Below, piece after piece: positions 1 to 63,765 of a DNA stretch of 63,765 bases. The first letter of the stretch is position 1; every line of letters starts with the position of its first letter. The notes under the pieces were generated by a model. The model saw only the letters and a list, made by a program, of their open reading frames with translations, did no database searches and was not told the origin of the DNA. The stretch covers positions 6,659-70,423 of the forward strand of contig CAZJLO010000001.1 in assembly GCA_964547105.1 (NCBI GenBank), read 5' to 3'. This stretch comes from an uncultured Thermotogae bacterium (GTDB taxonomy: Bacteria > Bipolaricaulota > Bipolaricaulia > UBA7950 > UBA9294). The translations under genes were made by a program, and so were the position numbers.

Positions 1-215
1 GATGGCCGCAGCAGCCAGTGCTGACCGCCCGCAAGCGCGGCGATCAGCAAAGCGCTTCGAAGAAGCCTTCCGTCTCCCCGGCTGATCCGGTCGATCGCAT
101 CGCGAACGATCAGCGGCACGCCCATTCCCGCCGCGTCCACAACCACAAGTGCGAGAAGCCCGGCAAACACCCGGCGGCGGTAAGTCCAGATCAATCCCCA
201 CAGGCTTCTTGTCAT
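1..215 (-). CDS. ABC transporter permease/ATP-binding protein (ABCB/MdlA-like exporter), N-terminal part, runs off window edge
   Basis: Not in ORF track; translated by hand from ATG 215: MTRSLWGLIWTYRRRVFAGLLALVVVDAAGMGVPLIVRDAIDRISRG..., the usual first TM hairpin ('P.I...ID') of ABCB exporters. Confidence 0.65.
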   Translation of the reverse strand, partial: MTRSLWGLIWTYRRRVFAGLLALVVVDAAGMGVPLIVRDAIDRISRGDGRLLRSALLIAALAGGQHWLLRP

Positions 216-281
216 TCGCAATCAAGCCACAATCCTACCCTATCCTCAGAGGCATGCAATGCGCATGCGAAGCCAATCAAG

Positions 282-309
282 TTGTTGTGTCCCGTGACCT
301 CTGTATAAT
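282..309 (+). promoter_or_regulatory. Possible sigma70 promoter for the ABC importer operon
   Basis: Perfect TATAAT at 304-309; weak -35 (TTGTTG) 16 nt upstream; SD GAGGAG before ATG 351. Confidence 0.4.
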
Positions 310-350
310 CCTGCCATAACGACAGGTGTCGTGACGCGAGAGGAGACGCC

Positions 351-1376
351 ATGCCCCATGCTGGTCGTGTTTTCGTTGTTGCGTTGGTCGCCCTTCTTCT
401 TGCGGTCGCCGTTCCTGCGGCCGTTTGGGCCGCGGATTCCCCGGTACTCCGTATCAGTTTGCCCCCGCTTCTGAATAGCCTGCCGATCGCCTATGCGGAG
501 CAGTGGGGCCTGTTTGAGGAGCACGGCGTCATGGTAGAGCTGATCGGCATTACCGACAGCCAGGAGCGCAGCACGGCGCTTCTGACCGGCAACCTCGACG
601 CGGTCATGGAGGATCTCACACGAGCCATGCTCGACGCCAGCTCCGGTGGAGATCTGGTCATCACCGCTGCGGCGTATCAACAACCGGAGTGGGCGGACCG
701 TGAACTTGCCGTGTTGTCGCCGGCATCGTTCGGAATCGACTCGTTCGATGCCCTCGTTTCCTCCAACTACGCAATCGCCACGGTCTTCTGCAGCGATCAC
801 GAGTACATGCTCGATCAGCTCCTGCAAACCAGAAGCTACAGGCCGATGCGCGACATCTCCTACACGTACTGGACCGATCTGCTTCAGATGGCGGTTTGGG
901 TCGGCTCGCGGGCCTTGCCCGCCGCCGTTCTCCCCGAGCCGTACATTGCCTACATCGATACGTACGAACCGCTTCAGGGTACGGGGATCGACCTCATCCC
1001 GCTTGCCGATTTCTCGGGAATTGCCTCTCTGCCTAGCGTCGTCGTCTTTCGGAAGGACTACGTCGCCGCCCACCCCGAAGAAGTGGAGGCATTCCACCGT
1101 GCGTACGAGGAAGCCGTGCAGCGGATCAACGACTCGGAGAAGGATGAACTGATCGAGACAGGTCTCGCCGTCGTGTTGTCGCTGTTCTTCCAGGGCGCCG
1201 ATCCCGATCTGATCACCGAAGACGTTCTCGACGCCATCTCGATCCCAAAATACCAACTTCCCGTAGGATTGGACGAACAGCAATTCGACGCGGTCGCCAC
1301 GTGGATGCGCTCGCGCGGATACATCCGCAGCGCGCCGGCGCTCGATTCGCTGTTTGACGATCGGTTTCTCCCATGA
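351..1376 (+). CDS. ABC transporter substrate-binding protein, SsuA/THI5/NMT1-like
   Basis: Signal peptide; 'SLPIAYAEQWGLFEEHGVMVEL', 'ALLTGNLDA', 'AAVLPEPY' match the NitT/TauT-family SBP pattern; ATGA overlap with ATPase. Confidence 0.8.
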   Translation: MPHAGRVFVVALVALLLAVAVPAAVWAADSPVLRISLPPLLNSLPIAYAEQWGLFEEHGVMVELIGITDSQERSTALLTGNLDAVMEDLTRAMLDASSGGDLVITAAAYQQPEWADRELAVLSPASFGIDSFDALVSSNYAIATVFCSDHEYMLDQLLQTRSYRPMRDISYTYWTDLLQMAVWVGSRALPAAVLPEPYIAYIDTYEPLQGTGIDLIPLADFSGIASLPSVVVFRKDYVAAHPEEVEAFHRAYEEAVQRINDSEKDELIETGLAVVLSLFFQGADPDLITEDVLDAISIPKYQLPVGLDEQQFDAVATWMRSRGYIRSAPALDSLFDDRFLP

Positions 1377-2104
1377 TTCGGATTGATGATGTCTCGGTGG
1401 CGTACGGTCGCGGCCTCCGTCGCGTCCTCGCTGTTGACGGAGTCAGTCTGGAGGTGGAGCGGGGAAGTTCACTGGCGCTGATCGGCCCGTCCGGGTGCGG
1501 AAAGTCGACGTTGCTGTTCTCGATCGCTGGCTTGTTGGCTCCCTGCGACGGGTCGATATTGATCGACGGCCAAGTCGTGGCTAAGCCACGCCGCGATGTG
1601 GCGCTCATTCTCCAGAACGCCGGCCTTCTCCCATGGAAGACTGTGTGGCAGAACGCCAATCTCAGCCTGAGACTGGGGAAAGAGCCGCGCGAAAAGACGG
1701 CGGCCGATGTTCTTCGCGAACTTGGCCTCTACGATGTCCGGGATCGGTTTCCGTCCGAGCTGTCCGAAGGGATGAAGCGCCGGGTCGGCATCGCCCGAGC
1801 CCTGTCCACCTCCCCTTCGGTCATGTTGATGGACGAACCGCTTGCTTCGCTGGATACGCTCACTCGAGAGCGGATTCAGGATCTGTTCCTCCGCTTGTGG
1901 CACCGTCACGGATTCTCGCTGCTTGTCGTCACACACGATATCGAAGAAGCGGCATTCCTCGGGCAGAGAATCGTCGTCCTCAGCGACCGCCCGGCAACGG
2001 TGAAAGCGACGGTTGAGAACCCGGAGATGGGAGATCTTGCATTCCGACGCAGCGATGCGTTCTACGCTACGATGGCTGCACTGCGGGAGGCGTTGGAGCA
2101 ATGA
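1373..2104 (+). CDS. ABC transporter ATP-binding protein (NitT/TauT family)
   Basis: Walker A GPSGCGKS, signature LSEGM, Walker B LLMDEP-type (MLMDEP), VTHD switch. Confidence 0.92.
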   Translation: MIRIDDVSVAYGRGLRRVLAVDGVSLEVERGSSLALIGPSGCGKSTLLFSIAGLLAPCDGSILIDGQVVAKPRRDVALILQNAGLLPWKTVWQNANLSLRLGKEPREKTAADVLRELGLYDVRDRFPSELSEGMKRRVGIARALSTSPSVMLMDEPLASLDTLTRERIQDLFLRLWHRHGFSLLVVTHDIEEAAFLGQRIVVLSDRPATVKATVENPEMGDLAFRRSDAFYATMAALREALEQ

Positions 2105-2970
2105 GTGCAAATCGGCCCGGGTTCGACAAGCCGAATGCAGGATCAGGGTCGGGATCGGAACGGAGGCCCATGGAAGCAGGATGGTTCGATCGGCTTCGTC
2201 ATCAGGGAGCGATCCATCAGATCATTCGCTATGTGGTCAGCATCGTTCTGCTTCTCGCGTGTTGGGAGATCGCCAGCCTCATCATCACCGCGGTGAAGGG
2301 TCGGGCCCTGCTTCCCGATCCCTACCGCGCGATTTCCGAGGTGATCCGTCTTGCACCGATCCTGTTCCGGCATTTCTGGGTCAGTGCGTGGAGATTGGTG
2401 CTGGCGATGCTTCTCGCCTTCTCCGCCGGGTATCCCCTGGGCTTGCTGATCGGTCACGAAAGGAAGCTGGATGAGATCATCTCGCCAATCATCTACATCG
2501 TGTATCCAATTCCCCAGGTAGCGTTCATCCTACTGTTGTTCCTTGTCTTCGGAATCGGCAATCCGGTAAAGGTGGCAATTGTCGCCGTCGCCCTATTCTT
2601 CCAGATCCTCGTGTCGGCGCGCGGAGCGGCAAAGCTGATCGATCAGGAACACATTACCAGCGTCCTGTCCGCCGGGGCTTCTCGGTGGCAGATCTACCGC
2701 CACGTCGTGCTTCCGTCAACCCTGCCGTCAATTCTGACAAGCCTCCGCGTCAGTGTCGGATTGGGGATGGCCTTTCTGTACATCGCCGAGACAACGGCAA
2801 CGATGGCCCCAGGGCTCGGAAGTTTCGTCAAATCCAGTCAGTTCAACCAGGCACAAGCATTCGCCGGCATTCTGATGATGGCCTTTCTTGGGCTCCTTCT
2901 CTACATCGTGATCGATGTTCTCGAACGGGTGCTTTGTCGCTGGAAGTACGTTCGTCGCCGCGGAGGTTGA
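2101..2970 (+). CDS. ABC transporter permease (NitT/TauT family)
   Basis: Several TM helices, EAA-like loop 'SAGASRWQIYRHVVLPS'; coupled to ATPase by ATGA overlap (alternative start ATG 2170). Confidence 0.88.
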   Translation: MSANRPGFDKPNAGSGSGSERRPMEAGWFDRLRHQGAIHQIIRYVVSIVLLLACWEIASLIITAVKGRALLPDPYRAISEVIRLAPILFRHFWVSAWRLVLAMLLAFSAGYPLGLLIGHERKLDEIISPIIYIVYPIPQVAFILLLFLVFGIGNPVKVAIVAVALFFQILVSARGAAKLIDQEHITSVLSAGASRWQIYRHVVLPSTLPSILTSLRVSVGLGMAFLYIAETTATMAPGLGSFVKSSQFNQAQAFAGILMMAFLGLLLYIVIDVLERVLCRWKYVRRRGG

Positions 2971-3054
2971 TGGCAGTATGTGTCTCGGACTAGCATCGCA
3001 AGGGATCCGGAGACGAGGTCCGAATCAAGACCGTGATTCCAGGGGCAACATTCG

Positions 3055-3930
3055 ATGAACGGGCACAAGATGAGACTTCTTGTCGTCGCCAATACGCAAC
3101 GCAAAAGGGCTCTCCCCGCACTGACTGTTCTCAACGCGTGGTGTAGCGAGCACGGAATCGAACCCCACATCCTGACCGAGCCGGTCGCGGCAAACCGTGT
3201 TCCGGAGCATGCGTTGGTCATCGCCCTCGGAGGAGACGGCACGGTGCTGCGCGCCGCCGGGTATGTGGCCGATTCGGGGACACCGATTCTCGGTTCCAAC
3301 GTCGGCACACTCGGCTTTCTCACCCAGGTCGCTTCGGAATCGCTGATCCAGGCGCTGGAGGCTGTACTCGACGGCCGATACAGCATCGAGGAGCGAATGC
3401 GAATCGCCTACCGGGTTCGGGACGGAGCATTCTCGGGGACCGTGTTGAACGACGCTGTCGTCACCGGGGCGACGGAGTCGAGATTCTGCGAATTAGAGCT
3501 ATCTTGGCGTGATGGATCGGTAGCGACCTACCCGGGGGACGGGGTCGTTTTCTCGACCGCAACAGGCTCGACAGCCTACAGCCTGTCCGCGGGAGGCCCG
3601 ATCGTCGTTCCGCCGGCGGCGTGCATCCTTGCCACGCCGCTCGCTTCGCACAAACTTGGACTCCGCTCGATCCTCTTCCCTGCAGATGAGATTCTCGCCG
3701 TCCGCTGTCTCACGCCGGCGCGCCTCATCGCAGACGGCGACCCGATCTGTGACCTTCACCCCGGCGACCCGCTGACAATCATGCAGTCCTCGGTTCCGAC
3801 GCAGTTGGTCCGCATCGACAACGCCCCATCGTTCTTCCGCATCTTGACCGAAAAGCTCAACTGGGGAGACAGTGCGATGAGAGAGTGCGGACATCCGGAG
3901 GAGAGAGCTCAGTCAAACGACCCGGTATGA
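3055..3930 (+). CDS. nadK: NAD(+) kinase
   Basis: GGDGT motif, 'GTLGFL', 'LND', 'GDGVVFSTATGSTAYSLSAGGP'. Confidence 0.93.
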   Translation: MNGHKMRLLVVANTQRKRALPALTVLNAWCSEHGIEPHILTEPVAANRVPEHALVIALGGDGTVLRAAGYVADSGTPILGSNVGTLGFLTQVASESLIQALEAVLDGRYSIEERMRIAYRVRDGAFSGTVLNDAVVTGATESRFCELELSWRDGSVATYPGDGVVFSTATGSTAYSLSAGGPIVVPPAACILATPLASHKLGLRSILFPADEILAVRCLTPARLIADGDPICDLHPGDPLTIMQSSVPTQLVRIDNAPSFFRILTEKLNWGDSAMRECGHPEERAQSNDPV

Positions 3931-3998
3931 GAAGGCTCGGCAAACCCAACCCCTGCGCGCCGGCAGGGCCGGCCACGACAACCTAGGAGACTTGGAAG

Positions 3999-4919
3999 AT
4001 GGACATCACAGCACAACGACTTGACGGCATCTTTCCGCCAATCCCGACGCCGTTTGATTCCGCTCACGAGTTCGCACCGGATCCGCTGGCGCAAAACATC
4101 GCGTGGTGGATACGTCAAGGGGTCCAGGGGATCGTCGTGCTTGGGTCAAACGGAGAAGCAATCCACCTAACCGACACCGAGCGGACAGCCGTTGTCTCCG
4201 CGGCACGATCCGCTCTCGGCGATGGGCAGCTGCTTGTCGCGGGAACAGGTGCTTTGTCCACCCGCCACACGATCGCTCTCACCGCCGCCGCCGCCGCCGC
4301 CGGTGCCGATGCCGTCCTTGTTCTGCCGCCGTTCTACTACCGCACCCAGATGACGGATCAAGCGATCGTCCGCCACTTCCGCGCCGTCGCCGACGCATCG
4401 CCGGTGCCGGTTTTGCTCTACAACATGCCACGATGCACGGGAATCGACCTTTCGCTCGACTTGGTGTCGGCCCTCGCCGAGCACGAGAACATCTGGGGGA
4501 TGAAGGAGTCCGGCGGGAATTTGGCCAAGTTGGCGTCAATCCGCGCGGCAACATCGCCGTCTTTTCGCCTTCTCGCCGGCTCCGCCGGGTTCCTGCTGCC
4601 ATCCCTTACCGTCGGTGCCACCGGAGGAATCATCGCCCTCGCCAACCTCGCTCCGGCGAAGTGTGTCGCGTTGTACCGTCATGGCATCAAGGGAGACATC
4701 GATCCCGCAAGGCGTCTTCAGCTCGCGCTCACGCCGCTGAATACGGCGGTGACTTCCCGGTGGGGCGTTCCGGCACTCAAAGCATCGCTCGATCTCCTTG
4801 GTCTCTACGGCGGACCCGTTCGCTTGCCGCTTCTTCCTGCAACGACCGCCCAGATTGAAACACTCCGTCCATTGCTCGTTCAAGCTGGTCTCGTGACCGC
4901 AGAGGAAAGGATCCCCTAA
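3999..4919 (+). CDS. DHDPS-family aldolase, 4-hydroxy-2-oxoglutarate aldolase (HOGA)-like
   Basis: GIFPPIPTPF, GSNGE (instead of DapA GTTGE), catalytic Tyr (LYNMP), Schiff-base Lys (GMKESGG), 'LAGSAGFLLP' as in HOGA1. Confidence 0.8.
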   Translation: MDITAQRLDGIFPPIPTPFDSAHEFAPDPLAQNIAWWIRQGVQGIVVLGSNGEAIHLTDTERTAVVSAARSALGDGQLLVAGTGALSTRHTIALTAAAAAAGADAVLVLPPFYYRTQMTDQAIVRHFRAVADASPVPVLLYNMPRCTGIDLSLDLVSALAEHENIWGMKESGGNLAKLASIRAATSPSFRLLAGSAGFLLPSLTVGATGGIIALANLAPAKCVALYRHGIKGDIDPARRLQLALTPLNTAVTSRWGVPALKASLDLLGLYGGPVRLPLLPATTAQIETLRPLLVQAGLVTAEERIP

Positions 4920-6100
4920 TGCACAGAAAAGGCCGATCACTGCTGATGATTCCCGGACCGATCGAATTCGAGCCCGAAGTCCTTCAAGCTCTGGGCGCGC
5001 CCACGACAAGCCATGTCTCCCCAGGGTTTATCGGAACGTTCGGTCGCGTCCTCGAGCAAATGAGAGATGTATGGGTCTCCCCTTCCGGCCAGCCGTTCGT
5101 GTTGGCCGGTTCAGGAACGCTGGCCATGGATATGGCCGGAGCCAACCTCATCGAGCCGGGCGATCGCGCACTGGTGCTCGTCACCGGTGTGTTCGGCGAG
5201 CGGTTCGTCGATCTTCTTGGGCGATACGGCGCCGACGTCACCGCGCTCCGGGCGCCGGTTGGCGAAGCGGTTGAGATGAGCGAGGTGGAGGCCGCGTTGG
5301 CCGCGGCGTCCTACAAGGTGATGACGCTCACGCATGTCGATACGTCAACCGGTGTCCGCAGCGATGCCCGCGCGTTCGGAGACCTCGGACGGAAGCACGG
5401 CGTCCTCACCGTGTTGGATGGGGTTTGCTCGGTGGCGGGTGAAAAGATCCTTCAGGAGGAATGGGGAATCGATGTCGTTCTGACAGCATCGCAGAAGGCA
5501 ATCGGCGTCCCCCCGGGGCTGGCGCTGCTCGTCGCTTCGCCGAAGGCAATGGATGCGTTCCGGAACCGCACCACCCAAGTGGCCAACTACTACGCCGACT
5601 GGGCGAAGTGGCTGCCGATCATGATGGCGTATGAAAAGCGTACGCCAAGCTACTTCGGAACACCACCGGTGAATCTGATCGCAGCGCTCGCCGTCAGTCT
5701 CGATCAGATCCTTGATGAGGGGATGGAGCTACGGTTCGAACGGCACCGCCGCCTTGCCCACGCGTTTCAGATCGGTGTTGAAGCGCTGGGCTTGAACCAT
5801 GTCCCGTTGTCCGCGCGGGATCGAGCCGTCACCCTGTCTGCGATGTACATCCCCGAATCGGCGGATGGTGCATCGTTGCGCTCCGACATGGCTCGCCAGG
5901 GAATCATCGTCGCCGGCGGTCTCCATCCGGAGATCCGCGAGAGGACCATTCGTGTCGGCCATATGGGAGCGGTCGATTCCGCGGACATCCTCGGAACACT
6001 GGGCGCTTTGGAGCACGCACTTGTCGCAATGGGAGTTGCGATCCAGCCTGGAGCCGGGGTGCTTGCGGGGCAACAGGCGCTGGCGCCTTGCTGCAGTTAG
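4919..6100 (+). CDS. Class-V PLP aminotransferase, alanine:glyoxylate / serine:pyruvate aminotransferase family
   Basis: LLMIPGP start, SGT motif, HVDTSTG, DGVCS, PLP Lys in ASQKAIG, RVGHMG; TAATG overlap with the aldolase. Confidence 0.88.
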   Translation: MHRKGRSLLMIPGPIEFEPEVLQALGAPTTSHVSPGFIGTFGRVLEQMRDVWVSPSGQPFVLAGSGTLAMDMAGANLIEPGDRALVLVTGVFGERFVDLLGRYGADVTALRAPVGEAVEMSEVEAALAAASYKVMTLTHVDTSTGVRSDARAFGDLGRKHGVLTVLDGVCSVAGEKILQEEWGIDVVLTASQKAIGVPPGLALLVASPKAMDAFRNRTTQVANYYADWAKWLPIMMAYEKRTPSYFGTPPVNLIAALAVSLDQILDEGMELRFERHRRLAHAFQIGVEALGLNHVPLSARDRAVTLSAMYIPESADGASLRSDMARQGIIVAGGLHPEIRERTIRVGHMGAVDSADILGTLGALEHALVAMGVAIQPGAGVLAGQQALAPCCS

Positions 6101-6102
6101 GA

Positions 6103-6132
6103 TTGACGGACTCCGCTTCGTTGTCCTAGGAT
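6103..6132 (+). promoter_or_regulatory. Candidate sigma70 promoter placing the TSS at the ATG of the first GGT (leaderless)
   Basis: TTGACG-18 nt-TAGGAT, then 6 nt to ATG 6139; no SD. Confidence 0.5.
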
Positions 6133-6138
6133 GTGCTC

Positions 6139-7887
6139 ATGGCTAGTCGGCGGTGGCTGCTCGTGTGCTTCGCGTTTGCGTTTTCATGTCTGCTGCTGTC
6201 CGCGACAGGCACAGCGTCGTCTTCATCAGGTGACACCGCTCCCGAATCGGTGACGTTCACTTCGGGGCAGGTTGTTCGCGTTGAGCACAGCGCAGTTGCT
6301 GCCGCTCATCCGGAAGCGTCCGCCGCAGGGATCGAGATTCTGATGCACGGCGGGAACGCCGTCGATGCGGCAATTGCCACAGCATTTGCGCTTGCCGTGG
6401 TGGAACCGGAGGCATCAGGGCTCGGCGGTGGAGGCTTTATGGTCATCTACGATGCGGCAACCGGAATGTCCACGGCCGTCAATTATCGCGAAACGGCACC
6501 TGGGGCGACGATCGAGACAATGTTTTCCATCGGCGGCAACGGCTTCCCCGGCCTATGGGACGCCCCTTCCGATACGATCGAACAAGCCCAGCGGATGAGG
6601 TATGGCGGTGCAGCCGTCGGCGTTCCGAGAACCGTTGCCGGGCTCCTTGCAGCCCACGACGCGTACGGCCGCCTCCCTCGCTCCGCCGTGTTGGCCCCGG
6701 CAATTCGGCTTGCCCAAGAGGGATTCACCGTAAGCAAGACGCTGTACGCCGCAATCCTCAATATCTACGACATCCTGCTTTCCGAGGAGATCCTCGCCGC
6801 CGTGTTTCTCAACGATTACCTGCCGTACGAGCCGGGGGAGAAGATGCCAAGGCCGGACCTCGGCGCGACGCTCGAGCGCATTTCCGCGGAAGGAGCCGCC
6901 GTCTTTTACTCCGGAGACATGGGGATCGCGATTGCCGATGCCGTGCAGCAGGCGGGGGGGATGCTCACTGCCGAGGATTTGGAGACGGTCGTGGTCGATG
7001 TGGAGCGACCGATCTCAACGACGTATGGCGGAATGACGTTGATCGGCGCCGGTCTCCCGGCGGGGACGCTGTCCGTGTTCGAGACGCTCCAGATCCTGTC
7101 CTTCTTGGACTTGAGTTCCGCTTCGCCGGGAAACGCCCCGGCGATTCACCAGATCGTCGAGGCGACGAAGCTCGCGTTTTCCGACCGCTTTGCCTTCCTC
7201 GGCGATCCGGCGTTTGTCGATGTGCCGGTGGATCTTCTCCTATCTTCGGAGTGGGCCGTCGAGCGGGCTGGCCGGATCGATCCGTTCCATGCGACGCTCG
7301 ATCCGCCATTCGGAACATGGGATCCGGGGAGCACAACGCATGTGTCGGTCGTGGACGGCGAAGGCAATGCAGTGTCGCTCACCCAGTCGATCGGTTCGTT
7401 CTTCGGTTCGCGCGTCTTTGTCCCCGAACTGGGGATTCTGATGAACAACACCATGGCTGATTTCGATCCGGTTCCGGGCCGGGCCAACAGCGTTGCTCCG
7501 GGCAAGGCTCCGTTGAGCAGCATGTCCCCGCTCCTCGTGTTCGACGGGGGAGATCTCCGTTTCGCTCTCGGCACACCCGGAGGGACAAGGATTACGAGCA
7601 CGATGGTGCAGTTGATCGTCGATCTGGTGGATTGGGATCTCTCACCGGAAGTTGCGGTCAGCCAACCACGGTTCCACAGCACCGGCAGGACGGTCGAACT
7701 GGAGTCGCCCGTCCCGCAAACCGTCATCGGAGACCTGATAGATCTCGGCCATCCAGTCGAAATCAGGAATGAGCTTGACCTCTACTTCGGCGGAGTTCAG
7801 CTCGTGGAGGTTGTGAACTCGGAAGAAGGTCGGCAGTTGGTCGGCATCGCCGATCCACGACGCGCGGGCCGCGCCGCCGGCTACTGA
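6139..7887 (+). CDS. ggt: Gamma-glutamyltransferase (exported), copy 1
   Basis: Signal peptide; [19 protein letters not shown]; nucleophile in GSTTHVS; SSMSP and GTPGG oxyanion motifs; DPRR at C-terminus. ORF-track start 6133 is GTG. Confidence 0.93.
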
Positions 7888-7995
7888 TGACGGCCTTGAT
7901 GGGAGGCCGTGCTGGATGAGCAGGGAAAGAGTCTGCCACAAGATGTCCGTTCGCATCCGATCGGTTCAAGCGGACGGGCCGTAAAGGAGGTTTGT

Positions 7996-9702
7996 ATGCG
8001 TAGTCGCATGAAGTATCGGGGCATCGCTTCCGTTCTCGTTCTTGTCGTCGGTCTGTTCGCATGGACGGCAATGGCGGAGCAAGTTGCCACAAGCACGGAA
8101 GGCATGGTGGCGACCGCTCACGAATTGGCGGCGGAAGCCGGAGCGGAGATTCTGGCAATGGGCGGGAACGCGATTGACGCCGCGGTGGCGGCGGCGTTCG
8201 CGATCACTGTTGTGGAACCGAATGCATCAAGCCTCGGCGGGGAAGGCTACATGGTGATTAGTCTCGCGGACGGCCGCGATCTGGCGATCGACTACAGATC
8301 CACCGCTCCGGGACACATTACCTACGAAGACGACAACGATGAGCCGCGCTACGGCGCCGAAGCAACGTGCGTTCCAGGTGTTGTCGCGGGATTGACTCTC
8401 GCCCTTGAGGAGTATGGAACCATGACGTTGGCTGAGGTGATGGCCCCGGCGATCCGGCTCGCCCGAGACGGATTCCCGTTGGATCAGGTCCTCTACGACA
8501 ACCTCTCCAACCTCTACGGCTACACCGACAGCGGAACCGATCCGATCGTCGGCCCGGTGTATTTCCCGGATGGGTTCATTCCCGATGTCGGTTCCGTGCT
8601 TGTCCAGGAAGACTTGGCGCACGCGCTTGCGTTGATCGCGAGCGAAGGGCCATCCGTGTTCTATCGCGGCGAGATTGCTCTCGCCATCGAGGAGACCACG
8701 GATGGATTCTTGCGCTATGAGGACCTGCAGCGCTATCAGGCAGTCATTCGCGACCCCGTGATCAGTGAGTACCGGGGGTACGAAGTGATCGGAACCCCGC
8801 CGAATGTCGCTGGCATCACGGTGGCCGAAGCCCTCAACATCCTCGACAACTTCGATCTGTCCCCGTTCACTTGGGACAACACAACAGCGATCCATATCAT
8901 TGCCGAAGCGCTGAAGCTGGCATCGGCCGATCGATTGCCGTATGTCGGAGATCCTGATTTCTACGATGTTCCATTGGAGGGACTGCTTTCGGAGGAATAC
9001 GCGGCTGCACGAGCGTCGCTGATCAGCCTTGACAGCGCGATCATGCCGACCAACTCCACCCCGAAAGGCAATCCATACCTGTACATGGCAGTTGGTGAGC
9101 CCGTCGCCGTGGAAGATGAGGTCTACTCGCCATCGACCACACAACTCAGCATTCTTGACCGCGATGGAAATGCGGTCAGCATTACGCAGACCCTTTCCAG
9201 CTTCTGGGGATCACGTTTGATGGTTCCCGGATACGGATTCTTCATCAACGACGAACTCCACAATTTCAATGATTACAACCCGGACAATCTTGCCGACGTC
9301 AACGTTCACCAGCCGTTCAAGCGGCCGCGTACGGTGATTGCACCGACCATCGTCCGCGACCCGGCAGGCGAGGTGTTCATGGTGGTCGGAACACCTGGAG
9401 CTGGATATATCCCGTCCTCGGTTGTGGAAACAATCGTCAATGTCATCGATTTCGGGATGACGCTTGAAGACGCAATCCGGACCCCAAAATTCTGCAGCCG
9501 GGTGTCGTATAGGGAGCTGCGGATGGAGGGAGGATATCCTCAGGACACTCTGGATGCCCTCGCCGCCTTGGGACACAACGTCAGAGCTGATTACGGCCAA
9601 CTCGTTTCGACGTTTGGCGGCATCAACGCCATCCTCGTCGAGGACGGGGTGATGACGGGCGTGGGGTCGTTCCGCCGCGATGGTGGCGCAGCGAGCCCCT
9701 AA
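7996..9702 (+). CDS. Gamma-glutamyltransferase family protein (exported), copy 2, divergent active site
   Basis: SD AAGGAGG before ATG 7996; signal peptide; GGNAIDAA, SSLGGEG, DYR; nucleophile in PSTTQLS; KRPRTVIAP and GTPGA replace SSM and PGG. Confidence 0.88.
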   Translation: MRSRMKYRGIASVLVLVVGLFAWTAMAEQVATSTEGMVATAHELAAEAGAEILAMGGNAIDAAVAAAFAITVVEPNASSLGGEGYMVISLADGRDLAIDYRSTAPGHITYEDDNDEPRYGAEATCVPGVVAGLTLALEEYGTMTLAEVMAPAIRLARDGFPLDQVLYDNLSNLYGYTDSGTDPIVGPVYFPDGFIPDVGSVLVQEDLAHALALIASEGPSVFYRGEIALAIEETTDGFLRYEDLQRYQAVIRDPVISEYRGYEVIGTPPNVAGITVAEALNILDNFDLSPFTWDNTTAIHIIAEALKLASADRLPYVGDPDFYDVPLEGLLSEEYAAARASLISLDSAIMPTNSTPKGNPYLYMAVGEPVAVEDEVYSPSTTQLSILDRDGNAVSITQTLSSFWGSRLMVPGYGFFINDELHNFNDYNPDNLADVNVHQPFKRPRTVIAPTIVRDPAGEVFMVVGTPGAGYIPSSVVETIVNVIDFGMTLEDAIRTPKFCSRVSYRELRMEGGYPQDTLDALAALGHNVRADYGQLVSTFGGINAILVEDGVMTGVGSFRRDGGAASP

Positions 9703-9717
9703 TCCATTAGCATGCAT

Positions 9718-9752
9718 GCACCCGGTGTTCGGTCATTGCCCACACCGGGTGC
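9718..9752 (+). terminator. Stable hairpin between ggt2 and the DUF6305 gene (terminator, attenuator or processing stem)
   Basis: GCACCCGGTGT / ACACCGGGTGC perfect 11-bp stem, 13-nt loop, followed by CATTTCTT. Confidence 0.45.
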
Positions 9753-9775
9753 CATTTCTTCAGAAGGGAGACAAC

Positions 9776-10399
9776 ATGAAATATAGACTGGGATGGATGC
9801 TGATTGTCTTGCTCTTCGTGAGCGCAGGGGCCGCGATTGGCCAAGAAGCGGAGGAGGCGGCTGCGCCGGAGACATTCGCTGCTCCCGTTGTGATCGTCTC
9901 GGTCGGACAGAGCGCCGGAGCACAGCAGGCCAGGGTCCTCGCCATCCGGGCGGGACTGGACTACGTGTTCGAGCAGCGACCCGAGTCTTCGATTCTGGAA
10001 GGAAGTCAAACGCTGATTCTGGTCATGGGAGCAAGCAGCAAAGGCCTCGGGGCAGCCGGCGTCGATATTGACGGCGAGATTGCCTGGGCCGTCGATTTGG
10101 TTGCCAGAGCTCGCGAGCTGGAGATGAAGATCATCGCGATGCACATCGAGGGGGGAGCACGCCGTGGTTCGACAAGCGATCAGATCATCCTTGCGATCAC
10201 GCCCCTCGCTGACTACATCGTCGTCAAGGGGGCAACGCCTGGCGTCGAATGGATCGAATCCGAAGAAGCCGACGCCAACGCCGATGGCTTGTTCTCGACG
10301 ATTGCGATCGAGAACGAGATCGGAATCACGTACATCGCGAAGACGTTGGATGGCGTCGAGGTTCTGATGGATCTCTTCGAGATCGAACCCACCGAGTAG
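9776..10399 (+). CDS. DUF6305-family exported protein
   Basis: Signal peptide; motifs 'SVGQS', 'LVMGASSKGLGAAG.D...E', 'IAMHIEGGARRG..SD' recognised as DUF6305. Confidence 0.75.
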   Translation: MKYRLGWMLIVLLFVSAGAAIGQEAEEAAAPETFAAPVVIVSVGQSAGAQQARVLAIRAGLDYVFEQRPESSILEGSQTLILVMGASSKGLGAAGVDIDGEIAWAVDLVARARELEMKIIAMHIEGGARRGSTSDQIILAITPLADYIVVKGATPGVEWIESEEADANADGLFSTIAIENEIGITYIAKTLDGVEVLMDLFEIEPTE

Positions 10400-10420
10400 A
10401 CCACCAGGAAAGGGTAATAA

Positions 10421-11476
10421 ATGGCACGCCGACGAACTCGAGTTCTTGTTGTCTTTATTCTGATGATTGCTTCCTTGGCGGTGCTCGGCGTCGCCGACGA
10501 GCCGCTATCACACGATATCCGACCCGGATATGGCGTCACGGACGTCCGCTGGCTGAGCGACTACTTCCAGCCGCTACGAGACACTGCCGGAGACACGCCG
10601 GTCTACATCCTAGAAGGCGAGCAGTCCGGCGGAGTGTTCCTTCTTCTTGGCGGAACCCATGCCAACGAGATCGCGGGAATCATGGCCGCAACACTGGTTG
10701 TCGAGCGCGGCGTGGCCACGCAGGGGACGGTCATCGTCATCCCTCACGCCAACAACAGCGCCGCCAAACAGAATTCCGGCACGTACAACGCAAACACGCC
10801 TCAGTGGTTTGAACTCACCACCGCAAGTGGTGAAGTGCGCAGGTTTCACTATGGCGATCGCCGAACACAGCCCGAAGACCAGCAGCCGGACCCGGATACG
10901 TTCGTCCACTTCCCATCCGGGATCGAATTCGCGGGGGACGAGGCAAGGAACCTGAACCGCAACCATCCTGGCAAACCCGACGGCACGTTGACCCAGCAAA
11001 TCAGCTACGCCTTGTTCCAACTCGCGGAGTCAGAGAATGTCGGCATCGTCGTCGACATGCACGAGTCATCGCTGACGAGCAGTCTGGCGTATACGTTGGT
11101 GTGCCACCCGCGCGCCCTGGTGGTCGGGGCGTTTGCGATTCTCGATCTGGAGCTGGGAGGGATTGCCCTCAAGCAGGAAGAGTCGCGTCAAGAGTACTAC
11201 GGGCTCAGCCATCGCGAATTCGGTGACAGAACGGGCGCACTTGCATTTCTGATCGAATCACCGAACCCCGGCCAGGAGGGGGGCGAACAAGCTCCCGATG
11301 TGATCAACGATCCGCGCGCTCCGTTGTCGACCCGCGTGCATCTTCAGATGGCGACCGTTCAGGCGATCCTATCCAATCATGGATTGCTGGGAGAAAGCGA
11401 AGATTCAATCGCCCTCTCTTTTCCATTTGACCTTGATGAACTCGTCGGGGCCGATCTCGGAGCGTACCTGAGGTGA
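10421..11476 (+). CDS. Succinylglutamate desuccinylase/aspartoacylase (M14-like Zn hydrolase), exported
   Basis: Signal peptide; GGTHANE (HxxE), NLNR, VDMHES, catalytic Glu in FLIES. Confidence 0.85.
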   Translation: MARRRTRVLVVFILMIASLAVLGVADEPLSHDIRPGYGVTDVRWLSDYFQPLRDTAGDTPVYILEGEQSGGVFLLLGGTHANEIAGIMAATLVVERGVATQGTVIVIPHANNSAAKQNSGTYNANTPQWFELTTASGEVRRFHYGDRRTQPEDQQPDPDTFVHFPSGIEFAGDEARNLNRNHPGKPDGTLTQQISYALFQLAESENVGIVVDMHESSLTSSLAYTLVCHPRALVVGAFAILDLELGGIALKQEESRQEYYGLSHREFGDRTGALAFLIESPNPGQEGGEQAPDVINDPRAPLSTRVHLQMATVQAILSNHGLLGESEDSIALSFPFDLDELVGADLGAYLR

Positions 11477-12867
11477 GCGCCGTTCCCATCGAACTATGGG
11501 TGTTCGTGGCGATGGTCGGCGGGTTTGCCCTCGCGACGTTCGCCGCCAAGCTTCCGGTGTCCGTTTCGTTGGCGGCGGCCGCCATTCTCGGGGCGCTTGT
11601 CGCCGGAAGCGGCTTCCCGCTTCGCCAATTCGTCGAGGGGACAATGGGGTACCTGGACACGCTGTTGATCATCGCCACGGCGATGATCTTCATGCGCATG
11701 ATCCAGGCATCGGGGCTGCTCGACACGATAGCTCACCACATCGTAGTCGTGTTTCGAAACCGCCCGGCGACGCTGCTCGTGCTGATGATGCTGTTTGCGA
11801 TGTCCGCGGGAATGATCACCGGCTCGTCAACCGCAGCTGTCTTGACTACGGGCGCAATCGCCGCGCCGGTGTTCATGTCGATTGGAATCACCCGCGAGCG
11901 GACAGGAGCAATTATCGCCATGGCCGGGATCCTAGGAATGATTGCGCCGCCGGTCAATATCCCGGTGATGATCATCGGCGGCGGGGTGGACATGCCGTAC
12001 ATCGGCTTCGGCCTTCCTCTGCTTGCCCTGACGATTCCTTTGGCGATTGTGATCGTTCTCGCACTCGGATTCGGGGCGGCACGGCGTACGACGATTAACA
12101 TCGACGCTCTCCCCCCCTCCTACCACCGCCAGTATGGGTGGAAGCTGTATCTTCCGTTGATTTTGCTTGTGCTGCTGATCGGCGCCGAACGCGCATTCCC
12201 GCAGTTCTTTCCGTCGCTCGGTATGCCGCTTGTGTTTACGATCTGCGCCCTCCTCACGCCATTCACCGGTCGACGTCTGCATCCGCTTGTGGTTTCCAGA
12301 GACGCGGTGAAGGCCGCCCTCCCGGTGATGGGAATTCTCGCCGGCGTGGGGATGTTTCTTCAGATCATGGCGCTGACCGGAGCACGCGGATTCATCGTTT
12401 CGCTACTCACGGGGCTTCCTACCGGGTGGCTGTATCTGAGCATCGCCGTGAGCATGCCGCTGTTCGGCGCCGTCTCCGCATACGGATCGGCTTCGATCCT
12501 CGGAGTCCCGTTCGTGTTGTCGCTGCTCGGCACCAGTGAGATCATCGTCGCTTCGTCGCTGTCGTTGGTTGCCGCAATGGGAGATCTGATGCCGCCGACG
12601 GCACTCGCCGGATTGTTCGCCGCCAAAGTAGTCGGGCAACCCAACTATGTCCGCGTGCTCAAGCATTGTCTCGCTCCCGCGGCACTGACGATCGCGGTCA
12701 GTATCGGATACATCGCCACAGCAAGTTTCTGGGATCGCCTGTTCGGCACGGAGAGCACGGGCTTGTGGCTCGCAGTGATCGCCGGATTCATCGCCACGGT
12801 CGTTACCATCGTGTTGGTTCTTGATCGATGGGCGCATCGCGGCCGGAAGCAGGAGGTGGCGTCGTGA
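11473..12867 (+). CDS. DctM/IT-superfamily permease (TRAP large-subunit-like)
   Basis: About 11-12 hydrophobic segments; 'GMITGSSTAA', 'GMIAPPVNIP', 'GDLMPPTA' helical-hairpin motifs; GTGA overlap with upstream gene. Confidence 0.8.
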   Translation: MSAVPIELWVFVAMVGGFALATFAAKLPVSVSLAAAAILGALVAGSGFPLRQFVEGTMGYLDTLLIIATAMIFMRMIQASGLLDTIAHHIVVVFRNRPATLLVLMMLFAMSAGMITGSSTAAVLTTGAIAAPVFMSIGITRERTGAIIAMAGILGMIAPPVNIPVMIIGGGVDMPYIGFGLPLLALTIPLAIVIVLALGFGAARRTTINIDALPPSYHRQYGWKLYLPLILLVLLIGAERAFPQFFPSLGMPLVFTICALLTPFTGRRLHPLVVSRDAVKAALPVMGILAGVGMFLQIMALTGARGFIVSLLTGLPTGWLYLSIAVSMPLFGAVSAYGSASILGVPFVLSLLGTSEIIVASSLSLVAAMGDLMPPTALAGLFAAKVVGQPNYVRVLKHCLAPAALTIAVSIGYIATASFWDRLFGTESTGLWLAVIAGFIATVVTIVLVLDRWAHRGRKQEVAS

Positions 12868-13007
12868 CCTTTCTGTACCAGGCCATCACCGCAGGAGTGA
12901 TCGTCTTTGCCATATGGAATCTGTTCCGGGAACGTCGACTTGCGGAGCAAATGGGGATCGCCCTGGTGCTGATCCCTCTTCTGTTGAGGGTGTTGATGAT
13001 CAAGTGA
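12864..13007 (+). CDS. 47-aa two-helix membrane microprotein (missing from ORF track)
   Basis: GTG 12864 with SD AGGAGG; MTFLYQAITAGVIVFAIWNLFRERRLAEQMGIALVLIPLLLRVLMIK; GTGA overlaps at both ends fill the gap exactly. Confidence 0.8.
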   Translation: MTFLYQAITAGVIVFAIWNLFRERRLAEQMGIALVLIPLLLRVLMIK

Positions 13008-14254
13008 GCGCCAAGACTAGGACCAGGATCGGAATCAGGTCCGGGCTCAAGGACAACGCGAACGAGAAGATAATGTCCCCGGCCCCAACCGAAGAGAGCA
13101 ACGGCAAAGGTAGATCTTGGATCGCAGCGGGCGCGCTGATCGCCGTCGTTGCTGCAGCTGTCGCGATCTCGGCGCGCGAGTTTGTCGCGATGTGGGAAGA
13201 TCCACCGATTTACCCGGGACCTGGGGTCACGGAGCAGTTCATGCTGAGCAGCATCGCGCCGGAGTTGGCAGGATCGGCCGCAGATACAGAAGTCTACGTC
13301 CTTGGTGGCGACCTCCCCGGTGGAGCGCTCCTGATTCTCGGAGGAACGCATCCCAACGAACCGGCTTCTTCGCTGACCGCGATCACGATCATCGAGAACG
13401 CGGTCGTCAGCGAAGGGCGGCTGCTGGTGATCCCGCGGGCGAACCACAGTGCATTCACATGCACCGATCCGCAGGAAGGCGCGCCACAAACGTATCTCAT
13501 CGAGACACCTGGAGGAGACCGTCTGTTCCGATATGGAAGCCGAGCGACCAATCCGATCGATCAATGGCCCGATCCCGTCATCTATGTGGGGTCTTCCGGT
13601 CAAGCGCTGGCCGGAGCCGAAGTGCGGAATTTGAATCGGTCCTACCCTGGAGATTCCGGGGGATACTTGACCGAGAAGCTCGCGGCGTCAATTCTCGATT
13701 TGATTCGGACAGAGAACGTTGATCTTGCCATCGACTTGCACGAGGCGTCTCCTGAGTATCCGGTGATCAATGCAATCGTCGCCCACGAGAATGCGTTGCC
13801 GCTCGCCGTGGAAGCGGCGCTCTTCTTGGAATTCGAGGGCATTCAAATCGGCGTTGAAGCCTCGCCGATCAATCTGCGCGGCCTGAGTCATCGTGAATGG
13901 GGAGACGCCACCGACACACTTGCCCTGCTGATTGAAAGTACCAATCCAGCCCAGGGACGCCTCCGCGGAGCGATCAGCTCCGAGTTGATCCTCGAAGGCG
14001 CCGATCCCTACTACATCCGCGCCGCGGAACACGGACTCCTCTACGTCCCGTTTACCGATGCGGGACATCCGATCGAAGAGCGTGTCGGACGCCACCTTGA
14101 GTCGATCGCGATGTTGACGGAGATTTACAGCTCTTATCATCGGGATCGCCCGGTGTCGGTTTCCGGACTTCCCACCCTTTCGGACCTACTGGCGCGGGGA
14201 CTCGGAGAATATCTGGATCCTCCACCCCGGGAAGCGGATGATTCTACGCGGTGA
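13004..14254 (+). CDS. Succinylglutamate desuccinylase/aspartoacylase (M14-like Zn hydrolase), membrane-anchored, copy 2
   Basis: N-terminal TM (WIAAGALIAVVAAAVAISA); GGTHPNE, NLNRSYP, IDLHEA, LLIES. Start GTG 13004 (overlap) or ATG 13073. Confidence 0.85.
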   Translation: MSAKTRTRIGIRSGLKDNANEKIMSPAPTEESNGKGRSWIAAGALIAVVAAAVAISAREFVAMWEDPPIYPGPGVTEQFMLSSIAPELAGSAADTEVYVLGGDLPGGALLILGGTHPNEPASSLTAITIIENAVVSEGRLLVIPRANHSAFTCTDPQEGAPQTYLIETPGGDRLFRYGSRATNPIDQWPDPVIYVGSSGQALAGAEVRNLNRSYPGDSGGYLTEKLAASILDLIRTENVDLAIDLHEASPEYPVINAIVAHENALPLAVEAALFLEFEGIQIGVEASPINLRGLSHREWGDATDTLALLIESTNPAQGRLRGAISSELILEGADPYYIRAAEHGLLYVPFTDAGHPIEERVGRHLESIAMLTEIYSSYHRDRPVSVSGLPTLSDLLARGLGEYLDPPPREADDSTR

Positions 14255-14430
14255 TACAGGGATCGGATTCACCGCACTTCGCAAGCCTTCAATCTGGGAA
14301 CTAGATTGTCGTTTTGAGCTGCGCTCATCGGCGATTCAACCCGAGAGACGGGGCGACAAGGCTGTCCGCTACCGGCGGTGGTATGAGCCAGATATAATGA
14401 CGCCGAAAGAAGGGACAAGAGGTGAACGCA

Positions 14431-15309
14431 ATGGTAGAGAAGGGAACATTTCGTGTGAAGAGTGGCTTGGCTGAGATGTTGAAGGGCGGCGTGATTATGG
14501 ATGTCACCACCGCCGACCAAGCACGGATTGCCGAGGAAGCGGGCGCGGTGGCGGTGATGGCGTTGGAACGAGTTCCCGCCGATATCCGCGCCCAGGGCGG
14601 CGTAGCTCGCATGGCCGACCCGACGAAAGTCGCCGAAATCATGGAATCAGTCAGCATTCCAGTGATGGCGAAGGCCCGTATCGGCCATTTTGTCGAGGCC
14701 CAGATCTTGCAGGCGCTTGAAGTCGACTATATCGATGAATCGGAGGTGCTGACGCCGGCCGATCCAACCTACCACATCGACAAGTGGGCATTCACCGTCC
14801 CGTTCGTTTGCGGGGCGAGGAACCTTGGAGAAGCGTGTCGAAGGATCGCCGAAGGTGCGGCGATGATCCGCACCAAGGGGGAACCGGGAACAGGCAACGT
14901 GATTGAAGCCGTCCGCCACATGCGGCTAATGAACGAGCAAATCCGCCGGGTGTTGAATGCTTCCGATGAGGAACTGGTCTCGGTCTCCAAGGAATTCGGT
15001 GCTCCTCTCTACGTTCTGCAAGCCATCCGCGACAAAGGACGACTCCCCATGGTGAACTTCGCCGCAGGCGGAATCGCGACACCGGCGGATGCTGCGATGA
15101 TGATGCAGTTGGGATGTGATGGCGTCTTTGTCGGAAGCGGAATCTTCAAATCGACCGATCCGGTGAAGCGAGCCCGGGCGATTGTGTTGGCGACGAACCA
15201 CTTCATGGACGCCGCTCGACTGGCTGATATCTCCCGGAACCTTGGTGAGGCCATGGAAGGAACGGTCATCGAGGAGATCCCGCCGCATGAAATGATGCAG
15301 ACGCGCTGA
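14431..15309 (+). CDS. pdxS: Pyridoxal 5'-phosphate synthase lyase subunit
   Basis: [43 protein letters not shown]; SD GAGGTG 6 nt before ATG 14431; TATAAT at 14393-14398. Confidence 0.97.
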
Positions 15310-15899
15310 TGATCATCGGAATCTTGGATCTGCAGGGAGCGGTGCGTGAGCATCGAATAAGCCTCGAAAGGCTCGGCGTAGCCGTCCGAATGATCAAGCA
15401 GGCTTCGGATCTCGATGAGCTGTCGGGAATCGTGTTCCCTGGCGGCGAATCCACCGCCATGCAGCGACTCGCCGCCGGATCTTTGCGAGATCGTCTGCGC
15501 GAGCTCTCGCATAATGGCTTCCCGATGTTCGGAACATGCGCCGGGATGATCCTTCTTGCCGATACGGTCGATGGAGCGGCAACGCCACACCTCGGCGGAA
15601 TGGATATCGCCGTCACCCGCAATGCCTCCGGCCGGCAGGTACACAGCTTCGAGACTACTCTGGAAGTCAAGGGAATCGGCTTCGACGTCCCAGCCGTCTT
15701 CATCCGCGCCCCGTTTATCGTACAGGTCGGATCGAACGTCGAACCGCTCGCCGAGTACAACGGAACCACCGTGATGGCACGGCAGGGGCCGTTGCTTGTC
15801 ACGAGCTTCCATCCGGAATTGACCGACGACGATCGGATCCACGAGATGTTTGTCGACATCGTGCGGCATCACCATCAGAATTGGACTCAGCATAAGTAG
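15309..15899 (+). CDS. pdxT: PLP synthase glutaminase subunit
   Basis: LQGAVREH, PGGEST, GTCAG (Cys), RNASGRQ, FIRAP, FHPE. Confidence 0.96.
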   Translation: MIIGILDLQGAVREHRISLERLGVAVRMIKQASDLDELSGIVFPGGESTAMQRLAAGSLRDRLRELSHNGFPMFGTCAGMILLADTVDGAATPHLGGMDIAVTRNASGRQVHSFETTLEVKGIGFDVPAVFIRAPFIVQVGSNVEPLAEYNGTTVMARQGPLLVTSFHPELTDDDRIHEMFVDIVRHHHQNWTQHK

Positions 15900-15913
15900 G
15901 AGGAAAGACCATC

Positions 15914-16933
15914 ATGAAAGTGGCAATCAATGGGTTTGGCCGTATTGGGAGAGCCCTGTTCCGCCTCGGATTCGGTGAGGCTTCGTTTGAGATCGTCGCG
16001 ATCAACGACCCGTTCATCTCGCCCGATGTCGCGCGGTATCTCCTGAGCAGAGACTCGGTGTACGGCCGGTACAGCAAGAGCGTCGAAGCGACCGAAAATG
16101 CCCTGATCGTCGATGGAATAACCGTTCCGATCCTTTCGGAGCGAGACCCGTCGGCGCTTCCGTGGGGCAAGATGGACATCGACCTGGTGATTGAATCTAC
16201 CGGTGTCTTTCGGGCATTGACCGGTCCGAAGGGCTGTTCGCAACACATGGACGCCGGCGCCAAGCGAGTCTTGTTGTCGGTTCCCCCCAAAGGGGACGGC
16301 GCCGGAGAGATCCCGCAGATTGTGTATGGCGTCAATCATCAGGATGTCGATCTCGCCTCGTCGCTCGTCCTGTCGGCTGCATCCTGCACGACCAACTCGT
16401 TGGTCCCTGTCGCGCATGTTCTCGAAACCCACTTCGGGATCAAACATGCATTCTTGACCACAGTTCATGGCTATACCGCCGACCAGCGCCTTGTCGATTC
16501 CGCCCATTCATCGCTCGCGCGGGGGCGTGCGGCGGCATTGAATATCGTGCCTACGTCAACCGGAGCGGCAAAAGCGACGACACAAGTGATCACGAATCTC
16601 CTCGGAAAGATGGACGGCATGGCATTCCGAGTCCCCGTCGCCACTGGATCGGTCAGTGACTTCACAGTGGAGATGACGCAAGAAGTGACCGCGGAAGAAG
16701 TCAACAAAGCACTATGTTCCGCGGCCGAAGGCCCCCTCGCGGGCATTCTCGGGACAAGCGAAGATCCGATGGTCTCCAGCGACATCATCGGCGATCCGCA
16801 CGCAAGCGTGGTGGACTTGTTGTCGACCAAAGTAGTTGACAAGACGATGCTGAAAGTTGTTACCTTCTACGACAATGAGTGGGGATACACGAATCAGCTG
16901 CTCCGTGTCGCGAAGTTGGCGCTCCGGGCCTAG
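15914..16933 (+). CDS. gap: Type I glyceraldehyde-3-phosphate dehydrogenase
   Basis: INGFGRIGR, ESTGVF, ASCTTN, TTVHGYT, PTSTGAAKA, FYDNEWGY. Confidence 0.96.
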   Translation: MKVAINGFGRIGRALFRLGFGEASFEIVAINDPFISPDVARYLLSRDSVYGRYSKSVEATENALIVDGITVPILSERDPSALPWGKMDIDLVIESTGVFRALTGPKGCSQHMDAGAKRVLLSVPPKGDGAGEIPQIVYGVNHQDVDLASSLVLSAASCTTNSLVPVAHVLETHFGIKHAFLTTVHGYTADQRLVDSAHSSLARGRAAALNIVPTSTGAAKATTQVITNLLGKMDGMAFRVPVATGSVSDFTVEMTQEVTAEEVNKALCSAAEGPLAGILGTSEDPMVSSDIIGDPHASVVDLLSTKVVDKTMLKVVTFYDNEWGYTNQLLRVAKLALRA

Positions 16934-17720
16934 ACGACTACTTCGCTGGATCGAGGGACCGCTCGCGCTTCTCTATGCGCCGCATTGTCTGCTGTGTGGG
17001 CGGTCGCTCGATTCCCTCTCGCCGGTGTGCGCGATGTGCGCTCATGCTCTACCGCGGCTCCAAGGTCCGCGATGCCTGATCTGCCAGCAGCCTCTTCCCG
17101 AAGCCGGGCTCGATCTCTGTGTTCGTTGTGGAACGCATCATCGCGAGTTTGCACGGGCGGTGCCGCTCGGGCCCTACGAGGGTGGTTGGCGTCGTCTGAT
17201 CCTTGACTTGAAGGCCGGCAGAGACCGGGTCGTCAGCCGCTTCCTCTCCTCACAGCTTGCCGAGGAAGTCCGGCGACAGCCGTCGCGTGTCCCGGATATC
17301 ATCACATTCGTCCCAATGACGGCGCGCGAGCGCCGGAGCCGCGGATTCAACCAATCCCGCCTGCTGGCAACCGGAGTCGCCCGCCAATGCCGGATTCCCG
17401 TGGCGCGCTTGCTCACCAAACGTACGGACACGAAACGCCAATCCGTTCTTGGGGCCGAACAACGCCGGGCAAACTTGCGTGACGCGTTTAGCGCTGTACG
17501 ATCACAGCGTGGTCTTTCTCACGCTGTACGATCACAGCGTGGTCTTCACGCTGTACGATCATCTACGGAGTTGAGCTCGAAATCCGTGTTGCTGATTGAC
17601 GATGTCTTGACCACCGGCGCAACGGCAGAGGCCTGCTCGCGAGCTCTTCTCGACGCCGGATACGGAGAAGTGGTCGTGCTTGTCGTAGCACGGGCGGAAG
17701 GAAGCGGGATCTCAAGATGA
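16905..17720 (+). CDS. ComF family protein (double zinc ribbon + PRTase-like domain)
   Basis: CLLC/CAMC/CLIC/CVRC zinc ribbons, RGFNQS, LLIDDVLTTGAT; start uncertain (GTG 16905 chosen; ORF opens at 16857). Confidence 0.88.
   Translation: MSRSWRSGPRRLLRWIEGPLALLYAPHCLLCGRSLDSLSPVCAMCAHALPRLQGPRCLICQQPLPEAGLDLCVRCGTHHREFARAVPLGPYEGGWRRLILDLKAGRDRVVSRFLSSQLAEEVRRQPSRVPDIITFVPMTARERRSRGFNQSRLLATGVARQCRIPVARLLTKRTDTKRQSVLGAEQRRANLRDAFSAVRSQRGLSHAVRSQRGLHAVRSSTELSSKSVLLIDDVLTTGATAEACSRALLDAGYGEVVVLVVARAEGSGISR
17492..17561. repeat. In-frame tandem repeat of a palindromic unit inside comF
   Basis: CGCTGTACGATCACAGCGTGGTCTT at 17492 and 17522, partial copy at 17549; unit contains CGCTGT-ACGATC-ACAGCG hairpin; encodes AVRSQRGLSH-AVRSQRGLH-AVRS. 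Confidence 0.9.
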
Positions 17721-18328
17721 TGCTTGCCGACAGATGCAAAGACAGGCACGATCTCAAGATCGAGACGCTGTTTCTGGGGCCGCTTGCCACGAACTGCTAT
17801 GTCGTCTCCGACGGCACACGGATGATCGTCATCGATCCGGCGGAGGATTCGCCCCGACTTCGCGAACTGATCGCCGATCGGACGGTGCATCTCGTGATCA
17901 ACACCCACGGGCACTTCGACCATGTCGGAGGAAACTGGGCGATCGATCCTTCGGGAGGTGACATCTGTATCCATCCCGATGACGTTCCATGGGTCGATGA
18001 TGCCTACCCTGGACATCCGCCATTCGTCCGCTTCCTCGCCGAGGGAGATACTCCGATCCCGTCGTTGGAGGTTCTCCACCTTCCCGGGCATTCCCCGGGA
18101 AGCATCGCGCTTGTGGGGGGAGGCGCGATCTTCTGTGGCGATGTCTTGTTCGCAGGCTCCATCGGACGAACCGATCTCCCTGGCGGCTCATGGGAGCAAT
18201 TGAGACAGTCATTGCACCGGTTGATTTCGCTTCCGGGTGACTACATCGTGTACCCGGGGCACGGCCCGCAGACCACGTTGGGTCATGAGCGCAGATCCAA
18301 TCCGTTTCTTGCCGGTCTTCAAGCCTAA
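17717..18328 (+). CDS. MBL-fold metallo-hydrolase (glyoxalase II-like)
   Basis: THGHFDH, PGHSPG, FCGDVLF, GRTDLPGG, YPGHG. Confidence 0.92.
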   Translation: MMLADRCKDRHDLKIETLFLGPLATNCYVVSDGTRMIVIDPAEDSPRLRELIADRTVHLVINTHGHFDHVGGNWAIDPSGGDICIHPDDVPWVDDAYPGHPPFVRFLAEGDTPIPSLEVLHLPGHSPGSIALVGGGAIFCGDVLFAGSIGRTDLPGGSWEQLRQSLHRLISLPGDYIVYPGHGPQTTLGHERRSNPFLAGLQA

Positions 18329-18331
18329 ACC

Positions 18332-18360
18332 CTGGACGAACTCCTCCCAACCGATATGAT
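18332..18360 (+). promoter_or_regulatory. Candidate promoter giving a leaderless dnaG-rpoD transcript
   Basis: TATGAT 18355-18360, 6 nt before ATG 18367; weak -35 (TGGACG); no SD. Confidence 0.4.
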
Positions 18361-18366
18361 GAAGCT

Positions 18367-20118
18367 ATGGTCGATCGAGATACTGTGGATCAGATCAAGC
18401 AACACCTCGATTTGGTCGCCGTTCTCTCCCGATACATCACGCTGACGCCATCGGGCAAGAACTACAAAGGGCGCTGCCCTTTTCACAAAGACGACACGCC
18501 ATCTCTGGTTGTTAGCCCTGAGCGGGGGCTCTGGCATTGCTTCGGATGCAACGAAGGTGGTGACTTGTTTGCGTTCGTGATGAAAATCGAACGTCTGACA
18601 TTTCCCGAAACGCTTGAGCGTCTTGCGGCCGAGGCCGGCGTCTCCTTGCCGAGAAGCGGTTCCCGCAGCAACAAGCGCGCCGAATCCCAGGCGATCCTTG
18701 CCGCTGCGACAACCCTGTACGCGGAGCAACTCCACAACCACCATGATGCAGAGGAAGTGCGCGCATACCTGCGATCCCGCGGCTTCGGCAAAGCAAGCTG
18801 GGACCGGTTCGGTCTTGGCTACTCCCTACCACGGTGGGACGGGCTGAAGGCAGCTCTGGGGACGAAGTTTACGGCCAAGCAACTCCTCGCCGCCGGCTTG
18901 CTGACTGAGAGCAAGGGGCGGACGTACGACCGCTTCCGCGGGCGAGTGATGTTTCCGATCTACAACATTTCGGGGATTCCGATCGCATTTGGCGGCCGCA
19001 CCCTCGACGGCGAGCCGAAGTACCTGAATTCTCCGGCCACTGCCGGTTTCGACAAAGGGCAGCACCTCTACGGGCTCCACTGGGCCCGCGAAGCGATCCA
19101 AGCGTCGGGGACGGCTGTCTTAGTCGAAGGGTACACCGATGTCCTGTCGCTGCACATCGCGGGGATCATTGAAGCAATTGGCGGCATGGGAACGGCCCTA
19201 ACCGAGAGACAAGCACAGCTTCTTGCTCGGTTCGGCACCGAAGTGATTCTTGTGTATGACCGGGATGCTGCGGGAGACGCGGCGGCGCTTCGCGGGATGG
19301 GCATCCTGCGCAACACGGGCGTGGAAGTCCGAGTCGCCCGCCTGCCGGAGGGAGAGGATCCTGATAGCTGCGTTCGGGAAATGGGGGCGGACGGATTCCG
19401 CAGATTCCTCGAGCAGGCAATCACATTTCGGGATTTCTTCATCGAAGGGCTTGAGAGCCGCTTTGATATTCGCACGCCCCAAGGCAAGAGCGCTGCATTG
19501 GAGGAGTCAAAGAACGTCTTCCAGACACTGACCAACATTCCGGTGCGCGAGGAGCTCTCAACACAGATCGCCGAGCTTCTCGGCCTGTCTCGAGATGATG
19601 TTCGCCGCGAACTTGATCCACGCAGCGTCCACCGGAGTACCGTGCGAAGCAGTGTCCCTCATCAGGCAACATGGCAGCCCGATACCGTGCTTCTTGCCCT
19701 TGTCCTCCGCTCTTGCATTCCCTGGTCCAGAATTGATGATCTTGTTTCTCCGGCAGTGTTTCCGCCTGCGCTACGTCCGCTGGCGGAAGCGCTTGCCGAT
19801 TCCGCCGAGGGTGAGATCCAAGCGTCATCGGATATCATTGCTCAGTTGCCGCCAGAAGTGGTGCCTACGGCAAGTGAGCTCGTTCTTAGGCCTTTGCCGT
19901 TCGACGAAGAGAATGCGGAACAAGTGAAGAAGGCGGTGCATGATGCGCTCGCTCGTATGGTTGAGGCTCCGGCCGTAGAGCGGAAACTGAGCGAGCTTCG
20001 TCAGCAGATGGCGGATTGCGTTGCGAACGAAGACCGTGAGCAGCTGGACAGTCTCCAGCGCCGTTATAGCGCGTTGATTGTCGAACGCAACCGCCTGGCA
20101 AAGGGGGGCAAGGCGTGA
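18367..20118 (+). CDS. dnaG: DNA primase
   Basis: CPFH..D.PS zinc domain, WHCFGC, DRFRGRVMFPI, KYLNSP, VEGYTDV, TOPRIM YDRDAAG. Confidence 0.96.
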   Translation: MVDRDTVDQIKQHLDLVAVLSRYITLTPSGKNYKGRCPFHKDDTPSLVVSPERGLWHCFGCNEGGDLFAFVMKIERLTFPETLERLAAEAGVSLPRSGSRSNKRAESQAILAAATTLYAEQLHNHHDAEEVRAYLRSRGFGKASWDRFGLGYSLPRWDGLKAALGTKFTAKQLLAAGLLTESKGRTYDRFRGRVMFPIYNISGIPIAFGGRTLDGEPKYLNSPATAGFDKGQHLYGLHWAREAIQASGTAVLVEGYTDVLSLHIAGIIEAIGGMGTALTERQAQLLARFGTEVILVYDRDAAGDAAALRGMGILRNTGVEVRVARLPEGEDPDSCVREMGADGFRRFLEQAITFRDFFIEGLESRFDIRTPQGKSAALEESKNVFQTLTNIPVREELSTQIAELLGLSRDDVRRELDPRSVHRSTVRSSVPHQATWQPDTVLLALVLRSCIPWSRIDDLVSPAVFPPALRPLAEALADSAEGEIQASSDIIAQLPPEVVPTASELVLRPLPFDEENAEQVKKAVHDALARMVEAPAVERKLSELRQQMADCVANEDREQLDSLQRRYSALIVERNRLAKGGKA

Positions 20119-21515
20119 CGCTCAGCGAATCGGCGAAATCACCGGACCAACCTGACAGCGAAACGAAGAGACCGGTCGGGAGCAACGCGGAAGACTTCGC
20201 CCCCACCTACGAGATCGATCCGGATACGGAGGAAATCCTCGCCGAGGAGGAACTTCCCGTATCGCCCGAAGAAGACCTCGACGAGATGACCGAAGATGAA
20301 GACCTTCTTGATGAATCGTCGAATCTCATGTCGGAGTCGGATGCTCTTCTGATCAAAGACAATCCGATTTCAGCCCGACGGCGTACATCCCGCGGTGCCC
20401 GGCCTCGCTCGCTTGATGACCTGGCCGGCGGGCGCGAAGATCCTGTCAAGACCTACTTGCGCGAAATCGGCAAGGTGCCGCTGTTGACCAAGGAAGAAGA
20501 AGTCCAATTGGCGATGGCAATGGAGGCGGGGATCTATTCGGAGCTCACGCGAGCCAAGCGGACTGGTGAAGCGGCCGTTGCCAGCCTCGCCGCGCAAAAC
20601 GAAGACGCTTCCGTCCAGACCAACATCACCGAGAACAAGCTACTCGAAGACCTTATCGAGAAGGGCCAACAAGCCGCGGAATTGCTTCAATCGTTCCCGC
20701 TGGATGGACAAGAGATCATCCCCCTGCCGGCCACCGTGTCGGAAGAGGATCTCTCCACACTGATCCAGCGCGGGCAGGCAGCACGAGAACGGCTCACCGT
20801 CTCCAACCTCCGACTCGTCGTTTCAATTGCCAAACGCTACATGAACCGCGGACTGTCGTTCCTCGATCTCATCCAAGAAGGAAACATGGGATTGATGAAG
20901 GCAGTCGAGAAATTCGACTACACCAGAGGCTACAAGTTCTCGACCTACGCCACCTGGTGGATTCGTCAAGCGATCACACGAGCGATTGCAGATCAATCGA
21001 GAACCATCCGCGTTCCGGTCCACATGATCGAGACGGTTCGCGAGTTGAATCGCGTCAAGCGTGAGTACATCCAATCACACGGCAATGCTCCGACATTGGA
21101 GGATCTGTCGAAACTCACCGGGATGTCCATCGACAAGATCAAGAAGGTGGAGAACGTCTCTCAATACACCGCTTCGCTGGAGCGTCCAATCGGAGACGAA
21201 GACGAAGACACGCTCGGCGACTTCATCGAAGATCCATCAGCACCGTCTCCGACCAAGGAGACATTCCGAATGTTCCTCAAGGAGCAGCTCAATCGGGCGC
21301 TTGAGCAACTGGATGAGCGCGAGCGAGAGATTCTCCGGTTACGGTACGGTCTCGATGACGATCATCCGCGCACGCTCAAGGATGTTTCGCTGAAATTCAA
21401 TATCACCCGCGAGCGCGTGCGCCAGATCGAGATCAAGGCAATCGAGAAGCTCAAACATCCTTCGCGACGTGCCGAACTCAAGAAATTCCGCGAACTGCTT
21501 CTCGGAGAAGAGTAA
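20115..21515 (+). CDS. rpoD: Primary RNA polymerase sigma factor
   Basis: Region 1.2 DPVKTYLREIG, region 2 NLRLVVSIAKRY / DLIQEG / KFSTYATWWIRQAI, region 4 TRERVRQIE. Confidence 0.96.
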   Translation: MTLSESAKSPDQPDSETKRPVGSNAEDFAPTYEIDPDTEEILAEEELPVSPEEDLDEMTEDEDLLDESSNLMSESDALLIKDNPISARRRTSRGARPRSLDDLAGGREDPVKTYLREIGKVPLLTKEEEVQLAMAMEAGIYSELTRAKRTGEAAVASLAAQNEDASVQTNITENKLLEDLIEKGQQAAELLQSFPLDGQEIIPLPATVSEEDLSTLIQRGQAARERLTVSNLRLVVSIAKRYMNRGLSFLDLIQEGNMGLMKAVEKFDYTRGYKFSTYATWWIRQAITRAIADQSRTIRVPVHMIETVRELNRVKREYIQSHGNAPTLEDLSKLTGMSIDKIKKVENVSQYTASLERPIGDEDEDTLGDFIEDPSAPSPTKETFRMFLKEQLNRALEQLDEREREILRLRYGLDDDHPRTLKDVSLKFNITRERVRQIEIKAIEKLKHPSRRAELKKFRELLLGEE

Positions 21516-21536
21516 GGCGGGGAGAGGATCAAGCTT

Positions 21537-22508
21537 GTGATCGCGTTTTCGATCCAGCCCGGTCGAAATCCAGGGGAACGCCGCGATGTTCTTGTGATTG
21601 TCGGCGCAACAGCAACGGGAAAATCCGCTGTCGGGTTGGAGGTCGCAGCCCGGCTCGGCGGAGAGATCATCTCCGCCGATTCCCGCGCTTTCTTCCGTGG
21701 GATGGATATCCTGACCGACAAGCCGAGCCGCGATGACCGGGAGCACGTGCCGCATCATCTTCTGGACATCTGCTCGTTCGCCGATTCCTACGACGCGATG
21801 CGTTTTCGCCAAGACGCCGATCAAGCCGTCCGCGACATTCTCCGCCGCGATCGGATCCCGGTCGTCGTCGGCGGTGGCACACTGTACATCGCCGCGATCG
21901 TCACGGGGTTGTTTCGAGGACCATCCGCCGATCCCATGCTGCGATCCAACCTGTCCCAACAGCCGATCGAGCAGCTTCATGCAATGCTTCGCCGCGTCGA
22001 TCCCGTGTCCGCGCAGCGGATTCATCCCAACGACCGATTGAGGGTTATCCGCGCATTGGAGGTCCATCGGAAAACCGGCACGCCCATCTCCAACTTGCAG
22101 ACCCGTGCCGTGCCGCTCGACTACGCATTCCATGGGTTCGTGCTCAACCGGGATCGCGACGACCATCGTCGAGCGATTGCCGCGCGGGTGGAGAACATGG
22201 TGTCGTCGGGCCTGGTCGATGAGGTCAAGGCGCTGAAGAACGCGGGACTCCGACCTATGATGCAGGCATTCCGAACGATTGGGGTTGCCGAGGCACTTGC
22301 CTTCCTTGACGGAGAGATCGATGAAGCGGCGCTTCGGCAGCAGCTGGCCAATCGGACCTGGGCGCTCGCGCGTCGACAGATCGCATGGTTTCGGAGGCTG
22401 GAGGGATTCCGATGGATCGAAATCGGGAGCCGCAGTCATGGTGACGTGGCACAAGAGATCCTTGATCAGCTTCCCGGCCGTGGGTGGCTCTCCGAGGAGA
22501 AACGATGA
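21537..22508 (+). CDS. miaA: tRNA dimethylallyltransferase
   Basis: GATATGKS, ISADS, VGGGTLY, RIHPNDRLRVIRALEV, RQIAWFR. Confidence 0.93.
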   Translation: MIAFSIQPGRNPGERRDVLVIVGATATGKSAVGLEVAARLGGEIISADSRAFFRGMDILTDKPSRDDREHVPHHLLDICSFADSYDAMRFRQDADQAVRDILRRDRIPVVVGGGTLYIAAIVTGLFRGPSADPMLRSNLSQQPIEQLHAMLRRVDPVSAQRIHPNDRLRVIRALEVHRKTGTPISNLQTRAVPLDYAFHGFVLNRDRDDHRRAIAARVENMVSSGLVDEVKALKNAGLRPMMQAFRTIGVAEALAFLDGEIDEAALRQQLANRTWALARRQIAWFRRLEGFRWIEIGSRSHGDVAQEILDQLPGRGWLSEEKR

Positions 22509-24139
22509 ACTTCGAGCTTGGGACTTCGCCGACTCTTGTTGTCTCCGCCGCCGAGCAGAAACGGATTGATCAGCTCGCGTTCGCCAGTGGTGTAGCCGAG
22601 CGTTGTTTGATGAACAGCGCCGGACAATCGGCGGCTCGATATGTGCTTCGGCACGTTGTTGACAGCCTGTCCTCCAACAGCTTCGTTGTGATCGCCGGCA
22701 CAGGTGGCAACGGTGGCGACGCGGTCGTGGCCGCCTTGGCGCTGTCGACGGCGGGACATGTTGTTGAGACCTACTTGGCGGTTCCGCCGGAGCGGATGAC
22801 CCCGGCGGCGGCGTTCCACGCCCGAAAGCTGATCGAGCGAATGCCGAACAACGTTCACGTCCTTAGCGAAAGCCTGTCGGATCTCCAATCGACACTGGCC
22901 GCAGCGCTCCAGATGTCAAGCTGCGTGATCGACGGGCTGTTCGGCAGTGGAACGACTCGGCCGGCAAGCGGCCGTTTCGCGGCGATCATCGACGCGGTGA
23001 ATCAAGCACCGGGAACGGTGGTTGCCATCGATCTCCCATCCGGAATCCTTGCTGACCAAGGCGCACGGCCCGGCCCGGCGATCGATGCCGACTACACAGT
23101 GGCGATGGGATTTCTCAAGCCAGCACATATTCTCTACCCGGCGCGCCGGGCCTGCGGCCGGGTTGGGGTTGCCGACGTACCTTACCCCGAACACGTGCTC
23201 GCCGACGTCAAGCCCATCGCTGTGGTCCCCGGGGATGTAGCGCTCCGTTCGTTCCTCCCCGACCGGCCGGAGACGGCCCACAAGGGATGCTTCGGACATG
23301 TCCTCGTCGTTGCCGGGTCCCGCGGATTGACCGGAGCAGCGATCTTCTGCTGTCGCGCCGCTCTTCGCGCCGGAGCGGGGCTGGTCACGCTCGCCTGCCC
23401 TGCATCCCTCGAGCCGGTGTTCGAGGCAACCCTACCCGAGGTCATCACGGTCGCTCTTCCCGACCGGGACGGCATTCTCGTCAGTGTTGAGACAGTGCGC
23501 TTTCGCGATCTGCTGACGACCGTCGATGCAGTCGCCGTTGGTCCGGGACTCTCTCGTCATCCGTCGCTGACGCCGATCATCGAGCGGTTGGTGGCCGAGG
23601 TTCCCGTGCCGCTTGTACTTGATGCCGACGGGCTGTGGCCATACGGAGCCCATCCCGAAAGGATCGCCAATGCACAGGGAGACAGAATCCTCACTCCACA
23701 CCCCGGCGAGATGTCCCACCTGCTTGACCTGTCGGTGGATGAGATCGAAGACGCGCGGCTGGAAATCGCGCACGAAGCGGCTCGCACCGCCCATGCCACC
23801 GTTGTTCTCAAAGGCGTTCCGACGGTGATCTCCTCGCCGACAGCCGGACCTCGGGAAGCAACCCTGGTCACGCTCGGCGGCAACCCCGGCCTCGCCACCG
23901 GAGGAAGCGGCGATGTTCTCACCGGGCTGATCGCCGGCCTTGTCGGCCAGGGGATTCCGGCCCATGAGGCCGCCTGTCTTGGCGCCTATCTTCATGCGTC
24001 CTGCGCTGACAAGTACTCCGAGACGCAGTCGGCCCGCTCGCTTGTGCCAAGCGATCTGATCGTCTTGCTGCCGAAGGTTCTCTACGACCTCGAACACGGT
24101 CACCCGATCGGCACCGATCGGGAGGTATCTCTCGAATGA
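22505..24139 (+). CDS. nnr: Bifunctional NAD(P)H-hydrate epimerase/dehydratase
   Basis: GGNGGDA, IDGLFGSG, AIDLPSG (YjeF-N); HKGCFG, GPGL, LDADG, LTPHPGE, VLKG, GGSGDVL (YjeF-C); ATGA overlap at 22505. Confidence 0.92.
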   Translation: MNFELGTSPTLVVSAAEQKRIDQLAFASGVAERCLMNSAGQSAARYVLRHVVDSLSSNSFVVIAGTGGNGGDAVVAALALSTAGHVVETYLAVPPERMTPAAAFHARKLIERMPNNVHVLSESLSDLQSTLAAALQMSSCVIDGLFGSGTTRPASGRFAAIIDAVNQAPGTVVAIDLPSGILADQGARPGPAIDADYTVAMGFLKPAHILYPARRACGRVGVADVPYPEHVLADVKPIAVVPGDVALRSFLPDRPETAHKGCFGHVLVVAGSRGLTGAAIFCCRAALRAGAGLVTLACPASLEPVFEATLPEVITVALPDRDGILVSVETVRFRDLLTTVDAVAVGPGLSRHPSLTPIIERLVAEVPVPLVLDADGLWPYGAHPERIANAQGDRILTPHPGEMSHLLDLSVDEIEDARLEIAHEAARTAHATVVLKGVPTVISSPTAGPREATLVTLGGNPGLATGGSGDVLTGLIAGLVGQGIPAHEAACLGAYLHASCADKYSETQSARSLVPSDLIVLLPKVLYDLEHGHPIGTDREVSLE

Positions 24140-24930
24140 ACCGCCCCTCCCTCGGAGACGTGGCTGTGTTTGACAGCCACGCACATCTCGATGATCGAGC
24201 ATTCCGCGATGACCGTGCCGCGGTGATCGCCGACCTGTTCTCCCGGCGAATCGGCGTCCTGACCGTTGGCATCGACTTGAGGTCGAGCCACGAGGCGGTC
24301 AGACTGTCGTCGCGTCATCGCAACATCTGGGCCGCCGTCGGCATCCACCCACATAATGCGAAAAATGCCAATCGTTCGGCACTGGATGAACTCGAGCAGC
24401 TCGCCCGGCAACACAAGGTCGTGGGAATCGGAGAGATCGGCCTCGATTACTACCGCGACCTGTCGCCGCGCAACGAGCAGCGTCACGTGTTCGCCGAGCA
24501 GCTGATGCTCGCCCGGCGCATCCATCTCCCCGTTGTCATCCACAACCGGGAATCGACCGCGGACCTGCTGACAATCCTGCGCCGGGTTGGACCGTCTCAC
24601 CAGGGGGTGATCCACTCGTTCCTCGGAGACATCGTTCTCGCAGAGGAGTTTCTCGCTCTGGGATTCCATCTCGGCATCGGCGGGCCGCTTACCTTCAGCA
24701 AGAATGATGCTCTCCGCGATGCCGTTCACCGGATTCCGCTCGATCGAATCCTCGTCGAGACCGACTGCCCGTATCTGACGCCGGTTCCCCATCGAGGCGA
24801 GCGGAATGAACCGGCATATGTCGGACTGGTCGCCCAAGCGATCGCCGACATCAAGGAAATCTCCGTCGAGGACGTGGCCCGAAGAACCGCGAAGAACACG
24901 ATTCAGCTCTTCGCTCTCGCCAAGCGATAG
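24136..24930 (+). CDS. tatD: TatD family DNase
   Basis: DSHAHL, GIHPH, GEIGLDY, IHNRE, IHSF, ETDCPYL. Confidence 0.93.
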   Translation: MNRPSLGDVAVFDSHAHLDDRAFRDDRAAVIADLFSRRIGVLTVGIDLRSSHEAVRLSSRHRNIWAAVGIHPHNAKNANRSALDELEQLARQHKVVGIGEIGLDYYRDLSPRNEQRHVFAEQLMLARRIHLPVVIHNRESTADLLTILRRVGPSHQGVIHSFLGDIVLAEEFLALGFHLGIGGPLTFSKNDALRDAVHRIPLDRILVETDCPYLTPVPHRGERNEPAYVGLVAQAIADIKEISVEDVARRTAKNTIQLFALAKR

Positions 24931-25645
24931 CCGGCCGAATGATCTCTTCCCATCGGGCATGACGATTCATCAACAGGACGACTCGTAACTTCCGAGAGGC
25001 CTGCCGCAAGGAACCTGTCTCGCAGGGACTCCCGTGTGTAGAAACCGGAAACTCGCGTTGTCAGGCCGACGAGATCCAAGCGGGGTTGTCTTTAAGGAAG
25101 GCGAAGCTCTTGCCAACGTTTCTCGCGCAGCGCTCTTGGTTGCAGTGGCAGGTGTGCTCGGCGCTCAAAGGGATCAAGCAGGCCGGTCAGCTCGGCCTCG
25201 CCGATCCGACATCGGCAAGGCCGCAGACTGCGCATGCCGGAATGTCTCCCCCAGGCATGATCGGCATGTCGTCGGGATCGAACCGGCATTTCCTGCGGGA
25301 TGAACGCTTTGCGATCGAACCCAGGGAACGCCTGATCTCCGGGGACAATTCAGTCTTGGCACCTGGGATGACGAATGAATTGGAAGTTCGCTGGATCCTC
25401 AGGACACAGCTGCTCATCCGATCCGTTGACCGTGTCCTCGCCGCCGCCGTGCGACCGCATGGCATGCATCGTGCGGCTCCAGCATCCATGCCGAGCTCCC
25501 GCGACATTCAAACGGCCCGGCGCGGATGGATAGCCGTCGCCACGCGTGGGCTCAATGCGAGTCCTTTAGATCTCGTGAATTCTAGGCTATCATCCGGCAA
25601 CTCGCTGCGGGCCATGTTGCCCGTCACACTCTTGATGAGGTGATT

Positions 25646-27289
25646 ATGGACTTCGATCGGAGTCTGACACAGGTGTTGGAACGCTCGGACGTGGTGACAA
25701 ACCCGTCTCGGGTCCGAATGATCCAGGATTCAGTCGCGCACAAGGAGGCGGTAGCCAGCGCCTGCGGCGCGCTCGCCACGTGGACGCCATCGGAATCGAC
25801 CGGCCGAAGCCCAAAGGACACCCTCTGCGTCCGCCGCCCCGCAAGCGCTGCGGCGATTGACTGGGATTCCCCGAACAACATTCCGATCGACGAAGAAACG
25901 TTCGACATGATCCTCGAGGACGCGCTCGCTTTGCTCAACAAGAAGCAACGCATCTACGAGATCGATCGAGTCGTCGGCGCCGATTCATCGTACACCCTCC
26001 CGGTCAAACTGGTCACCGATCGTGCACTGACCGCGCTTTTCGCCGACAACATGTTCCGCGCGATGCCCGACAACCTCTCCCAAAGCGTGTTCGCTGATCG
26101 CCCATTCCGACTGCTTGTCGTTCCGTACGACAAGCTTGATGCAAAACGATATGAGGGGCGCCTCCGGGTCGATCCCCGTTTGGGACACACATCAACCATG
26201 GTCATCGGCATGGATTTCGATCGCCGCATCGGCGTGGTTTACGGCTCAGCCTACGGCGGATCAGTCAAGAAGCTGGTGTTCACCGTGATGAACTACTACC
26301 TTCCCGCCGAAGGAATCCTGCCGCTTCACTGCTCGGCGAACGAGGGCCCCGACGGTACCACCGCTCTCCTCTTAGGCCTTTCGGGAACCGGGAAGACAAC
26401 CCTCTCCGCCGATCCACGACGTGCGCTACTCGGCGATGACGAGCACGGATGGAACGACCGAGGGATTGCGAACTTCGAGAACGGCTGCTACGCGAAGCTG
26501 ATCGATCTCGATCCTGCCAAGGAACCGGAGATCTACAACGCCGTCATGCACGAAGATACCCCGGAAGAGCACGGCGCAATTGTCGAGAACGCAATGATCT
26601 ATCCCAACGGAAAGTTCGATCTGTATGACGATCGATTCACACCCAATTCAAGGGGCTCCTATCCTCTCGCGTTCTTGTCCAATGTCAAGCCGTCCTCTGC
26701 CGGAGGGCACCCGAAGACCATTCTGTTCCTGACCGCTGATGCGAACGGGGTACTGCCGCCGATCTCCCGATTGACCAAAGAGCAAGCGATGCTCTGGTTC
26801 CTGATGGGCTATACCAGCAAGCTCGCAGGAACGGAAACGGGGATCGTCGAGCCGAAGACAACGTTTTCTCGCTTCTTCGGCGAGCCTTTCATGCCGAGGA
26901 ATCCGGATGTGTACGCGCGGATGCTTGGAGAGAAACTGGATCGACACAACACGGATGTCTATTTGGTGAACACCGGCTGGAGCGGTGGGCCGTACGGCGA
27001 AGCGAAACGAATGGACATCCGTCTCACTCGATCGATGGTTCATGCGGCGTTGTCCGGGGAGCTGCGATCCACGGCCTACGAAGAGGACGCGACGTTCCAC
27101 GTATCGATTCCCACGGATTGCCCGGGCGTTCCGGCAGAGATTCTCAATCCGCGGAATACGTGGCAGGACAAGTTGGCCTACGATGCCCGCGCTGTCAAAC
27201 TTGCCCGCGAGTTCTCCGATCATTTCGACAAAGCGTACGCCGGCAAGGGGATCGACCCATCCGTGATCTCGCAATGCCCAGGGAAATAG
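25646..27289 (+). CDS. pckA: ATP-dependent phosphoenolpyruvate carboxykinase
   Basis: YGGSVKK, LHCSAN, GLSGTGKTTLS, GDDEHGW, NFENGCYAK, FLTADANGVLPP, LVNTGW. Confidence 0.95.
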   Translation: MDFDRSLTQVLERSDVVTNPSRVRMIQDSVAHKEAVASACGALATWTPSESTGRSPKDTLCVRRPASAAAIDWDSPNNIPIDEETFDMILEDALALLNKKQRIYEIDRVVGADSSYTLPVKLVTDRALTALFADNMFRAMPDNLSQSVFADRPFRLLVVPYDKLDAKRYEGRLRVDPRLGHTSTMVIGMDFDRRIGVVYGSAYGGSVKKLVFTVMNYYLPAEGILPLHCSANEGPDGTTALLLGLSGTGKTTLSADPRRALLGDDEHGWNDRGIANFENGCYAKLIDLDPAKEPEIYNAVMHEDTPEEHGAIVENAMIYPNGKFDLYDDRFTPNSRGSYPLAFLSNVKPSSAGGHPKTILFLTADANGVLPPISRLTKEQAMLWFLMGYTSKLAGTETGIVEPKTTFSRFFGEPFMPRNPDVYARMLGEKLDRHNTDVYLVNTGWSGGPYGEAKRMDIRLTRSMVHAALSGELRSTAYEEDATFHVSIPTDCPGVPAEILNPRNTWQDKLAYDARAVKLAREFSDHFDKAYAGKGIDPSVISQCPGK

Positions 27290-27325
27290 CCACGGCAAGA
27301 CTCCGGCAGAACACACGAGCGGCGA

Positions 27326-27362
27326 GCGCGCTCATCGAACACCCGTTGTTCGATGAGCGCGC
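27326..27362 (+). terminator. Hairpin downstream of pckA, probable intrinsic terminator
   Basis: Perfect 16-bp stem GCGCGCTCATCGAACA / TGTTCGATGAGCGCGC, 5-nt loop; short T-rich tail (CGTTCTT). Confidence 0.6.
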
Positions 27363-27537
27363 CGTTCTTGCCACATCTTCCCGATCCGACAGCAAGTTCA
27401 GTTGGCGGATCATCACAGCAAGCGACAGTTAGGAACGTCACACTGTGTTTTCTTCTCAGCTGGCAATCGTCGCGATCTTGTCGACGCAATGACGTTCTTG
27501 TTGATCTTTTGTACCTACTGAGAGAACTTCCTATGGA

Positions 27538-27566
27538 TTGACGAGGTCACAGTGTTCTGTTATCAT
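27538..27566 (+). promoter_or_regulatory. Sigma70 promoter for the yhbD-bactofilin pair
   Basis: TTGACG-17 nt-TATCAT with extended TGn; TGAC-N3-GTCA palindrome over the -35. Confidence 0.6.
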
Positions 27567-27648
27567 CTTTCTCGACGACCGGATCTGACGGTCCGCCTGG
27601 CGCGGATCGTGGCTGCGGTCGCATGGAACAACCGTGATGGAGGTAGAC

Positions 27649-28338
27649 GTGGATGTGCCCGACAACAATCTGATCTCCAAGAAAGATGTCCTCGCACGGA
27701 TGGGAATTTCCTACGGCCAGCTGTACCGCTGGAAACGAAAGGGTCTCATCCCCGACAGTTGGTTTATCCGGCGATCGACATTCACCGGGCAAGAAACGTT
27801 CTTCCCCAAGGATCGGATCCTCGAAAGGATCGAACAGATCCTCAGGATGAAGGAAGATCATGCCCTGGACGAGCTTGCTCAGGTCATTCACCAGACAATC
27901 GGGGACTCAATGCAGATCAACCCAAGCAGCCTTGCTAGCCTTGGATGGGTGGATGACGACTTGGCCGATCTGTGTGGACTTGATGGGAAAGATCTACAAG
28001 CGAATGTCTCTGTACATGAGCTACTCTGCCTTTCCGTACTTCGTAGGCTTCGCCGGCAGAACCACGTCACCCGGGAGGAGCTGTCGCTTGTTCGCCGCAC
28101 TCTGGACAGAGCAAGCATGGACGGCGGTGGCTTGATTGACCGGCTGGCACAGGAATCGGTAATCCTGTGCGTGTTGCGCAAGCGACTGACGGCGGCCGGA
28201 ATCTCGGCCGAGATCAGTCTGGCCGCGATCGTGTCCGAATCGGCGATCTTCGACCCCGAACTCGAAGTCATCGATTCGGTCAATCTTGCCGAAACACTCA
28301 ATCGGCTTAAGCTGGAACTGGCGGAGGAGGAAGTATGA
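27649..28338 (+). CDS. YhbD/DUF4004 family protein
   Basis: 'ISKKDVLARMGISYGQLYRWKRKGLIPDSWFIRRSTFTGQETFFP' recognised as YhbD N-terminus; SD GGAGG before GTG 27649. Confidence 0.85.
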   Translation: MDVPDNNLISKKDVLARMGISYGQLYRWKRKGLIPDSWFIRRSTFTGQETFFPKDRILERIEQILRMKEDHALDELAQVIHQTIGDSMQINPSSLASLGWVDDDLADLCGLDGKDLQANVSVHELLCLSVLRRLRRQNHVTREELSLVRRTLDRASMDGGGLIDRLAQESVILCVLRKRLTAAGISAEISLAAIVSESAIFDPELEVIDSVNLAETLNRLKLELAEEEV

Positions 28339-29099
28339 GCGGGAACGCGAACGATAGCGATCAGGACAAGAGAGGTTCAGCAAGCATCTCCGGAGCCGGT
28401 ACCATCGGTGGCGGAACCTACGAACGCGTCTCCATTTCCGGGAGCGGCAAGATCACCGGAGATATCACGGCGGACGAGATCAAGATCTCGGGCTCGGGAA
28501 AGATCGCCGGCCTTGCTCGAGTTATCCGCGTGTCCACATCGGGCGCCGCTGTTTTCGAAGCGGGCATCATCGCCGATGAGATGAGGATTAGTGGAAGTGC
28601 TCGCTCTCATGGGACAACCGAGATCAAGGAACTCAAGTGCTCCGGGGTGTTCAAGACGGACGGATCGCTTACATCGGAGTACATCAAGATCAGTGGGAGC
28701 CTCGCCGTAGACGGCGACGTCGCGTCGGAGATCTACAAGACCACCGGCGCGTTTCGCATTGGAGGATTGCTGTCTGCAGATCACATTGAGATCAATCTTG
28801 CCGGTCGCTGCGAAGCTCGGGAGATCGGCGGCGAACGGATCGAGGTCCGACGCGGGGGATGGCACCAGAAAGGGTTGATTCTTGATGGGCTCATCCGGAT
28901 TTTTACCGGAAGCACCACGTCTCGTCTGCGGAGCGCCCTGATCGAGGGCGACACGATTCATCTCGAGGATACCGAGGCGGACGTCGTTCGAGGGAAGCGC
29001 ATCTGCATAGGCCCCGGCTGCAACATCAAGACCGTGGAGTACTCCGAGGAGCTGTCCGTGGATGAAGACGCAGAGGTCGGCAGCAAGAAGAAGGTGTAA
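28335..29099 (+). CDS. YhbE/YhbF-like bactofilin (polymer-forming cytoskeletal protein)
   Basis: Repeated 'ISGSGKI.G' beta-helix units; C-terminal 'IEGDTIHLEDTEADVVRGKRICIGPGCNIKTVEYS'; ATGA overlap with yhbD. Confidence 0.85.
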   Translation: MSGNANDSDQDKRGSASISGAGTIGGGTYERVSISGSGKITGDITADEIKISGSGKIAGLARVIRVSTSGAAVFEAGIIADEMRISGSARSHGTTEIKELKCSGVFKTDGSLTSEYIKISGSLAVDGDVASEIYKTTGAFRIGGLLSADHIEINLAGRCEAREIGGERIEVRRGGWHQKGLILDGLIRIFTGSTTSRLRSALIEGDTIHLEDTEADVVRGKRICIGPGCNIKTVEYSEELSVDEDAEVGSKKKV

Positions 29100-29141
29100 G
29101 CAGAACGTGAATTCCCTGCTCAAGTAACACTTCGATGATTG

Positions 29142-29188
29142 GAGCCGGCGTTGGCGGACAATTCGGAGAACGCCAACCCCGGCTTCCC
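29142..29188. terminator. Hairpin between convergent bactofilin and lpdA genes
   Basis: GGAGCCGGCGTTGGCG ... CGCCAACCCCGGCTTCC imperfect inverted repeat. Confidence 0.4.
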
Positions 29189-29194
29189 GGCTTC

Positions 29195-30589
29195 CTAGCG
29201 GTTGATCGCGTGGATTGCCCGTCCAAGAGCCGCTTCAGCCGCTTCCTTGATCCCTTCCGGCAACGTTGGATGTGCTTGGATGGACTCCGCCAATGCTTCG
29301 ACCGTCATTCGATGTTGCACGGCGACTGCCGCAACCGCAATCAGCGTCGACGCTTCGGCACCAAGAATCTGACAGCCGACCAACGTTCCCGACGAGACTT
29401 CGGCAACGACTTCAAACAGCCCCGTGGTTTCCTCCATTGCAACGGCCTTCCCCAGGGCCGCGTACGGGAATCGCCCGACACGCACGTCAAGACCTCGTGC
29501 GCGGGCCGTCGCTTCCGACATGCCAACGGTACCGAGTTCCGGATCGGTGAACACCGCCTGCGGGATGGTCTGGTAGTCGATCCCACAGAGCAAAGCCTCG
29601 TCTGTCTGATCCAGGTGCTCAGCGACAAAGATGCCCTCGGCGGAAGCCTTGTGGGCGAGTTGCGGGCCGGGGACAAGATCCCCGATGGCGTAGATTCCAT
29701 CGGCCGTGGTCTGAAGCGCCGCATCTACCTTGACAAATCCCCGTTCATCCAATTCGATTCCCGCATCCTGTAGAGGAAGCTCACGCGAATTCGGGCGCCG
29801 GCCTACGGCCACGAGCACCCGATCGACTTCGATGACCTCACCGCCCTGCGTTGTCACCCGGCATGCGGCACCGTCTTCCTCAAGGCTGGCGGCAGCATCA
29901 CCAAGACGCAGCGTAATCCCTTCGCCCTGAATCGCCCGTTGAAGCTGCGACCGGACCCTGCGCCCAAGATCCATCGTCGGCAGAATCTCCTGGGCCATCT
30001 CGAGAACGGTCACGTCACTGCCCAATCGCCTGTAGATCGTCGCTAATTCCAGGCCGACAACCCCGGCCCCGACCACAAGAAGCGTGGATGGGATCTCTTC
30101 CACGCGAAGGGCGTCGCTGGATGACCAGACCGCTGGTGAGGAGAACGGGAACCCCGGGATCTGAACAGGGCTGGAGCCGGTCGCAATCACAACGTGGGAA
30201 CATGAGATTCGCTGTTGCGACGCAAGCGCAATGCTCCCCGATGCCAGTCCAACAACCTCGTCATGAATCACGGTAACACCGTTTTTCTTGAGCAATTGAC
30301 CGATCCCCGTCACGAGGGTATCCACCACGCGATCTTTCCACGTTGCCAGTTCGCCGCGATCGATGTGAAGCCCATCTACATGAATGCCCATGATTTCTGC
30401 GGTTCGAATCCTCTCCAACTGCTTGGTCGCCTGACACAAAGCCTTCGTTGGAATGCAGCCCCAGTTGAGACAAACTCCGCCAACTCGGTCTCGCTCCACA
30501 AGCGCGACCCGCTTGCCACGTTGGGCCATGCGGATCGCTGCGACATATCCTCCGGGGCCCGCTCCAACAACAACGACGTCATATTCCAT
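29195..30589 (-). CDS. lpdA: Dihydrolipoyl dehydrogenase
   Basis: GAGPGGYVAA, GGVCLNWGCIPTK disulfide motif, GAGVVGLE, YAIGD, LAHKA, HPTLPE. Confidence 0.95.
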   Translation of the reverse strand: MEYDVVVVGAGPGGYVAAIRMAQRGKRVALVERDRVGGVCLNWGCIPTKALCQATKQLERIRTAEIMGIHVDGLHIDRGELATWKDRVVDTLVTGIGQLLKKNGVTVIHDEVVGLASGSIALASQQRISCSHVVIATGSSPVQIPGFPFSSPAVWSSSDALRVEEIPSTLLVVGAGVVGLELATIYRRLGSDVTVLEMAQEILPTMDLGRRVRSQLQRAIQGEGITLRLGDAAASLEEDGAACRVTTQGGEVIEVDRVLVAVGRRPNSRELPLQDAGIELDERGFVKVDAALQTTADGIYAIGDLVPGPQLAHKASAEGIFVAEHLDQTDEALLCGIDYQTIPQAVFTDPELGTVGMSEATARARGLDVRVGRFPYAALGKAVAMEETTGLFEVVAEVSSGTLVGCQILGAEASTLIAVAAVAVQHRMTVEALAESIQAHPTLPEGIKEAAEAALGRAIHAINR

Positions 30590-30734
30590 CTTCAGTTCCT
30601 CCTGCTTTTGTGAACCTTATCGCTGCTCCGCGGTGAGCTCAACTACGTGGATGGCTGTCTACGATCCTCAAGCTGGTGGCATAATACATACAACTTGATA
30701 CGGATAGAATCTCGCTCCCAGAGATAGATCCCAT

Positions 30735-30806
30735 CCGTCAAAGGCAAACCCTTCGTAAGGAGGCGACGCAAAGCCACGGGCCCTACGGGGTAGCCGGGTT
30801 GCCGAA
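30735..30806 (+). ncRNA. Cyclic di-GMP-I (GEMM-I) riboswitch
   Basis: AAAGGCAAACC-CTTC-GTAA-GGAGG-CGACGCAAAGCC-ACGGG-CCC-TACG-GGG-TAGCCGGGTTGCCGAA matches the GEMM-I consensus (GGCAAAC, GNRA loop, GACGCAAAGCC, 3' GCCGA). Confidence 0.9.
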
Positions 30807-30807
30807 C

Positions 30808-31884
30808 ATGCGAACGAGAACCAGAACTCTCTTGACGATCCTCGGAATTCTCGCGATCGCTCTTGTTGCCGTCTTTGGATCGCCTCCAGACAACGCCGTT
30901 CATGACATCGCTGGAGCGGGTGGCGCCTCGAATGCATCCGCCGCGATCATCGATGCTTCCGCCGTCTCCTGGTCGATCGAACGCGTCGGTGCTCCAGCCG
31001 CATGGAGCATCACCACAGGCTCTTCCGAGATCGTCGTCGCGGTCATCGATAGCGGGATCGACGCTACGCTTCCGGATTTGGCCGGCTGTCTGTGGACAAA
31101 CAGTGATGAGATCGCCGGGAATGGCATTGATGATGACGGCAACGGGTACATTGATGATCTCCATGGCTGGGACTTCCGTGACAACGACGCCACTTCTCTC
31201 AGCGGAACGGCGATCCATTGGCACGGGACATTCGTTGCGGGCCTGATCGTCGCTCAACCCGATTCCAATGAAGCAACCGGGGTCGCGCCGGATGTTCGGG
31301 TGATGGACCTTCGATTCCTTGACACGCGGAATCAGTTCTACGGACGAGACTGGGAGATGTTCGCCGAGGCTATTGACTACGCGGTCGACAACGATGCCGA
31401 CATCATCAATCTAAGCATCTACTGCAACGGTACTCCTCCAGCGGTACTGGAACGGGCCATCCGCCGCGCTGATCAGGCCGGGGTACTCGTCGTCGGGATC
31501 GCCGGCAACAACGGAAGCAACACGGTCTGCTATCCTGGGTCCTATTCGTCGGTAATCGCCGTGTCGGCAACAGACCAGGACGATCACCTTGCTTCGTTCA
31601 GCAACTACGGGACTCAGGTGGCCGTTTGTGCACCGGGTGATTCCGTGATTTCATTGTATCCGGGCGGCGAGATCGCCGAAGGATCGGGGACATCCTTTGC
31701 CGCACCTCATGTCAGTGCTGCGCTTGCTCTGATCCTCTCGCAAAACGGCCTTCTCTCTCCGGAAGAAGCACTTGCCCATCTCGTCGATTCCGCAACCGAT
31801 CTTGGCGCGTCGGGACCGGATGATGAATATGGCAGCGGGCTGATCAACGCAGGGCCAGCCGTCGCATCGGCCGGTTCCGGCTAG
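30808..31884 (+). CDS. S8 (subtilisin-like) serine peptidase, exported
   Basis: Signal peptide; triad VAVIDSG (D), HGTFVAG (H), GTSFAAP (S); oxyanion AGN; DDDGNGYIDD Ca loop; ATG directly after riboswitch. Confidence 0.93.
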   Translation: MRTRTRTLLTILGILAIALVAVFGSPPDNAVHDIAGAGGASNASAAIIDASAVSWSIERVGAPAAWSITTGSSEIVVAVIDSGIDATLPDLAGCLWTNSDEIAGNGIDDDGNGYIDDLHGWDFRDNDATSLSGTAIHWHGTFVAGLIVAQPDSNEATGVAPDVRVMDLRFLDTRNQFYGRDWEMFAEAIDYAVDNDADIINLSIYCNGTPPAVLERAIRRADQAGVLVVGIAGNNGSNTVCYPGSYSSVIAVSATDQDDHLASFSNYGTQVAVCAPGDSVISLYPGGEIAEGSGTSFAAPHVSAALALILSQNGLLSPEEALAHLVDSATDLGASGPDDEYGSGLINAGPAVASAGSG

Positions 31885-32187
31885 CCCGGGACCGTAGCAG
31901 CGAAGAAGACCGTCTCCAATACCAACGATTCTGTCCAGGTCGGTGTCCAACCCCAGGAGCGGCGGCAATGCCTCCTTTGGCTCGAGGGTTTCCTTCCAAG
32001 CACGATATGGATTCGGTGGCGTGGCGACATCTCCGGTTTCCCACCTGCTGCTTCCCACCGCGTCGAGGTCGACAGAACGCCGTGGCGGTTGGGCGGCTTG
32101 GCGATTCGAAGGTCGCATCCACTTCCATGGCCAGCATCCTCCACAAAGAAGCGGGTTGATCGCCGTGGATGAATCCCGACCCAATAC

Positions 32188-32207
32188 CGCCCCCCCCGGG
32201 GGGGGCG
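32188..32207. repeat. Perfect 20-bp palindrome CG-C8-G8-CG
   Basis: CGCCCCCCCCGGGGGGGGCG read directly from the sequence, about 130 nt upstream of the antiporter start. Confidence 0.9.
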
Positions 32208-32333
32208 AAGTAAGCTTGTTGCGGCTGCCGCAAGCCATGTGGCTTGTCGCCCTTTTCCAGGCGGTTGCCGAATCCGGCGCGTGGGCGTACACTCCGGCGT
32301 CCTCCGCTAGAGGACGCCAAGGAGTGGGTATTC

Positions 32334-33563
32334 TTGAACGCATTGCTAATCCTCGGGAGCACGGTGGTTGCCGGCTATTTCCTTGGAGAGTTGGCTGCCA
32401 AGCTCGGACTTCCGCGGGTTAGCGGGTACATCCTTGCCGGGCTGGCTCTCAATCCGAACCTGACAACATTCATTCCCAGCGCGTTTGTCGCTTCAACGGG
32501 AACGCTGACCAACCTGTCGCTCGCCGTGCTGACCTTTGCCGTGGGGGGGACGCTGGCATTCGCTTCGCTAAAGGAGCTTGGAAAGGGAATCCTGTTCCTG
32601 GCCCTCGGCGAATCCGAACTGTCGGCGCTTCTCGTAACCGGTGGCTTGATGATCACATTGCCGTTTTTCGTTCATCTCGACGGAACGTACCTGACGACGA
32701 TCTTACCGCTTGCGCTTCTCCTCGGCGCACTCGCGTCACCTACGGATCCGTCAGCCACGCTGGCCGTCATCCATCAGTACAAGGCGAAAGGGATCGTATC
32801 GTTCAGTATCATGGCATCCGCTGCGGTCGACGATGCATTGGGAATTCTCAATTTCAGTTTCGCTACGATGATCGCGGCGGTTCTTGTCGCACATACGGCC
32901 GGAGGTTTTGGCGCCTTCATCGAGCCATTCATCGCCATCTTCGGCGCGATCGGATTGGGGATGGCATGTGGACTGCTGTTCCATTTTGTCCCAAGAATTC
33001 TTCATGCCGAAGCCGACGGTCTGCTTCTGGTTCTGCTCGTCGGGTTGCTCGCGCTCGCCTATGGCCTTTCCACCGTATTCAAGCTTGACGAACTGCTGTC
33101 CACCATGGCGATGGGAGTCATGGTCGTGAACTTCGGCAGTCGCCGAGATCGCGTGTTCCACTTGCTTGAGGAATACGTAGAGCCGATAGTCTTCGTGCTG
33201 TTCTTCACGATCAGCGGGATGTTGCTCGATTTCCAGATCCTGTTTCGTTTCTTCCCCGTTGTCCTCATCTTCGTCCTGTTCCGGTCGCTGGGGAAGATCG
33301 GCGGAGCCTATCTCGGAGCCACGGTCGGACGTACGTCGCGCGAGGTCCGCCGCTACGCCGGGTGGGGACTCATTCCTCAAGGCGGTATCGTCATCGGGCT
33401 GGCGTTGGTATTACAGAGGAACCCTGCCTTCAACGATCTCAGTTCGATCCTGGTCAATGTGGTGATTGGCGCAACCGTGATCCATGAATTGGTCGGCCCG
33501 CTCACCGCCAAATTGGCGATCTTCAAGTCGGGGGAGATCGGCGGTGGAGCCAGCCCCTCTTGA
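32334..33563 (+). CDS. Cation:proton antiporter (CPA2/Kef-like), no cytoplasmic RCK domain
   Basis: LGLPRVSGYILAG, PTDPSAT, VDDA, FVLFFTISG, R..GK..GAYLG, PQGG; TTG 32334 follows SD AAGGAG. Confidence 0.88.
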   Translation: MNALLILGSTVVAGYFLGELAAKLGLPRVSGYILAGLALNPNLTTFIPSAFVASTGTLTNLSLAVLTFAVGGTLAFASLKELGKGILFLALGESELSALLVTGGLMITLPFFVHLDGTYLTTILPLALLLGALASPTDPSATLAVIHQYKAKGIVSFSIMASAAVDDALGILNFSFATMIAAVLVAHTAGGFGAFIEPFIAIFGAIGLGMACGLLFHFVPRILHAEADGLLLVLLVGLLALAYGLSTVFKLDELLSTMAMGVMVVNFGSRRDRVFHLLEEYVEPIVFVLFFTISGMLLDFQILFRFFPVVLIFVLFRSLGKIGGAYLGATVGRTSREVRRYAGWGLIPQGGIVIGLALVLQRNPAFNDLSSILVNVVIGATVIHELVGPLTAKLAIFKSGEIGGGASPS

Positions 33564-33929
33564 GCCAGGACAGAATCCGCGTTCTGATGCTTGTGGAAGC
33601 TGCTATCCGGTTCATCCGAGGCCGCAGATGAACCCGGGATAGCGTCCTGTTTTCGCTTCGAATGGAGACGGTTAAGAAGTCCGTTCCAATCAGGAACATC
33701 ACTCATCGGCTCCGCTCGAATCGCAGTACCCCTCGTGACAAAAGAAGACGCAGGAAGGCATGAGAACCTCCCTGCTGTCTTCTACCGGGTGGTGCTAGCT
33801 GTCTGTGAGGAAAATGTAACCTATGGCTTAGTTAAGAGGTGGGACTTGCGTCCATCCAACAGGGGATGAATGTCTTGCGCAGCCCACTGAGGAGTAAGAA
33901 TCCGCAGTGGGCCACCACCGGGATCAAGT

Positions 33930-34637
33930 TCAGGCAGGCATTCGAGCCGATGCGAGAACGTGTGAGACAGTGGCTCGAGCAAGCACACTCATCGAATCGA
34001 TCACTTCGGCTTCGACATCATCCGGGCGAACCAGAAGGGAAACCTCGGTGCAACCAACGAGAATCGCATCGGCTCCACGATCAAGCATCATCCGCGCCAC
34101 GGCGGCGACTTGTCGACGACCGATCAATGATCCTGCCTTGACTCCGGCAATTGCATCCATGATCGCCTGGCATTGCTCGGGGTCGGGGACACAGAGACGT
34201 GGGCCCCCATCTCCGAACGCTTTCTCGTACAACTCGGACTGCAGCGCGCCATTCGTCGCAAGAACGCCCAACTCTCGTGGACTTGAGGCCGTATGGCGGA
34301 TCACGTGAACGGTCTCTGCGATCATGTCGATGATCGGAATGGAGACGGCTTCTTGTAGCTCGTTGTACCAAGCGTGCGCCGTGTTGCAGGGCATGGCAAG
34401 ACACGTCGCTCCAGCGGATTCAAGACGACGGGCAACCACGATAAGCCGGGCAAGAGGGCTCTCGCCGCACCCGATCAGCGCATCCTGTCGACTCGGGATC
34501 GATGGATCGCTGTCAATCAGAACGTGGAGGTGCTCGTCGTCGCCACGAGCCGGCGTCATCGCTACGAGCCGGCGGTAGAACTCCGCCGTGGCTTGTGGTC
34601 CCATCCCGCCGATGACCCCTACCGTCGGCTGCTTCAC
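33930..34637 (-). CDS. Aspartate/glutamate racemase family protein
   Basis: GVIGGMGPQAT, both catalytic Cys present (PCNTAH, GCTE); GTGA overlap with the upstream oxidoreductase. Confidence 0.9.
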   Translation of the reverse strand: MKQPTVGVIGGMGPQATAEFYRRLVAMTPARGDDEHLHVLIDSDPSIPSRQDALIGCGESPLARLIVVARRLESAGATCLAMPCNTAHAWYNELQEAVSIPIIDMIAETVHVIRHTASSPRELGVLATNGALQSELYEKAFGDGGPRLCVPDPEQCQAIMDAIAGVKAGSLIGRRQVAAVARMMLDRGADAILVGCTEVSLLVRPDDVEAEVIDSMSVLARATVSHVLASARMPA

Positions 34638-37600
34638 GATACGCCCTCCAAAAGGGTTCCAAGAGCCCGGTCAATCCGTGACGCCAGGGAGGCCGGCGTC
34701 GATCCAGCAACGGCGGCCGAACCCGCTGTTTTCTTCATGTCAGCGCGAACGACTTCCACTAGTTTGTCATACGTCTCGGGAAGCCCTTCCACGCCGAGCG
34801 CGGCTGCCAGGCGTCCGATGACTTCCCATGTTTCGAGGTCGAGCGGCCCATCAACAGCCCGGACCAAGTCCTGCTCTCCACGCATCCCGGCAACTCGGCC
34901 GCGGGTTTCAATCGGAGTTCTCATCGGCAGGACGATCTGGGCTCGCTCGGTCGTTTCGTTGGCAACGGGACTCACGGCAATTAGGGCTTCGACATCCAGC
35001 AGATACCGCCTCCCTGCCGCCGTGCTCGCAGGATCAGAACCGACGCTGATCCACACGCCGGCCGCGCCGGCCATGTTCTCTACAAATCCAAGTCGCCGCA
35101 AGCCTATGCCGTTGGCCGTGGCCGGTACAAGAAGGATCTTCCACTGGGGGTCCATCTTGACCAAACCGGCGATCGCTCCAAGAGCGTGGTGATCCACGGC
35201 ATGTGACCTTACTACGAATACGACCCGTTTGCCTTCGCCGATCGCAGCAACGGCTTCACGGATTCCTTGATCATCGGTTGTCGCATTGGAGCGGGCATCC
35301 CGAAGTCCACCCAGCAATGCCAGAGTCGCTTCCGCCGGCAATTCCGCCGTTGCCCCCGGCACGCATGCCCCCAGACTGATCAGGCGAACGCCGTGCCCCA
35401 TCGCCTGCCGCAGAATCGCATCCACGGAGACCTTCCCGTACGATTCGGTCGGGCTGACCACAACGAGAACATCCGCACGATCGAGGTCGTCCAACCGGGC
35501 GATGCTGTTTGCATCGATCTCCACTTTTGGACTCGGTACGACATCGAAGATCGGCGCTCCGCCGCGCAATCCATCCGCCAACCGCGCCACCAGCCACCCT
35601 TCTTCATGCGTCAACAACCCGGTGCCAAAGACTGCGGTCCTTTTGTTGGCCTGGCTGACGAGGCGCGAGGCTTCGTGCAGCGCATCTTCCCATGAGGATT
35701 CAACCAGCGCGCTGCCTCGCCGGATCATCGGAGAGGTGATCCGTGGCTGCGAGGCAATCGCATGCCATCCGTATCGACCCCGAGCACAGAGGACGCTCTT
35801 GCCGTCGCTGGGAACGGTGCGCACGTAGTTGCCGTACAGCGTCAGCACATCGATCTCGCAGCCGACGCCGCACAACGCGCAGATGGTGCTTGTTCGGTCA
35901 ACATCGACGGGAGCTTGCTTGGCAAGGGTCGTCCTGTCGTACAACGCTCCGGTAGGGCATGTATCCACACACGCTCCACAGGACACGCAATCAGAATCCT
36001 GCCAGGCGCGGTTGAACGGCGCTTGGACTTCCGTTTCGATTCCGCGCCCCGAGAATTCGATCGCGGCGACGCCGCAGACATCCCGGCATACTCGAATGCA
36101 GCGCCCGCACTGCACACACTTGCCGACCTTGCGAACGATGAACGGGTGGCGTTCATCACGGCGTATGCGGGGAGGTTGACCGGCGTAGGCGTGCTGATCG
36201 GCATCGATTGCACTCGCGTACTCTCGGAGAGCGCAATCGTTGAATGACATGCATCCGCACTCCAGACACCGCTGTCCGGCGGCGACAGCTTCGTCATCGG
36301 TGAGCGCGGTTTCGTACTCGTCGAAATCGAGAACCCGAACATCCGCAGCTCGGACTGCGGTTCGAATTCTGGGAGCCGTCGCTGGATGTCCGATGTCCGA
36401 GAATGTCACGTCTTCCTTCACGTGGTTATAGACCGGATCGGAGCCAGCCACTTGTCCGCGGAAGATACGATCGATCGCGTCCGCGGCTCTATGCCCTGCA
36501 CCCACTGCGTCCACGGCGATGCTCGGGCCGGTTACGGCATCGCCTCCCGCGAACACCAGCGACTCCGAACACTGTCCTGTCAGCGAATCGGCAACCAGCC
36601 GTCCTCGTCGATCCACCGCGATCCCGGTGCCAAGAAGGCAACTTGAATCGACCGCTTGTCCGACCGCAAGAAGCGCCGCGTCCACGTTCACGACAAACTC
36701 CGACCCCTCGATGGGGATCGGCCTTCGACGTCCGCTTTCATCGGGTTGTCCGAGTTCCATCTGCACGCAACGTATCCCGCGGAGGGTGTCCCCGTCGCCA
36801 AGAAACTCGATCGGCTGCGTCAAGAACCGGAACGATACCTGCTCATCCCTCGCCTCCGCCACTTCATGCGCCAACGCCGGCATCTCTTCTTCGGTGCGCC
36901 GGTAAATCACGGTGACATCCGCCCCTAGGCGACGCGCACATCGTGCAGCATCCATCGCCGTGTTTCCCCCTCCGATCACCGCCACGCGCGAAGGCATCTG
37001 GGGACGGTCCCCATTGTTGACCTGGCGTAGGAAGTCGGTGCCTTGGGCTACCGACGGATGCGTCTCACCAGGGATTCCCATCCCGTGGGTTCCCCACGCG
37101 CCGATCCCGAGGAAGATCGCATCGTACTCGTCGGCCAGCTGTTGATAGGTGATGTCCGAACCAAGCCGCACCCCGTTCCGAAGGTCGATTCCCATCCGCC
37201 GGAAGACGTCGATTTCCCGGTCGAGAACGTTGTGAGGAAGACGATACTCAGGAATCCCGTAACGGAGCATCCCCCCCATCCTCGGCATTGCCTCGAATAC
37301 GGTTACCGCGTGGCCACGGCGCCTCAGAAAATACGCTGCAGACAGGCCGGCCGGACCACCGCCAACCACGGCGATACGCTTTCCGGTCGCTTCGGCGATC
37401 GATGGCGTGTAATCCACATCTCGGTCGCCAAGGAATCTCTTGAGGTGACGAATCTGAAGGGGCTCTTCGGCAATCGTCCGGCGACAAGCATCTTCGCAAG
37501 GGGCAGGGCAGATCCTGCCGAACGAAGCCGGGAACGGGAGGTGTTCGTACAGCAGTTTCAGTCCATCGTCAAATTTCCCATTCGCGGCCAGCGTGACATA

Positions 37601-37957
37601 GCCCTGGCAATCGGTATGGGCGGGGCAAGCTGTCTGACACGGAGCGATGCAATCTCCCCAGTGATTCGACAAGAGCAGCTCCAGTGCCGCTTTCCGGACC
37701 TTACGCACTGCCTCGGAGTCGCTGACCACCGTCATTCCGTCCTCGATCGGGGTCGAGCAGGACTTCACGACGCCTTTGCCTTCCACCTCGACGACACACA
37801 CACCACAGGAGTCAAACGGGTCCAGCCGTTCGTCCGCGCAAAGCGCCGGGATGTCGATCCCAATGCGTCGCGCAACGGCAAGGATCATCTCGCCAGGTTC
37901 CCCTGTTGCCGACTGCTGGTTGATCGTGATCGTGATCGTCTTTGGCTTGTCGCTCAT
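34634..37957 (-). CDS. Large FeS-flavoprotein: NuoG/BfuA-like subunit fused to a GltD/NfnA-like FAD/NAD(P) module, with a degenerate molybdopterin-domain tail
   Basis: N-terminal [2Fe-2S] (IPALC..CGVCVV..C); CQTACP and GRICPAPCEDAC; GGGPAG, GGGNTA; CLECGC; CVQCGRCIRVC, CVSCGACVDTCP; CALCGVGC..LCARG. Confidence 0.85.
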   Translation of the reverse strand: MSDKPKTITITINQQSATGEPGEMILAVARRIGIDIPALCADERLDPFDSCGVCVVEVEGKGVVKSCSTPIEDGMTVVSDSEAVRKVRKAALELLLSNHWGDCIAPCQTACPAHTDCQGYVTLAANGKFDDGLKLLYEHLPFPASFGRICPAPCEDACRRTIAEEPLQIRHLKRFLGDRDVDYTPSIAEATGKRIAVVGGGPAGLSAAYFLRRRGHAVTVFEAMPRMGGMLRYGIPEYRLPHNVLDREIDVFRRMGIDLRNGVRLGSDITYQQLADEYDAIFLGIGAWGTHGMGIPGETHPSVAQGTDFLRQVNNGDRPQMPSRVAVIGGGNTAMDAARCARRLGADVTVIYRRTEEEMPALAHEVAEARDEQVSFRFLTQPIEFLGDGDTLRGIRCVQMELGQPDESGRRRPIPIEGSEFVVNVDAALLAVGQAVDSSCLLGTGIAVDRRGRLVADSLTGQCSESLVFAGGDAVTGPSIAVDAVGAGHRAADAIDRIFRGQVAGSDPVYNHVKEDVTFSDIGHPATAPRIRTAVRAADVRVLDFDEYETALTDDEAVAAGQRCLECGCMSFNDCALREYASAIDADQHAYAGQPPRIRRDERHPFIVRKVGKCVQCGRCIRVCRDVCGVAAIEFSGRGIETEVQAPFNRAWQDSDCVSCGACVDTCPTGALYDRTTLAKQAPVDVDRTSTICALCGVGCEIDVLTLYGNYVRTVPSDGKSVLCARGRYGWHAIASQPRITSPMIRRGSALVESSWEDALHEASRLVSQANKRTAVFGTGLLTHEEGWLVARLADGLRGGAPIFDVVPSPKVEIDANSIARLDDLDRADVLVVVSPTESYGKVSVDAILRQAMGHGVRLISLGACVPGATAELPAEATLALLGGLRDARSNATTDDQGIREAVAAIGEGKRVVFVVRSHAVDHHALGAIAGLVKMDPQWKILLVPATANGIGLRRLGFVENMAGAAGVWISVGSDPASTAAGRRYLLDVEALIAVSPVANETTERAQIVLPMRTPIETRGRVAGMRGEQDLVRAVDGPLDLETWEVIGRLAAALGVEGLPETYDKLVEVVRADMKKTAGSAAVAGSTPASLASRIDRALGTLLEGVS

Positions 37958-39738
37958 GCCGCCACCTTCCCGGATTGCACGGTGATCGCATCAAAGGGAC
38001 ACGCTGCAGCGCAACGTCCGCACTTCACACACACCGACTCGTCGATCACCTGGAACGTTCCGTCGCCTTGAGAGATCGCATCGACCGGACACTGCCTGAC
38101 ACACAGTTTGCAGTCACGGCAGGCTTCGGAATCGATCCGGTAGGTAATCAGTTCACGGCATACGCCGGCTGGACATCGTCCATCTTCGAGATGAGCACGG
38201 TATTCGTCACGGAAGTAACGCGTCGTGGTCAACACCGGGTTGGGCGCGGTCTGCCCAAGTCCGCACAGCGAAAATGACTTCACCATGTTGCCGAGTTCGA
38301 CCAGCTGATCGATGTCCTCTACCGTTCCTTCTCCACGGCACATCTTCTCGAGCATACTCAGCATACGCTTGGTGCCGATGCGGCAGAATGTGCACTTCCC
38401 ACAGGATTCCTTCTGCGTGAAATCGAGGAAGTATCGGGCGACATCGACCATGCACGTTGCCTCGTCAAGAACGATCATTCCTCCGGACCCAACGATGGCG
38501 CCTGTTTCTTTCAGGGATTCATAATCCACCGGGACATCGGCCATCGACGCTGGGATGCAGCCTCCGGAAGGACCGCCCATCTGGACGGCTTTCAGCTTCC
38601 TGTCGTTGAGAACGCCTCCTCCGATCTTGAAAACGATATCGGAGATGGACATCCCCATGGGGATCTCGATCAATCCACTGCGCTTGATTTTCCCCGCAAG
38701 CGCAAACACCTTCGTGCCCTTGCTCCCTTCGGTGCCGTTCGCTGCGAATGCCGCGGCGCCGCGCCGAAGAATCCACGGAATGTTCGCCAATGTTTCCACA
38801 TTGTTGATGACGGTCGGCTTGCCCCACAGCCCTGCCGTCGTCGGATACGGCGGCCGGCGTCGCGGGACACCGCGCTTGCCTTCGATCGACGCAATCAGGG
38901 CGGTTTCTTCTCCGCACACAAACGCACCCGCTCCGGCCTTGATCGTGACATCGAAGCAGAATTCCGTACCGAGGATTTCGGCACCAAGGAGATGTTCCTC
39001 GCGAGCATCGGCGATCGCCTTCTCCAGCCGCACGATCGCAAGCGGATACTCGGCCCGAACGTAGACATAGCCAAACGAAGCGCCGATCGCATACGCTGCG
39101 ATCGCCATTCCTTCAAGAACGCGATGCGGATCGCCCTCAAGAACGCTGCGATCCATAAACGCACCGGGATCGCCCTCATCGGCATTGCAGATCAGATACT
39201 TTTCGGGTTCCGCTTCCTTGGCCCCGAACGACCACTTCATCCACGTCGGGAACCCTGCCCCACCGCGGCCTCGAAGCCCGGATTGCTTGACCTCGTCGAT
39301 GACCTCCGCCGGAGTCATCTTGAGGACTGCCCGGCGCAAGCCGTCATATCCATGTTGCGCCCGGTACTCCTTGAGCGATTCGGGATCGATCACCCCGCAG
39401 TTCTCCAAGACAATGCGAACCTGATGGCGGAAGAACTCATCCTCCCTGACCGCAAGATCGTCAACCGGTGATCCTCCGACAAGGTGCTCGCTCACGATCC
39501 GCTCGACATCCTCAGGTTGGATCTGACAGTAGATCGTGGCCGCGCCGCGGTCATCGACAATCTCGACCAGCGGTTCGTTGTAGCACATCCCCATACAGCC
39601 GACCCGCTTCACGGACACATCGAGATTGTGTTGTTCGAGACTGCGGAGCATGGCGTCGTAAACCCGCTCCGCGCCGGCGGCGATCCCACACGTAGCCAAC
39701 CCGACTCGTACTTCAGCGACGGGCGCCCTCATACTCAT
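37954..39738 (-). CDS. NuoF/HydB/BfuB-like NADH-binding FMN subunit with N-terminal thioredoxin-like [2Fe-2S] and C-terminal 2[4Fe-4S]
   Basis: CGIAAG..GCMGMC..EP; GLRGRGGAGFPT, NADEGDPGAFMDR, GAGAFVCGEET, ESCGKCTFCR, CGLGQTAP, two CxxCxxCxxxCP; start ATG 39738 overlaps the NuoE-like stop. Confidence 0.92.
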   Translation of the reverse strand: MSMRAPVAEVRVGLATCGIAAGAERVYDAMLRSLEQHNLDVSVKRVGCMGMCYNEPLVEIVDDRGAATIYCQIQPEDVERIVSEHLVGGSPVDDLAVREDEFFRHQVRIVLENCGVIDPESLKEYRAQHGYDGLRRAVLKMTPAEVIDEVKQSGLRGRGGAGFPTWMKWSFGAKEAEPEKYLICNADEGDPGAFMDRSVLEGDPHRVLEGMAIAAYAIGASFGYVYVRAEYPLAIVRLEKAIADAREEHLLGAEILGTEFCFDVTIKAGAGAFVCGEETALIASIEGKRGVPRRRPPYPTTAGLWGKPTVINNVETLANIPWILRRGAAAFAANGTEGSKGTKVFALAGKIKRSGLIEIPMGMSISDIVFKIGGGVLNDRKLKAVQMGGPSGGCIPASMADVPVDYESLKETGAIVGSGGMIVLDEATCMVDVARYFLDFTQKESCGKCTFCRIGTKRMLSMLEKMCRGEGTVEDIDQLVELGNMVKSFSLCGLGQTAPNPVLTTTRYFRDEYRAHLEDGRCPAGVCRELITYRIDSEACRDCKLCVRQCPVDAISQGDGTFQVIDESVCVKCGRCAAACPFDAITVQSGKVAA

Positions 39739-40223
39739 CCGGCATCCCCCCTCCGATATCGTTCGAGAATTCCGGGAAGCGCCGCACGGGTGACGCGACC
39801 GTACGTTTCGCCGTCGATCATTACGGCCGGCGCCAAGCTGCAACAACCGAGGCACCGTACCGATTCCAGTGTGAACAGCCCGTCGGTGGTTGTTCCGCCT
39901 TCGACAATCTGCAGCTCCTCGCATAGAGAATCGAGAACATCCGCCGCCCCAAGCACATGGCATGCGGTGCCCTGGCAAACACGGATCAAATGGTCTCCCG
40001 GCGGAACCAATCGGAATTGAGAGTAGAAAGTCGCCACGCCGAACACAGCACTCTCGGGAACACACGCGTGCGCTGCCGCGCACTTCACTGCACCTTCCGA
40101 AAGGTATCCATACTCGGCTTGGATGGCCTGCAAAATGGGAATAACACTTGCCGCTCTCCGAGAGAACGGGGCAAGCAGTTCATCGATCGCCCTCTTCGGT
40201 AGCTTTGTTGTGGGCCGGCTCAC
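39735..40223 (-). CDS. NuoE/HydC/BfuC-like [2Fe-2S] subunit
   Basis: IPILQAIQAEYGYL, GVATFYSQF, VCQGTACHV, RCLGCCSLAP. Confidence 0.92.
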   Translation of the reverse strand: MSRPTTKLPKRAIDELLAPFSRRAASVIPILQAIQAEYGYLSEGAVKCAAAHACVPESAVFGVATFYSQFRLVPPGDHLIRVCQGTACHVLGAADVLDSLCEELQIVEGGTTTDGLFTLESVRCLGCCSLAPAVMIDGETYGRVTRAALPGILERYRRGDAG

Positions 40224-40380
40224 GATCGCTCCTTACTCTCAAGGTCTGTCGAACCATTCATGTCCACTGGCATCGGCAACCATCCTGCCAATGCACAAGG
40301 CGCCGCATTATCCCAACCGACCGCACATCCCTCAAGGCGGCGGCGGCGATTCGCAACGGTTAAGATCGACCCGATCCGTA

Positions 40381-41040
40381 ATGAACTACTACGCAGAGAC
40401 TGACGGGCACGTCTTCTTGGTGAAACACGGCAACCTGTGGACGCTCCCAATGGAAGATGAAATGCCGTTTCCGTATCAGACAATCGCAACCCTCCCAACG
40501 GTACCGCAGAGTCTGTTCGTCGTGCCGACATTGGCCCGACATCCCGAAGACTGGCCATGCAAAGATGATCTTGCGCAACGACTGGACGTCGCCCCTTTGG
40601 TCAAACAGGCTATCCATGCCACGATGCCTCGGGTCGTCGTCGAAGCCGTGTGCCGCGATGCAGAAGGCAACGTTCTGCTGGCAGAATCTTCGAGGGGGCT
40701 TTCGAAGAATCGCTGGTCGCTGCCCGGCGGGTTCCTCCGATTCGGAGAATCGCCGCTAGATGGAATCCGCCGCGAAATCAGAGAAGAGCTTGGCTGTGAT
40801 TGCATCGTCGGCCGATTGATCCGCGTGGAGGGAAGAATCGGATCCAGCGTACCTCTTCACTGGATCATGTTGTTCTATGAAGTAGACCTCGCAGGCGAAC
40901 CAACGCCCAACCCCGATGAGATCGCCGCGATTCGCTGGTTCGCGTCATCGGAAGCGTTGTTTCACCTTGGCGAGGGGCTGATGCAGCACGTGGTCGAGGA
41001 AGTCATCCGCACGGACGGTCGATCCGATTCGGGACGCTAG
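40381..41040 (+). CDS. NUDIX hydrolase with about 90-aa N-terminal extension
   Basis: Nudix box GGFLRFGESPLDGIRREIREELG; ATG 40381 chosen (longer frame overlaps the NuoE-like gene). Confidence 0.82.
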   Translation: MNYYAETDGHVFLVKHGNLWTLPMEDEMPFPYQTIATLPTVPQSLFVVPTLARHPEDWPCKDDLAQRLDVAPLVKQAIHATMPRVVVEAVCRDAEGNVLLAESSRGLSKNRWSLPGGFLRFGESPLDGIRREIREELGCDCIVGRLIRVEGRIGSSVPLHWIMLFYEVDLAGEPTPNPDEIAAIRWFASSEALFHLGEGLMQHVVEEVIRTDGRSDSGR

Positions 41041-42191
41041 AACAGGTCCAACCCGAGCGACAAGTTGATATCGCTGCACCACTCGGTGAAATGCTTCTCA
41101 TGACACAGCCGCACGCTCACCGTCACAAGCGTGTTCGCGGTCGGTGTGATGTTCAGGTTCAGTCCAATGTTGTGGGATGCTGTCGGATCGCCGACTACCC
41201 CATCAAGAGAAAGAAACTGCTCGCGCAGAAAGTCATACGACACGGCAAGACTGTACGTCTCACTTGCAAGGTAGTTGTAGGAGGCCGTGAGCGAGATTCG
41301 ATTGGCTTGTCGGATATTATAGGATCCGGAGACAGCTGACGAGATCAGGAATTGCGAACTTGGGGTCGTTGTGAACGCATACTTGGCGGACAGCGTCGCA
41401 AGAAGATCATTCGGGCCGTGTGTCGGATCGACCAGTTCGTATTCCAATCCCAACCGCACATCTCCGCCGCAGTACCGCGCAAGCCGATCGTCGTTGAGGA
41501 TCGCTTCGATCGCCGCCAAATCGGTCGCGTCCAACCCTTCTTCGACCACCACGCCACTGCTAAACAGAATCTGCCGCTCGATGACGGTCAAGAGCTCGGC
41601 GCGCGTGGAATAGGCATCAATGCTGCCGATCTCCCGCGCCAACGACAACAGATCCACATCGGCGAGGTGTTCGGTGAGGGCCCCGTGTGCATAGAGGATG
41701 TCATCGATCCGGACCGCCTTGGCAAGCGGCGTCACATCATTGAACCGTCCCGTTCCTACGCCAAGGAGAACGGAGATGGAAAGCCGCTCCGAATCGGATG
41801 TCGCTCCGGTCGAAAGCCCTGCAAACACGAACGTCGGACGGACGGCGTTTGCTTCGCGATCTTGTTCCAAGAACCACTTCAGACTTCCCTGGGCATCGAT
41901 TCGATACGTTGACAGCTCAAGCACCGAGATGAGTGTGTCTCCGTCGACCGAGTAGTCGTAGCCAAACAGGGGCGAATCGAACAGCTTGCTGTATCCAACT
42001 TTGAGGCGGCCGGCACTGACGTCGAACTCCTCTAGGCCGTAGGGATCATTGTGGTAGTTGTACGAGAACGAGATCTGCAGGTCGGTGAGCTCAGAACGGG
42101 CCGAGTTGTAATCGCAAAGCGGAATCGCCAGCCCCGAAAACCCAACAACGACGAGCAATATCCCCGCGACCATCCCTTTTTTTCGCCCCAT
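41037..42191 (-). CDS. Exported hypothetical protein, probable outer-membrane beta-barrel
   Basis: SD GAGGTG before ATG 42191; signal peptide; alternating aromatic/polar strands; C-terminal Phe (LSLGLDLF). Confidence 0.55.
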   Translation of the reverse strand: MGRKKGMVAGILLVVVGFSGLAIPLCDYNSARSELTDLQISFSYNYHNDPYGLEEFDVSAGRLKVGYSKLFDSPLFGYDYSVDGDTLISVLELSTYRIDAQGSLKWFLEQDREANAVRPTFVFAGLSTGATSDSERLSISVLLGVGTGRFNDVTPLAKAVRIDDILYAHGALTEHLADVDLLSLAREIGSIDAYSTRAELLTVIERQILFSSGVVVEEGLDATDLAAIEAILNDDRLARYCGGDVRLGLEYELVDPTHGPNDLLATLSAKYAFTTTPSSQFLISSAVSGSYNIRQANRISLTASYNYLASETYSLAVSYDFLREQFLSLDGVVGDPTASHNIGLNLNITPTANTLVTVSVRLCHEKHFTEWCSDINLSLGLDLF

Positions 42192-42331
42192 GTCAATCAC
42201 CTCTTCGCCCGTTAGAGTACGAACGGAGCGGGCGCACGGCAACCCGCTCTCCACCATGCGAGACGTCTGCCGGCTGTTCGGGCGGCTGGGCCGCCGTTCC
42301 TGGCTTGCGTCAATCAAGATACGAAGCCATT

Positions 42332-43423
42332 TCAACGGCCGCCGTCCGGTTCATCGAACAACGACAGTTGCCGTACGGAAGCCGCTGAGAGCCGAGACAC
42401 ACCGACGCCCAACAGCCGGACGCCGTGTTCTCCTATCCGAGCCCGCTCGTGAAAAAGGTGAATCGCCAGCTCGCCAATCAGATGGGGAGAAGATGTCGGC
42501 ACGGTGAGTCCGATTTGACGGGTCTCGGTTCGGAAGTCGGGAAACCGCACCTTGATCCGCACCGTTCTCGCAGCCAGATGACCCACTGCAAGTTGATTTC
42601 CGACTTCGTTTGCCATGCGGCGCAGCGACGCCTCCATCTCGATCGGATCGTTCAGATCCAGCGGATACGTGATCTCCCGGGAGATCGATCGGCAATCCCG
42701 TTGCGGCCGAATCGGCGTCGGATCCTGACCACGCGCCAGCCGATAGAGAACGTGTCCCATCTGCCCAAATTCGCGATCGAGCAGGGTCGAAGGGACTGTC
42801 CGAAGATCGGCAACCGTTCGTAGGCCCATACTGCAAAGTCGTCGCTCGGTCACGCGTCCGACCCCCCACAGTTGCCCGACACCGAGTGGCGCAAGCACGC
42901 TGGCCACCTCATCGGGGCGAATGACTCTGAATCCGTCCGGCTTGTCGAGCTCGGAGCCAAGTTTGGCAAGAAACCGGTTCACCGCTACGCCGACCGAACA
43001 CGACAGCCGCGTCTCCCGCCATACCCGACGCTTGGTACCAGCGGCGATCTGCGCTGCATCCTCGAGACTTGCTGCAGATGGCGACAGATCGAAGAACGCT
43101 TCATCCAGAGAGACTGGCTCGATCGACGACGAAACGGATCGAAGGATCTCCATCACACGGTTTGATACGCGCCGGTACTGGTCGAATCGAGGGCGGAGGA
43201 ACACGCCTCGTGGACACAGCCTCCGGGCATGCACCATCGACATTGCACTATGGATCCCGAACGTTCGCGCTTCATACGACGCCGTGGCCACAACTCCCCG
43301 CGGCCCCAATCCGCCAACAATCACTGGCTTGCCTCGCAGCGTAGGATCATCACGTTGCTCCACCGCGGCGAAAAACGCATCCATGTCAAGATGGGCAATC
43401 AGGGATTCGCTCCGTATCGTCAC
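42332..43423 (-). CDS. dinB: DNA polymerase IV
   Basis: HLDMDAFFAAVE, ATASYEAR, SLDEAF, AKLGS..KPDG, RLLGV; start GTG 43423 inferred. Confidence 0.93.
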   Translation of the reverse strand: MTIRSESLIAHLDMDAFFAAVEQRDDPTLRGKPVIVGGLGPRGVVATASYEARTFGIHSAMSMVHARRLCPRGVFLRPRFDQYRRVSNRVMEILRSVSSSIEPVSLDEAFFDLSPSAASLEDAAQIAAGTKRRVWRETRLSCSVGVAVNRFLAKLGSELDKPDGFRVIRPDEVASVLAPLGVGQLWGVGRVTERRLCSMGLRTVADLRTVPSTLLDREFGQMGHVLYRLARGQDPTPIRPQRDCRSISREITYPLDLNDPIEMEASLRRMANEVGNQLAVGHLAARTVRIKVRFPDFRTETRQIGLTVPTSSPHLIGELAIHLFHERARIGEHGVRLLGVGVSRLSAASVRQLSLFDEPDGGR

Positions 43424-43564
43424 TCGCCGCTCCTCCGACCACGTGCTGCAACGGGAGGCGGATGAATCCGGTGTCGCCCACCCGCCGGGCGTTGAGGTGT
43501 CCGCCGCCCCCTCATCATCGATTCGGTTCCCGCCCGTCAAAGAAGGATAGAATGGCGGAGTGAG

Positions 43565-44122
43565 ATGAACAACTACGGCATCGTTCTGACAGGCCGCCCC
43601 GGGGTCGGCAAGACAACGTTAATCCTGGACGTGATCTCCACGCTTGAATGCAGGGCGGGGGGGATGCTTACATCGGAGATCCGCAAATGCGGCCACCGGG
43701 TCGGATTCTCGGTCACCGACCTTGCAACCGGCCGCTCCGGCATCCTTGCTCATATCCACCAGACTGTCGGATACAGGATCGGAAGGTACCGGGTCTGTCT
43801 TGCGGATCTGAACGCGATCGGCATCGCCGCAATCCGGAATGCCGCCACCGATCCAGCGGTCGCGCTGGTGGTCATCGATGAGATCGCTCCAATGGAGCTA
43901 GTTTCTCCCGAGTTCGTTCCCGCAGTGGAACAAGCTCTCGATTGCGGCAAGCCATTGCTCATCTCGACGCACGCCCATACCGATCATCCATTGGTCCACG
44001 ACATCCGTCGCCGACTCGCCCTGGTGCGCGTCAAGCTCTCTAACCGGGATGCACTGCCAGGCACCGTGGCTCACGAGCTTGGCGCTCTGCTGGCAGCAAA
44101 CCCGATCGACGGAGAGCGATAG
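43565..44122 (+). CDS. THEP1/NTPase_1 family nucleoside triphosphatase
   Basis: LTGRPGVGKTT, GF...DL..G, RIGRYRV, VIDEIAPME. Confidence 0.88.
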   Translation: MNNYGIVLTGRPGVGKTTLILDVISTLECRAGGMLTSEIRKCGHRVGFSVTDLATGRSGILAHIHQTVGYRIGRYRVCLADLNAIGIAAIRNAATDPAVALVVIDEIAPMELVSPEFVPAVEQALDCGKPLLISTHAHTDHPLVHDIRRRLALVRVKLSNRDALPGTVAHELGALLAANPIDGER

Positions 44123-44161
44123 CGATATCGGGAACGAAGATCCTTTGACACACGGGATTCC

Positions 44162-44190
44162 TTGATTCGCTTCTGCGCTTCCGCTAACAT
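44162..44190 (+). promoter_or_regulatory. Sigma70 promoter for rpsT-secF-recJ
   Basis: TTGATT-17 nt-TAACAT. Confidence 0.5.
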
Positions 44191-44240
44191 TCGTTGTCCT
44201 TCCCATAGGCGGGATCGACATCGTGTTCGAGGTGATTGAA

Positions 44241-44501
44241 ATTCCTAATATCCGTTCTGCAGAGAAGCGATTGCGACAGAGTGAGAAACGTCGTGGAATG
44301 AACCGCGCGAGAAAGTCCGCGTTCCGGCGGATCGTCAAGGAACTGAAAGCGCTGGTTGCTTCCGGAGACCGAGATGCTGCGCAGGCATTGATCCCCGCCC
44401 TGAACAAGGCGCTGGACAAGGCGGCGAAGCACAACGCAATTCACAAGAACAAGGCCGACCGTATCAAGTCTCAGTGGGCTCGACGCGTGCAGGCGTTGTA
44501 G
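44241..44501 (+). CDS. rpsT: 30S ribosomal protein S20 (probable AUU start)
   Basis: PNIRSAEKRLRQSEKRR..NR..KS..R, LDKAAKHNAIHKNKADRIKS; SD GAGGTG 6 nt before ATT 44241 (alternative GTG 44232). Confidence 0.95.
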   Translation: MPNIRSAEKRLRQSEKRRGMNRARKSAFRRIVKELKALVASGDRDAAQALIPALNKALDKAAKHNAIHKNKADRIKSQWARRVQAL

Positions 44502-44515
44502 GAGGGAGAGCGCGG

Positions 44516-45436
44516 ATGCGGCAATACGACTTCCTCGGTAAGACGAAGTTTTTTGTTCCCCTTTCCATCGCATTGGTCCTGATCAGTGCGCTGCTCCTCG
44601 TTCCCCAGATCCGCGGCTGGAACCTGGGAATCGACTTTACGGGCGGGACAGAGTTCACGGTCAAGTTCAGCGAACCTGTGGATACGGCGCAAATCCGTGA
44701 ATCGTTGAGCGAACTGTCTTCGGGCGGAATCGATCTCACGCAAAGCGGTATTCAGAGCTATGGAAGCGACGACCGTGTCATCATCACGACGCCGCTCGAC
44801 ATTCGCGAAAACCAGGTTCTTGTTGAGCGCGTCGAGCAGATGCTGCGGGATGACTATCCGGTTGAGGATCCTGCTGCGGCCAATATCAGCCGTACCGCCA
44901 TCAGTCAGCAAGTGAGCCGCCAACTCACCGAAAAGGGATGGCAGGCCATCCTTCTCGCGTTGGTGATCGTCCTTGTCTACGTCTCATGGAGGTTCCGCCT
45001 GCGCTACGCCGTAGGTGCCGTGGTTGCCATTATTCATGATGTGGTCATCGCTCTCGGCATCTTTGCGCTGTTCAAAGTTGAGATCAACCTGCCCACGATT
45101 GCCGCATTCTTGACAATTCTTGGTTACTCGCTGAACGACACCATCGTCATCTACGATCGTGTTCGAGAGAATCTCAAGCTGAGTCCGCGCGGGAACATTT
45201 CGGAGATCATCAACCGCAGCATCAACCAATCTCTCTCTCGTACGATCAATACATCGTTGACGACGTTTATTCCGATCATCATCCTGTTCATCTTCGGAGG
45301 ATCGGTGCTTCGCGGTTTCTCCCTGGCACTGCTGATTGGTGTGATCGTCGGTACATATTCCTCGATGTACATCGCGTGCCCAATTCTTGAGTCTTGGGCA
45401 AAGAGAGCTGGGACCAAAACCAAGAAGCGCAAATGA
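44516..45436 (+). CDS. secF: Protein translocase subunit SecF
   Basis: LGIDFTGGT, HDVVI, LTILGYSLNDTIVIYDRVREN, SLSRTINTS. Confidence 0.95.
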   Translation: MRQYDFLGKTKFFVPLSIALVLISALLLVPQIRGWNLGIDFTGGTEFTVKFSEPVDTAQIRESLSELSSGGIDLTQSGIQSYGSDDRVIITTPLDIRENQVLVERVEQMLRDDYPVEDPAAANISRTAISQQVSRQLTEKGWQAILLALVIVLVYVSWRFRLRYAVGAVVAIIHDVVIALGIFALFKVEINLPTIAAFLTILGYSLNDTIVIYDRVRENLKLSPRGNISEIINRSINQSLSRTINTSLTTFIPIIILFIFGGSVLRGFSLALLIGVIVGTYSSMYIACPILESWAKRAGTKTKKRK

Positions 45437-47211
45437 ACTCCCTTATCCGGGAGGGGAAGTCGTGGCGCATTGCCGCCCAACCGGACAAAGAGATCGTTGC
45501 CGAGATTCAATCCTCGTTGTCGTGTTCGAATGGATTTGCGTCCGTTCTTGCTCAGCGGGGCGGATCCCAATGGGCCCGGTTGATCGATCCCGATCGATCG
45601 TGGCTTCATGATCCGGCCCTGCTGCCGGACATGGAAGCAGCAACATCGCGGTTGCTGGACGCAATCCGGTCGCAGGAGCGCGTGTATATTCACGGAGATT
45701 TCGATGTCGACGGCCTTTCCGCCGCATCGGTTCTCTTCCTCGGGCTCCAGCCACTGTTCCCCCACGGCGGGCTGAAGGTCGAAGTGGGAGATCGCCAGAC
45801 CGGCCACGGGATGTCGCGAACATTCGTCAGACGATCGATCGAAGAACGCTTCTCGTTGGTCATCACCGCCGACTGCGGGATCTCCAACCACGATGAAATC
45901 GCTCATCTGGCAGCCGCAGGAATTGACACGATCGTGACCGACCATCACATCCTGACAACGGCTCTTCCCGCCGCCGTTGCCGTGGTCAATCCGCTGCGCA
46001 AGGATTCCATCTATCCCAATCGATACCTTGCCGGGGTGGGCGTTGCATTCAAGTTAGTCCAGGCGATGTATCAGCGCACAGATCGCCCGATTCCTTTCCA
46101 TCTGCTTGATCTGGTCGCTTTGGGCACCGTGGCCGATCTTGTCCCGTTGGCCGATGATTCAGAGATCGAAAACCGAGTGCTGGTTCGTGAAGGGTTCAAG
46201 TTGATCGCGGAGCAACAGGGTTCCTCGACCGGGCTTCAAGTCTTGATGGAGTGCCTGTCCCTGAAGCCCAGTCGCCTGACGGCATCGGATGTCGGCTTCT
46301 ACATCGCCCCCAAGTTGAACGCCGCGAACCGAACCGGCGATCCGAAAGTCGCGTTCTTGCTCCTTACGACTCGCCGGCGGGATCGCGCCTCGTATCTGGC
46401 CGAGGTGCTCTTGGACTACAACCGAGACCGGGAAATCGCCCAGCAAGATCTTCTTGCCCAAGCTCGAACCCGCCTAAGAGAGTTGGGCACAGACCCCCGT
46501 GAAGATGGGATTCTCTTACTCGACGGGAAGTACTGGAACGAGGGGATCCTTGGTCTGACGGCTTCGAATCTCATCGATCAGTTCGGCGTGCCGACGATCG
46601 TCGTATCTCATGGCGACCGAATCAGCCGAGCATCCTGTCGGAGCGTCCATGGGTTCGACATGGTGGCCTGCTTGGAGGCCCATGCCGACCTTCTGCTCCA
46701 CTACGGAGGACATCGAATGGCGGCTGGATTCTCCCTACGGCCTGAAAACCTACCCGAATTGCATCGCCGCCTCATCGAGTATGCCACGAACCATCCTCCG
46801 GATGGGGATCACTCAGTGCAGGGAACCATCGACACGCAGGTCCAGGCGAACGAAGTCAATCATCGTTTTCACACCAATGTGCGATCGCTGGCCCCGTTCG
46901 GATCAGGCAATCCCGCACCGCTTCTTCTTCTCGACAAATGCTCGTTCACCGACCTAACCCTGGTTGGAGCGCGACGGCAGCACTTGAAGGGAACGGTCGT
47001 GCAAGGCGGAGATCGTCTTCCGTTCATCGCGTTTCGGAAGGGCCGTCACTTGCTGCAGTTCGAGACTATCAGCGACGTCGGCGTCGTTTTCCGCTGCGGT
47101 TTCGATGATTGGAAGGGCACGGTGCAACTTGATGTAGTCGATGTCATCGACGGTTCGGCGTTCATGGCGGCTTCATTTGCCGACGCAGAACCTACGGAAG
47201 ATCTCGGCTAG
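45433..47211 (+). CDS. recJ: Single-stranded-DNA exonuclease RecJ
   Basis: HGDFDVDG, ITADCG, VTDHH (DHH), LGTVADLVPL, PKLNAANR, GGHRMAAG, PFGSGNP. Confidence 0.93.
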   Translation: MNSLIREGKSWRIAAQPDKEIVAEIQSSLSCSNGFASVLAQRGGSQWARLIDPDRSWLHDPALLPDMEAATSRLLDAIRSQERVYIHGDFDVDGLSAASVLFLGLQPLFPHGGLKVEVGDRQTGHGMSRTFVRRSIEERFSLVITADCGISNHDEIAHLAAAGIDTIVTDHHILTTALPAAVAVVNPLRKDSIYPNRYLAGVGVAFKLVQAMYQRTDRPIPFHLLDLVALGTVADLVPLADDSEIENRVLVREGFKLIAEQQGSSTGLQVLMECLSLKPSRLTASDVGFYIAPKLNAANRTGDPKVAFLLLTTRRRDRASYLAEVLLDYNRDREIAQQDLLAQARTRLRELGTDPREDGILLLDGKYWNEGILGLTASNLIDQFGVPTIVVSHGDRISRASCRSVHGFDMVACLEAHADLLLHYGGHRMAAGFSLRPENLPELHRRLIEYATNHPPDGDHSVQGTIDTQVQANEVNHRFHTNVRSLAPFGSGNPAPLLLLDKCSFTDLTLVGARRQHLKGTVVQGGDRLPFIAFRKGRHLLQFETISDVGVVFRCGFDDWKGTVQLDVVDVIDGSAFMAASFADAEPTEDLG

Positions 47212-48570
47212 CGTTTCCTCGCCGATATCGATTCCCTGGAGTTCGGCCGCAACGCGAAGAGATGTACGCAGATCTTCAATGATCATGTCCGGCGTTCTTC
47301 CAATGCGCAGTCCATCCAACGCGCGCCCAACTCCTTGCTGCATCCGTTGGAGTCGATCGATTTCCCAGACATCAAGATAGAGCGAGCTCTGTCGCTGCGG
47401 CATGCCACTTCGCACAAGCTTCTCCTCAAGGAGATCACGGACAGATTCGAGGCCTTCTCGCTTCTCGGGAGCAAGCCGTAGCGCATCCCGGAGCTGTGGA
47501 TGGTCTTGGGGCGTTGTTCTCGCCGGCAGATCGCTCTTGGTGAGAACATGGATCACAGGCCGCTCCCACCGACGTTCCAACAACGCGCGATCCTCATCCG
47601 TCAGGTCCGCCGCTCCATCCACAAGGAGCAGCACGAGATCGGCCCGTCGTACGGCAAGTTCGGTACGCTGGACGCCTTCCGCTTCGACCACATCATCCGT
47701 GCTGCGCAGGCCGGCTGTATCGATCAACGTGACGGGAACTCCCGAAAGCGTGATCTCCGCTTCGATCGTGTCACGCGTCGTCCCGGGAACCGCCGTCACA
47801 ATCGCACGGTTTTCGGCAAGCAAAGCATTGAACAACGTCGATTTCCCCGCATTGGGGGATCCAATCAGTGCGACGACGAACCCTTCGCGCAAGATACGTC
47901 CCTGGTCGGCCTGTTTGCGAAGATCCGTCAGTCGGCTGAGAACGTCCTCAAGCGAGGACTCCGATTCCTTCGCATACGGATCGGATTCCAGATCGACCTC
48001 CGGGTAGTCGATCCCCACCTCAAGCACAGCGAGCGCGGAGTGGATCCGACCACGGATTTCATCCACCGCATCGGAGAACCGCCCCCGAAGCTGGCGAACG
48101 GCAACCTCCAATCCGAGACGGGTCCGGGCATGGATCACATCGGCAACGCTCTTCGCTTGATCGAGCGTGATTCGTCCGTTTTGAAACGCACGCTGCGTGA
48201 ATTCGCCCCGTTCCGCGAGCCGCGCACCTTGCTCCAAGATCAACTCAAGAACACGGCGTACCGCGGCCATGCCGCCATGCCCATTGATTTCCACGACATC
48301 TTCCCGCGTGTAGGTGCGGGGAGCGCGCATGATCGAGACGAGAACCTCATCAACGTCGGCGGCTCCGTCACGTATCATCCCGTAGTGAATCGTGTGCGAA
48401 CCGGCAGTGCCGAGCATGATCCCGTTCGCGGATCGAAAGACACGCTCAACGATCCGGATCGCTTCCGGACCGCTTAGCCGGACAATGCCAATCCCACCTT
48501 CCCCGAACGGCGTGGAAACCGCAGCAATCGTATCGCTTGACTCCCCCGCTTGCTTGAAATTCGAGCTCAC
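47173..48570 (-). CDS. mnmE: tRNA modification GTPase
   Basis: DTIAAVSTP, TREDVVEINGHGG, GEFTQRAF.NG, GSPNAGKS, GTTRD, DTAG, TKSD, FCVGK; 39-nt tail-to-tail overlap with recJ. Confidence 0.96.
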   Translation of the reverse strand: MSSNFKQAGESSDTIAAVSTPFGEGGIGIVRLSGPEAIRIVERVFRSANGIMLGTAGSHTIHYGMIRDGAADVDEVLVSIMRAPRTYTREDVVEINGHGGMAAVRRVLELILEQGARLAERGEFTQRAFQNGRITLDQAKSVADVIHARTRLGLEVAVRQLRGRFSDAVDEIRGRIHSALAVLEVGIDYPEVDLESDPYAKESESSLEDVLSRLTDLRKQADQGRILREGFVVALIGSPNAGKSTLFNALLAENRAIVTAVPGTTRDTIEAEITLSGVPVTLIDTAGLRSTDDVVEAEGVQRTELAVRRADLVLLLVDGAADLTDEDRALLERRWERPVIHVLTKSDLPARTTPQDHPQLRDALRLAPEKREGLESVRDLLEEKLVRSGMPQRQSSLYLDVWEIDRLQRMQQGVGRALDGLRIGRTPDMIIEDLRTSLRVAAELQGIDIGEETLAEIFRRFCVGK

Positions 48571-49061
48571 GTCGAATCGGGTTCAATCACGACACGCCGG
48601 GTCTCCCCTTCCCCCTCACTTCGGGTACGAACCCCGGGGAAGCTGGCCAATGTGATATGGATCATCTTGCGATCGTGAGAAGGCATGGGGTTCAAACGAA
48701 CTCGCTTGTGTTCGCGACACACCGACTCCGCCGCCGAGAGAACGAACCTCATCAGATCGGCCTCGCGCCGCTTGATGACGCCGTTGAGATCGACAACGAG
48801 TTCGCACTCGCGTCCCGTCCGCCTGCGGATGGAAACCCGCAGCAAGTGCTCCAAGGCGTTAAGGACGGAACGGTCCTCCTCAGCCGAGAACACGCTCCCC
48901 GAAAAGTTCACGTAGAACTCGCCCTCGGCATCGGCTTCGATTTCGACCTCGACCTCGATTGCATCTTCGGCAAGAATCGAGACAAACTCATTGAGGTACG
49001 CCTCAATCTCAGCCTGAAGCGCTTCGATCTTCACCTGCTGCGTCGGCTTGTTCATCCGCAT
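48567..49061 (-). CDS. Jag/KhpB (EloR)-like KH-R3H protein without Jag_N domain
   Basis: 'LNALEHL', 'VVDLNG', R3H 'LNPMPSHDRKMIH', 'TRSEGEG..RRVVI'; start uncertain (ATG 49061/49055 or GTG 49034, all inside yidC). Confidence 0.8.
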   Translation of the reverse strand: MRMNKPTQQVKIEALQAEIEAYLNEFVSILAEDAIEVEVEIEADAEGEFYVNFSGSVFSAEEDRSVLNALEHLLRVSIRRRTGRECELVVDLNGVIKRREADLMRFVLSAAESVCREHKRVRLNPMPSHDRKMIHITLASFPGVRTRSEGEGETRRVVIEPDST

Positions 49062-50727
49062 CCCCGTTTTCCGTCGTGTCGCTATCGCCCACGACATCTA
49101 AGTCCAAGACAGCATCCGCGCCACCGGCAGCCACCGCGTCGGCACGAGCAAGCTCCCAGTTAATGAACAGCTGCTGTCCGATCCCGAACAGGGTGCTCAA
49201 GAAGTAGTACAACCATAACCCCGCCGGGAAGCTGGCAAAGAAGACCGCCATCATCAAAGGGAAGACATAGCCGAACTTCTTGCTTGCTGCCGCTGCCTCC
49301 CCGGCACCCGAAGTCTGCGGGGTCATCAGCCGCTGCTGAAGGATCATTGCCGCCGTGGTCAGCACGATGAAGATGTAGTACGGATCGCGCAAGCTCAGAT
49401 CCGCAATCCACAGGAATCCGGACGAAAGGTGCATCGCCTCAGCCGAATAGGTGATCGCTCGCCACAGGAGAATCAGGATCGGGAACTGGAGCAACGTCGG
49501 GATGAAGCAGCCCAGCGGACTGATTTTCTCCTTCTTGTAGAGCTCCATCATCCGCTGCTGAAGGATCTGAGGCTGATCCTTGTAGGTGTCCTGTATCTTC
49601 TTCAACTTCGGCTGCATCCGCTGCATCTTTGCGGTAGAGCGGAACTGCTTACGCATCAGCGGGAACATCACGACGCGCGTCAATACGGTGAACAGGATGA
49701 GTGCCCAGCCATAGTTCCCGGTGGCGTCCTTCAGCCACTCGAGAAGCCGTACCGCGGCGCCGATCAGGCGAGCTCCCGTTCCCGGGTTATCGACCGCACC
49801 GAGCCCCGCTTCCTCCATAATCAATAGGCGACGGCGCCCGGCATAGAGCACAAACGAATGTGTCGAACTTCCGCTCTCGGCGGAGAAATTCACGCCCACC
49901 GTGGAGGAGACGTCGGTGCCCTGCTCGATAAACGGCGTCGTTCCAGGGGAATCTGCACGCAGGAAGAACGTCGCTGTCTTGCTTAGGAGGCCCAACCCGC
50001 CAAACACGCCGTACGTTCCCGGAGCAAACGCGACGTCGCTTCGTTCACCGTCAAACAGGTACGCCAGTTCGCGGGAACCGGAGATATCGTACTCGGCTAC
50101 GGCGAGGCGGAGATCGATCGGGTCGGCGCCCGGATTGGTCGTGTCGATCTCCAGACGAATGGTGTAGGTGGGGTCGTCAACAATGGTATAGCGCTTCACG
50201 ACGGAAACGCCGGCGGCCTCGCCGACGAATTCGATCACAACGGTCGCCGGCTCGATCGTCCGGATGTCGCCCAGTTCGAACACCGCCGGTTCTCCACCGA
50301 TGCGCAGCGCCATTGGAAACTCACCGGCGGTCTGCTCATACGACCGTGATCCCGTATACGACAAGAGGGGAAACGAGAAATTGAAACTGATAATCGGACG
50401 GAGGATCGGCCGGTCTTGCTTGAGGATCGCAACATCATCGCCGATTGAATCGATGTTCACAGACTGCAGGTTTGTGCTCGTACCGGGGACGATCTCTTCG
50501 ACCTTCGACCCATAGGGAACGAAGTGCAGGAAAACGCTTTTCAGATCGCCCGTGTCCGCTGCGAATACGTAGCTTGCAATCGACGTGACGATCTCGATTT
50601 CGTTGCGGTCTTGTGCGGCGTACACGTCAGGAATGGACTCTCCGGCCCAGACACTTGCCGTCCCTACCATCAACAGCAGCAAGGCGAACAACCCAAGCAT
50701 GAAGCTTCGGATTCCAATTCGGCGCAT
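49009..50727 (-). CDS. yidC: Membrane protein insertase YidC
   Basis: SD GGAGG before ATG 50727; periplasmic domain, then GNYGWALILFT..TR, MQRMQP, GCFIPTLLQFP, DLSLRDPYY, PAGLWLYY. Confidence 0.93.
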   Translation of the reverse strand: MRRIGIRSFMLGLFALLLLMVGTASVWAGESIPDVYAAQDRNEIEIVTSIASYVFAADTGDLKSVFLHFVPYGSKVEEIVPGTSTNLQSVNIDSIGDDVAILKQDRPILRPIISFNFSFPLLSYTGSRSYEQTAGEFPMALRIGGEPAVFELGDIRTIEPATVVIEFVGEAAGVSVVKRYTIVDDPTYTIRLEIDTTNPGADPIDLRLAVAEYDISGSRELAYLFDGERSDVAFAPGTYGVFGGLGLLSKTATFFLRADSPGTTPFIEQGTDVSSTVGVNFSAESGSSTHSFVLYAGRRRLLIMEEAGLGAVDNPGTGARLIGAAVRLLEWLKDATGNYGWALILFTVLTRVVMFPLMRKQFRSTAKMQRMQPKLKKIQDTYKDQPQILQQRMMELYKKEKISPLGCFIPTLLQFPILILLWRAITYSAEAMHLSSGFLWIADLSLRDPYYIFIVLTTAAMILQQRLMTPQTSGAGEAAAASKKFGYVFPLMMAVFFASFPAGLWLYYFLSTLFGIGQQLFINWELARADAVAAGGADAVLDLDVVGDSDTTENGDADEQADAAGEDRSASG

Positions 50728-50781
50728 AATACCTCCGCTGAAGAAGGGTACTGGCGCACCCGTGTCGCTGCAACTCCTTCG

Positions 50782-50810
50782 TTGATCGCTATTTCCCTCT
50801 CCGCTACACT
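50782..50810 (+). promoter_or_regulatory. Sigma70 promoter for ribE-ribBA-ribH (very short leader, no FMN riboswitch)
   Basis: TTGATC-17 nt-TACACT, 11 nt before ATG 50822; no SD. Confidence 0.55.
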
Positions 50811-50821
50811 TCTTGGATACC

Positions 50822-51415
50822 ATGTTCACTGGAATCATAAGAAACACCGGCACGATGATCGCCCACAACGGATCTGCGCTTGAGATCGGGGTCGAAGTTG
50901 CATTTGCAGCAACACTGGCACCGGGAGATAGTCTGGCTGTGAACGGCGTCTGCTTGACCATCGTTGCCGAAGCAAACGACGGTCATATTCGCGTCGACCT
51001 TTCCCAGGAGACGCTTCTGCGCACGTCCCTGCGCGACTTGCGCCCTGGAACCATCGTGAACTTGGAGCCTGCGATGCGCGTATCGGATCGATTGGATGGG
51101 CATCTTGTCTTGGGACATGTCGATGCAACCGGCCGTGTCCGAACACTACACCGCATCGCGGACAATTGGCGGCTGGTTGTGCAGTACCCGGTGGAGTATG
51201 CCTCCCTGATTGTCGACAAAGGATCGATCGCCGTCGACGGAATCAGCTTGACGCCGTATGCCGTGACGCAATCACAATTCGAGTGTGCCGTGATTCCGAC
51301 AACACACGCTTCCACGAACTTGTCGGCCCTTTCACCGGGATCGCTGGTCAACCTGGAGTTCGATATCCTTGCGAAGTACGTGAAGGAGCATCTGGGATAT
51401 GTTTATAGGCGCTGA
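50822..51415 (+). CDS. ribE: Riboflavin synthase (alpha chain)
   Basis: MFTGII N-terminus, [41 protein letters not shown]. Confidence 0.95.
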
Positions 51416-52595
51416 AGAAGCAATCAGGCGTTTCGGGCTTGGCGAAATGCTGATCCTTGTCGACGACGAGAACCGAGAGAACGAAGGCGATCTTGTGATC
51501 GCCGGAGATGCAGCATCGGCTCAAGCGATCAATTTCATGCTCATCCACGGACGGGGACTAGTTTGCGTCCCCGTGGACAACCAGCGGGCGAAGCAGCTCC
51601 AGCTCGCTCCGATGTGCCAGGACAATACGGCGCTCCACGGAACGCACTTCACCGTGTCGGTGGACGCTGCAGATGGTGGCCCTGGGACCTCGGCATTCGA
51701 TCGCGCTCGCCCCGTCGCGATCATCGTCGATGAAGCATCGCGGCCGCTGGCTCTTGCGCGTCCCGGACACATGTTTCCGTTGATCGCCCGGGAAGGTGGC
51801 GTATTGAGGCGAGCAGGACACACGGAAGCGACGGTCGATCTGGCCCGCTTATCCGGGCGGAAGCCTGTCGCCGTGCTTTGCGAGATCCTCAAAGAGGACG
51901 GATCGATGGCCCGGCTCCCCGAACTCGAGCAATTCTCGCAGCAGCACAAGTTGCCCATTGCCAAGATTGAGGATCTCATTGCCTATCGCAAGCATCACGA
52001 ACACCTGATCGATCGCGTCGCCTCGGCGGAAATGCCGACAGAATACGGGTTGTTCACAATCGTAAGCTACACCAACTCGATCGATGAGGCAGAGCACGTC
52101 GCTTTGGTCATGGGCAATGTGGCGGGAGCAAAGGATGTGTTGGTTCGCGTACACTCGGAGTGTTTAACCGGCGATGTATTCGCCTCCCAGCGTTGTGATT
52201 GCGGCGGACAGCTTCACCGTTCGATGGCGATGATCGCCAAAGAAGGGATCGGCGTGATCGTGTACATGCGGCAAGAGGGGCGTGGGATCGGTTTGAAGAA
52301 CAAAGTCTGTGCGTATCAACTCCAAGACGAAGGGCTGGACACGGTGGAAGCGAATGAACGGCTTGGTTTCGAAGCTGATCTTCGTGACTACGGCCTTGGG
52401 GCACAGATTCTCTGCAATCTCGGACTGTCGACAATTCGCCTGCTAACCAACAATCCCAAGAAGGTAATCGGTCTCTCCGGGTACGGCCTGGAGATCACAG
52501 AGCAGGTACCGATCGAATTGCCGCCCACAGCGCACAACCGCGTCTACCTGAAAACGAAGAAAGAGAAGATGGGGCATCAGCTCAAGAATGTCTAG
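51399..52595 (+). CDS. ribBA: Bifunctional DHBP synthase / GTP cyclohydrolase II
   Basis: [22 protein letters not shown]; [30 protein letters not shown]. Confidence 0.95.
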
Positions 52596-52632
52596 CATCA
52601 GTCGATGCAGCGGGACTGCAAGGAGGAATGTG

Positions 52633-53127
52633 ATGGCCAGAGTGTATGAAGGCAATTTCGACGGACGCGGAATGCGGATCGGTCTTGTGGTCAGCCGCTT
52701 CAACGACATGGTCACCGGACATCTGCTCGACGGCGCGCTTGACCGGCTGCGCCGGCTGGGGGTGGCCGATGATGCAATCGAAATCATCCGGGTTCCCGGG
52801 GCATTCGAGGTCCCAATCGCCGTCAAGCGAATGGCGGAAGGCAAGCAGGTCGACGGCATCGTCGCGCTGGCCGCTGTGATCCGCGGAGCCACGCCCCACT
52901 TTGATGTCATCTCGGGAGAGATCGGCAAGAGCCTCGCCAACCTCAATCTGAACCAATCCGTTCCAATCTCGTTCGGCGTGCTGACGACCGATACGCTCGA
53001 TCAAGCGCTGGAACGTGCCGGATCGAAACAGGGGAACAAGGGATCAGAGGCCGCGGAGACGCTGGTGGAGATGATCAATGTTCTCAAGGACTTCTCCGGC
53101 CAGACGAACGCCTCACAGTCAGCCTAA
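52633..53127 (+). CDS. ribH: 6,7-dimethyl-8-ribityllumazine synthase
   Basis: VVSRFN, VPGAFEVP, IRGATPHFD, FGVLTTD, RAGSKQGNKG. Confidence 0.96.
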   Translation: MARVYEGNFDGRGMRIGLVVSRFNDMVTGHLLDGALDRLRRLGVADDAIEIIRVPGAFEVPIAVKRMAEGKQVDGIVALAAVIRGATPHFDVISGEIGKSLANLNLNQSVPISFGVLTTDTLDQALERAGSKQGNKGSEAAETLVEMINVLKDFSGQTNASQSA

Positions 53128-53147
53128 CCCGGAGAAAGGAGCTCGTC

Positions 53148-53654
53148 TTGAAATCGGGACACGAGTTGGGGCTTGACCTTCATCTTGTCGTCATCGAGAA
53201 CCCCGACGGTCTTAACATCATCTGTGGTCAGAGTCACTTCATCAAGACGGTGGAAGACCTCCACGAGGCGATCGCAGGCACAGTTCCCGGTGCTCAATTC
53301 GGTGTGGCATTTTGTGAGGCATCAGGCCCCTGTTTGATCCGCTACAGCGGGACGGCGGACGATCTGGTGGATCTCGCCGTGCGCAACGCCCGGAGCATCG
53401 GCGCCGGACACTCATTCATCGTCTTTCTGCGCGACCTATTCCCAATCAACATTCTGAACGCTATTCAGGGCATCCCGGAAATCTGTCGGATCTACTGCGC
53501 CACCGCAAACCCTCTCCAAGTGGTTGTCGCCAAGACTGACCAAGGACGTGGGATCCTTGGGGTCATCGACGGCGAATCGCCTAAGGGAATCGAATCCGAC
53601 AAGGACATTGAGACAAGAAAAGCCTTCCTCCGCACAATCGGCTACAAGTTGTAG
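53148..53654 (+). CDS. DUF355 ('adenosine-specific kinase') family protein
   Basis: NIICGQSHFIKTVED, FCEASGPCLIR, GHSF, YCATANP, GRGILGVIDG. Confidence 0.85.
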   Translation: MKSGHELGLDLHLVVIENPDGLNIICGQSHFIKTVEDLHEAIAGTVPGAQFGVAFCEASGPCLIRYSGTADDLVDLAVRNARSIGAGHSFIVFLRDLFPINILNAIQGIPEICRIYCATANPLQVVVAKTDQGRGILGVIDGESPKGIESDKDIETRKAFLRTIGYKL

Positions 53655-53765
53655 ATGCCTCGCGCAAAGGGAAATACAGCCGCATGGTGCGGTTCACCTT
53701 TCGAGCCGCTTTGGCTGAGACGGCCCGCTCGGCCGATGCGATGATCCCGAGCAGACCATGAGAAA

Positions 53766-53794
53766 GCGCCGGGGCGACTTGTTCGCCCCGGCGC
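53766..53794 (-). terminator. Intrinsic terminator for the TatT-like pair
   Basis: Perfect 12-bp stem GCGCCGGGGCGA / TCGCCCCGGCGC, 5-nt loop; TTTCT follows on the minus strand. Confidence 0.65.
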
Positions 53795-53832
53795 ACGAAA
53801 TTCACCAGCAAGTCTGGTGGTTTGCGCTCGAA

Positions 53833-54774
53833 CTACAGGTGTTCGTTCACTTCTTCCAGAAGCTCGCCCGCATTCTCTTGCGAATAGGCGTTCATCAGCG
53901 GGTACAGCTCCCCGACCGGTTCATCGAGAACACTTTGGAGAATCCTCGCCGCCGCTTCCCATTGATCGGTCGCCATCAGATAGAATTCCGCAAAGAACGT
54001 ACGATTCTCGAAGTACGCTGGCGCGTCCTCAATCGAGATGGACACATCACACGTCGAACAGAACGTCGATTCGTCAACGACATGGCATAGATTGATGAGT
54101 GCCGCATTCAAGTCGCGTCCGAACCCTGCCGGCAATCCTGAGAAGTAGGCGCCTGTTTGTCTGTACGGACCACCGTTTGCGTAATCCGGGGCGATTTCCA
54201 GCAGCCGATTCATGATCGCTTTTACGCGGGACGGAACGCCGGCGAAAACCGACTGCATGACGTTCTTCTGTGCAACGCGCAGCCAATTGGAGTTGGTCCA
54301 GTAAAGCGCGGCGACGTCTGATTCCGCGGCAACGGCCGTGTCAAAGCGGCTCCGCTCCAACTCGACGAATCCGGGGTTCATCCGCAGACTTCTCAGACCC
54401 CAGTGCTTCCCCCGCACATAGATCGCCTCATCCTCCGGCTCTTCGAGGAAGACGTTTGCCAGAGTGTAGTAGGCCTGCGACAGCATGTTGACGATGCCCT
54501 TGTCCTCGGCCGCGACCTCGAATGCGCCGACGGCGTTCTCACTGGCCTCATTGAGGTCATCGGGAATCCCAAGCGCGGTGCGTAGCGCATCGATAATCGA
54601 CTCCAGCGTTGCCTGCCCGGCGGCCGAATACTCCACGGCGATCAGATCGTTTTGGAAGTAGCTCGTCGCTTCCTCCAAATCCATATCCGTCCCGCCGGCA
54701 TCTTGCGCCACGGCTACACTTCCGATCACCGTGAACAACAGCAAACACAAACTCCAAGAGACGATTCTCCTCAT
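53833..54774 (-). CDS. TatT (TRAP-T T-component)-like exported TPR protein, copy B
   Basis: Signal peptide; 'LSQAYYTLA', 'G..WGLRSLRMNPGF', 'ALYW', 'YANGGPYRQTGAYF'; SD GGAGG before ATG 54774. Confidence 0.6.
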   Translation of the reverse strand: MRRIVSWSLCLLLFTVIGSVAVAQDAGGTDMDLEEATSYFQNDLIAVEYSAAGQATLESIIDALRTALGIPDDLNEASENAVGAFEVAAEDKGIVNMLSQAYYTLANVFLEEPEDEAIYVRGKHWGLRSLRMNPGFVELERSRFDTAVAAESDVAALYWTNSNWLRVAQKNVMQSVFAGVPSRVKAIMNRLLEIAPDYANGGPYRQTGAYFSGLPAGFGRDLNAALINLCHVVDESTFCSTCDVSISIEDAPAYFENRTFFAEFYLMATDQWEAAARILQSVLDEPVGELYPLMNAYSQENAGELLEEVNEHL

Positions 54775-54868
54775 CTTTCGCCCTCCTATTCCTGTAGTCG
54801 GTTCGCTCACTATACCGAACCCCGACGTTTCCGCCAAGAACGCAAAGCTCGATACGGTTTCACGGCCA

Positions 54869-55843
54869 CTACAAGTGCGATTCCACTTCGACAAGAAGCT
54901 CTGCGGCGATTTTCCGGCACAAGCTGTTCATCAGCGGGTAGGTCTCACCGATGGGATCATCAAGGACACTCCTGAGGACGCGTGCGGCATCTTCCCATTG
55001 CTCGAGCGGGATCAAGTAGTACTCGACAAAGAACGTTCGGTTCTCGAAGTAATCAGCGCAGGCCGGATCAATCAAACCTTCGCAGTCGGCACAAAACGTC
55101 GGCTCATCGACAACTCGGCACAAATGCGCAAGGACTTGATCGTAGTCTTGACGCAGGCCACCGATCAGAATCGGCGAGATCGGATCGCTGGGAAGCCCCT
55201 GCCAGAAAGCGCCCAGCGACCGGTGCGCACCATAGCACATGTAGCTCTCGTCCAGATCCAGCATCCGTTCCACCATTGCCTTCGCCTTGGGCGGAATCCG
55301 TCCGGTCACGGCTGCCATGATGTCGAACTCGGCGACCCGTAGCCAGTTGGCCGACGCCCATTGCAGCGCAGCGATGTCCGACTCGGCCTCGACCGCGGCA
55401 ATGAAGCCATCCTGCTCTTCGAAGACGACAAACGATGGGTTCATCCGCAGGCTCTTGAATCCCCACTGTTTCCCGATCAGGAAGGTCTCCTCTTGGTTGG
55501 GAAGCCGCCGCAGGAAGACGTCAGCCAGCGTGTAGTAGGCCTGCGACAGTTTGTTCACCAGGTCCTTGTGTTCGGGGGCCACGGCAAGCGCGCCGACCTG
55601 CGCCTCGTTGGTCTCGTCAAGATAGTCAGGAACGCCAAGTACGGCGCGGATAGCGTTGATTGCCTGTTCAAGCTGTTCCTGTCCATCGGCGTCGAATGAG
55701 ACCATGATGTCGTCCCCGGCAGAGAACAAGCCGATCGCATCGTCAATCGACATCGTGGTTTGAGCGAGCGCCCCCACCGCTCCTCCGCCCACCAATCCGG
55801 CAACGATTGACAACTTCAGGATCCAGAGAGTTCTGTTTCGCAT
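54869..55843 (-). CDS. TatT-like exported TPR protein, copy A
   Basis: Signal peptide; clear paralogue of 53833-54774 (LSQAYYTLA, WG.KSLRMNP, DVAAL/DIAAL, YFENRTFF, IGETYPLMN). Confidence 0.6.
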   Translation of the reverse strand: MRNRTLWILKLSIVAGLVGGGAVGALAQTTMSIDDAIGLFSAGDDIMVSFDADGQEQLEQAINAIRAVLGVPDYLDETNEAQVGALAVAPEHKDLVNKLSQAYYTLADVFLRRLPNQEETFLIGKQWGFKSLRMNPSFVVFEEQDGFIAAVEAESDIAALQWASANWLRVAEFDIMAAVTGRIPPKAKAMVERMLDLDESYMCYGAHRSLGAFWQGLPSDPISPILIGGLRQDYDQVLAHLCRVVDEPTFCADCEGLIDPACADYFENRTFFVEYYLIPLEQWEDAARVLRSVLDDPIGETYPLMNSLCRKIAAELLVEVESHL

Positions 55844-55940
55844 GATTCCCCCCAATTCGAGTCGTGCTCGGGCGAAACTATAAGCGCACCGCAACACGAT
55901 GACCAATCGTTGGCTCTCTTTACGTGTGCACCATTTGAAG

Positions 55941-55969
55941 TTGGGGCCGGCTTTCGCCTGTGGTATAGT
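55941..55969 (+). promoter_or_regulatory. Sigma70 promoter for the ferredoxin gene
   Basis: TTGGGG-17 nt-TATAGT with extended TGn; strong SD AAGGAGG. Confidence 0.5.
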
Positions 55970-55999
55970 TCAACCATTCCAGGAGAAAAGGAGGCTGCC

Positions 56000-56182
56000 A
56001 TGGCAAATCCAGTTGTCGATGCCGATCTCTGTGTTGGTTGCGGACTCTGTGCCCAGGTGTGCTCGGATGTTTTCGAGATGGGAGCCGAGGGCGTAGCCGT
56101 AGTCATTGACGGCGCAAACCTGGACGCGGACTGCGTCCAGGACGCCGTCGACCAGTGCCCTGTCGGAGCGATTAGCGCCTGA
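56000..56182 (+). CDS. Monocluster [4Fe-4S] ferredoxin, 60 aa
   Basis: CVGCGLC...CP plus two extra Cys; SD AAGGAGG before ATG 56000. Confidence 0.92.
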   Translation: MANPVVDADLCVGCGLCAQVCSDVFEMGAEGVAVVIDGANLDADCVQDAVDQCPVGAISA

Positions 56183-56189
56183 TCAAGCT

Positions 56190-56222
56190 CGCGGAGGGCC
56201 CACGCGGCTCTCCGCGCTTTTT
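56190..56222 (+). terminator. Intrinsic terminator after ferredoxin
   Basis: CGCGGAGGGCC / GGCTCTCCGCG stem (one G-U), 5-nt loop, T5 tract. Confidence 0.75.
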
Positions 56223-56319
56223 CATCCGACGCGAAATCTTCTCTTCTTCTCAGGGTGTCTTGCGTTTCCGGCTCTTGTGGTCGGCAACGCTCCATGCTAG
56301 GATGCGGTGGTGAGAGCTG

Positions 56320-57219
56320 GTGAATCAACCGAAACTTGGGCTTGCCCTTGGGAGTGGAGGTGCGCGAGGTTCGGCGCACGTGGGAGTGCTTCGTATTCTC
56401 GAGCGGAATGGGATCCGCCCGGATGTGATCGCCGGATCGAGCATGGGAGCACAAGTCGGCGGCGCCTACGCAGCCGGCTTCCCGATCGATGATCTCGTGG
56501 CAGTCTGGCGTTCGATGAACGTCGGAAAAGTGGCGAAGACACTGCGGCCGACGATCCCTTGGTCCGGATGGAGTTCCGGAAGTCAGATCCTTCGAACTGT
56601 CAGGTCCATGGTCGGTGATCGATTGATCGAAGATCTCGACATCCCGTTTGCCGCCGTAGCGACGGATCTACAAAAGGGCGAGCCGTATGTAATCACGCAT
56701 GGTTCGCTGGCCGAAGCCATCCGCGCCAGTCTCTCCGTCCCCGGCCTGTTCACCCCCGTCTGGCTGGATGAGCGCCTTCTGATCGATGGTGGTGTGACGG
56801 ATCCGGTTCCTGTTTCCGTGGCAAGACAGCTCGGCGCGGACATCGTCATCGCGGTCGATGTTCTTGTCTGTCCCGAAGAAAGCAACCTCGGCGGCATCCC
56901 TGCATTGGAGCCGCGTGAGCGGATCCTCGGAATCCTCGGCGGGACATCCGCGCCGGCCGAAGACAGCCCACGCCGTTTCCATCCCAGCGTGTTCTCGGTG
57001 CTGTTCCAGATGTCCACCGTGTTCCAGAAGCAGGTCAGCTTACTGCAATTGATCCTTCAGCCCCCGGATGTCCTGATCCGCCCAGATTTCTCGCCGGATC
57101 CGCCGAACTACAGCGACGTCAAACAGGGAATTGAGGCTGGAGAACAAGCAGCTGTACGTGCTCTCCCGGAAATCCTGCGTGTTCTCGGACGCAATCCGAA
57201 GCGTCGCGCTGCAGCATGA
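56320..57219 (+). CDS. Patatin-like phospholipase (RssA-like)
   Basis: GSGGARG, GSSMG nucleophile, DGG. Confidence 0.92.
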   Translation: MNQPKLGLALGSGGARGSAHVGVLRILERNGIRPDVIAGSSMGAQVGGAYAAGFPIDDLVAVWRSMNVGKVAKTLRPTIPWSGWSSGSQILRTVRSMVGDRLIEDLDIPFAAVATDLQKGEPYVITHGSLAEAIRASLSVPGLFTPVWLDERLLIDGGVTDPVPVSVARQLGADIVIAVDVLVCPEESNLGGIPALEPRERILGILGGTSAPAEDSPRRFHPSVFSVLFQMSTVFQKQVSLLQLILQPPDVLIRPDFSPDPPNYSDVKQGIEAGEQAAVRALPEILRVLGRNPKRRAAA

Positions 57220-57233
57220 TCGGGGCAGCCTGA

Positions 57234-58115
57234 ATGGCCCGGCAGTCGCACCTTCATCTGTGGTTGATTCCGATTGGGCTCGTTGCCGTTTCGCTCGGTT
57301 CGATCTTCGTTCGATTGGCTGGCGAAGCACCGTCATTGGTCATCGCCGCGTGGCGGCTGGGGTGCGCTTCGCTCTTGCTCATCCCTGTCGCCATTCAGCG
57401 CCGAGCGTTCCGCGGGATCTCCCGTCGGGATGTGCTGCTCAGCATCGCCAGCGGCGGATTCCTCGCACTGCACTTCGCGTTCTGGATCCGTTCGCTCTCC
57501 ACCACATCGGTGGCAAGCTCAACCGTTCTCGTCAGCACAAGCCCGATCTTTGTCGCAATCGGTTCGTGGTTCCTCCTTCGAGAGAGGCTCTCTCGCCGAC
57601 AAGCCGCAGGAATCTCGTTGTCCATTGCTGGAAGCGTGATTGTCAGCCAAATCGATGTCGGCGGCGTCGCTCATCTCGGGGATCTCCTTGCATTGGGAGG
57701 AGCCGCTATGTCCGCCGCTTATCTCATCGTCGGCCGGGGCGTTCGCCAGCGTGTTTCGGTTCTTGCGTACATCACGTTGATGTACACAGCCGCCGCGGCC
57801 GTGTTGCTCTTTGGTTGTCTCCTATTTCAACAACCTCTCTTTGGCTACACGCAGAATACCACGCTGTATCTCATCCTTCTAGCCCTGGTTCCGCAGCTGA
57901 TCGGTCACAGCGTGTTCAACACACTGCTTGGCCGCTTTCGCGCATCCACGATCTCCGTTGTCTTGCTTGCCGAACCGATCGGAAGCTCCGCCTTGGCCTT
58001 TCTGATTCTCGGAGAGGGCGTCGCCCCATTGCAGGCGGTTGGAGGACTGCTCATACTGATAGGGATCTATGTGAGCGTGAGCAAGGAGGCCTCCCATGCA
58101 GCAGGGTTCGATTGA
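57234..58115 (+). CDS. DMT/EamA family transporter
   Basis: About 10 TM helices, two EamA repeats ('GFLALHFAFW..SL..TSVASS', 'GHSVFN', 'EPIGS'). Confidence 0.9.
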   Translation: MARQSHLHLWLIPIGLVAVSLGSIFVRLAGEAPSLVIAAWRLGCASLLLIPVAIQRRAFRGISRRDVLLSIASGGFLALHFAFWIRSLSTTSVASSTVLVSTSPIFVAIGSWFLLRERLSRRQAAGISLSIAGSVIVSQIDVGGVAHLGDLLALGGAAMSAAYLIVGRGVRQRVSVLAYITLMYTAAAAVLLFGCLLFQQPLFGYTQNTTLYLILLALVPQLIGHSVFNTLLGRFRASTISVVLLAEPIGSSALAFLILGEGVAPLQAVGGLLILIGIYVSVSKEASHAAGFD

Positions 58116-59334
58116 TGTCCGAGCCGGACACGCCAAGATCCTATGGGCGAGAAACCACATGCCGCTTCTCGGGCAACTCCGTCCCGAATTCATCCGTGAT
58201 CAGCCGTTTCGCCAATATCGCGTCGGGATGAGCATTCACCTTGAAGCCAAGACCGCCTGCCTGGCCATTCTTCTGCGCGATGGAGGGGCAGATGTCGCGG
58301 TGACGGGAAGCAATCCTCTGTCCACCCAGGATGATGTCGCCGCGGCGTTGGCCACCGAGGATCGGATTGATGTCTTCGCTCGTCACGGCGCCAGTGAGCA
58401 GCAGTACACAGATGATCTCTGCAGCGTTCTCCGCGCGGAGCCGGACCTCATTCTTGATGATGGAGGAGATCTGGTCGATCTGCTGCACGGCAGATTCGGA
58501 TTCGCCGTTCTCGGTGGCTGCGAGGAGACGACGACCGGTGTCGCTCGTCTGCGCGTTCGCAATCGAGAAGGGCGGCTGCGCTTCCCGATGATCGCGGTGA
58601 ATGATGCCCGCATGAAGTACCTGTTCGACAACCGCTATGGAACAGGCCAATCAACGTGGGATGCCATCATGCGATCGACAAACCTCGTTGTTGCCGGGAA
58701 ATCCGTGGTTGTCGTCGGCTATGGGTGGTGCGGCAAAGGGATTGCGCGTAGAGCCCGCGGCCTCGGAGGGCGTGTGACTGTTTGTGAGGTGGACCCGGTT
58801 CGCGCGGTCGAGGCGCTTATGGATGGCCACCATGTCGCCGCGGTGCGCGAAGCGATCGCAACGGCGAACGTGTTGATTACCGCGACCGGATGCATCGATG
58901 CTGTGCCCGGGGATGCACTCGAACAGGCAAATGATGGTCTGATTCTCGCCAACGCGGGACATTTCGATGTAGAGATCAGCAAGGCCGGTCTGACCGCGCT
59001 TGCCGAGGCAAGGGATGAGGTGCGCCCCGGCGTCGAAGCGTTTCGCTACGCGGATGGTCGAACCGTATATCTTCTCGGTGACGGACGTCTTGTCAACTTG
59101 GTTCTCGGTGACGGGCATCCGGCGGAGATCATGGACATCTCGTTCGCGGTCCAGGCGCTTGCGCTTCGTCACATCACGGAGAGCGATCTCTCACCTGGAC
59201 TTCATCGCGTTCCTGAAGCCATCGATCGTCGTGTCGCCGCGATGAAGCTTTCGTCCGAACAGGTTATGATCGATGTGCTGTCCGAACGACAACAAGTCTA
59301 CTTGGGGCTCCAATCCTGCTCAGAAGGGGAATGA
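58096..59334 (+). CDS. ahcY: Adenosylhomocysteinase
   Basis: HLEAKT, SNPLSTQDD, DDGGD, EETTTG, FDNRYGTG, GYGWCGKG, NAGHFDVE, GRLVNL, GHPAEIMDISF. Confidence 0.95.
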   Translation: MQQGSIDVRAGHAKILWARNHMPLLGQLRPEFIRDQPFRQYRVGMSIHLEAKTACLAILLRDGGADVAVTGSNPLSTQDDVAAALATEDRIDVFARHGASEQQYTDDLCSVLRAEPDLILDDGGDLVDLLHGRFGFAVLGGCEETTTGVARLRVRNREGRLRFPMIAVNDARMKYLFDNRYGTGQSTWDAIMRSTNLVVAGKSVVVVGYGWCGKGIARRARGLGGRVTVCEVDPVRAVEALMDGHHVAAVREAIATANVLITATGCIDAVPGDALEQANDGLILANAGHFDVEISKAGLTALAEARDEVRPGVEAFRYADGRTVYLLGDGRLVNLVLGDGHPAEIMDISFAVQALALRHITESDLSPGLHRVPEAIDRRVAAMKLSSEQVMIDVLSERQQVYLGLQSCSEGE

Positions 59335-59380
59335 GTCCCAAGGATGTGAATCGAACAAGACACAAGCGGGGTGAGATCTC

Positions 59381-60538
59381 TTGAAAAGGCGAGCTCAATC
59401 GACGTGGCTGGTGTTGGCGGGGATTGCAGTCGGAGTTGCAGCCATGTCACTGCTTGGCGCCCAGAGTTCTTCATCGAGTCTATTCGCGCCGCTTTCCCAG
59501 ATTTACCAGTACGTGCAGAGCTACTTCTACCAGCCGGAGCGAATCGATGATCAGGAAGCCGTATACGGCGCTCTTCGCGGGATGATCGAGATCCTCGACG
59601 ATCCCTACAGCGAGTACCTGGACCCGGAAGCGTACGAGCAATTCAATCAGAGCATTGAAGGCGAGTTCAGTGGGGTCGGAATCGAGATCACCATTAAGGA
59701 TGATGTGGTTACGGTCATCACGCCTCTTGTGGGAACGCCGGCTGAGGCGGCCGGAATGCGTGCCGGAGACCGGATCTTGGCAATCGACGGGGAATCCACG
59801 GAAGGAATGTCCCTGACCGAAGCCTCGGTGCGAATCCGCGGCGAGATCGGCTCATCCGTGACATTGTCCGTGCTCCATGCAGACGACACGCCAGAAGATA
59901 TTCTGATCGTCCGGGACTTGATTGTCATCGCGCCGCTGTACCTGGAATTGCTTGAAGAAGATACGATCCTCTACATCCAACTGTCCCGTTTCGATTCCAC
60001 GGTGTCCTATGATCTCGAAGAGGAACTCGATTCCTACGACCTCGCATCGCTGGATGGATTGATCCTTGACTTGCGCTACAACCCCGGCGGGCTGTTGTCA
60101 GCGGCGATCTCCGTATCCAGCCTGTTTGTCGACCGCGGCCAGCTGATCGTAACTACCGAGAGTCGAATCTCGGGAGAACAGAAGTACAGCTCGATCGGCA
60201 ACACGATCCCCAACATTCCTCTTGCCGTCTTGATCAACGCGGGAACGGCGAGTTCGGCGGAGATCACCGCCGGCGCGATCCGCGATCAGGAGATGGGAGT
60301 TCTCATCGGAGCGAAGAGCTTCGGCAAAGGGGTAGTGCAACGAGTGTTCGACTTCTCGGATGGTTCCGCCCTCAAGCTGACGACAGCGGAGTATCTGACC
60401 CCCAGTGGACAAGCTGTTGACGGAGTCGGGCTGACCCCCGACATCGAAGCCGCCGAAGACGAGGACCCGGTCGACCTGGCAATTGAGTGGATCACCGCTC
60501 ATGCCGGCACACGAACCCCGTTCTCGATGGATTTCTAG
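59381..60538 (+). CDS. S41 C-terminal processing peptidase (CtpA)
   Basis: N-terminal TM, DPYSEY, PDZ (GVGIEI), DLRYNPGG, TASSAE (Ser), KSFGKG (Lys). Confidence 0.92.
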   Translation: MKRRAQSTWLVLAGIAVGVAAMSLLGAQSSSSSLFAPLSQIYQYVQSYFYQPERIDDQEAVYGALRGMIEILDDPYSEYLDPEAYEQFNQSIEGEFSGVGIEITIKDDVVTVITPLVGTPAEAAGMRAGDRILAIDGESTEGMSLTEASVRIRGEIGSSVTLSVLHADDTPEDILIVRDLIVIAPLYLELLEEDTILYIQLSRFDSTVSYDLEEELDSYDLASLDGLILDLRYNPGGLLSAAISVSSLFVDRGQLIVTTESRISGEQKYSSIGNTIPNIPLAVLINAGTASSAEITAGAIRDQEMGVLIGAKSFGKGVVQRVFDFSDGSALKLTTAEYLTPSGQAVDGVGLTPDIEAAEDEDPVDLAIEWITAHAGTRTPFSMDF

Positions 60539-60544
60539 GAAAAC

Positions 60545-61534
60545 GTGAGATTCGCAGTCATCGGAGCCGGTAGTTGGGGAACAGCGTTTGCGCGGCTGTT
60601 GTCGCGCCATGGACATGTTGTGCGCTTGTGGGCAAGGCACACAACGCTCGCCGATCAGATAGTTGCCCGACATGAGAACGCCAAGTACCTCCCCGGCGTA
60701 ACCCTGCCCGAGAACCTGGAGATCACCACGGACCTCAGTGTCGTTCAACAGGTCGATGCGGTGGTTCTCGCCATTCCGTCCAAGGCAATGCGAGGCATTG
60801 TTGGGCAAATCGCTGAGTTCGGGCCGATCAGTGCTCCGATGATCAGCCTTGCTAAGGGTCTTGATCGCCAACAGAAGATGAGAATGTCCGAGTTGATCGG
60901 GGAGCTCACCGGGAACCAGCAAGTCTTTGCGCTATCGGGACCAAGCCATGCCGAAGAGGTCGGACGTGATTGCCCGACCGCGGTCGTTCTCGCCGGGACG
61001 GATGAACGTTGTGGCGAGCAGCTTCAGCGAGAACTCTCCACCTCTCGCTTTCGCGTTTATCTCTCGGATGACGTCATCGGCGTCGAGCTTTGCGCCACAA
61101 TCAAGAACGTCATCGCCCTTGCCACCGGCGCTTCGGATGGCCTCGGGTACGGTGACAATACCCGGGCCGCCCTCATCACCCGAGGACTGGCGGAAATGGC
61201 GCGCTTCGGGCACGTCTTCGGCGTCCAATCCAAGACATTGTTCGGCCTATCCGGCCTCGGAGATCTGGTCGCAACATGCACGAGCCCCCACAGCCGCAAT
61301 CGCGCCGTCGGTGAACGCCTCGGACGAGGAGAATCGCTGGATTGCATCCTTGCGGAAATGACAATGGTCGCCGAAGGAATCTATGCCGCCGAGATCATCC
61401 ACGATCTTGCCAAGGACCGAGAAATCGACATGCCGATCTCCAATGCCGTATATCGCCTCCTGTACGAGGAAACAGAAGCGGCGAGATTGGTGGATGAAAT
61501 GATGACCCGTTCGCCCAAACGCGAGGGCACATGA
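60545..61534 (+). CDS. gpsA: NAD(P)H-dependent glycerol-3-phosphate dehydrogenase
   Basis: GAGSWGTA, SGPSHA, KNVIA, GDNTRAALITRGL, GLGDLVATCTS..SRN, AEG. Confidence 0.95.
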   Translation: MRFAVIGAGSWGTAFARLLSRHGHVVRLWARHTTLADQIVARHENAKYLPGVTLPENLEITTDLSVVQQVDAVVLAIPSKAMRGIVGQIAEFGPISAPMISLAKGLDRQQKMRMSELIGELTGNQQVFALSGPSHAEEVGRDCPTAVVLAGTDERCGEQLQRELSTSRFRVYLSDDVIGVELCATIKNVIALATGASDGLGYGDNTRAALITRGLAEMARFGHVFGVQSKTLFGLSGLGDLVATCTSPHSRNRAVGERLGRGESLDCILAEMTMVAEGIYAAEIIHDLAKDREIDMPISNAVYRLLYEETEAARLVDEMMTRSPKREGT

Positions 61535-62787
61535 ACCGGGGCCCGAACTCGGATTCGAGATTTGATGTGATTGTCGTCGGTGGAGGGCCGGCAGGGCTGA
61601 CAGCAGCCCGTCATGCACGCAGAGAAGGGGCAACCGTGCTTGTACTCGAGCAGCATGGACAGGCCGGCGATGCTGCGCGATGTGCCGGCTTGATCAGTCT
61701 GCAGACGATCGAAGCGTTAGAACCCTCCTCCTTTGAAGCCCTCCGTTCATTTCGACACGCTTGGCTTGTCGGGCCCGCCGGCCACCGTGTCAAACTCCAC
61801 GCCGATGAGACCAAGGCGATCGTCATTGATCGAGCACGGCTCAACCGTCAACTGGCCACGGACGCAATCGAAGAGGGGGTCATCCTCCGCACTCGATCCC
61901 GCGTCGTCTCCTGGCAACAGGGCACCACACTCGTTCTGGATCGTGACAGCCATACCACGAAGCGCTTTCACGGGGCTGTCACCATCGCCGCCGACGGCCC
62001 GTCGAGCCGCATCGCCGCATGGGCGGGGCTGGCCCCTCCAGCGGATCGATTATTCGTGCAGCAAGCCGTTCTTACGTCGCTTGAATCTCCCGCCAACGAG
62101 ATCGAGATCTTTCTCGGCCGGCGGGTGGCACCCGGGTTCTTCGCCTGGGCGATCCCTGCGGAACAAGAGACCGTGCGCCTCGGGTTGGCAACACCGGATG
62201 CAACCGCGGTGCTTCCCTGCTTTCGCCGGCTTCTTCGTCTCTATCCGGGGCAACTTGTCCCCGCTTCTCGGGTTGGAGGAACCATCCCCATTGACATCGC
62301 ACCTCGTACCGTCGCGCCTGGGGTTCTGCTGGTCGGCGACGCTGCCGGTCAGGTTAAGCCCCTGTCGGGGGGAGGACTCTTCGTTGGTGCCTGCTGCGCA
62401 CGAATCGCAGGACGAGTCGCCGCGCGCGCCGCACAAGCCGGATCACCGGAACTGCGGGACCACGAATTATCATCGTACGAAACATCATGGAGGAAGCAGT
62501 TCGGATCAGAATTGCGCTTCGGCCGAAACGCTCACCGGATCCGGCAGCGACTGTCCGACCGTCAAATCGATAGCATTCTCGCCCTTCTTGATGGACCCGC
62601 CATTCAACGCGTGATCGGCCAGGAGGGAGATATTGACTACCCGAGCCGAGTATTCGATGCTCTGACCCGGCGCTGGGACCTTTGGCCCGGAATCGCGCGA
62701 CGTCTGGCCCCGCTTCTCGGAGATGTCGCCTTGCGGCGGCTGCTGCATGATGCCGACGATGTCGCCAAGTTCACATCTGGCTTATAA
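61531..62787 (+). CDS. Geranylgeranyl reductase family flavoprotein
   Basis: VGGGPAG, RCAG, AADG, FAWAIP, GDAAGQVKPLSGGG; ATGA overlap with gpsA. Confidence 0.85.
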   Translation: MNRGPNSDSRFDVIVVGGGPAGLTAARHARREGATVLVLEQHGQAGDAARCAGLISLQTIEALEPSSFEALRSFRHAWLVGPAGHRVKLHADETKAIVIDRARLNRQLATDAIEEGVILRTRSRVVSWQQGTTLVLDRDSHTTKRFHGAVTIAADGPSSRIAAWAGLAPPADRLFVQQAVLTSLESPANEIEIFLGRRVAPGFFAWAIPAEQETVRLGLATPDATAVLPCFRRLLRLYPGQLVPASRVGGTIPIDIAPRTVAPGVLLVGDAAGQVKPLSGGGLFVGACCARIAGRVAARAAQAGSPELRDHELSSYETSWRKQFGSELRFGRNAHRIRQRLSDRQIDSILALLDGPAIQRVIGQEGDIDYPSRVFDALTRRWDLWPGIARRLAPLLGDVALRRLLHDADDVAKFTSGL

Positions 62788-62797
62788 TCCTTCTGAG

Positions 62798-63765
62798 ATG
62801 ACGCTGCCAAGTATCCCCAAGTCGAAGCCACGTGAGGAGTCGTCGGCACCGATACGTCAGCCGCGCTGCCTGTTGTTTGCGTTTGCGGTGCTTTGTTTTG
62901 CGGTGCCTCTCTTTGTCTGGCCGACGGCGTCCGAGTACGGCTACACGAAATCCGTCCTTGCCCTCGTCAGCGTCGGTCTCTTCTATGCGGCGTGGGGAAT
63001 CCTTGCCTGGAAGCGGGGAACATGGGCGGTTCGCGTACCTCGACTGATGTTCCCGTTTGCGCTGTTGGTCGGCTCTGCTTTGCTGTCGCTGCTCAATGCG
63101 ACCAATGCCTCCGTCGTGCTGCAGAGCGTCGCCTTGATGCTCTGCTTCGGCGGGGTATTCTTCTTGGCCAGCAATCTCGCGCAACACCCGCGCGATGTTA
63201 CGGTGATTCTCTTCTCTTTGCTCGCCGCTGGCACGCTGGCAGCCATCTATGGCCTTCTCCAATACGGTGGCGTAGTTCCCGGTGGCCCCGGGAACAGCCC
63301 GCTCGATCCCGTCATCTCCACCATGGGGAACCGCAACTACCTCGGAGGGTATCTCGCCTACCTCCTGCTACCGAGCATCATGCTTCTGATCCGATTGCGA
63401 TCACGCTTCTTGCGGACGCTTTCGCTCATCATGATTGCCACTTGCTTTGGCGTCGTCCTGTTCGTTGATCAGACAGGAACCATGGTCGCGCTGTCGGTCG
63501 CTGTCGTCTTTCTCGCCGCCGCATGGGCGATTTTCCGTCCCGTGGCCCCGATTGCATCCAGCCGCCGCTGGTTGATCGCCCTTGTCCTATCGGCAACAGT
63601 GGTTGGGTTGTTCGCCGCTCCTTCCGGGCCGTTAAATTCCGTCGTCGTGCTATCCGATGATGGAAACACTTGGTTTTCCGACCTCTGGGCGAGAAGCTCG
63701 GGGCAAACGCGGTCCGACGATCGGTGGGTCGCCCTGGAGATGTTCAAGGATCACCCCGTTGTCGG
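62798..63765 (+). CDS. O-antigen ligase (WaaL/Wzy_C)-like polytopic membrane protein, runs off window edge
   Basis: Not in ORF track (no stop in window); hand translation from ATG 62798 gives many TM helices, 'IYGLLQY', 'STMGNRNYLGGYL', 'R...W..ALEMFKDHPVVG'. Confidence 0.75.
   Translation, partial: MTLPSIPKSKPREESSAPIRQPRCLLFAFAVLCFAVPLFVWPTASEYGYTKSVLALVSVGLFYAAWGILAWKRGTWAVRVPRLMFPFALLVGSALLSLLNATNASVVLQSVALMLCFGGVFFLASNLAQHPRDVTVILFSLLAAGTLAAIYGLLQYGGVVPGGPGNSPLDPVISTMGNRNYLGGYLAYLLLPSIMLLIRLRSRFLRTLSLIMIATCFGVVLFVDQTGTMVALSVAVVFLAAAWAIFRPVAPIASSRRWLIALVLSATVVGLFAAPSGPLNSVVVLSDDGNTWFSDLWARSSGQTRSDDRWVALEMFKDHPVV

Follow-up and report, generated by a model that had tools for sequence, protein, structure and literature searches.

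The window analysed here, a stretch of 63,765 nucleotides from the genome of an uncultured Bipolaricaulota bacterium (G000; about 2.3 Mb, 91% complete), carries two overlapping genes on its forward strand. The upstream gene (3999 to 4919; PF00701) encodes a class I aldolase of 306 residues with the DHDPS/NAL fold that belongs to the HOGA1 clade, and is preceded by a Shine–Dalgarno sequence, AGGAG (3985 to 3989), 9 nt 5' of its ATG. The downstream gene (4919 to 6100) encodes a class V PLP-dependent aminotransferase of 393 residues, of the yeast Agx1/Sulfolobus serine:pyruvate type. The first-pass annotation of this DNA had pointed out that the aldolase contains GSNGE and LAGSAGF rather than the GTTGE of DapA and that the TAA ending its gene overlaps the start ATG of a class V aminotransferase gene. 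Both observations were borne out. GSNGE, the pyruvate-carboxylate binding loop, spans residues 49–53 (4143 to 4157); LAGSAGF, which contains the equivalent of HOGA1 Gly222, spans residues 192–198 (4572 to 4592). Stop and start codons share one base in TAATG (4917 to 4921), and the downstream frame was assigned to PF00266. From this junction we infer translational coupling of the two genes.

A scan for promoters and terminators gave 6 and 15 sites, where 4.6 and 11.0 were expected by chance, and hence no usable operon boundary. On the same strand, 32 nt downstream of the pair, begins a cluster (6133 to 14254) of two tandem ggt genes, a DUF6305 gene, two genes for AstE/AspA-like hydrolases and a gene for a DctM-like transporter, located between the aminotransferase gene and pdxS. 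Apart from G000, a single near-identical locus (L116/L117) has the ggt cluster beside the pair; even the congener G001 lacks it at this position. A functional tie of the pair to this cluster, or to the NAD kinase gene upstream, was rejected because both neighbours are confined to one genus.

When compared with solved structures in the PDB, the aldolase scored 237 bits against human HOGA1, 149 bits against an uncharacterised Thermus protein and 146 bits against the best DapA. An AlphaFold model (pLDDT 94.2) had the HOGA1 structures 3s5o and 3s5n as its top Foldseek matches (rmsd 1.3–1.4), with E values of 7.6e-33 for HOGA1 and 4.4e-25 for other DHDPS/NAL members. In human HOGA1, residues S77, N78, Y140, Y168, K196, S198 and G222 serve catalysis and the binding of 4-hydroxy-2-oxoglutarate (HOG; PMC3188589). 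These align with S50, N51, Y113, Y141, K169, S171 and G194 of the aldolase. Present, then, are the HOGA1-type Schiff-base lysine (K169) with the Tyr/Ser/Tyr relay (Y141, S50, Y113) and, as N51, S171 and G194, the HOG-binding set Asn78/Ser198/Gly222. The HOG-site residues are nearly invariant within the clade, N51 being found in 119 and S171 in 117 of 123 members. Cys146 occupies the position of DapA Arg138 and HOGA1 Asn173 and varies (C/N/F) across the clade; PMC3188589 notes that Asn173 distinguishes HOGA1 from DHDPS and does not count it as catalytic. The scores and the retained HOG-binding residues uphold the HOGA1-like identity proposed at first pass, and we regard HOG aldolase activity, as predicted from the sequence, as very probable. 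Many homologs of the protein are already named HOG aldolase by JGI, and homologs also bear the name of the host phylum, Bipolaricaulota.

The best PDB matches of the aminotransferase were yeast Agx1 (2bkw; 245 bits) and the Sulfolobus serine:pyruvate aminotransferase (3zrp; 236 bits), the latter a broad-specificity enzyme. Human AGT1 scored only 149 bits, and the protein is therefore not an AGXT ortholog. It contains the catalytic residues of class V enzymes, namely the PLP lysine K193, D167 and the carboxylate-binding R345, and also Y245 and T248. BhcA, PhnW, pyridoxamine-pyruvate transaminase and SerC were rejected as identities, with scores below the NCBIfam cut-offs (221/650, 146/361, 186/600 and 39/402 bits, respectively). 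We conclude that the enzyme is likely to accept glyoxylate and that the donor could be alanine, serine or 4-hydroxyglutamate.

How widely is the pair conserved? Counted at E ≤ 1e-55, the aldolase is present in 46 of 184 Bipolaricaulota genomes, and 44 of the 46 belong to the family of the host. The earlier proposal had been made dependent on synteny of the pair in relatives. The aminotransferase gene lies directly downstream of the aldolase gene in 44 of the 46 aldolase-bearing genomes, which are kin and do not count as independent; only G013 and, at a greater distance, G057 differ. Set against this regularity, the entire genome of G000 has just four comparable class V genes, and the pairing is not due to chance. 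Three genomes (G012, G024 and G028) have kept the aminotransferase without the aldolase. Elsewhere in G000, outside the window, an Eda/KDPG-KHG-type aldolase gene is found together with a class V gene, an IclR-like regulator gene and two AOR genes (C11:33469–35357).

Outside Bipolaricaulota, a class V gene is present in 23 of 74 aldolase loci. The aldolase-linked aminotransferases fall into two deep clades (branches 2.16 and 2.32; support 100/99 each). Members of the yeast-Agx1-type clade are encoded beside the aldolase in Bipolaricaulota, Bacteroidales and Anaerolineae, and members of the Anabaena/human-type clade in Ignavibacteria and Fermentithermobacillaceae. That glyoxylate-type aminotransferases were recruited twice, separately, argues for a release of glyoxylate by the aldolase.

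Operons in other phyla strongly support a link between the aldolase clade and hydroxyproline (Hyp), as judged from gene content. In 11 loci, the gene of a monofunctional proline dehydrogenase (ProDH) lies directly upstream of the aldolase gene, and the aldolases of these loci form one clade (support 98). The underlying aldolase tree was a quick version with many open forks, from which human HOGA1 was left out; it was used only for this clade and for scattered links to HypD, whose gene adjoins the aldolase gene in three separate lineages. Five of the 11 ProDH loci also encode a P5C dehydrogenase, in ProDH-HOGA-AT-P5CDH clusters (L071, L082, L083, L096 and L101), and two of them (L082 and L083) include HypD and an Xaa-Pro peptidase as well.

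All 11 HOGA-linked ProDHs have leucine at the position of the gatekeeper tyrosine. The ProDHs of Thermus and Deinococcus have tyrosine here, and the tyrosine in the Thermus sequence RAYVPYG is presumably the equivalent of Tyr540 of Escherichia coli PutA. Tyr540 is reported to enforce proline over Hyp (as cited in PMC3718742). A second ProDH encoded elsewhere keeps the gatekeeper tyrosine in all five genomes tested. In Ignavibacteria, the HOGA-adjacent ProDH reads RVLISYG (L082:4534–5457, L086, L083, L104 and L096) and the housekeeping copy RIYVPFG (controls L280–L284); among relatives in this group, a GSNGE aldolase gene adjoins 17/17 of the second-type ProDH copies as opposed to 0/13 housekeeping-type loci. 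These patterns are suggestive of the Leu-type Ignavibacteria ProDH beside HOGA as a candidate bacterial Hyp dehydrogenase. Leu-type ProDHs also occur without HOGA in 38 metagenome loci, and the leucine is thus a clade trait, not a proof of Hyp use. As a strict marker of HOGA it was rejected, holding in Ignavibacteria and failing more widely.

We then turn to the upper steps in the host. The first-pass annotation had viewed the pair as a possible Hyp-to-glycine module and had pointed to HypD, a Hyp epimerase or dehydrogenase and a separate dapA as genes to look for. The HOGA identity, the synteny and the Hyp operons of other phyla speak for the module. The canonical upper enzymes speak against it: ProDH (PF01619) was found neither in G000 nor in any of the 37 genomes of family f1, and aldehyde dehydrogenase/P5CDH (PF00171) and a Hyp epimerase or proline racemase were likewise not found in the 91% complete G000. 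There is also no separate dapA, the aldolase being the sole PF00701 product of G000. HypD is encoded (L156, C57:3190–5538; 1149 bits, above cut-off) together with its activase, and ProC lies apart from it at C3:82880. Since HypD is present, the pair does not replace this enzyme and is at most a parallel branch. HypD was rejected as part of the aldolase module itself, as its product P5C bypasses HOG and the two do not co-occur within the family (10/22 versus 7/15 genomes). The glycyl radical enzyme, along with ten AOR-family genes, fits an anaerobic host. The P-protein of the glycine cleavage system is also encoded.

G000 encodes two archaeal-type L-ProDH-like alpha/beta Fe-S flavoenzymes (PDH in the following), on C19 (7295–10578) and C5 (49224–52464) and thus on contigs other than that of the pair. 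They are orthologs, at 63–69% identity, of the PDH subunits encoded near the pair in relatives. The best PDB match of the beta subunit is the L-proline dehydrogenase of Pyrococcus horikoshii (1y56), and the alpha subunit carries a fused N-terminal domain, as has been described for archaeal L-ProDH. The second copy ends an operon (L157, C5:40088–52464) with genes for a PuuR-like regulator, a PepT-like peptidase and a dipeptide ABC transporter. In G007 (L145), the genes for a regulator, PDH alpha, PDH beta, the aldolase and the aminotransferase are contiguous; in G004, G029, G153 and G155, the PDH genes are 3–7.5 kb from the pair. These five are the only ones among about 44 loci with such proximity. 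The PDH beta gene adjoins the aminotransferase gene in G024, where the aldolase is absent. Genes for PDH alpha/beta adjoin HypD genes in G008, G030 and G017, and genes of the Cys/Cys proline-racemase family in five genomes, with Xaa-Pro peptidases nearby too. A gene for a uracil-DNA-glycosylase-like protein (UDG) comes after that of PDH beta in some genera and after that of the aminotransferase in others (L145, L147, L151, L178, L182 and L217), hinting at an ancestral order PDHa-PDHb-HOGA-AT-UDG.

The PDH beta subunit does not track the aldolase (19/22 versus 12/15 genomes) and is present in family f6, in which the aldolase is found in 1 of 50 genomes. Being nearly universal in the family of the host and present in a mostly aldolase-free one, the complex is probably a general proline dehydrogenase, and we discarded its genome-level co-occurrence with the aldolase as uninformative. 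Its substrate is unreadable from homology, since the flavoenzyme family includes opine and D-Hyp dehydrogenases (PMC4575208). Hyp oxidation by the PDH complex is a putative activity.

The mechanism that we propose builds on family placement, active-site residues, pairing and conservation, which come from sequence and structure; the activities and upper steps are derived from these and are put conditionally. HOG would form a Schiff base with K169 of the aldolase and be cleaved to pyruvate and glyoxylate, and the coupled aminotransferase would convert the reactive glyoxylate to glycine, which could enter the glycine cleavage system. We have good confidence in the overall conversion of HOG to pyruvate and glycine by the predicted pair. 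Further up, Hyp would be oxidised to 3-hydroxy-P5C by the alpha/beta flavoenzyme (C19, with the second copy on C5). As no NAD-dependent aldehyde dehydrogenase was found in the whole of G000, one of the ten tungsten-type AORs would have to oxidise the semialdehyde to 4-hydroxyglutamate. Transamination of 4-hydroxyglutamate would then yield HOG, possibly by the same class V aminotransferase: the Ignavibacteria clusters held no recognisable class I aminotransferase, and the class V enzyme may therefore also deaminate 4-hydroxyglutamate, which would close a loop of two enzymes. HOG could equally well be formed by a housekeeping AspAT, as it is in mammals. HypD and ProC would form a branch of their own, bypassing HOG. 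On balance, we slightly favour the pair as the lower half of an animal-type Hyp route, fed by oxidative Hyp breakdown parallel to HypD, and we lean, with similar reserve, towards Hyp as the main source of HOG in the host.

The pair could also handle glyoxylate independently of Hyp. Glyoxylate from glycolate, purine or glycine oxidation would be converted to glycine by the aminotransferase, and the aldolase would condense glyoxylate with pyruvate to HOG (on to malate) or clear HOG arising in side reactions. Consistent with this, GlcDEF-like genes lie beside the aldolase gene in three deltaproteobacterial loci and 2-hydroxyacid dehydrogenase genes in nine loci, a weak GlcD/GlcF-like pair (27% identity) is encoded on C2 of G000, and malate synthase was not found in this genome. 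The three genomes with the aminotransferase but no aldolase point in the same direction; in one of them (G024) it adjoins PDH beta, and in another (G028) it lies by malic enzyme and fumarase-type genes. Furthermore, 42 of 80 cross-phylum aldolase loci are without recognised gene context. However, the most informative aldolase operons are those of Hyp and proline, genes for proline racemase, Xaa-Pro peptidase and HypD accompany the flavoenzyme that is linked to the pair, and a glyoxylate reductase beside HOGA fits the animal route too (GRHPR). We consider Hyp-independent glyoxylate handling rather unlikely. We think it still less likely that the first step falls to the aminotransferase, its substrate being another 4-hydroxy amino acid or imported 4-hydroxyglutamate (freed, for instance, by the gamma-glutamyltransferases encoded downstream), with the aldolase then splitting the 4-hydroxy-2-oxo acid so formed into pyruvate and an aldehyde that an AOR oxidises. 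The closely following ggt, DUF6305, AstE-like and DctM-like genes, the Sulfolobus serine:pyruvate enzyme as second PDB match and the variability of position 146 would all suit such a scheme, but the ggt cluster lies next to the pair only in G000 and L116/L117, and N51 and S171, which bind the distal carboxylate and 4-OH of HOG, are conserved.

A function of the aldolase as DHDPS in lysine synthesis, as KDG aldolase or as the Pyr4H2C deaminase of the bacterial D-Hyp route appears highly improbable. The absence of any other PF00701 gene from G000 would favour it, as would the rank of dapA as top NCBIfam model and the presence of D-HypDH in the linked flavoenzyme family. Yet the dapA score of 176 bits is below the TIGR00674 cut-off of 206, Ser-Asn replaces Thr44-Thr45 and Arg138 is missing, and we rejected DapA on these grounds. 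The scores for KDG aldolase, NanA, KdgD and HpaI are also below the NCBIfam cut-offs (102/390, 131/281, 120/278 and 142/397, respectively), and these identities were rejected too. That dapB (PF01113) was not found in the 91% complete G000 makes a role in lysine synthesis unlikely, and the lack of a recognisable epimerase in this genome speaks against the deaminase. Moreover, where relatives have a cluster of racemase, dehydrogenase and DHDPS-like genes, it employs another paralog, which has GSTGE and is about 30% identical. Such clusters (L233–L237, in G024, G015, G003, G020 and G033) consist of genes for a racemase/epimerase, a multi-subunit Fe-S flavo-dehydrogenase and a DHDPS-like protein with GSTGE and GW. 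At 214 bits, this paralog exceeds the dapA cut-off of 206, yet has threonine at the Arg138 position; it probably belongs, as an enzyme so far unrecognised, to a D-Hyp-type route of anaerobes.

The preferred reading, an animal-type Hyp route running alongside HypD, can be extended to a third microbial Hyp route in two builds, one with Leu-type ProDH and P5CDH (Ignavibacteria), the other oxygen-independent, with an Fe-S flavoenzyme and a tungsten AOR (Bipolaricaulota). In both, the aminotransferase would take 4-hydroxyglutamate as amino donor for glyoxylate and so close a loop, the two enzymes together converting 4-hydroxyglutamate, in net terms, to pyruvate and glycine. This extension is tentative, and we hold it to be rather doubtful. 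Already known are the two individual chemistries and the database labels of homologs as HOG aldolases; new here are a ProDH paralog of the Leu type, found in complete-looking operons of Ignavibacteria, and, for Bipolaricaulota, the connection with the flavoenzyme. A literature search, with most subscription journals outside its coverage, found no report of the animal-type Hyp route in bacteria. If the proposal is true, anaerobes of sediments and digesters can break down the Hyp of collagen or plant wall proteins to pyruvate and glycine, alongside HypD. The operons also supply candidate bacterial ProDHs with a preference for Hyp, as well as model proteins from bacteria for the enzyme of primary hyperoxaluria type 3.

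Among known enzymes, human HOGA1 (3s5n/3s5o; PMC3188589) resembles the aldolase closely (43% identity, TM-score 0.93, all seven active-site residues kept), whereas the bacterial protein has cysteine for Asn173, lacks a targeting peptide and is encoded by a gene overlapping that of the aminotransferase. The latter enzyme shares the motifs SH.SP, AGSGT, HVDTST, TASQK and YF.TPP with yeast Agx1 and the Sulfolobus enzyme, and is less close to human AGT1, as the low score shows. The beta-hydroxyaspartate cycle also pairs a class V glyoxylate aminotransferase, the aspartate:glyoxylate enzyme BhcA, with an aldolase. The aldolase of that cycle is PLP-dependent; the HOGA-like partner here has the DHDPS fold, and the aminotransferase falls far short of the BhcA cut-off. 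As to pathways, a 2018 review (PMC6219649) lists two characterised microbial Hyp routes, via HypD and via HypE/D-HypDH/Pyr4H2C deaminase, and gives the glyoxylate/pyruvate route as mammalian. The two microbial routes have the same likely substrate as the pair, and HypD is encoded in G000, but neither route yields HOG or glyoxylate and neither uses the two genes. The mammalian pathway proceeds by PRODH2, P5CDH, GOT2, HOGA1 and AGT (PMC8779045). The pair corresponds to its last two steps and, in Ignavibacteria, most of the gene set is clustered; unlike mammals, G000 is without the ProDH and P5CDH families, for which the archaeal-type flavoenzyme and an AOR are candidate substitutes.
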